Of a DNA stretch of 32,000 nt, positions 1 to 32,000 are shown in pieces. The translations under genes were made by a program, and so were the position numbers. The DNA comes from Candidatus Saccharimonadota bacterium (GTDB lineage Archaea; Nanohalarchaeota; Nanosalinia; Nanosalinales; Nanosalinaceae). The notes under the pieces were generated by a model. That model worked only from the letters and a program-made list of their open reading frames with translations, was not told where the DNA came from and did no database searches. Every line of letters begins with the position of its first letter. Within the stretch, counting starts at the first letter, position 1. The stretch spans positions 780,001 to 812,000 of the forward strand of contig NZ_CP107255.1 in NCBI RefSeq assembly GCF_029232205.1. The letters run 5' to 3'.

Positions 1-890
1 TCAGAATCAAGCAACTCTACTATCTCCCGCGATTCCCAATCCTCTGGCATTTCTTCCAGCACTTCTGAGGTAAATCTCTGATCGGAAATTTTTCCAGTCC
101 ATAGAGGGCCTGCAACCTTGACTTCTGCACCACAGTGGCCGCATTTATCGACTCTTTCCAGTTTTCTCCATCTACACTGCGGACAGAAGCTCATGTAGCC
201 TATATTCTCCAGAGTTCTGTTTGCTCGGCTCTTTGACTCCGTAACTCTTCCCATCACTCTAGTATAGTGTCTTTCATGCCAGCAAATCTTTGGATCGAAG
301 CATTTGTCGTAGCGAGCGAAGTTCTGGAAGGCCTCCTTAATGTAAATCCTGAGTCCTGTCTCATGCATCAACGCGTTCTTCATCGGAGTAGATCCGTATC
401 TCCTCATGCAGGTCTTCTTGTAGCTTCCAGCAGGAACCGCGTTATCAGTTGCTGTCAGGCCTACAAAGCTCTGGTAGTTAGCTGCTCTGGCCGTGGAATC
501 AAGGTAAGGTGTGAAAGGTCCGAAAGGATCTACATCTATAAGGTGGAAGAAGTTCCTGTTCTCTGAAAGAAAAACGTTGGCGTCGCTTTCAGAAACTTCG
601 GCCTCAATGTCGTTTTCCTCGAGGCCTTTCTCTATACTTTCAATCGCTCTTGGATTAGTATCGTTTAGATGGATGTTGCCCTGGCCTGAGTACCTGAATC
701 CTCGGATGCCCGAGGCTGCTAGCGCGTCGGCAATATTGAACTCTGGCACCTCTACTTTCTCTCTGAAAACCTTCAGTGCGGCCCACGAGATATCCCTGTT
801 GTTCTTCATGTCTTTATTGTAGAACACACTGGAGTCTTTCCCCGGCTCTTCCTCTTCCGGCACGAAGATTTTCAGGCCTCTTTCTTCCAT
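1..890 (-). CDS. trm1: tRNA (guanine26-N2)-dimethyltransferase Trm1, C-terminus cut by window edge
   Basis: Absent from the ORF track because it runs off the window. My manual minus-strand translation from ATG (cat at 888-890) gives MEERGLKIFVPEEEEPGKDSSVFYNKDMKNNRDISWAALKVFREKVEVPEFNIADALAASGIRGFRYSGQGNIHLND...NFFHLIDVDPFGPFTPYLDSTARAANYQSFVGLTATDNAVPAGSY...GYMSFCPQCRWRKLERVDKCGHCGAEV. The D-[VL]-DPFG and TATD motifs plus the CxxC...CxxC zinc knuckle are typical of Trm1. Confidence 0.8.
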   Translation of the reverse strand, partial: MEERGLKIFVPEEEEPGKDSSVFYNKDMKNNRDISWAALKVFREKVEVPEFNIADALAASGIRGFRYSGQGNIHLNDTNPRAIESIEKGLEENDIEAEVSESDANVFLSENRNFFHLIDVDPFGPFTPYLDSTARAANYQSFVGLTATDNAVPAGSYKKTCMRRYGSTPMKNALMHETGLRIYIKEAFQNFARYDKCFDPKICWHERHYTRVMGRVTESKSRANRTLENIGYMSFCPQCRWRKLERVDKCGHCGAEVKVAGPLWTGKISDQRFTSEVLEEMPEDWESREIVELLDS

Positions 891-910
891 GAAGAATAAT
901 ATTCCAGAAA

Positions 911-920
911 CTATTTTTAA
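911..920 (-). promoter_or_regulatory. TATA-like box (TTAAAAATAG on minus strand) about 25 nt upstream of the trm1 ATG; implies a leaderless or near-leaderless mRNA
   Basis: A/T-rich octamer at the canonical archaeal distance from the start codon at 890. Confidence 0.4.
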
Positions 921-980
921 ACCGCAAACCGCAGAGGCCCAACTCTTTTAAATAGAGGTCGGAGAAAAGCTCCTCGTTCC

Positions 981-989
981 TTTTATAAA
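981..989 (+). promoter_or_regulatory. TATA-like box (TTTTATAAA) for the ATP synthase operon
   Basis: Lies about 25-30 nt upstream of the first possible atpH start codons (TTG at 1011, 1023, 1026). A second TATA-like element, TTTTAAATAG, sits at about 946-955. Confidence 0.4.
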
Positions 990-1010
990 CCTTTCAATGC
1001 TCATGTCTAC

Positions 1011-1343
1011 TTGCGGTGGTTTTTGTTGAGTAATGTAGTACAAGAAGTCAAAAAGGCAGAGAAAGACGCCAAATCCATAATCGAAGACGCGGAAGAAAGC
1101 CGCGAAGAAATTCTCTCCGATGCTAGAGAAGAAGCAGAGGACATAGTCGAAAGTAAGAAAGAGAACATGCAGGAGAGAAAGGAGAAGGAACTCAAGAAGT
1201 TCAGAAAAGAAATTGAAGAACAGAAAGACGATATTGTTGAGGAAGGAGAGACAGAAGCCACCGAGATCAAGAATCAGGCCAGCGAAAACACTGAGGAAGC
1301 AAAAGAATTCCTAGAACAGAAATTTGAAGAAGACTTCCTCTAG
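1011..1343 (+). CDS. atpH: A-type ATP synthase subunit H
   Basis: About 105-110 aa all-helical charged protein (VVQEVKKAEKDAKSIIEDAEESREEILSDAREEAEDIV...) at first position of the archaeal atp operon. There is no in-frame ATG, so the start is TTG at 1011, 1023 or 1026 (5' end uncertain). Confidence 0.8.
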   Translation: MRWFLLSNVVQEVKKAEKDAKSIIEDAEESREEILSDAREEAEDIVESKKENMQERKEKELKKFRKEIEEQKDDIVEEGETEATEIKNQASENTEEAKEFLEQKFEEDFL

Positions 1344-3167
1344 GTGGTTAAAATAAAACCAACAGAAATGACCAAAATCTCCGTAACAGGGCCGAAGAAA
1401 TACCTGAAAGATGTTATAGATGAACTTCATTCTCTAAAAATTCTTGACATAGAGTCCTACGACGGAGATCTTGAGACCGGAGAACCTTTCGAAGAGGCCG
1501 AAGACCTTTCACAACTTCTAGTAGACATCAGATCACTTGAATCCAAACTACCTGAACTCGAAGAAGTTGAGGAAGAAGAACTGGATCTGGAGGAAATAGA
1601 GGAAAATATTCCGGAAATCTCATCCAAGATCGACAGACTAACCAGCAAAAAGGAAAGACTGAAGAGAAAAATCTCAGGCCTTAACGACGAAAAAAAGTTC
1701 TTCAAAAGAATAACAGGAACAGGCCTGACCTACGACGATCTTCAGGGATCAGAAAGACTTGAAGTATTCATCGGAGACCTGGACGCAGAAGCGCTAAAAG
1801 AAAAATCTTCCGGGAACTACGAACTACTGGAAGGCCGAAGCACAAACGTTGTAATATATGAGAAAGACTCTGGAATGAAACAAGTCCTGATGGATGTCCA
1901 AGAAAGAAGCTATGAACTTCCGGAAGGAGACTTCTCAGGCACACCTGAAGACATTGTAAACAATACTGAGGCCCGAAAAGAAGAATTCAAAAACGAGATA
2001 GAAACAGTAGAGGCCCAGCTAGAAGAACTAGCAGCTGAATGGAGAGGAAAACTTGAGACAGCAAACGAATACCTCACAGAAAGAATTGAGAAAGCCGAGG
2101 TCCCTCTCCAATTCGGTACTACAGAAAACACATTCATTATAGAGGGATGGATTCCTTCCGACTCATACACACAGTTCGAGGAAGAAGTCGCAGAAGTAAC
2201 AGAAGGAAAAGTCCACATCCAGAAAGAGGAAGGAGAAAATCCTCCGGTTCAGCACGACAACAACCGTTTCGTGCAGCCATTCGAATCACTTACAGATCTG
2301 ATGGCGGTTCCAAAACACAACGAACTGGACCCATCCATCGTACTGATGCTTACATTCCCACTTTTCTTCGGATTCATGATCGGAGACGCAGGATATGGCC
2401 TGACATCACTCGCAGTATTCTACGGAGGAATGAAAGTATTCCCAAAGGCCTCCGACATGTTCAAGTCACTGATGTACGCATCAGTCGCCACATTCCTATT
2501 CGGCCTCGCATTCGGTGACGCCTTCGGATACGTCATATTCGGCCACCACTCCGAGCTAGCCGCAGTAACGGGAATACATCTATTTGAACAGATTCCAATT
2601 CTGTGGCACAGAGCCGAACACCTAGGCCAAGTATTCACAATTTCAGCAATCATCGGCCTGGTGCACGTCAACCTAGGATATCTTATCGGAGTCTACAACG
2701 AGACAATCAGGCACGACTTCAAACATGCCTTCCTAGAGAAAGGAAGCTGGCTAATGCTTGAAGCCGGAGCACTACTATGGTACTTCCAGGGCGCAACAGT
2801 AGGAGCACCAGTCACACTTATCGCACTGGCAACACTCTGGACAGGAGAAGGAGTAGAAGGAATAGTCGAAATCCCATCACTACTCTCAAACATCCTATCC
2901 TACCTAAGAATATTCGGAGTATCAGTAGCAGCAGTCTCACTAGCCGCAGTAGTAAACTCAATGGCCAACCCACTGCTTACATCAGGCAGCGTAATCGGCC
3001 TGGCAGCAGGAATAGGACTGCTAATCTTCGGACACGTATTCAACACATTCATCAAAATCATGGAAGGCTTCCTTCAAGGAATACGTCTTCACTACGTGGA
3101 GATGTTCGGAAAATTCTACGAAGGAGGCGGTAAAAAATACGCTCCATTCGGAGCAAAGGAACCATAG
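1344..3167 (+). CDS. atpI: A-type ATP synthase subunit I (membrane a-subunit/stator)
   Basis: 607 aa. The N-terminus MVKIKPTEMTKISVTGPKKYLKDVIDELHSLKILDI follows the pattern I recall for haloarchaeal AtpI N-termini. A soluble coiled-coil N-terminal half is followed by a multi-TM C-terminal half containing the LSYLRIFG(V) motif with the essential Arg. GTG start directly after the atpH stop (TAGGTG). Confidence 0.93.
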   Translation: MVKIKPTEMTKISVTGPKKYLKDVIDELHSLKILDIESYDGDLETGEPFEEAEDLSQLLVDIRSLESKLPELEEVEEEELDLEEIEENIPEISSKIDRLTSKKERLKRKISGLNDEKKFFKRITGTGLTYDDLQGSERLEVFIGDLDAEALKEKSSGNYELLEGRSTNVVIYEKDSGMKQVLMDVQERSYELPEGDFSGTPEDIVNNTEARKEEFKNEIETVEAQLEELAAEWRGKLETANEYLTERIEKAEVPLQFGTTENTFIIEGWIPSDSYTQFEEEVAEVTEGKVHIQKEEGENPPVQHDNNRFVQPFESLTDLMAVPKHNELDPSIVLMLTFPLFFGFMIGDAGYGLTSLAVFYGGMKVFPKASDMFKSLMYASVATFLFGLAFGDAFGYVIFGHHSELAAVTGIHLFEQIPILWHRAEHLGQVFTISAIIGLVHVNLGYLIGVYNETIRHDFKHAFLEKGSWLMLEAGALLWYFQGATVGAPVTLIALATLWTGEGVEGIVEIPSLLSNILSYLRIFGVSVAAVSLAAVVNSMANPLLTSGSVIGLAAGIGLLIFGHVFNTFIKIMEGFLQGIRLHYVEMFGKFYEGGGKKYAPFGAKEP

Positions 3168-3204
3168 AGTTCCATAATCTATATTTTGAGGTGAAAACCA
3201 CACA

Positions 3205-3423
3205 ATGGCAGTATCAGGACTTACAGCAATCGGTGCAGGACTCGCAATCGGAATCTCCGCACTTGCAACAGCCTGGGCACAGGCAAAGATCGGATCAGCA
3301 GGTGTAGGAGCTCTAGCAGAAGATGACAGCCTATTTGGATCAGTGCTTATCCTTACAGCACTACCAGAAACAATCGTCATCTTCGGACTAGTAGTCTCAC
3401 TGGTTGTTACAGGATTCATATAG
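3205..3423 (+). CDS. atpK: A-type ATP synthase subunit K (proteolipid c subunit, single hairpin)
   Basis: 72 aa with two TM helices and the conserved carboxylate in LPETIVIFG. GAGGTGA Shine-Dalgarno box at 3188-3194, 10 nt before the ATG. Confidence 0.93.
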   Translation: MAVSGLTAIGAGLAIGISALATAWAQAKIGSAGVGALAEDDSLFGSVLILTALPETIVIFGLVVSLVVTGFI

Positions 3424-3434
3424 AAAAACCCACA

Positions 3435-3455
3435 GAAGGGCCATCAAGGCCCTTC
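3435..3455 (+). promoter_or_regulatory. Perfect 8-bp stem / 5-nt loop hairpin (GAAGGGCC-ATCAA-GGCCCTTC) 12 nt after the atpK stop
   Basis: Inverted repeat read directly: 3435-3442 is complementary to 3448-3455. It lies in the 82-nt atpK-atpE spacer and is followed by the A/T-rich CTTATTTAACAC. Confidence 0.55.
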
Positions 3456-3505
3456 CAAACTTCACTTATTTAACACATACAACAACACAACGAGGAAAAA
3501 GTACT

Positions 3506-4045
3506 ATGGCACTTGAAGACGTGAAATCAGAAGTATTGAACGATGCTGAAGAAAAAGCAAACAAGATAGTAGACGAAGCTGAGGAAGAAGCAGAAGAAAT
3601 CAAAGAAGAAGCAAGAAAAGAAGCAGAAGAAATAGAGGAAAAAGTCAAACAGGAAATTGAAGAACAGAAATCCTCAATAGAAAAAGAAGGCCTTGCCAAC
3701 GCAAGAATGGAGGCCAAGCAGAAGAAGCTGCATGCCAAACAGGAAGCACTGGAAGAGGCCTTCGAAGAATTCAGAGAAGACCTATCAGAAAAAGTATCAG
3801 ACAACAGAGAGGCCTTCCTTGAGAACTGTGTTGAACAGGCAGAGTTCGAGGTATGTGCAGTTCAGGCATCCGAAGAATTTGAGGACGCAGTCGACGATCT
3901 AGGATATGACTACGAGGAACTCGATGAGGAAGGAGTAATTGTAGTATCTGAGGACGGCCTCAAAAGACTGAACTTCAAACTTGACAAAATCGTGGAAAAC
4001 TACCGTGAAAACTACAGAAACCAGGTAGCGGAGAAACTTTTCTAA
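3506..4045 (+). CDS. atpE: A-type ATP synthase subunit E
   Basis: The ORF-track frame opens at 3404, but that would overlap atpK and read through the hairpin. The ATG at 3506 (MALEDVKSEVLNDAEEKANKIVDEAEEEAEE...) gives a 179-aa product with a typical charged N-terminal helix and globular C-terminus. Operon position fits. Confidence 0.88.
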   Translation: MALEDVKSEVLNDAEEKANKIVDEAEEEAEEIKEEARKEAEEIEEKVKQEIEEQKSSIEKEGLANARMEAKQKKLHAKQEALEEAFEEFREDLSEKVSDNREAFLENCVEQAEFEVCAVQASEEFEDAVDDLGYDYEELDEEGVIVVSEDGLKRLNFKLDKIVENYRENYRNQVAEKLF

Positions 4046-5065
4046 GTGAGATATATGGCCCTAGGAACACAGAAAGACTACCCATACATGTACGCCCGCG
4101 TCAGCGCGAAGAAAGCAAAACTTCTCGACCAGAGCGACTACGAGAACCTGATGAAAATGGGCGCAAACGAAATATCCAGAAACCTCCAGGAAGGAGAATA
4201 CAAAGAAGACATCGACGCCCTAGGGTCAAACTACGAAGGAGTAAGACTTGTAGAACTAGGCCTATCCAGAAACCTGGCCCGATCACTATCCGAAATAGTA
4301 GACCTAGCACCAGAAGGCCTCAGCAAAGTCCTCCAAGCATACCTCAGAAAATACGATATTCTGAGCATCAAAAGACTTCTCAGATGGAAACTGAGCGAGA
4401 ACGAAGACCTTGATATCCAGGCCATTCTCACACCAGTATCCAGCTTCACATACAAAGACCTCAAAGAACTTTCAGAAATGGAATTCGAACAGATAATTGA
4501 GGAAATCAGCTTCGAATCCGTCATCAACTACACAGAATACCTTGAAGATGCAGAAACAGTATCAGAAGTTGAGACAGCTCTAGACCAGGCCTACTTCGAC
4601 GAACTAGAATACCTGGCAAAAAAGGTCAACAGCAAAGAGTTCAAGGATTTCCTGAAAAGAGAAATGGAACACCAGAACCTGACCGTGGCCCTCAGACTGA
4701 AGAAACACGAAGTAGAGAAAGAAGAGATCAGATCAAGAATGATCGAAAACGGAGGATCAAAGATTGTAGAGAACGTGATCGAGGCCGAAGATCTAGAGGC
4801 CGCAGTAAATACCCTGGCCGAAGAAGAAATGATCAGCTCAACAGATGAGGAACTGGAAGAGATAGAAAGAGAACTTGAGGTAAACAGGCTTCAGAGAGCG
4901 CTTAGAATGCTGCACACAGAACCCCTAGGCCTGACATCAATCATCGGCTACATTATTGCAAAAATTACAGAAGTAGAGAACTTGAGAATGCTGATCAGAG
5001 CCAAAGAAACAGGCATTCACAATATCGAAACCATTAGGAGAAACTTGGTTGTTTCAGAAAGGTGA
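4046..5065 (+). CDS. atpC: A-type ATP synthase subunit C (V-type d homolog)
   Basis: 339 aa; YPYMYARVSAKKAKLLD...NLRMLIRAKE is typical of AtpC. The start is either GTG 4046 (abutting the atpE TAA) or ATG 4055. Confidence 0.9.
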   Translation: MRYMALGTQKDYPYMYARVSAKKAKLLDQSDYENLMKMGANEISRNLQEGEYKEDIDALGSNYEGVRLVELGLSRNLARSLSEIVDLAPEGLSKVLQAYLRKYDILSIKRLLRWKLSENEDLDIQAILTPVSSFTYKDLKELSEMEFEQIIEEISFESVINYTEYLEDAETVSEVETALDQAYFDELEYLAKKVNSKEFKDFLKREMEHQNLTVALRLKKHEVEKEEIRSRMIENGGSKIVENVIEAEDLEAAVNTLAEEEMISSTDEELEEIERELEVNRLQRALRMLHTEPLGLTSIIGYIIAKITEVENLRMLIRAKETGIHNIETIRRNLVVSER

Positions 5066-5073
5066 AAGAAAGG

Positions 5074-5397
5074 ATGACAGAAAACGACGACATGGAGAAG
5101 AGAAATCTTGCAGTAATCGGAGACCAGGACTTCACACTTGGCTTCCAGCTAGCAGGAGTTCAGAAAGTATTTGAAAAAGGAGACTACCAGAAGAAGATTC
5201 AGGAACTAACAAGCAGAGAGGACATCGGAATTCTGGTAGTTAAAGAGGAAGATCTACACGATCTACCTAAAAGAATTAGAAAAGACATCAGCAACTCAGT
5301 CGACCCTGTTGTAGTACCGCTTTCCGAAGAAGCAGAAAGTGAGAGACTACAGGAAAAAATCAAGAAAGCAATTGGAGCAGACGTAACTCCAGAATAA
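5074..5397 (+). CDS. atpF: A-type ATP synthase subunit F
   Basis: LAVIGDQDFTLGFQLAGV motif. The ORF track starts at GTG 5062, but AAGGTGA at 5059-5065 sits 8 nt before ATG 5074, matching the SD spacing seen for atpK, atpA and atpB. I therefore prefer 5074 (107 aa). Confidence 0.88.
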   Translation: MTENDDMEKRNLAVIGDQDFTLGFQLAGVQKVFEKGDYQKKIQELTSREDIGILVVKEEDLHDLPKRIRKDISNSVDPVVVPLSEEAESERLQEKIKKAIGADVTPE

Positions 5398-5426
5398 AAA
5401 TTCATACTATAAGGTGAACAAACAAA

Positions 5427-7163
5427 ATGGCAGACGGTGAAATTTACAAAGTAGCAGGCCCGGTGGTTATCGCTACCGGCATGGACCCTCAGATGTACGA
5501 CGTAGTTAAAGTCGGCGACGAGGGACTCATGGGAGAAGTTATCCAAATCGAAGGAGAAAAATCATACATACAGGTCTACGAACAGACAACCGGAGTAAAA
5601 CCCGGAGAACCAGTGAAGAACACTGAAGAACCACTAAGCGTAGAACTAGGCCCAGGACTACTCGGCTCAATCTACGACGGACTTCAGAGACCTCTACCAG
5701 TACTGCAGAACATGACCGGAGACTTCATCGAAAGAGGAGAGGACGCACCAGGAATCGACGATGAAGAAGAATACGACTTCAGACCAACAAGAGAAGAAGG
5801 AGACGAAGTCACACCCGGAGACGTAATCGGAAAAGTAGACGTAGACTTCGGAACACACAAAGTAATGGTCCCCCCAGGAAGCGAAGGAGGAACAATCAAA
5901 GAAATCCGAAGCGGAGAACACACAGTCAAAGAAACAGTCGTCGAACTAGAAAACGGCGAAGAAATCCAGATGCGACAGGAATGGCCTATCAGACAGCCAA
6001 GAGAAGAAGACGAAAAACTCAAACCAGAAGTACCACTGATCACAGGCCAGAGAGTACTCGACGGATTCTTCCCAATCGCCAAAGGAGGAACAGCAGCAAT
6101 CCCAGGCCCATTCGGATCAGGAAAAACAGTAACACAGCAGAGCCTCGCAAAATACTCCGACGCAGACATCATCGTCTACATCGGATGCGGAGAAAGAGGA
6201 AACGAGATGACAGAAGTCCTCGAAGAATTCCCAGAACTAGAAGACCCACAGACAGGCGACAAGATCATCAACAGAACAGTACTGATCGCAAACACTTCAA
6301 ACATGCCTGTAGCAGCAAGAGAAGCATCAATCTACACAGGAGTAACAATAGCAGAATACTTCAGAGACATGGGCCTCGACGTAGCCCTGATGGCAGACTC
6401 AACATCACGTTGGGCAGAAGCCATGCGTGAAGTATCCGCAAGACTAGAAGAAATGCCTGGAGAAAGAGGATACCCAGCATACCTGGCCTCAAGACTCGCA
6501 GAATTCTACGAAAGAGCAGGAAGAGTCAAACCTCTAGGCCCTGAAGACCCAGGATCTGTCTCCATCATCGGAGCAGTAAGTCCTCCAGGAGGAGACTTCT
6601 CGGAGCCTGTAACCCAGAACACTTTGCGTGTAGCAAAGAACTTCTGGGCTCTTGACGCAGACCTAGCAGAGAAGAGACACTTCCCATCAATCAACTGGGA
6701 TGACTCTTACTCAGGTTACAGCGACAAGCTTATCGAACACTTCCAAGACGAAGTAGACGACGAATGGGCTGAAAACATTCAAGAAGCCAAAGACCTACTT
6801 CAAAAGGACGGAGAACTTCAGGAGACTGTACAGCTCGTAGGTAAAGACGCACTACCAGACAGAGAAAGACTCACACTGGAGATCGCAAACATGGTTAAAC
6901 AGTTCTACCTACAGCAGAACGCATTCCACCCTGTAGATGAGTACTCAGAACCAGAGAAAACCCACGAAATACTCGACCTGATCCTTGACTGGGGTAACGA
7001 GGCCTATCAGGCCCTTGAAGACGGAGCCCTTGTTGAGGACATCATCAGTCTCGACTCCAAGAACAGAGTCAGCGAAGTAGCAACCTCAGAGGAATACCTG
7101 GAAACAGTTCAGGATATCAGAGAACAAATGGATGAGGAATTTGAAGAGGTAGTCGAGGAGTAG
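5427..7163 (+). CDS. atpA: A-type ATP synthase catalytic subunit A
   Basis: 578 aa with Walker A GPFGSGKT. The non-homologous insert region and the SRWAEALRE-like motif ([12 protein letters not shown]) are present. AAGGTGA at 5411-5417. Length is normal, so no intein. Confidence 0.97.
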
Positions 7164-7175
7164 AGGTGATCAACA

Positions 7176-8573
7176 ATGAGCCAACAAGAAGAATACAAGA
7201 CAATTAACGAAGTTAAAGGACCTCTCGTATACGTAGAGAAAACCCGAGACATCGCCTACGGAGACATCGTAGAAATCGAAACACCAGACGGCGAAACAAA
7301 GAGAGGAGAAGTACTCGAAACCAGCAAAGACGTAGTAGTCGTGCAGGTATATGAGGAAACACAGGGAATCGGAAGAGACGCACACGTCAAGTTCCTGGAC
7401 CAGAACGTCAAGATGCCAGTAACAGAAGACCTACTAGGCAGAATCCTTGACGGAACAGGAGACCCAATCGACGATGGCCCAGAAATCATCCCTGAAGAAG
7501 AAAGAGATATCCAGGGAGAGGCCATCAACCCATACAGTCGTGAACTACCAGAGGACTTCATCCAGACAGGAATCACAACAATCGACCTGATGAACACACT
7601 GGTCCGCGGGCAAAAGCTTCCAATCTTCTCAGGATCAGGCCTACCACACAACGAACTATCAATGCAGATCGCACGACAGGCCGACACAAAAGGAGAAGAC
7701 ACAGAGTTCGCAGTAGTATTCGCAGGAATGGGTATTACAGACGAAGAATCCAAAGAATTCATCGAAGAATTCAGAGAGACAGGAGCACTGGAAAGATCCG
7801 TTGTATTCCTGAACAAGGCCGACGACCCAGCACCTGAAAGACTGATCACACCAAGACTTGCACTCACAACAGCAGAATACCTTGCATTCGAGAAAGGAAT
7901 GGAAGTTCTGGTCGTCATGACAGACATGACAAACTACTGTAACGCACTGAGAGAAGTCTCAGCAGCAAGAGAAGAAGTACCAGGCCGAAGAGGATACCCA
8001 GGATACATGTACACAGACCTGGCAGAACTCTACGAAAGAGCAGGAATTATCGAAGGCAGACAGGGGTCAGTCACACAGATTCCGATCCTGACAATGCCTA
8101 ACGACGACAAAACACACCCTATCCCTGACCTCACAGGATACATTACAGAGGGCCAGATCGTAGTAGACAGAGACCTAGACAACAAAGGAATCAAGCCACC
8201 GGTCAACGTCCTTCCATCACTTTCCCGACTGATGGACAACGGAATCGGAGAAGGATTCACACGTGAAGACCACGGAGACGTTTCAGACCAGCTCTATGCA
8301 CTCTACGCAGAAGGAGAGAACCTCAGAGACCTGGTATCGATTGTCGGAGAGGACGCACTATCCGAAAGAGACGAAAAAGTCCTCGAATTCACAAGACAGT
8401 TCGAACAACAGATCATCAACCAGGGAACAAGAACCAACAGAGACATCGAGGAATCGCTCTCAGTCGCATGGGACATCCTATCAATCGTTCCAGAAGGAGA
8501 ACTCACAAGACTCGACCCAGAAACCAGAGAAAAGTACCTACCAGACCAGGAAGAGGACGAAGACGAGGAGTAA
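7176..8573 (+). CDS. atpB: A-type ATP synthase subunit B
   Basis: 465 aa with typical [44 protein letters not shown] at 7163-7170. Acidic C-terminal tail QEEDEDEE. Confidence 0.97.
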
Positions 8574-8614
8574 AATCCTCACCTTCCACCTACCTTCCTA
8601 AAAAGGTGTAAAAA

Positions 8615-9244
8615 ATGTCACAAGACGTCAAACCAACCCGATCAGAAGAACTCCGACTCAAGGAGAGAATCAACCTAGCCGAAAACGGCCACGAGATCCT
8701 GGAAAAGAAAAGAGACGGCCTAATCCACGAATTCATGGAAATAATCGGAGACGCAAGAGACGTAAACCAGGAACTAGCCAACATCTACTCACAGGCCCGA
8801 CTCAAACTTCTCCTAGCCAAAGTCTACGACGGAGAAGACACACTAATGGCCAACACACTCCACGTAGAAAACGAGCCAGAAATCAGGTCAGAAACACAGA
8901 ACATCATGGGAGTAGTAGTGCCAGAAATCGAATCAGAACAAGTAACCAGAACAGTAACAGAAAGAGAATACGGCCTGACAACATCAACCTCCAGAATCGA
9001 CTCAGTAGCCGATAAATACGAAGAACTGATCGAAAAAATAATTGAGGCCGCAGAAACACAGACCAAGGTACTCAAACTTCTGGACGAGATCGAGAAAACA
9101 AAGAGAAGAGTAAACGCACTCGAACACAAGACAATTCCAGAGATGAAAGAAGACCTTGACTACGTATCACAGACACTGGAAGAAAGCGAAAGAGAAGAAA
9201 CCTTCCGCATGAAAAAAGTCAAGGAAATGTCAGAAGAAGCCTGA
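8615..9244 (+). CDS. atpD: A-type ATP synthase subunit D (central stalk)
   Basis: 209 aa. N-terminal VKPTRSEELRLKERINLAENGHEILEKKRDGL and C-terminal TKRRVNALEH helices are typical of AtpD. AAGGTG at 8603-8608. Confidence 0.93.
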   Translation: MSQDVKPTRSEELRLKERINLAENGHEILEKKRDGLIHEFMEIIGDARDVNQELANIYSQARLKLLLAKVYDGEDTLMANTLHVENEPEIRSETQNIMGVVVPEIESEQVTRTVTEREYGLTTSTSRIDSVADKYEELIEKIIEAAETQTKVLKLLDEIEKTKRRVNALEHKTIPEMKEDLDYVSQTLEESEREETFRMKKVKEMSEEA

Positions 9245-9290
9245 AAAAGGCCTTCCAACCCTCATATCTTATCCCCTATTTTTCTCACCC
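9245..9290 (+). terminator. Probable operon 3' end: AAAAGGCCTTC motif followed by T5 tract (9279-9283) and TTTTTCTCACC
   Basis: An oligo-T run after the last atp gene fits intrinsic archaeal termination. The same motif series recurs after the gene ending at 22592. Confidence 0.4.
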
Positions 9291-9331
9291 TGTACTTTAT
9301 TGCCAGCAAATCCAAACAGTTCTCTAGAAAT

Positions 9332-9961
9332 ATGAAAGCCATAGTCTTCGACATGGACGGAGTAATAGCAGAGACCGAAAAGTTTCACACAGAGGCCAAA
9401 CAAGAGGTACTGGCTGACCACGGAATCGAAACAGACGCAGAAGAACTAGAGGAAAAATACGCAGGAACACCCTCAGAAAACATGTTCAAACAAGTCTTCA
9501 AAGAACACAACATAGATGCAGACCACGAAGAAGCCGCAGCCAGAAAAAGACAGACATACCACGAAATCATACAGGGCCAGATACACGAAATAGAAGGAGC
9601 AAAAGCCCTGATCCAGGAACTTTCAGAAAATCACGAACTGGTCCTGGCCTCTTCTTCAGCTCGCAGAAATATTCAAATGATACTGAAAAGTACAGGCCTG
9701 GAAGAATACTTTATCGAAACACTGAGTGCAAAAGATGAAGGTATAAATGGCAAACCTGAGCCTGACATATATCTAGAGGCCGCCGAAATACTGGAAGAAA
9801 AACCTGAAAACTGCGTGGCAATTGAAGACAGCGACAACGGAATAAAATCAGCAAAAAAGGCCGGAATGAAGGTAGTAGGATTCAGAAATCAGAGGCCTGA
9901 AACAGATCTATCCATAGAATCTTTCGAAGATCTAAGCGTCGAGAGGTTGAAACAGCTATGA
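9332..9961 (+). CDS. HAD-superfamily hydrolase, subfamily IA (beta-phosphoglucomutase/phosphatase-like)
   Basis: Motif I FDMDGVIAETE, motif II LASSS, and motif III/IV K...AIEDSDNGIKSAKKAGM. Confidence 0.85.
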   Translation: MKAIVFDMDGVIAETEKFHTEAKQEVLADHGIETDAEELEEKYAGTPSENMFKQVFKEHNIDADHEEAAARKRQTYHEIIQGQIHEIEGAKALIQELSENHELVLASSSARRNIQMILKSTGLEEYFIETLSAKDEGINGKPEPDIYLEAAEILEEKPENCVAIEDSDNGIKSAKKAGMKVVGFRNQRPETDLSIESFEDLSVERLKQL

Positions 9962-10395
9962 TCTTCAGAAAAATAATGAAGAACTACATAGAAAAATACG
10001 GTGCTACAATACTTGGAAACCTGCTATGGCCCCCGGTATCCTCAGCAGTACTTGCAGAAGGAGAACACAACGACATACTGGCCCTTGATACCGGCGACCA
10101 CTACAAACTTCCTGGAGGCCTCATCAATTCAGGAGAAGATATGAGAGAAGCTGCTAAAAGAGAGGCGCTGGAGGAGACAGGTTTCAACGTTGAAATAGGA
10201 GATCTTCTGGACGTCAGAGTAGGAGATCAAACAGGCAGTATAACATTCTTCTTTGAGGGAAAGGTGATTGATGGAGAAAAAGATGGTTCCTGGGAGGGAA
10301 GGCCTGAATTCATAGATAAAGAAGAAATGAAGGATAAGATGTGGAAACTTGAGCACTCACACGTGCATGAGTACCTGTTTCCCAACTCGGAGTAA
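9958..10395 (+). CDS. Nudix hydrolase
   Basis: Intact Nudix box GGLINSGEDMREAAKREALEETGF (G-x5-E-x7-REUxEExGU). ATGA overlap with the HAD gene. Confidence 0.85.
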   Translation: MIFRKIMKNYIEKYGATILGNLLWPPVSSAVLAEGEHNDILALDTGDHYKLPGGLINSGEDMREAAKREALEETGFNVEIGDLLDVRVGDQTGSITFFFEGKVIDGEKDGSWEGRPEFIDKEEMKDKMWKLEHSHVHEYLFPNSE

Positions 10396-10398
10396 GGA

Positions 10399-11640
10399 TT
10401 ACTTTTCTTCTTCCTCTTTCTCTACTTCTCTCTCAGCTTCCTTCTCAAGGTTAGGCATCATATCCTTGGTGTCAGCGGCCTCAGCAATTTCAGAGGTATC
10501 AACGTTAGGCCCAAGATCCTTCTTCTTGTCCTCTTTCATCTTCTGGATATCCTTGCCTACTTCAGAGACAAAGTCTCTGGTCTCACTCTTCAGCTCGTAA
10601 ATCTCTTTCTCATCAACTTCATCAAGTTCCTTGGCCTTGACCTTCTCAATTACATCCTCCCAGCGGCCAAACATCTCAATGTGCTCATCGCCAACATCAA
10701 GATTATCTTCAACTACTCCAGGCAAGTCATCCTTATCTTCCGGAGGTGTGACACCTTGCGATTTAAGGGCTGCCACGTTGGCCTTGAGGAACTTCTTGTA
10801 GTCATCGACGATGCCCTTGACCTTCTTCCTTGCTCCCATCTGGGATACAAGTTTATGCATTCTGCGGACAAAGTCATCAGTCTTCTCAAGATGATCTTCA
10901 ACAGCCTGGCCCGTAACTTCTTCAGGATTTTTCTCTCCCAGATTTCCGAACTCGTGAAGCTCTCTTCCAATCTCCACATACTCTTCCTCAAGCATTCCCT
11001 GCTCTACAAACATCTCCTCAAGAGTATCCGGAACATTCTCCTTCGCAGGAGGAGCTTTCCCAGCAAGCATGATAGGGGCCTGACCTGCGTTGGCCATGGC
11101 CTGTTCAAGCTTGTGAGGAATTGAAGACCGGAAATTCTTCTCGGCCTTCTTGTAACCTGCAGCACCCATCTTCAACCTTTTCTTGACAGATTCCTGAGTT
11201 CCAGAAATCTTTCCTCTCTCAAGAAGCCTCTTTGCCGGCATGAAAAGGCCTGTATCGTATACAGGCTGGCCATTCCTGATTGCTTCGATTGCCAGAGGCT
11301 CTCCTTTTCTCAGAGAGTCCCAGAAATCAGTTAGGAATGGGAAATACTGAATAGTAATCCTGTCATCCGTTTCCTTAGCCAGATCAGTTACTTTACGCCT
11401 GATTTTCTTTTTGGCGTCTTCAGGTACATCCTTCTTCAATTTAGTATCGTCTAGTATTACAAGAGTGTCTATATCAGAGTCATAGCCGTGCTCTCCTTTA
11501 GGCACGCTTCCCCAGACAGCTACAACCTTTACTTTGTCTCCTAGTTTTTCCTGCAGCTTGTCAGAGAACTCCTCGACAGCTTCGATTCTTCTCTCCTGAG
11601 ATTTCTCTCTCATCTCCTTCAGTTTGTCTTTAGAACTCAT
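10399..11640 (-). CDS. Pol-beta-type nucleotidyltransferase fused to a HEPN-like helical domain, with a long charged C-terminal extension
   Basis: VVAVWGSVPKGEHGYDSDIDTLVILDD matches the GS-x(9-10)-D-x-D minimal NTase motif. It is followed by PLAIEAIRNGQPVYDTGLF and a helical segment (AEKNFRSSIPHKLEQAMANAGQAPIMLAGKAPP...MFVEQGML) resembling KNTase/HEPN-type C-domains. The last ~150 aa are charged helices ending EREVEKEEEEK. Confidence 0.7.
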   Translation of the reverse strand: MSSKDKLKEMREKSQERRIEAVEEFSDKLQEKLGDKVKVVAVWGSVPKGEHGYDSDIDTLVILDDTKLKKDVPEDAKKKIRRKVTDLAKETDDRITIQYFPFLTDFWDSLRKGEPLAIEAIRNGQPVYDTGLFMPAKRLLERGKISGTQESVKKRLKMGAAGYKKAEKNFRSSIPHKLEQAMANAGQAPIMLAGKAPPAKENVPDTLEEMFVEQGMLEEEYVEIGRELHEFGNLGEKNPEEVTGQAVEDHLEKTDDFVRRMHKLVSQMGARKKVKGIVDDYKKFLKANVAALKSQGVTPPEDKDDLPGVVEDNLDVGDEHIEMFGRWEDVIEKVKAKELDEVDEKEIYELKSETRDFVSEVGKDIQKMKEDKKKDLGPNVDTSEIAEAADTKDMMPNLEKEAEREVEKEEEEK

Positions 11641-11705
11641 TGATCAACCACATTAACCTCTTAGTCAAGACAAACTTAAAAACTTTTGCAATTATTTGTT
11701 ACCTC

Positions 11706-12122
11706 ATGGTAAATAATATCTGGGATAGGCTTCTTGACGAGAGCAAGAGAACCAGAAGTCTTCCAGGCCAGCTCAGATTTCTGCGTAAAACCTCTGAAGC
11801 AGATAATATTGCTTTGATGGGCAGCGACTACAACGAGAAAAACTTCTCAGATTTTGAGGAGACAGTTTTCGAGAACTACTCAGAGAACAACAACGCCAGG
11901 CTTTTTGCTTCCGAAGAATACAGAGAGGCCGTAGAAGAATCGGACAAGATTCACGAAGACAGTGTTTTCTTTTTCGATTATCCTGCACCAAGCCACCAGA
12001 TATCAGATATTTTCGTAAACTCAATCAACGGAGATAATACAGTGGCGTACGGGCCTAGAGAACACATAGATGAACTAGCAGATTTTTCCCCTGACAGAGT
12101 CAAAGGATTCTACAGAGAATAA
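11706..12122 (+). CDS. Hypothetical acidic protein (138 aa)
   Basis: ATG at 11706 lies about 25 nt downstream of the A/T-rich ACTTAAAAACTTTT. The ORF-track start at 11640 would abut the divergent NTase start codon. No recognisable motif. Confidence 0.55.
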   Translation: MVNNIWDRLLDESKRTRSLPGQLRFLRKTSEADNIALMGSDYNEKNFSDFEETVFENYSENNNARLFASEEYREAVEESDKIHEDSVFFFDYPAPSHQISDIFVNSINGDNTVAYGPREHIDELADFSPDRVKGFYRE

Positions 12123-12126
12123 AAAT

Positions 12127-14808
12127 TTACTTGTATTCCTCAGATTTCCACTCCATAGGCCTGTTGCCTGCCTGATCTATAGCTCCCGAACCCGTTGACG
12201 TGTTGTCGAAGTCCTCAGTCTGAAGAAGGCCGTCAAGAGGATCAAAGGCGTGCTCCTCGATCTTGGCCCATTCACGATCATAGCTTGAACGATCCATTCC
12301 GAAGAATCTGGCAATTAAGGCCTCTTTCTCGCTTCTGTAGTTTTCTCCCGGGTTGACATTGCTTGGATCAAGTTCTTCTGGAGTTACGCCTAGTGCAATC
12401 ATATCCATGGAGAGTCTCATCATGTAGCTTGATTCTCCTTTGTGCTCTGCAAGTTCGAAAAGAATTGTGGCTCTTTCACCAGGATTTCTCGCAAAGCCAT
12501 TCTCCACAAACCAGTGAAGCCATTCATAGATCAAAGTATTCCCTCTCTTGAAAGAACCGTGATGAGTACCTCGCTGACCTTCAACTCCAGGATCCATCAA
12601 GTGGTACTGTCTAAGCGTTTTCGCTATAGGCTTATCGGAGTCCAGCTCCAGCTCACTGTAATCAGAGGCCAGTTCCTTCTCCTGCTCGATAAACCTCTCC
12701 ATATCCCATTCAGGGTCAACTCCAAGAGATGCAACGTGCTCCATGTCAATAGTGAACTTTGCAGGCCTCTCATCGATCTCAGAGCTCAAGTGATCAAGGC
12801 CTCCAAGCTCTCCCTCCTCATCAAGTCTTTGACGAGCCGTCATGTTTATCGCATGAGCTGCAACAGCAATATCCTTCGATCTGAAAATTCTCAGCTTGTT
12901 TTGAGGGCTGCCGTTCATACTCTCCAAGTTAACTCCTATTCCAAATCTGTTCATCCAGTCAATCCACGTCCAACCCTCATTCTCAACCTCTTCAACCTCA
13001 TCGCTGTCAAGGCCTAGATCTCTTCCACGAACGTTGAAATGGCTCTTTCTCTGGGTGAAGTGGGCCCAAGCATAGCACGCAGAGGTCGCTGCAGCCACAT
13101 CCATTCTGAATTCATCGCTGTGCTCCAGCAAATCCATGTAGTGGTAAGTATCATCGTCGTTATCGTCGTAAACACCGTTTCTAACGTTTTTCAGATCTAT
13201 TTCAACATCTATATCGATATCATCTCTTTCCTCCCATTTCTCAACCAGAACCTCCCAGATGAATTCCGGGGCCTCCCAGCCCTTATGCGCATCGTGATCA
13301 TCATTGCTGCTGGCTGCCATCCAGGCCGGAATTATCTGGTAGAAAATTGTTGATTCTTTCCACATTTCTCTCTGGAACCTCTCATCATTTATCAGCCTTT
13401 GAACGAGATCTTCATGCATATACTCTTCGTCAATTCCTTCCCTATCTTCTGCGTCAAACAAGCTTAGGTCATCGCCTGAGAAAACATCCTCAGCGAGTTC
13501 CTCAATACCGTATTCCTGTTTTCCAATCTGGTACGCGTTCTCAAGAAGCCTGATCTGCTTTACCTCCAGGTGGCTCTGAAGACCCGCCCACTTGGCCTCC
13601 TGAGTCATGTAGCGTTCGTCTTCATCATCAGTGTCCTCCCAGAGCTTCAAAAGAAGATCATCTAGTTCTTCAATCACTCCGGATACTACAGAATCCAGAT
13701 CAACTTCGTCCTCGAGATCAGACATCAAGGCATCCATATCCGAGTGAAGATCAGGATCGCTAAGATTCTTTACAATTACGCCAGCTATCTCTCTTTGCCC
13801 AGTATTCCTTATTTCAAAGACCGAGTCATCCAGAAAGTTCAATCTAGGCCTGTTGCCCATACTCTCCATGAAATCCTCTAGACTCATCGATCTTACCCGA
13901 TCAAGACCATCATAATCATCACTTGCATCTTTAGTGGCCCTAAAAACTGGCATTTCCCAGTCAGAATTACTTAGAACCTCTCTCCAGTTTGTACCTGTAC
14001 CCTGATCTTGGCTTCTGGCCACAAGTACTGCACCTATTTTTTCTTCTATATCTTTGGCTTCATCCCGAAATATCTGCTCGGCAGCCTTGTGTTGGGCCTC
14101 TTTCCAGCGTCTATCAAATTTATCAGAGTATGAGGCAAATGTCTGATAGAACTGAAATGGATAGCTTGCTGTTTCCAGAAATAAAGTATAGTAGAGATTT
14201 CTCAGGAATCCAGGATTTTTGTAAATATTCTGCGAATGATGGTTCCTCTTCTTTCTCGAAGTCTCATCATAGTCGTTGGTTGTGAAACCGAAAGGATCGA
14301 CTCCTACGTCGGTCTCCATTCTTTCTTCTAGCGGAGGCAGCATCGAAGTGGAGATGTGAGGGTTTATTCTTCCAATATGGAATAGTGGTTCTCCGTTACC
14401 TCTTCTCTCAACTTCTTTCTTGAAAGCAGCCAGCTCCTGCAAATAGTTAGTAAAGTATTCCTCAACAGTATCGTATCCGTATTGCTCTCCCTGCCCGCTT
14501 TTCTGGGCGGAGGCGTATCCAGCATTCATATCGCTGTGAAGTGTTACATCGATACCAAGCTGATCGATTGTGGCAATCATCTCATCTCCTTCAAGATTGA
14601 AGGTCGAGGGATTAGTAATCTGAAGCTCCATTACAGAGCCTCCAACCTGAGACGCATAGCCAATTCTCTGGTCAAGAGGAGTCGGAACCTCTCCAACATC
14701 CATAGCCGAAGAGTTTCCAATCATGTAGTTAAGATCATCGTAGCCATCGCTGTTGCTCTCTCCCTCATTTCCAAAACTCTTCTTTACCGCGTCAAGAATA
14801 AATCCCAT
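12127..14808 (-). CDS. Large (893 aa) acidic protein; the N- and C-terminal parts resemble a split xylose isomerase-like / AP endonuclease 2 (Endo IV-type) TIM barrel around a ~400-aa insertion
   Basis: Ordered strand-end motifs: VMELQ, DVTLHSD (H91), RINPHIS (H151), FLETAS (E212) or GVNLES (E629), FTIDMEHV (D688/H691), YHLMDP (H736/D739), THHGSF (H749/H750), ILFELA (E785). This is pattern-based only. Confidence 0.5.
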   Translation of the reverse strand: MGFILDAVKKSFGNEGESNSDGYDDLNYMIGNSSAMDVGEVPTPLDQRIGYASQVGGSVMELQITNPSTFNLEGDEMIATIDQLGIDVTLHSDMNAGYASAQKSGQGEQYGYDTVEEYFTNYLQELAAFKKEVERRGNGEPLFHIGRINPHISTSMLPPLEERMETDVGVDPFGFTTNDYDETSRKKRNHHSQNIYKNPGFLRNLYYTLFLETASYPFQFYQTFASYSDKFDRRWKEAQHKAAEQIFRDEAKDIEEKIGAVLVARSQDQGTGTNWREVLSNSDWEMPVFRATKDASDDYDGLDRVRSMSLEDFMESMGNRPRLNFLDDSVFEIRNTGQREIAGVIVKNLSDPDLHSDMDALMSDLEDEVDLDSVVSGVIEELDDLLLKLWEDTDDEDERYMTQEAKWAGLQSHLEVKQIRLLENAYQIGKQEYGIEELAEDVFSGDDLSLFDAEDREGIDEEYMHEDLVQRLINDERFQREMWKESTIFYQIIPAWMAASSNDDHDAHKGWEAPEFIWEVLVEKWEERDDIDIDVEIDLKNVRNGVYDDNDDDTYHYMDLLEHSDEFRMDVAAATSACYAWAHFTQRKSHFNVRGRDLGLDSDEVEEVENEGWTWIDWMNRFGIGVNLESMNGSPQNKLRIFRSKDIAVAAHAINMTARQRLDEEGELGGLDHLSSEIDERPAKFTIDMEHVASLGVDPEWDMERFIEQEKELASDYSELELDSDKPIAKTLRQYHLMDPGVEGQRGTHHGSFKRGNTLIYEWLHWFVENGFARNPGERATILFELAEHKGESSYMMRLSMDMIALGVTPEELDPSNVNPGENYRSEKEALIARFFGMDRSSYDREWAKIEEHAFDPLDGLLQTEDFDNTSTGSGAIDQAGNRPMEWKSEEYK

Positions 14809-14810
14809 TT

Positions 14811-16421
14811 TTATTTCATCGTATTCAGGCCGTTTCCGATTTTGAAATCATAGTAAAACGAGTTAGTGATCTGGCCCTGCAGCTCTCCAAGAGCCGCGCC
14901 AGAATCAATTACATACTCATCTGTCTCTCCAAGGAATTTTCGCAACTTGAGCTCTACACCTGAGTAAAATTCAGGGCCTCCACCACCATTCTCCTTGGAG
15001 AACTCGGTGCCGAGTATTTCATCTATTGCCTCTACATAGTCTTCATTTAGATAGTCTATCTCATCCAGGCCGTCCTCAATTCTTCTGATCTGTGAGGAAA
15101 GTTCAAGAGGGACGCTGCCTTCTACCTCGTCTTCGATGGCCTGACGAAGTTCTCTTACCCTCATACCTTCTGATTCTCGGGCTTCCTTGAGTTCATCGCC
15201 AGTCTCCGATGAGAATTCGCCAGTATAGTTTTCCATCAGGTCTTTCATCCTGTTATCCATCTTGTCTATCTTCTCCTGGAATATCCCCTCGAAAATATGT
15301 TTGTCGACGATAGCAGGGAATATGAATACTACAGCTGTTGCAGGGCCTGCGGAGTTTTGCTGAGGTTGATCTCCGCCCGCTAGATTTACGTGCACTCCGT
15401 GAATATAGACTACTCGGTAGTGTGTTATTTCATCTTCGTTATCTGTTACAATTGGCTGGCCTTCTTCGCTTTTCAGGCCTCTGGCACATATGAACTCCAT
15501 GTTCTTCTCCATAGAGGCGTATCCGCCGAAAGTGTAGTATTTGGTCATTTCGTCGTAGTAGTCGCTCTCTTCTTTCTGATCAATCATCACCATGTCCTGA
15601 ACATAAGGCTGCAGCCAGTCATGAGTCTCTTCAATAGCTCTTTCAACTCTGTTAAGCTCTCCTTTCAGCTCTTCAAGTCTCTTCTGGACCTCGCTACCGT
15701 AGAGATCCTTCCAGTCCTCGTACATCTTGTACTTTTTCTTGAGAACAGCTTTCTCATTGGCCGGAATATCTCCAAGCTTATTACCTTCCTCAAGATCCTC
15801 CACAGACTCTATCTCATGGAAATCAGCAGTAATAGAAGGATAAATATTTCTCTCCTGCAAAGTCTTCATGGCGGCCTCTCCACCCTGCTGCGAACCTGCA
15901 TTCGCACCATCAACAAGCTCAACAAAATCAGACTTCAACTGAGTCTCATCCTTGGCCTTGATGGCCTCTACCCGCGACCTTAGCTTTCTGATATCGTGCT
16001 CTAGCATGTGTTTCTCTTTCTTCAAACGGCCGATACTCTGCATTTTTTCCTGAATATTTTGCTCGGCCTCCTTCCTTCTCTGCCGGAAAGATTGATGCAG
16101 CTGATTCTGAGGAGATATAAACACTTTTTCCTCAGTCTTCTTTACCGTATAATCCATATCATCGAACGCATCGGGCGCACCAAGAAGTATACCATAAGCT
16201 GTGCCACTGCTGCCGGCAGAAACCTTTAATTTATGCTGATGATCTCCCATGATAGGCCTTAGAAAGTCTGTTCCAATCTCATTCTCCAGCTCGTCCAACG
16301 AAGTGATTTCTCCACTTCTTATCTTCTTACCTATATCCTTGTCGCCTACCACGGCCTCTCCATTGACCTGAAATGTGTGGCCGAACTTGGGTTTTTCATC
16401 GCCGCTGTTTCCGTGACTCAC
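14811..16421 (-). CDS. Hypothetical 536-aa coiled-coil protein, first gene of a two-gene operon
   Basis: Long clean ORF with a GTG start (no in-frame ATG nearby). Its stop is 2 nt before the ATG of the 893-aa gene. Charged heptad-like segments include RRKEAEQNIQEKMQSIGRLKKEKHMLEHDIRKLRSRVEAIKAKDE and EVQKRLEELKGELNRVERAIEE. No P-loop or other enzymatic motif seen. Confidence 0.75.
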   Translation of the reverse strand: MSHGNSGDEKPKFGHTFQVNGEAVVGDKDIGKKIRSGEITSLDELENEIGTDFLRPIMGDHQHKLKVSAGSSGTAYGILLGAPDAFDDMDYTVKKTEEKVFISPQNQLHQSFRQRRKEAEQNIQEKMQSIGRLKKEKHMLEHDIRKLRSRVEAIKAKDETQLKSDFVELVDGANAGSQQGGEAAMKTLQERNIYPSITADFHEIESVEDLEEGNKLGDIPANEKAVLKKKYKMYEDWKDLYGSEVQKRLEELKGELNRVERAIEETHDWLQPYVQDMVMIDQKEESDYYDEMTKYYTFGGYASMEKNMEFICARGLKSEEGQPIVTDNEDEITHYRVVYIHGVHVNLAGGDQPQQNSAGPATAVVFIFPAIVDKHIFEGIFQEKIDKMDNRMKDLMENYTGEFSSETGDELKEARESEGMRVRELRQAIEDEVEGSVPLELSSQIRRIEDGLDEIDYLNEDYVEAIDEILGTEFSKENGGGGPEFYSGVELKLRKFLGETDEYVIDSGAALGELQGQITNSFYYDFKIGNGLNTMK

Positions 16422-16474
16422 ATCTACATTATAGGTTTAATTTCTACTTAAAATCTGGAGTCTTCTGGTAAACA

Positions 16475-16484
16475 AGTTAAATTA
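16475..16484 (+). promoter_or_regulatory. TATA-like box AGTTAAATTA upstream of the 157-aa membrane protein gene
   Basis: The identical 10-mer AGTTAAATTA recurs at 29244-29253 upstream of the NrtR-like gene. It lies about 40 nt before ATG 16521. Confidence 0.4.
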
Positions 16485-16520
16485 CTGGGCCTACAATTGT
16501 ATGATAGAGTGATTTAACCG

Positions 16521-16994
16521 ATGGAGACACCGCTGCTCAAGAGACGGCTTAACCCTATTCTACTGATTTCGACAGTTCTGACACTGGCCCTTATCGCAGG
16601 AATGTCAGTGGTTTACCAGGACCAGCTTAACAACCTTGTATCCAGCAAAAAAGACCTGCAGGAGGAGTTGAAGGATAAAGAACAGACAATCGACTCTCTG
16701 GAAAGCGAAAGACAGGATCTGGAAGAGAGAACATCAACGCTTAACAGCACTACAGCACAGCTTCAGGAAATAATAAACGAGAAAAACCAGACTATCGACG
16801 AGCAGCAAACCACGATAGGCGGCCTGAACACGAAAATCAATGAGCTTCAGACGACAAGAGATGAACTAAATAACACCGTCAATAATCTGAGAGGAAACCT
16901 AACAGACGTCCGAAGCGACATTAACGATGTTTGTGGCGACCCTAACATCGACAACCTAACTGAAGACAGCCAGGACATCTGTGACAACTACTGA
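16521..16994 (+). CDS. N-terminally anchored extracellular coiled-coil protein (157 aa)
   Basis: One TM helix (ILLISTVLTLALIAGMSVV) followed by Q/E/N/T-rich heptads. Five N-x-S/T sequons (NST, NQT, NNT, NLT, NLT). C-terminal Cys pair (VCGDP...ICDNY). Confidence 0.7.
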   Translation: METPLLKRRLNPILLISTVLTLALIAGMSVVYQDQLNNLVSSKKDLQEELKDKEQTIDSLESERQDLEERTSTLNSTTAQLQEIINEKNQTIDEQQTTIGGLNTKINELQTTRDELNNTVNNLRGNLTDVRSDINDVCGDPNIDNLTEDSQDICDNY

Positions 16995-17000
16995 TCTATT

Positions 17001-17744
17001 ATGAGAATTGAGAAACTGCTCAAACAGTTGAAGAGAGAATTTATCAAAGTAAACGTTATCCAGGCCTGCCTAGACACAATTCTATTCTTCCTCATATCCA
17101 ACCTGGGGCTTTTCTTCATCTCTGTCAGAATATTCGAAAACATAAGCAATCTCTACGCCCTTATGGCCCTGAGCACAGTATTCGGAATAATAGACTTCTA
17201 CAGAAGAAACCAGCGTTACAGACTTGAAATATACGAGGAGGAAAACCCCGAGCTGAGAGAAGTACTGAGAACCGCCAGAGACAACCTTGATCAGAGAAAC
17301 GTGGCATCTCAGGCCCTCTTCGACGATGTGATGGAGAGAGCACGATCAGTCACCTCGGAAAGCATAATCCCAAGCAAGGAAATCATCCAGAAAATTCTTG
17401 CAGTAGGAGGCCTTTGCTTCCTGACCGTTCTCTCCGGTGTAGCAGACATCAACCTCCAGAACGATACAAGAAATGTTTTCACAGATATCAGAGGTGGCGG
17501 ATCAGAAGGTGGCGGCAACTTCACTCTTGGAAACTCCTCAAAAATTGAAATAAGAGATGTAAATGCAAGCTATCCTGCAGCAAACTTCACTTTCGATGTT
17601 CAGGGCGAGGGAGAAAGCTCAAAGCCAGAGATAAGGCCTTATTCTTCACGTGAAAATATTCTCTACGAGTCTTCAACTGAGGGCCTTGATGAAGATCTTG
17701 ATCTTGCGCGAGAGTACAGTATTGCTATAAAGGAGTTCGAGTAG
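17001..17744 (+). CDS. Membrane protein (247 aa) with a sequon-rich extracytoplasmic segment
   Basis: Hydrophobic helices at about aa 25-45, 52-68 and 132-150. G-rich linker GGGSEGGG, then NFT, NSS, NAS, NFT sequons. Starts 6 nt after the preceding gene and lies upstream of moxR. Confidence 0.65.
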   Translation: MRIEKLLKQLKREFIKVNVIQACLDTILFFLISNLGLFFISVRIFENISNLYALMALSTVFGIIDFYRRNQRYRLEIYEEENPELREVLRTARDNLDQRNVASQALFDDVMERARSVTSESIIPSKEIIQKILAVGGLCFLTVLSGVADINLQNDTRNVFTDIRGGGSEGGGNFTLGNSSKIEIRDVNASYPAANFTFDVQGEGESSKPEIRPYSSRENILYESSTEGLDEDLDLAREYSIAIKEFE

Positions 17745-17757
17745 AGTGCTGCTTGAG

Positions 17758-17769
17758 AAATTTAAATAG
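17758..17769 (+). promoter_or_regulatory. TATA-like box AAATTTAAATAG about 27 nt upstream of the moxR ATG
   Basis: Position is consistent with a leaderless moxR transcript. Confidence 0.4.
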
Positions 17770-17790
17770 CTCGGGATTCAGTATTTAGTT

Positions 17791-18756
17791 ATGCAGATAT
17801 CGAACCTGGATGAGGCAGGGAAGTACGATAAGGCTTCCGAGAAACTTAATGAAATCAAAGAAGAAGTCGGCAAAGTCATTGTAGGCCAGGAAGAAATAAT
17901 TGAAAACGTTCTGATATCGATTCTGTGCGATGGAAACGTTCTACTGGAATCAAACCCGGGAATGGGTAAGACGAAGATGATTCACACCGTTTCAGAGGTT
18001 ATGGGCTTGGATTTCTCCCGTATACAGAACACGCCAGACCTTATGCCTTCAGACATAACCGGAACACACATAATCGATGAATCCTCCGGAGAAACAGAGT
18101 TCATCTTCCAGAGAGGGCCGATCTTTGCAAACATGGTGCTAGCAGACGAAATCAACCGTGCAACACCGAAGACACAATCCGCTCTGTTAGAGGCTATGCA
18201 GGAGAAACAGGTCACGGTAGGAAACCAGAGTTACGAACTGGACAAACCTTTCTTCGTAATGGCAACACAGAACCCAATCGACCAGGAAGGAACATATCCA
18301 CTACCGGAGGCCCAGAGAGACCGTTTCATGATGAAACTGGAGCTTGAATATCCGAAAAAAGATGAGGAACAGGAGATTGTCGAAAGATTCACATCCGAAC
18401 TGAACTACGAACCAGAGCTCAAAGAAGTAATTTCAAAGCCTTCAGTAGTCAGACTTCAGGAGTTCACACGGCAGGTACCGATCGCCGACGACATAAAGGA
18501 AAGAGCAATCGACATCGTAACATCAACCAGAGATCACGAAGATCTGGATTACGGGGCCTCACCAAGAGCATCAATGAACATTGTACTGGCAGCCAAAGGC
18601 CGCGCACTGATCAAAGGCCGCAACCACGTCTCGGCATCAGATATCAACTCTGTGGCCAAACCAGTTCTACGGCACAGAATAGGCCTGAGCTTCAAAGCCG
18701 AGAAGAAAGGAAAAGACGAGGATAAAGTTGTAGAGGAAATAGTGCACTCGGTATGA
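17791..18756 (+). CDS. moxR: MoxR-family AAA+ ATPase
   Basis: Walker A LESNPGMGKTKM and Walker B/sensor VLADEINRATPKTQSALLEAMQE. The motif ATQNPIDQEGTYPLPEAQRDRF is typical of the AAA_3/MoxR family. Confidence 0.92.
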   Translation: MQISNLDEAGKYDKASEKLNEIKEEVGKVIVGQEEIIENVLISILCDGNVLLESNPGMGKTKMIHTVSEVMGLDFSRIQNTPDLMPSDITGTHIIDESSGETEFIFQRGPIFANMVLADEINRATPKTQSALLEAMQEKQVTVGNQSYELDKPFFVMATQNPIDQEGTYPLPEAQRDRFMMKLELEYPKKDEEQEIVERFTSELNYEPELKEVISKPSVVRLQEFTRQVPIADDIKERAIDIVTSTRDHEDLDYGASPRASMNIVLAAKGRALIKGRNHVSASDINSVAKPVLRHRIGLSFKAEKKGKDEDKVVEEIVHSV

Positions 18757-19610
18757 TAGATATAGAGTTCCTTGACGAGCTGCAGAAATTCCAGCTTGCT
18801 CTCACCAAGCACTCAGACGAAAGAAGCCAGGGAGAGCAGTCAAGCAGCTTTACAGGCCAGGGAATGATCTTCAAGGACCACAAACAGTACGCACCAGGCG
18901 ATGACATCCGAAAGATCGACTGGAAGGCCTACGCCAGAACAAAGGATTACTTTGTGAAAAGGTTTGAGGAGGAGAAAAACCTGACTCTCCACATTCTGCT
19001 GGACAGAAGCAGTTCGATGGATTATGGAGAACCAAAAAAATACGACTACGGCGGGAAAATAGGGATAGCCATAGCAGACATGGCCCTGAACACGAACGAC
19101 AGGTTCCGCTTCTCAGTATTCTCCGAGACAATTACCGATATTTCTTCAGGCCGCAGAAATTCAAACACGCCAAGCATTATCTCAACACTCAACCAGTTAA
19201 GGAAGACTCCTGAAAGCAGGGTTGAAAGATGCCTTACAGAGTACAGCAGCCGGATCAAGAACAAGTCCGCCGTAATAATAATTTCAGACTTCCTAACCGA
19301 CCTCGAAGATATAGAATCAGGAATTGAAAGCCTGAAAAACACAGAAGTAATACTCGTAAACGTCTTCGACAAAGAAGAAATTGACCCAAGCTTCGAGGGA
19401 GATACTATACTGAAAGATCCTGAATCCGAGTCAACGCTACGAACCTATCTCTCAAGCAGAACCAAAAACAAGTACCAGAAACAGCTCAAAGAACACACGG
19501 AACAGATAGAAGAGATAGCAAACAAACACGGGGCCCGATACCTACAGGTTTCTACAGGAGATGACGTGCTTGAATCATTCCTTGAAGTCTGGCAGGCAAT
19601 CAACAGGTAA
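18753..19610 (+). CDS. DUF58 domain protein (vWA-like partner of MoxR)
   Basis: GQGMIFKDHKQYAPGDDIRKIDWKAYARTKDYFVKRFEEE...LLDRSSSMDYG is the characteristic DUF58 signature. ATGA overlap with moxR. Confidence 0.9.
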   Translation: MIDIEFLDELQKFQLALTKHSDERSQGEQSSSFTGQGMIFKDHKQYAPGDDIRKIDWKAYARTKDYFVKRFEEEKNLTLHILLDRSSSMDYGEPKKYDYGGKIGIAIADMALNTNDRFRFSVFSETITDISSGRRNSNTPSIISTLNQLRKTPESRVERCLTEYSSRIKNKSAVIIISDFLTDLEDIESGIESLKNTEVILVNVFDKEEIDPSFEGDTILKDPESESTLRTYLSSRTKNKYQKQLKEHTEQIEEIANKHGARYLQVSTGDDVLESFLEVWQAINR

Positions 19611-19640
19611 ACAAAAAGTTTCACCACCAAACCTTCAACC

Positions 19641-20375
19641 ATGAACTTTCTAGGATTCAAAACCATAGACAGCATACCAGGCCTATACCACGAGAAACTG
19701 GATCTAATAGCAATATCCGACCTGCATCTAGGCCTCGAAAGCAGCATGACCTTCAAAGGAAGCTACGTACCACAGTTCCAGCTGGAAGACATAAAGGACG
19801 ATATCCAGAAAATGAAGGAGGACACCGGGGCCGAAAGAATACTTGTCAACGGAGACCTCAAAAACGAGTTCTCAACCAACTACTCCGAAAAAAGAGAAAT
19901 AGAAGAATTCATCGAATTCCTGCAAGAAAAATTCGAGGACGTCATAATAATCAAAGGAAACCACGACACATTCATAGACGAAATTGTAGAAGAAAAAGGC
20001 CTCCGACTACTGAGAAAATACAGAGAAGACGGAGTGCTTTTCACGCACGGCCACATCGGCCTCGAAGAACTTGGGGAAGAAGACTTTGAAACAGTAGTTA
20101 TAGGCCACGAACACCCTGCTCTCAGACTTACAGACGATGTAGGTGTGAAAGAAAAGGTTGACTGCTTCCTCTACGGAGAAATGTCAGAAGGCCGAAATAT
20201 TGTAGTGATGCCGGCCTTCTCCAAGATTTCAAACGGAACAAACATCAACGAAGTACCCTCACACAAATTACTCTCACCTATTCTCAGGAACCACGTGAAA
20301 AAAGATTCTCTGAAGGCCATAGCAGTGGATAGAGAGGCAGGAATATTTGAATTCCCGCGACTAGGCCGTATCTAG
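19641..20375 (+). CDS. Calcineurin-like metallophosphoesterase (archaeal SbcD/Mre11-related small phosphoesterase type)
   Basis: Motifs DLHLG, NGDLKNEF (GD), KGNHD, THGH and IGHEHP occur in canonical order. The gene starts only 30 nt after DUF58, with no TATA-like element between them. Confidence 0.85.
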   Translation: MNFLGFKTIDSIPGLYHEKLDLIAISDLHLGLESSMTFKGSYVPQFQLEDIKDDIQKMKEDTGAERILVNGDLKNEFSTNYSEKREIEEFIEFLQEKFEDVIIIKGNHDTFIDEIVEEKGLRLLRKYREDGVLFTHGHIGLEELGEEDFETVVIGHEHPALRLTDDVGVKEKVDCFLYGEMSEGRNIVVMPAFSKISNGTNINEVPSHKLLSPILRNHVKKDSLKAIAVDREAGIFEFPRLGRI

Positions 20376-21566
20376 CTAGAGATAATTCTTGCTGCCCATC
20401 CATGTCACCATGAAAATCGTTGCTCCAACCAAAGATGCGGCAAGGAAGGATTCATTGATGCTCCATATCGATGCAACCGCACCAGCAAGAACAGGGCCTA
20501 TAGCTGTTCCTGCATGCTTGAAGAATTCCATAAAGCTTGTCATCTCGCTTTCTATATCATCAGGAACTCTTTCATCGTATACTGCATGGATTACCGGAGA
20601 CATTCCACTAGACAATGTTCTAGCTACCAGAACGAGACCTCCTATCATCATTAGATCCGATACAAAGTTCATAACTGCCAGAACAGGGATAATCAAAATC
20701 GAAAGCGCTGAGAGCACTTTTAGTTTACCTCTTCTGTCAGCTAATTCTCCAAAAATAAATTGGAATGATTTTGGCACAGCTGCGATACCAAAGATTATGC
20801 CCATCATCTGAAGATCCGCACCCATTCTTTCTAGCAGTAAAGGAATTGCAAGCCAGTAAAATGAGAAAATTATAGAATAAAGAAAAATCAGAGAGTAAGG
20901 CAGCCGTAGTTCACTCCAGTTCTCCTTGAGATCACGCCATTCTTTACTGTAAGTGCTTCTATGGAAAAGATCTTCAACAGATTCCTCAAGGCTTTCATCA
21001 GCCTCATCTCTTCCAAGACCTATGTAGAAATAGAACAATGCAAGACCAAGTAATGCCGAAAAGGCCCAAATTCTGAATGTTAAATTGAAACCGTAGGATG
21101 CTAGTAGATATCCTCCTACTATAGGACCAAGTATGTATGCTACATTAACTCCGAGAAGGAATACTGAAACAGATTCTGACTCAACATCTTCATCGGAAGC
21201 CTGTAAAGATAGGCTCCATCCTCCATTCCATACGAGCGATTTGACAACTCCCTCCATGGTTTTTCCAAGAACAATGAAAGGTGCTGCAGCAGTATAGTAC
21301 ATAACCGGAGGCAAAATAGCTGCCGCGAGGCCGACAAAAATAACTATTTTCTCTCCTGATCTTTGAACAAGATTTCCTACAGGTATATCTGTTATTAACG
21401 GTATCAAAGCTGGCAATGAAGTTACTACACCTACCAGGAATACACTTGAAATTTGCTCTTCAATAAAAATCGGTAGAAAATTCCAAACTGTAGCTCTTCC
21501 TATCCAGGAAACTAGGAAAACCAACGATAGATACTTCGCAATGTCAGGTATCCTGTCAAGATCCAT
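20376..21566 (-). CDS. MFS-type transporter
   Basis: 396 aa with about 12 hydrophobic helices and a charged central loop (GRDEADESLEESVEDLFHRS), the typical 6+6 MFS layout. Its stop codon directly abuts the convergent phosphoesterase stop (TAGCTA). Confidence 0.8.
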   Translation of the reverse strand: MDLDRIPDIAKYLSLVFLVSWIGRATVWNFLPIFIEEQISSVFLVGVVTSLPALIPLITDIPVGNLVQRSGEKIVIFVGLAAAILPPVMYYTAAAPFIVLGKTMEGVVKSLVWNGGWSLSLQASDEDVESESVSVFLLGVNVAYILGPIVGGYLLASYGFNLTFRIWAFSALLGLALFYFYIGLGRDEADESLEESVEDLFHRSTYSKEWRDLKENWSELRLPYSLIFLYSIIFSFYWLAIPLLLERMGADLQMMGIIFGIAAVPKSFQFIFGELADRRGKLKVLSALSILIIPVLAVMNFVSDLMMIGGLVLVARTLSSGMSPVIHAVYDERVPDDIESEMTSFMEFFKHAGTAIGPVLAGAVASIWSINESFLAASLVGATIFMVTWMGSKNYL

Positions 21567-21587
21567 TGCCTATCACAAAAATAAGAA

Positions 21588-21833
21588 TTAGTAAGTTATA
21601 AACTGTTCATCGTCTTCGGCTTCTGAGTCATCATCTTCCTCGGCCTCCTTTCGCTTCTTCTCAAGCTCCTGCCTCTCAAATTCTCTCTTGGCCTTCTCCT
21701 TGAGCTCATCGTAACGCTGTTTGGCAGGAGAAGTACTTTCCGTATCGGCCTCTTCCTTCTTCAACTTGTTGTACCTATCCTCACTTGATTCATCGTCACT
21801 AGACTCAGCTGCTTTCAGAAGTTCGTTTGTCAT
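21588..21833 (-). CDS. Small highly charged protein (81 aa from ATG 21833; GTG 21848 also possible)
   Basis: The K/E/D-rich sequence is low-complexity, so coding status is uncertain. It lies 21 nt upstream of the MFS gene on the same strand. Confidence 0.45.
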   Translation of the reverse strand: MTNELLKAAESSDDESSEDRYNKLKKEEADTESTSPAKQRYDELKEKAKREFERQELEKKRKEAEEDDDSEAEDDEQFITY

Positions 21834-22074
21834 CTTTTTCCTCACCACCTCGCACGAATGGGATTTTACGCATCAGCGAAACAAAATCGGCCAGAGTCTT
21901 GGATGAATCCTCCACATTGCGGGCCGTCCTCTCTATAGATTCAACTGACTCCTCTCCAACCTCAATAACCCTGTTTAGTCTATAGAGCAGAAGAATAGCC
22001 AGTAGTACCAGCGGCACTTTCAGCACCTGCAATAGTAAGTCAATACTCTCCTTATCAATCACCAGACTTGCCAT
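21805..22074 (-). CDS. Small membrane-anchored protein (89 aa)
   Basis: One TM helix (VPLVLLAILLLY) followed by an amphipathic helix, NRVIEVGEESVESIERTARNVEDSSKTLADFVSLM. Its 3' end overlaps the next ORF by about 29-44 nt. Confidence 0.55.
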   Translation of the reverse strand: MASLVIDKESIDLLLQVLKVPLVLLAILLLYRLNRVIEVGEESVESIERTARNVEDSSKTLADFVSLMRKIPFVRGGEEKDDKRTSESS

Positions 22075-22250
22075 AGAATCGATTTATCCAGGCCTCAATT
22101 TATATCTACCGGAAAAAATACAGAGCCAATCGGTCGCAATCAGAGATGCAGACTTCGGGCCTCAAATCAATTCCAGATATACTGGGTCGCGGCAAAAACG
22201 GGCATGGATAAGCATTAAAAGATTCTGAGCGTATTTTTTACTGTGATAAC

Positions 22251-22592
22251 ATGGTTGAAGTACCTGAAGACGTAAACGTATCCGAACTTCCTTTCACACA
22301 CGCAAGGATCAAAAGAATGGTAAGAGACGAGGCCTCAGAAGGACAGTACGTAAGATCTAATGTATACTACGGACTAAACATGCTTCTAGGTCAGATCGCA
22401 GAAGAAATAATCGACAACATGATGGAGACAGACGCTGCATACGTAGAGAAACACCACCTCGACAACGCAGCAAGAAAATACGAGAAAGTCGAGAACATCA
22501 TCAAGGAGAAAGAAAGAGTTTCCAGAAAGCTCGAAGCACTCGCAGCAGACGTCGAAAAACTTTCACGTGACGTACAACAGGCCGACTACTAA
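22251..22592 (+). CDS. Histone-fold (CBF/NF-Y/archaeal histone-like) protein with a C-terminal coiled-coil extension
   Basis: LPFTHARIKRMVRDEASEGQYVRSNVYYGLNMLLGQIAEEIIDNMMETDAAYVEKHHLDNAARKY fits the alpha1-L1-alpha2-L2-alpha3 layout (compare LP[IL]A.[IV].R[IL][IM][KR] in archaeal and NF-Y histones). A further ~40 aa form a heptad helix, EKVENIIKEKERVSRKLEALAADVEKLSRDV. Confidence 0.6.
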   Translation: MVEVPEDVNVSELPFTHARIKRMVRDEASEGQYVRSNVYYGLNMLLGQIAEEIIDNMMETDAAYVEKHHLDNAARKYEKVENIIKEKERVSRKLEALAADVEKLSRDVQQADY

Positions 22593-22610
22593 AAGGCCTT
22601 CACATATCTC

Positions 22611-22629
22611 TTTTTCTCTCATATTTTTT
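22611..22629 (+). terminator. T5 and T6 tracts after the histone-fold gene
   Basis: The sequence after the stop is AAAAGGCCTTCACATATCTCTTTTTCTCTCATATTTTTTCTCACC. The oligo-T runs fit archaeal intrinsic termination. Confidence 0.45.
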
Positions 22630-22683
22630 CTCACCTCATTCATGACACAAGAGTTTTTGAAGATTATAACACCGTAATAATCT

Positions 22684-23028
22684 ATGCGGTTCGAAGTCGA
22701 GGTAGTGAACGAAGAACTTCTACCTGCCATAAGAAGCATGATAGCCAACCAGCTCAAGCAGGAGTACGGACTGAAACAGTCAGAAATAGCGGAAAAACTG
22801 GGAGTAACACAGCCCGCAGTATCACAGTATTTGAGCAACTCAAGGGCCGATCAAGACATAATCCAGCGTTTGAAGGATGATCCGCAGATCGGGATACTTG
22901 TGAGAGATGCAGCATCAAAGGCCGCTACAGATGAAATATTCGCACAGGAAATATCAGAAATAATCAGAAATGTGCGGGACAAAGGAATAATGAAAGAAGA
23001 ATTCAGAGATACTTACCGAATAATCTAG
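22684..23028 (+). CDS. Small HTH transcriptional regulator (XRE/COG2522-like)
   Basis: LKQSEIAEKLGVTQPAVSQYLSNSRA is a classic helix-turn-helix. 114 aa. Confidence 0.75.
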   Translation: MRFEVEVVNEELLPAIRSMIANQLKQEYGLKQSEIAEKLGVTQPAVSQYLSNSRADQDIIQRLKDDPQIGILVRDAASKAATDEIFAQEISEIIRNVRDKGIMKEEFRDTYRII

Positions 23029-25106
23029 GTGAAGCCTGTAAAGGCCTCCTCAGCTTTCTCCTCTTCCTCCTCAACAAAGTCTCTGAACCTGTCAAAAAGA
23101 TTTTCTACAGGCTCCATCGAGAACTCATAATCGCTCAGGTCAATTCCTCCAAACTGGAGATCTTCGATAGCCGAGAAATCAAAGACGTAATCTTCATTCA
23201 TGTAGAAGTAACCTACAGTTCCTCCACCACCGATAACGAGCAGCAATAGGAATCCAAAGACAAACTTGTTTCTCTGGGCCTTCGAATGCTCCTGCCTGAC
23301 CTGTTCATACCCTTCAGAGGCCTTAGAGTACTGAGAATCAACATTCTCCATCAAACTTGCAGCCCTGTAATAATCTCCTTCCTGAATAGCCCTCTGGGCC
23401 TCAGCCATTGTCTCATTAATATCAGAGAACTCTTCCTCCAGCTTCTTCTGCCTATCACCAGAAACCCTGCTCATCAACTCGGAAACATTAGATCTCAGGC
23501 CTTCAAACTCCGAGAACTCGCGATCAAACCTTTCAGAAATATTCTCCTCCTGATCACTGTTAGCCTCAACAATCAAATCAAACTGCCGGCTGACATCAGG
23601 ACTCTTCGACGAAAGCCTGACATTGTGCCTCCCAAGATTAGAATCAGAAGTCTCAACCGTGAAACTTGTAGACCTGTTGTCACCAGGCTTCAGATTACTG
23701 ACAATACTAGTATGATTCGAAAAACCAGTGTCAAGCTCGAAAGTCAGAGAAGGAATCAAGAGATCTCCAGTATTCTTAACCCATATATTGAAAGTCTTCG
23801 AACTTCCAGCCGTAACACTCAACTCCTCAAGGCCTGTAACCTGTGCAGAAGGCGTGGCATCAGGCCTGAACTCAAAAGTAAGATTAGCATCGCTACTCCA
23901 TCTACCGGCCTCATCCTTCGCCCACACATACAATGTGTGATCCCCCGCATCAAGACCTGAAGTATCAACGTCGAAAGAACCATCGGCCTCAACACCGTTA
24001 CTATCAGTATCAAGAGTTGACTCATCGAACCGGTAAACCAGCTCCGTGATGTCAGAAGCCGAATCAGAGGCCTCATAATCAACCTCAAAATCAGTATTGA
24101 AAACACTGACAACAGTACTCAAACCATTGACACTTGGCTTCGAATAGTCAAAAGTATACTCATACTCTTTCGTCACACTGTTACCGGCCTCATCCTTCAA
24201 AACAACCTCCAAAGTAGTCTGAGTATCCCTCATAGGCTCAACATCACACTCATAACTTGTAGTACCGTCAACATCCTGAGTATCGGCCTCAACAGCATCC
24301 CGGCCACCAAGCTTACAGGTAACAGTAATATCAGAAGGCTCAGCAGGATCCTGCTCCTCCAGAACTATATCAAAAGTATACTCATCCTTATTCTCAGGAG
24401 TCGCAAAAACCTGAGGCTCCGGATTAATCCTCGGCTCCTCATCACCCTCATACTCATCATCATAAGTGAAATCGATATCCTCAGTATCAGAAAGGCCTAC
24501 CTGATCAGAGGTCGTGGCTTCTATAGTATATTCGGAATTGTGATCAAGATCTGACTCAAAATCAGGTGAGAAGGTACATTCCTGACCATCACAGTCCTCA
24601 GTCTCAGAATAAATTTCATCTCCCTCAGAATCTTCAACAATCACCTCTAAATCATTCAGATCTGTGTGGCCATCTGAAGCTGTAATCTCAAAGTTAACTG
24701 AATCAGAATTAAGTCTCGCATTATTATCTACAGGAATATCTATTGACGGTTTGCCGTTATCAACAGTTATGCTCCTTGTTTCCTCCGGACCATCAGTTAC
24801 ATTTGCTCGCACAGTATAATCTCCGGATCCAGGATCTCCAGTACTCCACTCAACACTCGCATATCCGCTTGTAGAATCAACATTATCATCTATACTCTGC
24901 CAATCTCCACCATCTTCTCTATAATCAAAACTTACAGTATTGCCCTGATTGGCAGAATCAACAGAAACATTCAGAGTTACAGTACCTGTGACCGGACTAT
25001 CAGGAGATTCCCATGTAAGGGCCGATACGCCGGATAGTGTTAGAAGGGTTAGAGTTGCGAGAATTGCTATCTTGAGAGTCAGTTTTTTCTCGATGAGTAC
25101 CACCAT
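23025..25106 (-). CDS. Type I membrane-anchored cell-surface protein with Ig-like/CARDB-like repeats
   Basis: N-terminal signal-like segment LKIAILATLTLLTLSGVSA. Several ~90-aa beta-rich acidic modules. A CARDB-like segment (SVTAGSSKTFNIWVKNTGDLLIPSLTFELD...LKPGDNRSTSFTV). A juxtamembrane coiled coil, a C-terminal TM helix (FVFGFLLLLVIGGGGTVGYFYM) and an acidic tail. Multiple N-x-S/T sequons. Confidence 0.8.
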   Translation of the reverse strand: MVVLIEKKLTLKIAILATLTLLTLSGVSALTWESPDSPVTGTVTLNVSVDSANQGNTVSFDYREDGGDWQSIDDNVDSTSGYASVEWSTGDPGSGDYTVRANVTDGPEETRSITVDNGKPSIDIPVDNNARLNSDSVNFEITASDGHTDLNDLEVIVEDSEGDEIYSETEDCDGQECTFSPDFESDLDHNSEYTIEATTSDQVGLSDTEDIDFTYDDEYEGDEEPRINPEPQVFATPENKDEYTFDIVLEEQDPAEPSDITVTCKLGGRDAVEADTQDVDGTTSYECDVEPMRDTQTTLEVVLKDEAGNSVTKEYEYTFDYSKPSVNGLSTVVSVFNTDFEVDYEASDSASDITELVYRFDESTLDTDSNGVEADGSFDVDTSGLDAGDHTLYVWAKDEAGRWSSDANLTFEFRPDATPSAQVTGLEELSVTAGSSKTFNIWVKNTGDLLIPSLTFELDTGFSNHTSIVSNLKPGDNRSTSFTVETSDSNLGRHNVRLSSKSPDVSRQFDLIVEANSDQEENISERFDREFSEFEGLRSNVSELMSRVSGDRQKKLEEEFSDINETMAEAQRAIQEGDYYRAASLMENVDSQYSKASEGYEQVRQEHSKAQRNKFVFGFLLLLVIGGGGTVGYFYMNEDYVFDFSAIEDLQFGGIDLSDYEFSMEPVENLFDRFRDFVEEEEEKAEEAFTGFT

Positions 25107-25345
25107 AAATCAGCGACAGTTGTTTGTAATATGGTTGTTGAATGTTTAAGTAACCGTATAGTGAACTACCCGCCACCATCTCTACGCACTCCGTGCTTCG
25201 AGGTGGAAGGGGCTTCCTGTTCCGAGGGGTAAAGACAGTACTTGTAACTCCTATTCATAGTTCTATATCGCCGATTTCCTAACACTATGCTTGTTTGCGA
25301 GTTTGTATGAGCAATCGTTACAGATCAATGCTATATCCTCTTCTT

Positions 25346-26764
25346 TTAATCCTCTCTAACCTCTTCAAACTTTTCTATAGCTTCCTTCCTTTTCTCATCG
25401 TGATTAACGATAGGCCTTGGATAGTCTTCTCCAATCTCAATACCGTAATTTTCCTGCTGGATCTGATTCATTTTGTGAGGCCGGTGGATATGCTCGTCCG
25501 GAACATCTTCCAGTTCTGGTACCCAGTTTTTGATGTATTCTCCGTCAGGATCGTAGTCCTCTGACTGACTGTATGGATTGAAGACTCTGAAGTACGGCTG
25601 GGCGTCTGTACCGATACTGTAGGCCCACTGGATTCCTCCTATCATTGAGGCCTTCTCCGCGTCGACAAACATTTTCTTGAAGTATTCGTGCAGATCTTTC
25701 CAGTCCAGCCAGAGATCCTTACACGCAAAAGAAGTTACAACCATTCTCAGCCGGTTATGCATCCAGCCAGTCCTCTTCAACTGCCTCATGCCTGCATCTA
25801 CGAATGGATAACCTGTTTTTCCATTGATGAAGGCCTCCCAGTCTTCCTCAGCCTCTTCCTTCGATCTCCACTCTATATCCTCGTACTGTTCCAGGAATGG
25901 TTTTTCTGCAGTTTCAGGCCAGTTGTACAGTACCTGCATGTAGAAGTCGCGCCAGGCTAGTTCTTCTTGCCATGTCTTGATGCCCGATGTATCGCTGTCA
26001 GGATTTCGGGCCTTGATTCTTTCGGCCTCCCAGAAAACCTCTCTTATACTGACTGTGCCGAACCTGAGGTGTGGAGAGAGTTTACTTGTTGAATCTTTCC
26101 AGGCGTAGTCTCTGTTTTCGTCGTAGTTCCAGATCTTGTCCTTGAACTCTTCTATCCTGTCGAGGCCGTTCTCTCGGCCTCCCTCCCAGACCTCCATGTC
26201 GTCTGGCTTTTCAAAGCCGAGTTCTTTTAGAGAAGGAATTTCATCGGAGTCGATATCAGGTGTAGTATAATCTTCTACCTCCTGAGGCCTTCTCTTTTCT
26301 TTCTTGAACCATTTCTTGCTGAAATAAGTGTATACCTTGTAAGAAGTACCTGAATTAGTTAGTATTTCTTTTTCCTCGAACATGACGACGTCCTTGAACT
26401 TGTTGACCGGTACATCCAGTTTTTCAGCTACTTTCTCGTCGCGCTCTCTTGCGTAAGGAGTGTAATCTTTGTTGTGGTAGACGGCGTCAGCACCTGTTTC
26501 CTCCACAATTTTCTGAAGCTGTTCGATGGGCTTTCCTTTTCTGACAACAAGATCCTTGCCTTGCTGGCCCGATAGATTCTCCTTCAACTCCTTCAGAGAG
26601 TCATGCCAGAAACTTACCCGTGGATAGCCTAGTGTAGCATTTGAGAAGTAGTTGTCGTCAACCACGTAGAAGGGAATTACTTCTTCGTGCTCTTCCGAGG
26701 CCTTTACCAGTGCAGTATTGTCATGTTCTCTCAGACTTCTTCTGATCCAGACTATCGCCGTCAT
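25346..26764 (-). CDS. phr: Deoxyribodipyrimidine photolyase / cryptochrome family (class I-like)
   Basis: N-terminal IVWIRRSLREHDNTAL. C-terminal FAD-binding signature DAEKASMIGGIQWAYSIGTDAQPYFRVFNPYSQSEDYDPDGEYIKNWVPEL. Confidence 0.93.
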   Translation of the reverse strand: MTAIVWIRRSLREHDNTALVKASEEHEEVIPFYVVDDNYFSNATLGYPRVSFWHDSLKELKENLSGQQGKDLVVRKGKPIEQLQKIVEETGADAVYHNKDYTPYARERDEKVAEKLDVPVNKFKDVVMFEEKEILTNSGTSYKVYTYFSKKWFKKEKRRPQEVEDYTTPDIDSDEIPSLKELGFEKPDDMEVWEGGRENGLDRIEEFKDKIWNYDENRDYAWKDSTSKLSPHLRFGTVSIREVFWEAERIKARNPDSDTSGIKTWQEELAWRDFYMQVLYNWPETAEKPFLEQYEDIEWRSKEEAEEDWEAFINGKTGYPFVDAGMRQLKRTGWMHNRLRMVVTSFACKDLWLDWKDLHEYFKKMFVDAEKASMIGGIQWAYSIGTDAQPYFRVFNPYSQSEDYDPDGEYIKNWVPELEDVPDEHIHRPHKMNQIQQENYGIEIGEDYPRPIVNHDEKRKEAIEKFEEVRED

Positions 26765-26892
26765 GTATCCTCTTTGAGCTCCGAGTCTTTTGAAACCAGC
26801 AACCCTTCGTGTGAGATTAACAAAATCTATTTAAAAGCTTAGTGTGAAATAGTCGTTAAGGTTATTGTAAAAACAACAAAAAGGTGAGTTAG

Positions 26893-28047
26893 ATGAGCAC
26901 GACAACACAGACTGGAAAGTTCGATCTGCCGGAAAACCACGAAAAATTCACAGACAAGTACTTCCTGAGATCGAGGGAGATACTTGAGCAGGAGGGCCTC
27001 AACCCCGAGGTAGCGGTAAAAGTATTTGCCAGGGGAGAGGGAGAAGTAGCGGGCCTGGAAGAAGCAGCTGCAATTGTAGACAAGTACTCTGAAAGCGAGG
27101 ATACCGAGTTGCATGTTACTGAGGCCGACGAGTTCGAGACGAAAGACCCATTGATGGTGTTGAAAGGGCCTGCACAGGATGTGATTGATCTGGAGACAAT
27201 GTATCTTGGCGCAGTATCCCATGGATTGACAGAGGCCTCCCCAGATCACGAGACCGTTGATCCCGAGGAGTTTGGTGAGGCTGTTGGAGAAGTAACTGAT
27301 ATCTATGACGTGCCTCTTCTCGAGTTCGGCGCCAGACACTACCACTGGACTGATACCGCTGACCTGGCCAGAGCTGCGTACGATAACGGAGCAGTCGGAA
27401 CCTCCACAGATGTCGGTGCTGCAACCTTCGGTGAGGAAGGCCTTGGCACAACGCCACACGCGTTAACAATTATACTTGGCGAAGAATACGGAGAGGACGA
27501 GGCGACAAGGAAGACTGCCGAGCTTTTCGACAGGAACATGGATGAAGATATCCCAAGGACCACGCTAGTCGATACATGGAACCAGGAAATTGACGACGCA
27601 CTCGAGACAGCAGAGTACTTCGAAGACAGAGATGTAGAATACGGTTTCCGGGTTGATACCTGTGGAGAAAACATTGCACAGGGCGGAAGGCCTGAAAATT
27701 CAGAGACAGGGCCTTATGAGACAGGTACAGGAGTCAGAATAGAATCAGTCAAGGCTCTGAAAGATGCATTGCGTGAGAACGGTTACGACGATGCAGAAAT
27801 CGTCTTATCCAGTGGATTCGGAAATCCTGAGAAAGCAGAGGCCTTCCACGAGGCTAACGTCGAGTACGAGGAAGAGCACGGTGAGAAGCTGTTTGATGCT
27901 GTCGGTGCCGGCGCATTCTCCGATGGAATACATGCAACCGCCGATATCTACGAGATCAACGGCGAAGAGTTCTCCAAAGTAGGCCGTGAGGTTGACGCCG
28001 AGGCAATGGAAGAATACGTCGAGAATCAGATGAGACAGGTGATTTGA
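26893..28047 (+). CDS. pncB: Nicotinate phosphoribosyltransferase (archaeal ~390-aa type)
   Basis: N-terminal FTDKYFLRSREILEQEGLNPEVAVKVFAR. TIM-barrel PRTase size and layout. AAGGTGA box at 26881-26887. Adjacent to pncA. Confidence 0.8.
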   Translation: MSTTTQTGKFDLPENHEKFTDKYFLRSREILEQEGLNPEVAVKVFARGEGEVAGLEEAAAIVDKYSESEDTELHVTEADEFETKDPLMVLKGPAQDVIDLETMYLGAVSHGLTEASPDHETVDPEEFGEAVGEVTDIYDVPLLEFGARHYHWTDTADLARAAYDNGAVGTSTDVGAATFGEEGLGTTPHALTIILGEEYGEDEATRKTAELFDRNMDEDIPRTTLVDTWNQEIDDALETAEYFEDRDVEYGFRVDTCGENIAQGGRPENSETGPYETGTGVRIESVKALKDALRENGYDDAEIVLSSGFGNPEKAEAFHEANVEYEEEHGEKLFDAVGAGAFSDGIHATADIYEINGEEFSKVGREVDAEAMEEYVENQMRQVI

Positions 28048-28048
28048 G

Positions 28049-28774
28049 ATGAGTGCAGAGAGCTTCGAGGTAAGGCCTGACGGTGGAAGCATTGTGGACG
28101 ACGCAATCGCTGCCTACGGAGAAGATACTATTTTCTGGAACGTTGACACACAGTACGACTTCATGAGGCCCGATGGAAAACTGCCTGTAGGAGAAGGAAA
28201 CGGAGCAGAAGATATCGAAGATGCTCTGGCAGAAGTAACCGAGATAGCCCGTGAAAAGGACATACGTGTAGTAAACACCGCGGACCATCACAATCAGGAC
28301 TCAGCCGAATTCTCGGAGGATCCTGATTTCCAGGAAACCTTTCCTCCTCATTGCCTAGCAGATTCAGAAGGCGCAGAATACGTTCCTGCTACACAGCCTG
28401 AAAATCCTCTGGAGCTTGACTGGAGAGATGAAGCAGACTGGAGCAAAGTAATGAACCACGAAGGAGACTTCGTACTATACAAGGACGCATTTGATGTATT
28501 TGCTGGAGAACCAGAGTCTCCTCATGCAGAAGATCTTGTGGAAACACTTGATCCTGACAGAGCAGTAGTTTATGGAGTTGCAACGGATGTCTGCGTTGAT
28601 TATGCAATTGAAGGCCTGATGGATCAAGGAGTAGAAGTATACGTAGTAGAGGATGCGACAAAAGGCATTGATCCAGAGGCCTCGAAAGATTCAATCCAGA
28701 AATGGAGTGAGAACGGTGCTACAATCGGAAGCACGGATGGCCTTAGCGACTATCTGGAGAGTGATGGCCTATGA
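28049..28774 (+). CDS. pncA: Nicotinamidase (isochorismatase-like cysteine hydrolase)
   Basis: NVDTQYDFM (catalytic Asp), ADHHNQDSAEF...FPPHCL..SEGAEYVP (metal site and the WPxHC-type motif), VYGVATDVCVDYA (catalytic Cys). Confidence 0.85.
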   Translation: MSAESFEVRPDGGSIVDDAIAAYGEDTIFWNVDTQYDFMRPDGKLPVGEGNGAEDIEDALAEVTEIAREKDIRVVNTADHHNQDSAEFSEDPDFQETFPPHCLADSEGAEYVPATQPENPLELDWRDEADWSKVMNHEGDFVLYKDAFDVFAGEPESPHAEDLVETLDPDRAVVYGVATDVCVDYAIEGLMDQGVEVYVVEDATKGIDPEASKDSIQKWSENGATIGSTDGLSDYLESDGL

Positions 28775-29232
28775 GCGTATCTGAACTGCTGGAAGGTGCC
28801 AGAGATACGTATGATGAGCTGGAATCGCTGCATCAGGAGAAAAGAAAACTGGAGGCCGATATCATGGAAGAACAGCAGAAGGTAGAGGATTCAGTGATTA
28901 TGGCCCTCTATCAGATACAGGACGATCTGGGAGATGATGAGGCCTATACCTTGATGCATTCAACAGAGACAGGTAGAGGAGGCCAGTACAGTTTTGATGA
29001 AGTATTGACCGCTGAAGGTGTTGAGGCCCGAAATGTTACCAGGAACGGCGAACCAGGTTATAGTGGCGATGATATGTGGATGTGGCCTGGTAGCTGGGAT
29101 AGCTTTGAGGAACCTCTGGATATTGAGGATGAGTACCTGGTAGGAGAACGCGATAGTCAGGGTTTCTTCAGGAAGCTTCACAGAAGAATGTCGGAGGATG
29201 AGATTCCGGAGTCCAGTTTCTTCTACGACTAG
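28771..29232 (+). CDS. Hypothetical acidic protein (153 aa), translationally coupled to pncA
   Basis: ATGA overlap with the pncA stop. N-terminal helix, then a Trp/Gly-rich segment (GEPGYSGDDMWMWPGSWDSF). No motif recognised. Confidence 0.65.
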   Translation: MSVSELLEGARDTYDELESLHQEKRKLEADIMEEQQKVEDSVIMALYQIQDDLGDDEAYTLMHSTETGRGGQYSFDEVLTAEGVEARNVTRNGEPGYSGDDMWMWPGSWDSFEEPLDIEDEYLVGERDSQGFFRKLHRRMSEDEIPESSFFYD

Positions 29233-29243
29233 GGCTCCGGAAC

Positions 29244-29253
29244 AGTTAAATTA
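29244..29253 (+). promoter_or_regulatory. TATA-like box AGTTAAATTA upstream of the NrtR-like gene
   Basis: It is too close to ATG 29260 but about 25 nt from the in-frame ATG 29275, suggesting a leaderless mRNA starting at 29275 (MPSTKHSEN...). Confidence 0.4.
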
Positions 29254-29259
29254 TTGTAG

Positions 29260-30006
29260 ATGAGACACGAAGATATGCCTTCCACGAAACACAGTGAAAA
29301 CGTCAGCGAAGACTACGGCGACAACCCTGAGGACTATGATCCTGACGAGTTCGATCATCCCTCTGTGACTGTTGACGACATCATCTTTACAGTGAAGGAT
29401 GACGATTTGAAAGTCGCGTTGATCAAGAGGAAGAGATGGCCTTTTGAGGGAAAATGGGCCTTGCCAGGAAGTTTCGTGGACATGGATGAATCGCTTGAAG
29501 AAGCAGCTGAGAGAACACTCCACAACAAGACGGGTGTAGGAGAGGATGTATACATGGAACAGCTCTACACATTTGGAGAACAGGACAGAGATCCTCGTAC
29601 AAGAGTTATCACAGTAGGATACTTCGCGCTGGTACATCATGAAGACGTGGAGCTACAGAAAACAGATGATGTAGAGGCCATTGAATGGCACTCAGCGTAT
29701 GATCTACCTGAACTTGGTTTCGACCATGAAGAAATAATCGAATACGCGGTCAAAAGACTGAGATGGAAATTGGAGTACTCGACAGCAGTTTTCTCACTAC
29801 TGCCTGAAAAATTCACTTTAAGCCAGCTCCAGAACACCTACGAGGTAATACTGGATAAAGAACTGGATAAGAGAAACTTCAGGAAAAAGATTCACAAACA
29901 CGAACTCGTACAGGAAACAGGAGAAAGAGAGAAGAACGTATCGCATAGACCTGCCAAACTTTATACTGCGAACAAAGATATTGGAGAAATAGTTGAGATC
30001 CTTTAA
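29260..30006 (+). CDS. NrtR-like protein: degenerate Nudix domain plus C-terminal winged-helix domain (probable NAD-metabolism regulator)
   Basis: The Nudix box reads S-FVDMD-E-SLEEAAE-R-T-L-H-N-K-T-G-V, so the REUxEE glutamates are replaced by T, N and K. The C-terminal LRWKLEYSTAVFSLLPEKFTLSQLQNTYEVILDKELDKRNFRKKI...HRPAKLY matches the NrtR wHTH pattern. The true start may be 29275. Confidence 0.7.
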   Translation: MRHEDMPSTKHSENVSEDYGDNPEDYDPDEFDHPSVTVDDIIFTVKDDDLKVALIKRKRWPFEGKWALPGSFVDMDESLEEAAERTLHNKTGVGEDVYMEQLYTFGEQDRDPRTRVITVGYFALVHHEDVELQKTDDVEAIEWHSAYDLPELGFDHEEIIEYAVKRLRWKLEYSTAVFSLLPEKFTLSQLQNTYEVILDKELDKRNFRKKIHKHELVQETGEREKNVSHRPAKLYTANKDIGEIVEIL

Positions 30007-30155
30007 TCTCTCTTCAATTTCTTCTTCAAGGCCTTGCTCCCTTTCTTCAAAACATAGGTAACGGCCTTGTACTTCAGATAGTTTTTGCCGATCTTCTTAC
30101 CTGATTTCCAGGCCTTCTTCTTTACAGCTTTCTTCAGTTTATCTTTCAACTTCAT
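30003..30155 (-). CDS. Unannotated 50-aa lysine-rich ORF coupled to trkA
   Basis: Below the ORF-track size cut-off. My manual translation: MKLKDKLKKAVKKKAWKSGKKIGKNYLKYKAVTYVLKKGSKALKKKLKRD (21 K + 1 R, 2 D). Its ATG is 1 nt after the trkA stop (TAAGATG), and its stop overlaps the convergent gene's stop in TTAA. Confidence 0.5.
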   Translation of the reverse strand: MKLKDKLKKAVKKKAWKSGKKIGKNYLKYKAVTYVLKKGSKALKKKLKRD

Positions 30156-30156
30156 C

Positions 30157-30816
30157 TTACTGGTCCTGGAAGAACTTATCTAGTTTTTCTTTTTCATCTT
30201 CTGGGCCGATTAAGACAAGTTGGTCCTCTTCCTCCAGTTCGATATCGTTCTCGGCTTTCAAAGTATCCTCAGGCTTCACAACAGACAGAACCTGGAAACT
30301 CATTGGAAAATGCTTCATAGATTTAAGCTCTCTAATATTTGAACCTGCAAGCTCGGAATCCTCACGGATGGAGGCCTTCAAAACCTCTCTATCATTTGAG
30401 AGATTAGCCAACTTCACCAAGTAAGGGTGCTCAACAGAGGAAATAAACTCGGAGAGAAGAATATCTGTATCTCCAATAGTCTCTGCACCGATAATCTGGA
30501 AGGCCTCAAAGTACTCTTCATCCTCAATCTTCGAGACAACTTTTGGAACACCGTACTTCTTTCCAAGCGAACAGACAACCATGTTCTGATTGTCATCCTT
30601 CAAAGTAGAGATAAGAACATCGGCCTGCGTGATTCCTGCATCTTCAAGAGCTGAAAGAGTGGTCGGAGACTTGTTAATCACCGTGGCCCCTGAAGAAGAA
30701 TAAAGCCGTTCACATTTATCCTCATCAGCATCTATAGCAACTATATCATGCCGGCCTTCCAATCGCTCAACCAGCCTTTTCGATAAAGTATTGATACCTG
30801 CAATAACTACGTACAT
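30157..30816 (-). CDS. trkA: TrkA/RCK-type K+ transport regulatory subunit (TrkA-N + TrkA-C)
   Basis: 219 aa with Rossmann-like N-terminal and TrkA-C-like C-terminal domains (REVLKASIREDSELAGSNIRELK...DQLVLIGPEDE). It starts 2 nt after the trkH stop. The glycine motif is degenerate (VVIAGINTLS). Confidence 0.8.
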   Translation of the reverse strand: MYVVIAGINTLSKRLVERLEGRHDIVAIDADEDKCERLYSSSGATVINKSPTTLSALEDAGITQADVLISTLKDDNQNMVVCSLGKKYGVPKVVSKIEDEEYFEAFQIIGAETIGDTDILLSEFISSVEHPYLVKLANLSNDREVLKASIREDSELAGSNIRELKSMKHFPMSFQVLSVVKPEDTLKAENDIELEEEDQLVLIGPEDEKEKLDKFFQDQ

Positions 30817-30818
30817 CT

Positions 30819-32000
30819 CTACTTGTTTTTGAGAATTCTCTTATTAAATAATGCAAGCAAAGGCAACATCTCCAACCTACCAGCCAGCATAACCACAACC
30901 CATATACTCTTAGTCACAGGCGACAACGCCACCATTTTCTGCCCTTCCATGTACACAGGCCCCATATTACCAGCAGCAGAAATAGTACCAGAAAGAGCAG
31001 CCATGAAACTAACATCCTCAACCACCAAAACACCAAGAGTGGCCACAAAAATAACACCAACCCACACAAAGAACAGTACAGAAATAGTTCTGACCACAGA
31101 ATTAGATAATATCTCCCCATCAATCTTAGGCTCATTAACAGCAGTCTCCGGAAGAGAATAAGCCCTCAAACGAGTCTTCAACAACTCAAACAAGGCCTTC
31201 AAACGGAAAACCTTCAGACCTCCTGCGGTAGAACCAAGAGAACCTCCTACAAACATAACTCCAAGGAAAAGAGCCTGCAAAGCAATTGAAAGTGAAGTAA
31301 CACCTATAGTCGAAAAACCTGTTGAAGAGATAACTGCAGCAGAAGTAAAAGTAGAATTAAGCAAAGTCTCAGCTGGACTAAGGCCTTTGCCAATTAATTC
31401 TATAGCAACCAGGCCTGAAACAGCCAGGAAGATAGTAGTATACAGTTTAAACTCTGAGTTCTTCCTGATAGGCCTGATATCTGCACGCAGAAATCTGTAA
31501 AGCAGTACAAAGTTCACTCCGCCGATAAACATGAAGAAGACTGTCGCGGCCTGTATCCTAGCAGGGAATGCTGACATGCTTGCGCCAAGAGTTGAGAAAC
31601 CTCCTGTAGAAATAGTGGCGAAGGCGTGAGCAAATGAGTCAAAAACCGACATACCCATTCCAATGAAAGTACCCATAATCAGCATTGTCAGGAAACCGTA
31701 AACACGCCACAACTCCACAATAGACTTCTTCAGAGAAGGCCTGATGCTGCCAGGATCAGTCTTGTGGGCCTCAGCGGAGAAAAGCCGCCGGGAAATTCCT
31801 CCAGACTCTCTGATCACTGCGATGAAGAAAGTCAGAATTCCAAGACCTCCAATCCACTGCATGAAGGCGCGCCAGAAAAGCATGGATTTGGGCAAGGCCT
31901 CTGGAGCAAGCAACATTGAGATACCAGTAGTAGTCAATCCTGCTGTTGACTCGAAAACCGCGTCAACAGGCGACATAAACTCAAGCAAAGGCGTAGCACC
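30819..32000 (-). CDS. trkH: TrkH/KtrB-family K+ transporter, N-terminus beyond window
   Basis: Motifs ESTAGLTTTGIS, ATISTGGFS, ISSTGFS and GGSLGSTAGGLKVFRL are the repeated selectivity-filter-like P-loops of TrkH. The frame stays open to position 32000 (…GATPLLEF…), so the TTG at 31988 is probably not the start. Confidence 0.9.
   Translation of the reverse strand, partial: GATPLLEFMSPVDAVFESTAGLTTTGISMLLAPEALPKSMLFWRAFMQWIGGLGILTFFIAVIRESGGISRRLFSAEAHKTDPGSIRPSLKKSIVELWRVYGFLTMLIMGTFIGMGMSVFDSFAHAFATISTGGFSTLGASMSAFPARIQAATVFFMFIGGVNFVLLYRFLRADIRPIRKNSEFKLYTTIFLAVSGLVAIELIGKGLSPAETLLNSTFTSAAVISSTGFSTIGVTSLSIALQALFLGVMFVGGSLGSTAGGLKVFRLKALFELLKTRLRAYSLPETAVNEPKIDGEILSNSVVRTISVLFFVWVGVIFVATLGVLVVEDVSFMAALSGTISAAGNMGPVYMEGQKMVALSPVTKSIWVVVMLAGRLEMLPLLALFNKRILKNK

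Follow-up and report, generated by a model that had tools for sequence, protein, structure and literature searches.

The window, a 32,000-nucleotide stretch of the genome of Ca. Nanohalovita haloferacivicina, carries a three-gene module that is undescribed and belongs to two phyla of tiny symbiotic archaea. Common to Nanohaloarchaeota and Aenigmatarchaeota, this module consists of a coiled-coil/beta partner protein, a barrel enzyme and, often, a nucleotidyltransferase-HEPN fusion. The enzyme, 893 aa long, folds as a (beta/alpha)8 barrel and belongs to the xylose-isomerase-like / AP-endonuclease-2 superfamily, and its chain exits the barrel after unit 4, passes through an acidic and mainly helical domain of ~400 aa and then re-enters for units 5-8. 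The features are as follows.

16422-16520, no strand assigned: AT-rich, divergent intergenic region of 99 bp, 5' of the partner gene (sequence reading)
14811-16421, minus strand: partner gene, 536 aa, GTG start (ORF list)
12127-14808, minus strand: barrel-enzyme gene, 893 aa, ATG start (ORF list)
14167-14808, minus strand: N-terminal half-barrel, aa 1-214, beta1-beta4, with E61, H91 and H151 (model and conservation)
12949-14166, minus strand: insertion domain, aa 215-620, between barrel unit 4 and beta5 (model secondary structure)
12241-12948, minus strand: C-terminal half-barrel, aa 621-856, beta5-beta8 (model and conservation)
12127-12240, minus strand: C-terminal tail, aa 857-893 (...PLDGLLQTEDFDNT...NRPMEWKSEEYK), and stop codon (conservation, pLDDT)
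11640-12122, plus strand: small ORF between the barrel and nucleotidyltransferase genes, opposite to both (ORF list)
10399-11640, minus strand: nucleotidyltransferase-HEPN fusion, 413 aa, the module's third gene (profile matches)

The first-pass annotation had described the partner and barrel genes as minus-strand reading frames separated by 2 nt, and reading the sequence confirmed both sets of coordinates and the junction (...ATGAAATAA-AA-ATGGGA...), in which 2 nt lie between the TAA stop of the partner gene and the ATG of the barrel gene. The 99-bp region is presumed to be the operon's promoter region, and a TTTAAGTA stretch is found ~25 nt 5' of the partner-gene GTG start. An A-type ATP synthase operon adjoins the module, and this core-genome context is stable. 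The small opposite-strand ORF is probably a real acidic protein and its membership of the module is uncertain: genes of 194 and 200 aa match it in position and orientation at loci L083 and L085, identity among the small ORFs at these positions is only 16-21%, locus L082 has none, and a family search with the ORF gave no match.

The split barrel and its metal ligands

In the AlphaFold model of the 893-aa protein (pLDDT 84.9, pTM 0.81), the insertion divides eight strand-helix units equally. The N-terminal four have their strands at 28-33, 59-63, 87-91 and 145-148, with a helix after every strand, and the C-terminal four at 626-629, 683-688, 732-736 and 780-785, where two more helices come after beta8. 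All nine motifs from which the barrel had originally been proposed lie where they were placed (VMELQ 59-63, DVTLHSD 87-93, RINPHIS 147-153, FLETAS 210-215, GVNLES 625-630, FTIDMEHV 685-692, YHLMDP 735-740, THHGSF 748-753 and ILFELA 782-787), and the xylose isomerase-like / AP endonuclease 2 assignment is supported by the model, by the PF01261 matches of homologues and by a barrel-only profile. The window protein itself has no meaningful match in Pfam, NCBIfam or PDB sequences and, used alone in profile searches, gave no significant match, including none to the NCBIfam endonuclease IV models; that neither it nor its partner falls into a named family was also the earlier view. Its top PDB fold matches by Foldseek are ketose 3-epimerases and YcjR, xylose-isomerase-like barrels, at weak scores (E ~0.05 across ~138 columns). 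Distant relatives in Aenigmatarchaeota have the identical split layout, and 23 of 38 match PF01261 (best E 8.9e-17), with P0246 (34.3 bits) and P0260 (35.6 bits) above the gathering score of 31.1. The N-halves of the relatives align to PF01261 positions 7-92 and the C-halves to 112-248, the latter with scores above the gathering threshold, and once the insertion had been removed in silico, two of them covered positions 11-247 and 7-221 of 249 (E 8.7e-7 and 6.6e-6). All 14 PDB matches of the barrel-only profile fall within the endonuclease IV / sugar-isomerase superfamily, the best being MJ1311 (E 1.3e-4), followed by the ASFV AP endonuclease, Apn1 and endonuclease IV. MJ1311 is a predicted endonuclease IV homologue of M. 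jannaschii (PMC2770678).

Conservation sorts the candidate ligands of the first-pass annotation. Both in Nanohaloarchaeota and in the two-phylum barrel-only alignment, H91, H151, E629, D688, H736, H750 and E785 are invariant, and H691 is nearly so in the latter (Gln in one member), while E212, D739 and H749, also listed originally, are not conserved; the C-half additionally holds E690, an extra invariant Glu. H91, H151, E629, D688/H691, H736, H750 and E785 lie where the strands end and preserve the constellation of the endonuclease-IV type. The trinuclear metal site of E. coli Nfo has nine ligands, and the conserved set aligns to eight of them (Nfo H69=H91, H109=H151, E145=E629, D179=D688, H182=H691, H216=H736, H231=H750 and E261=E785). 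Local hhalign alignments, with Nfo residue identities checked, put the histidines of the barrel enzyme on Nfo H69, H109, H216 and H231 (H736 on H216, T748 on D229, H750 on H231), the E value against the single Nfo sequence being only 0.13-0.16. Since D229 is replaced by Thr in the window protein and by His in many of the Aenigmatarchaeota relatives, the third metal site is unlike that of Nfo. Endonuclease IV (Nfo; MJ1311, PDB 3wqo) and the barrel enzyme share the PF01261-superfamily (beta/alpha)8 barrel, local DxxH and HxxD-like motifs, and a strand-end constellation whose order is identical and whose spacing, the insertion apart, is similar, whereas the barrel enzyme differs in its 400-aa insertion between units 4 and 5 (~230 aa in Aenigmatarchaeota), in ~110 more C-terminal residues ending in a conserved tail, in the Thr or His at the D229 position and the added E690, in being acidic overall and in having a conserved adjacent partner gene.

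Because the ligand pattern recurs in iron-dependent DUF692 oxidases and includes the E-D-H-E of sugar epimerases, the ligands fit several chemistries. We consider it unlikely that the protein isomerises, epimerises or dehydrates sugars or sugar phosphates, with insertion and partner serving oligomerisation or regulation and the nucleotidyltransferase linkage incidental. PF01261 is populated mostly by isomerase/epimerase-type enzymes, relatives P0274 and P0282 carry the JGI name 'sugar phosphate isomerase/epimerase', the best fold matches share this Pfam family, and the epimerase E-D-H-E subset is present (E629, D688, H736, E785). However, ketose 3-epimerases and YcjR are ~290 aa long, have no insertion, hold a single metal by E-D-H-E and lack the four additional histidines, here H91, H151, H691 and H750, whose conservation points to an endonuclease IV-type site; the profile search ranks MJ1311 and AP endonucleases above epimerases, sugar metabolism is very reduced in DPANN archaea, and a coiled-coil partner gene that stays adjacent across two phyla is hard to explain for a metabolic enzyme. 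Decidedly improbable is a DUF692/MbnB-like multinuclear iron oxidase that modifies a peptide or protein with an obligate partner, as MbnBC and TglHI do. These systems resemble ours in their TIM barrel, their multinuclear metal site and their ligands, H/H/E/D/H/D-or-N/H/E being common to endonuclease IV and MbnB-type enzymes, and their need for a separately encoded partner parallels the conserved pair; yet no scan related the barrel enzyme to DUF692 (PF05114) or the partner, a coiled-coil/beta protein, to DUF2063, the PDB matches of the barrel profile include endonuclease IV relatives and no MbnB/TglH chains, and a conserved candidate precursor peptide gene was not found nearby in the window. 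Between nuclease, isomerase and oxidase, sequence comparison tips the balance somewhat towards endonuclease IV / MJ1311.

Insertion, tail and partner protein

The AlphaFold model shows the insertion as largely helices and a single beta-hairpin, and its composition (25.4% D+E, pI 4.2) compares with 15-19% D+E in the barrel halves and 18-23% in six other proteins of this halophile's window. Its acidity is above its surroundings, yet not extreme for this organism, and so the domain's size, helicity and acidic character stand as first annotated and the word 'extremely' does not. Non-halophilic relatives in Aenigmatarchaeota carry a shorter insertion at the same place (172-306 aa, ~230 typical), the most acidic part of the barrel protein at pI 4.7-6.4, where the median for proteins of those loci is 8.8. 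Median pI values in the non-halophiles are 6.3 for the barrel protein, 8.8 for the partner and 9.1 for the nucleotidyltransferase, and this charge complementarity, acidic insertion against two basic proteins, was counted in favour of a complex; an acidic insertion on an enzyme that is acidic overall would be unexpected for a DNA-binding nuclease and was counted against that reading. Towards the end of the insertion (~aa 480-620), W496, H508, W518 and H583 are invariant in Nanohaloarchaeota.

The C-terminal tail is predicted to be disordered (pLDDT <50 at 857-882 and 886-893), and its region is among the best conserved stretches of the protein, with E846, W847, E851, F855, P857, L858 and L861 invariant and E890, E891 and Y892 nearly so; the Aenigmatarchaeota counterpart reads ...DPLKGLL.VPEEEYT..S.AA..GK.PEEWKKEELR. 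It is probably a docking peptide.

The 536-aa partner is built of coiled-coil hairpins and a beta-sheet domain (AlphaFold pLDDT 74.7; long helices 107-155 and 221-279, beta-sheet 303-373), has no Pfam, NCBIfam, PDB-sequence or fold match at a meaningful level and, in agreement with the original description, shows no recognisable catalytic domain in model or searches. H142, D143, R145, D171, P195, D200, F201, K230, W237 and P272 are kept in at least 90% of sequences in both phyla. A large insertion, a coiled-coil partner and a docking-type conserved tail do suggest a big assembly, and one could imagine a structural scaffold in which barrel catalysis has been lost and the conserved residues serve metal-dependent folding only; we regard this as very improbable, since two phyla whose sequences are only 20-25% identical overall both keep the full ligand set, as is characteristic of a selected active site.

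The nucleotidyltransferase and a proposed function

The third gene, missed by the first-pass annotation together with the family's spread into a second phylum, encodes a Pol-beta-superfamily (MNT/KNTase-type) nucleotidyltransferase followed by a HEPN (UPF0332)-like domain and a helical C-terminal extension. It matches PF01909 (E 3.5e-8), kanamycin nucleotidyltransferase (profile E 3.9e-9) and, weakly, the HEPN protein AF0298; its GS...DxD...DD residues are invariant, and it is 31% identical to the Aenigmatarchaeota gene 3' of the barrel gene (E 2e-53). MNT-HEPN systems and kanamycin nucleotidyltransferase likewise have a GS-x10-DxD core followed by a helical HEPN-like domain, whereas the third gene is a single fused chain of 375-460 aa with an extra C-terminal helical region, is 75-92% identical across Nanohaloarchaeota and sits in a housekeeping-like context, unlike a toxin-antitoxin pair. 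Aenigmatarchaeota keep the Rx4H motif, which Nanohaloarchaeota have lost.

The pair is no orphan in the sense of being unique: clustered at 90% identity, the barrel family comprises 54 clusters, and the partner family has 164 full-length homologues, both exclusively from Nanohaloarchaeota, with remoter relatives in Aenigmatarchaeota. Partner and barrel genes are adjacent at every nanohaloarchaeal locus examined, and in Aenigmatarchaeota the partner lies directly upstream at 58 of 65 loci and at most three genes away in 6 more. A two-gene unit, as first suggested, holds for co-occurrence and falls short in extent, for the order partner-barrel-nucleotidyltransferase is found in all five nanohaloarchaeal-type loci and the nucleotidyltransferase is downstream of the barrel gene at 35 of 63 Aenigmatarchaeota loci. 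The barrel match, the conserved ligands and the co-occurring pair, on which the earlier proposal had been staked, were all found. A defence-system search matched neither barrel protein nor partner.

One reading of the gene linkage is a writer/eraser pair for reversible nucleotidylylation, in which the nucleotidyltransferase would transfer an NMP onto a small molecule or onto the hydroxyl of a protein (MntA does the latter on HepT), the trinuclear-metal barrel would cut the phosphodiester and the coiled-coil protein would be substrate or adaptor. As a KNTase/MNT-type nucleotidyltransferase with HEPN fused to it, the enzyme belongs to a group whose members modify proteins or small molecules and do not extend nucleic acids, and an acidic barrel and insertion suit such substrates more than DNA. 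Nevertheless, this proposal has rather poor odds: the near-C-terminal Tyr is not kept in Aenigmatarchaeota, where the tail ends in ...EELR, the nucleotidyltransferase is unlinked at ~44% of their loci, and we know of no de-AMPylase of this barrel fold.

Our preferred reading, held tentatively and at somewhat less than even odds, takes the module for a metal phosphoesterase complex with nucleic-acid ends as its substrates, in which the barrel would clean, the nucleotidyltransferase would add nucleotides and the partner would assist. The three proteins would act as a single complex, against which linkage of the nucleotidyltransferase in just about half of Aenigmatarchaeota loci was counted. The barrel would be a metal-dependent phosphoesterase cutting a phosphodiester or phosphomonoester bond, the likeliest substrates being AP sites, 3'-blocking groups or RNA 3' ends, and the cleaned end would then receive nucleotides, while the partner may serve as a scaffold or may clamp the substrate, the acidic insertion may be a lid or docking surface for basic partners and the disordered tail is a candidate docking peptide. 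Some Aenigmatarchaeota loci also have an ordinary 290-aa PF01261 protein nearby, so the split enzyme is not necessarily the AP endonuclease of the lineage. In wider terms, the module would most likely provide these archaea with a metal phosphoesterase complex for nucleic-acid ends or nucleotidylylated substrates.

The gene pair, its relatives and the predicted fold

The first-pass annotation had described two minus-strand open reading frames 2 nt apart, and both are present, with a minus-strand junction that reads TAA-AA-ATG; each of the nine motifs it quoted is likewise found at the residue numbers it gave.

14811..16421, minus strand: partner gene, 536 aa, GTG start
12127..14808, minus strand: barrel gene, 893 aa, ATG start

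It had placed neither protein in a named family, and our searches agree, since neither has a meaningful match in Pfam, NCBIfam or the PDB sequences; an HTH_28 match on the 893-aa protein (E 0.26) and coiled-coil matches on the 536-aa protein were taken as noise. An NCBI 'hypothetical protein' from Candidatus Nanohalovita haloferacivicina matches the 893-aa protein at 100% identity. The 893-aa protein has 54 homolog clusters, nearly all full length and 74% to 39% identical, with the named ones all from Nanohaloarchaeota. The 536-aa protein has 164 clusters, and among the 120 listed the length is 493-570 aa and the identity at least 44%, while locus tags put the two genes side by side in three more genomes (GKQ38_00490/00495, ABEJ69_01185/01180 and ACI9LV_000591/000592). 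When the family profile was run with HMMER against all 1.84 billion representatives, at a cut-off of E 1e-3, it found 109 proteins and extended the family to Aenigmatarchaeota proteins matched at E 4e-15 to 1e-3. These distant relatives are mostly 500-745 aa long and were confirmed at 125 loci in GTDB species genomes, almost all labelled Aenigmatarchaeota among the records naming a phylum, and one divergent member likewise comes from 'Candidatus Aenigmarchaeota'. Neither Pfam nor NCBIfam contains a dedicated model for the barrel/partner family, and our literature searches found no description of it.

The AlphaFold model of the 893-aa protein, built on a 34-sequence alignment (mean pLDDT 84.9, pTM 0.81), has eight predicted strands, each followed by a helix (residues 28-33, 59-63, 87-91, 145-148, 626-629, 683-688, 732-736 and 780-785), with conserved residues at the strand ends or just beyond, and the predicted fold is that of a (beta/alpha)8 barrel. 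Because four of these strands lie before the insertion (aa 215-620) and four after it, the chain would exit the barrel past unit 4 and re-enter at strand 5. When the model was compared with the PDB by Foldseek, the top matches were L-ribulose 3-epimerase, YcjR and tagatose/allulose 3-epimerases (probability 0.96-1.00); they are weak and partial (E ~0.05 over ~138 columns), as expected of a barrel broken up by 400 residues. A Foldseek search of viral structures gave no match.

The route to a named superfamily, PF01261 (AP_endonuc_2, xylose isomerase-like TIM barrel), runs through the relatives, for the window protein gave no PF01261 match at E <=1, whether at full length or with its insertion excised. 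The N-halves of the Aenigmatarchaeota proteins match the profile at positions 7-92 and the C-halves at 112-248; 23 of 38 homologs matched it (best E 8.9e-17), at most one of the 38 matched any other given family, and two of ten tested individually exceeded the gathering score of 31.1 (P0246 with 34.3 bits and P0260 with 35.6 bits). With the insertion excised in silico, two further relatives, P0221 and P0274, cover positions 11-247 and 7-221 of the 249 (E 8.7e-7 and 6.6e-6). Used as a profile, an alignment of the two phyla restricted to the barrel (A5) matched 14 PDB sequences, 14/14 of them in the xylose isomerase-like superfamily. The best was MJ1311 (3wqo, E 1.3e-4), an M. jannaschii protein that has been tabulated as its predicted homolog of endonuclease IV (PMC2770678). 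After MJ1311 came the ASFV AP endonuclease, Apn1, tagatose epimerase, AsbF and endonuclease IV. By transitive homology through these demonstrable homologs, the window protein is itself a predicted member of PF01261.

Metal ligands and the type of enzyme

The candidate ligands that had been named from the sequence, H91, H151, E629, D688, H691, H736, H750 and E785, are invariant in the 34-sequence alignment, together with E61 and E690, and the alternatives E212, D739 and H749 lack conservation there. Across both phyla in A5, between which identity is 18-24%, H91, H151, E629, D688, E690, H736, H750 and E785 are invariant and H691 nearly so. Putative metal-binding His, Asp and Glu residues are thus found at the C-terminal strand ends, where PF01261 proteins would have them.

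In E. coli endonuclease IV (Nfo), residues 69, 109, 145, 179, 182, 216, 229, 231 and 261 are H, H, E, D, H, H, D, H and E, which we take, from the published structure, to be the ligands of its trinuclear zinc site. Alignments of the family with Nfo by hhalign are statistically weak (E 0.13 and 0.16) and locally in register, and at this weak score they place the Aenigmatarchaeota equivalents of H91 and H151 on Nfo H69 and H109, and H736, T748 and H750 on Nfo H216, D229 and H231.

Ligand motifs of Nfo and their counterparts in the window protein
Nfo ILPH69; window protein VTLH91
Nfo NFH109PG; window protein INPH151IS
Nfo VIE145N; window protein NLE629S
Nfo ID179TCH182; window protein ID688MEH691
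Nfo MH216LND; window protein YH736LMD
Nfo D229RH231; window protein T748HH750
Nfo LILE261; window protein ILFE785

Eight of the nine trinuclear-site ligands have conserved counterparts in the barrel protein on these weak alignments (E 0.13-0.16), whereas the position of D229 is occupied by T748 in the window protein and by His in many Aenigmatarchaeota. The 893-aa protein matched none of the curated endonuclease IV models in NCBIfam, and A5 reached PDB endonuclease IV chains only at E 0.09-1.3. We do not call the protein an endonuclease IV, because it did not match the curated models, one ligand differs and the activity is only predicted.

A role as a sugar isomerase or epimerase, the latter being the activity named in the top Foldseek matches, is possible but less well supported: sugar epimerases have a single-metal E-D-H-E site, and the barrel protein has that subset but also conserves H91, H151, H691 and H750, four extra histidines in A5 that do not fit a ketose 3-epimerase-type single site without further ligand histidines. 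A role as a DUF692-like oxidase is likewise possible but less well supported. Iron-dependent DUF692 enzymes have a ligand pattern similar to that of the barrel protein; DUF692 and DUF2063 profiles matched in none of the Pfam scans of the barrel and partner families, and no DUF692 structure is among the PDB profile matches of either family. Since the ligand set is richer than E-D-H-E, the relatives fall in PF01261 and DUF692 is not matched, we place the 893-aa protein in the PF01261 superfamily, to which it very probably belongs, and within it we lean slightly towards the endonuclease IV / MJ1311 branch as its nearest kin. The protein is a PF01261 barrel in two halves whose ligand set resembles that of endonuclease IV, and the essentials of the fold and metalloenzyme interpretation that had been read from the sequence alone are supported.

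Insertion, tail and the three-gene module

A domain-sized insertion is unusual for a TIM barrel. That of the window protein (aa 215-620) contains 25.4% Asp+Glu and has a pI of 4.2, compared with 15-19% in the barrel halves and 18-23% in six other window proteins, so the earlier description as 'extremely acidic' is right in that it is more acidic than its surroundings but too strong for this halophile window. The insertion site is identical in Nanohaloarchaeota and Aenigmatarchaeota, the latter having a layout of N-half, helical insertion of 172-306 aa (~230 typical), C-half and conserved C-terminal tail. In the non-halophilic Aenigmatarchaeota loci the median protein pI is 8.8, the barrel protein has a median pI of 6.3 and its insertion a pI of 4.7-6.4, and the partner (median 8.8) and the nucleotidyltransferase (9.1) are both basic; because the insertion is acidic in non-halophiles too, its acidity is a conserved property, beyond mere halophilic adaptation.

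12127-12240, minus strand: C-terminal tail, aa 857-893 of the barrel protein

The final ~40 residues are predicted to be disordered (pLDDT <50), yet are among the most conserved of the protein, a combination characteristic of docking peptides. The tail reads EHAFDPLxGLL...EW..EEYK in Nanohaloarchaeota and EH..DPLKGLL.VPEEEYT..S.AA..GK.PEEWKKEELR in Aenigmatarchaeota, where it ends in EELR, EEFQ or EEYR; in both phyla the penultimate residue is aromatic or Leu and follows acidic residues. This end is reminiscent of C-terminal docking motifs; the canonical HbYX proteasome-docking motif is not matched, the ...EEYK tail having Glu, not a hydrophobic residue, before the aromatic/Leu position.

The AlphaFold model of the partner (pLDDT 74.7) combines a beta-sheet domain with two long helical hairpins. 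Foldseek against the PDB, profile searches of PDB sequences and Pfam scans of 29 Aenigmatarchaeota members all gave no credible match for it. Its conservation between the phyla is confined to the first two thirds, where H142, D143, R145, D171, P195, D200, F201, K230, W237 and P272 are each shared by at least 90% of sequences. Some databases name relatives 'aMBF1' or 'multiprotein-bridging factor', which an NCBIfam scan did not reproduce, and mitoribosomal mS35 was set aside as a relative, its repeated weak PDB matches to positions ~346-474 of the Aenigmatarchaeota partner alignment (E 0.01-0.03) being below significance.

10399..11640, minus strand: fusion of a nucleotidyltransferase with a HEPN-like domain, the next gene on the barrel gene's strand

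This third protein matches PF01909 above the cut-off (E 3.5e-8) and resembles kanamycin nucleotidyltransferase (E 3.9e-9), with a weak match to a HEPN protein; its relatives carry the JGI annotation nucleotidyltransferase/UPF0332 and match PF05168 (HEPN). The GS...DxD core is intact, with G44, S45, D56 and D58 invariant, and the window protein is 31% identical to its Aenigmatarchaeota ortholog over 350 aa (E 2e-53). Aenigmatarchaeota versions retain the HEPN Rx4H motif (RKxxEH), but the window protein lacks it, and in Nanohaloarchaeota FGNLGEKN has taken its place. The barrel protein and the neighbours are far less conserved than the nucleotidyltransferase, which shows 75-92% identity across Nanohaloarchaeota.

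Gene order was read at 80 Aenigmatarchaeota loci after calling and clustering the genes, 65 of them having sufficient upstream DNA and 63 serving for the nucleotidyltransferase counts. The partner lies directly upstream of the barrel gene on the same strand at 58/65 loci and within three genes at 6 more, mostly at an intergenic distance of -37 to +50 nt, so the pair co-occurs in other genomes here as it does at the nanohaloarchaeal loci. A Pol-beta-type nucleotidyltransferase of 375-460 aa, often in two copies, follows directly downstream at 30/63 loci and within three genes at 5 more. The two-gene unit that had been proposed therefore stands as a pair, but it is part of a three-gene module found across two phyla: the barrel/partner pair is conserved in both, and the nucleotidyltransferase-HEPN enzyme is frequently linked to it. 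The order partner, barrel, none or one other gene, nucleotidyltransferase occurs at five loci, the last of them from an intermediate non-halophilic lineage in which HMM searches confirmed the module (E 1.6e-82 and 1.5e-125).

Loci with this order
the window
Nanosalina (L082)
JGI brine contig (L083)
Nanohalobium constans (L085)
L086

The gene between barrel and nucleotidyltransferase varies. In L086 a 640-aa pullulanase/alpha-amylase-like gene sits there (8616-10538, plus strand); the slot holds genes for 194-200 aa in L083 and L085, 16-21% identical, and is empty in L082. The window copy apparently has a shorter C-terminus.

11640-12122, plus strand: small acidic ORF between the barrel and nucleotidyltransferase genes, on the opposite strand

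Beside the partner gene and divergent from it, two tandem ~175-aa paralogs stand at 52/65 Aenigmatarchaeota loci and may be further module components there; they have no counterpart in the window and gave no Pfam or other family match and no PDB match. Separately, an ordinary 290-aa PF01261 protein (E 3.4e-7) is encoded at 14 Aenigmatarchaeota loci, downstream of the split barrel and a few genes away from it.

L005:282-809, minus strand: ~175-aa paralog
L001:3016-3513, minus strand: ~175-aa paralog
L037:10032-10913, minus strand: ordinary PF01261 protein, 290 aa

Housekeeping genes surround the module: in Nanohaloarchaeota these are an A-type ATP synthase operon and a MoxR-DUF58 cluster, and in Aenigmatarchaeota they include a kinase as well as ABCE1 and DNA ligase, both frequent neighbours. 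In the window, the cluster divergent from the pair (16521-19610, plus strand) encodes a 157-aa coiled-coil protein whose N-terminus looks hydrophobic, a DUF7502 protein, a MoxR-type AAA+ ATPase and a DUF58 protein, and it occupies the equal position beside the pair in Nanosalina (L082) and Nanohalobium (L085). PADLOC assigned no defence family to the barrel protein or partner and gave only generic nucleotidyltransferase matches for the third gene, so we do not regard the locus as a defence island; its stable position beside the ATP synthase operon also speaks against one. Rfam and tRNA scans of the window found nothing. Elsewhere in the window, a possible NAD-salvage cluster of this reduced genome (26893-30006, plus strand) encodes a phosphoribosyltransferase with QRPTase_N, an isochorismatase-family (nicotinamidase-like) protein, a 153-aa protein without family match and an NrtR-type regulator, a NUDIX protein that carries the NrtR winged-helix domain. 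A 693-aa protein (23025-25106, minus strand), with only sub-threshold matches to bacterial Ig-like domains, may be located at the surface and play a part in attachment to the host.

A proposed function and what it would mean

The catalytic fold is of an already known kind. Its domain-sized insertion and conserved tail are new, as are the partner, with its new fold, and the module of three genes. The structural part of our best explanation is very likely right, and the explanation as a whole is tentative, somewhat short of an even chance: the barrel would be a phosphoesterase with a multinuclear metal site, and the partner would serve as scaffold or clamp. The insertion would form a lid or offer basic partners a docking platform, the tail would be a docking peptide, and the nucleotidyltransferase would share the substrate of the barrel enzyme. 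That the module proteins form a complex is an even bet or slightly better. The substrate class we prefer is nucleic-acid ends, which the esterase would heal and the transferase extend; taken by itself a nucleic-acid substrate is doubtful, and the main rival is a writer/eraser nucleotidylylation cycle on a protein or small molecule, which the acidic character of the enzyme suits rather better.

A bolder proposal, unlikely to be right as a whole, is that the three proteins are an undescribed, lineage-defining machine of Nanohaloarchaeota and Aenigmatarchaeota, in which an endonuclease-IV-type trinuclear-metal barrel with a large acidic lid domain would be gripped, via its conserved C-terminal docking tail, by a new-fold coiled-coil/beta-domain protein and coupled to a nucleotidyltransferase-HEPN enzyme almost invariant across one phylum. 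Its task would be an essential one, either the processing of ends or reversible nucleotidylylation, and in these reduced genomes it could replace a function done by different proteins in other archaea.

DPANN archaea have tiny genomes with many conserved proteins without assigned function, and this locus makes two 'hypothetical proteins' concrete and testable, offering a catalytic domain of known type, predicted ligands and two conserved partners. The 75-92% identity of the nucleotidyltransferase in a fast-evolving phylum, together with the adjacency of the pair across two phyla, argues for an important and probably housekeeping role of the module. Should the enzyme turn out to be a de-nucleotidylylase or a machine that processes nucleic-acid ends, it would represent a new architecture in the endonuclease IV superfamily and also a useful marker family joining Nanohaloarchaeota with Aenigmatarchaeota.
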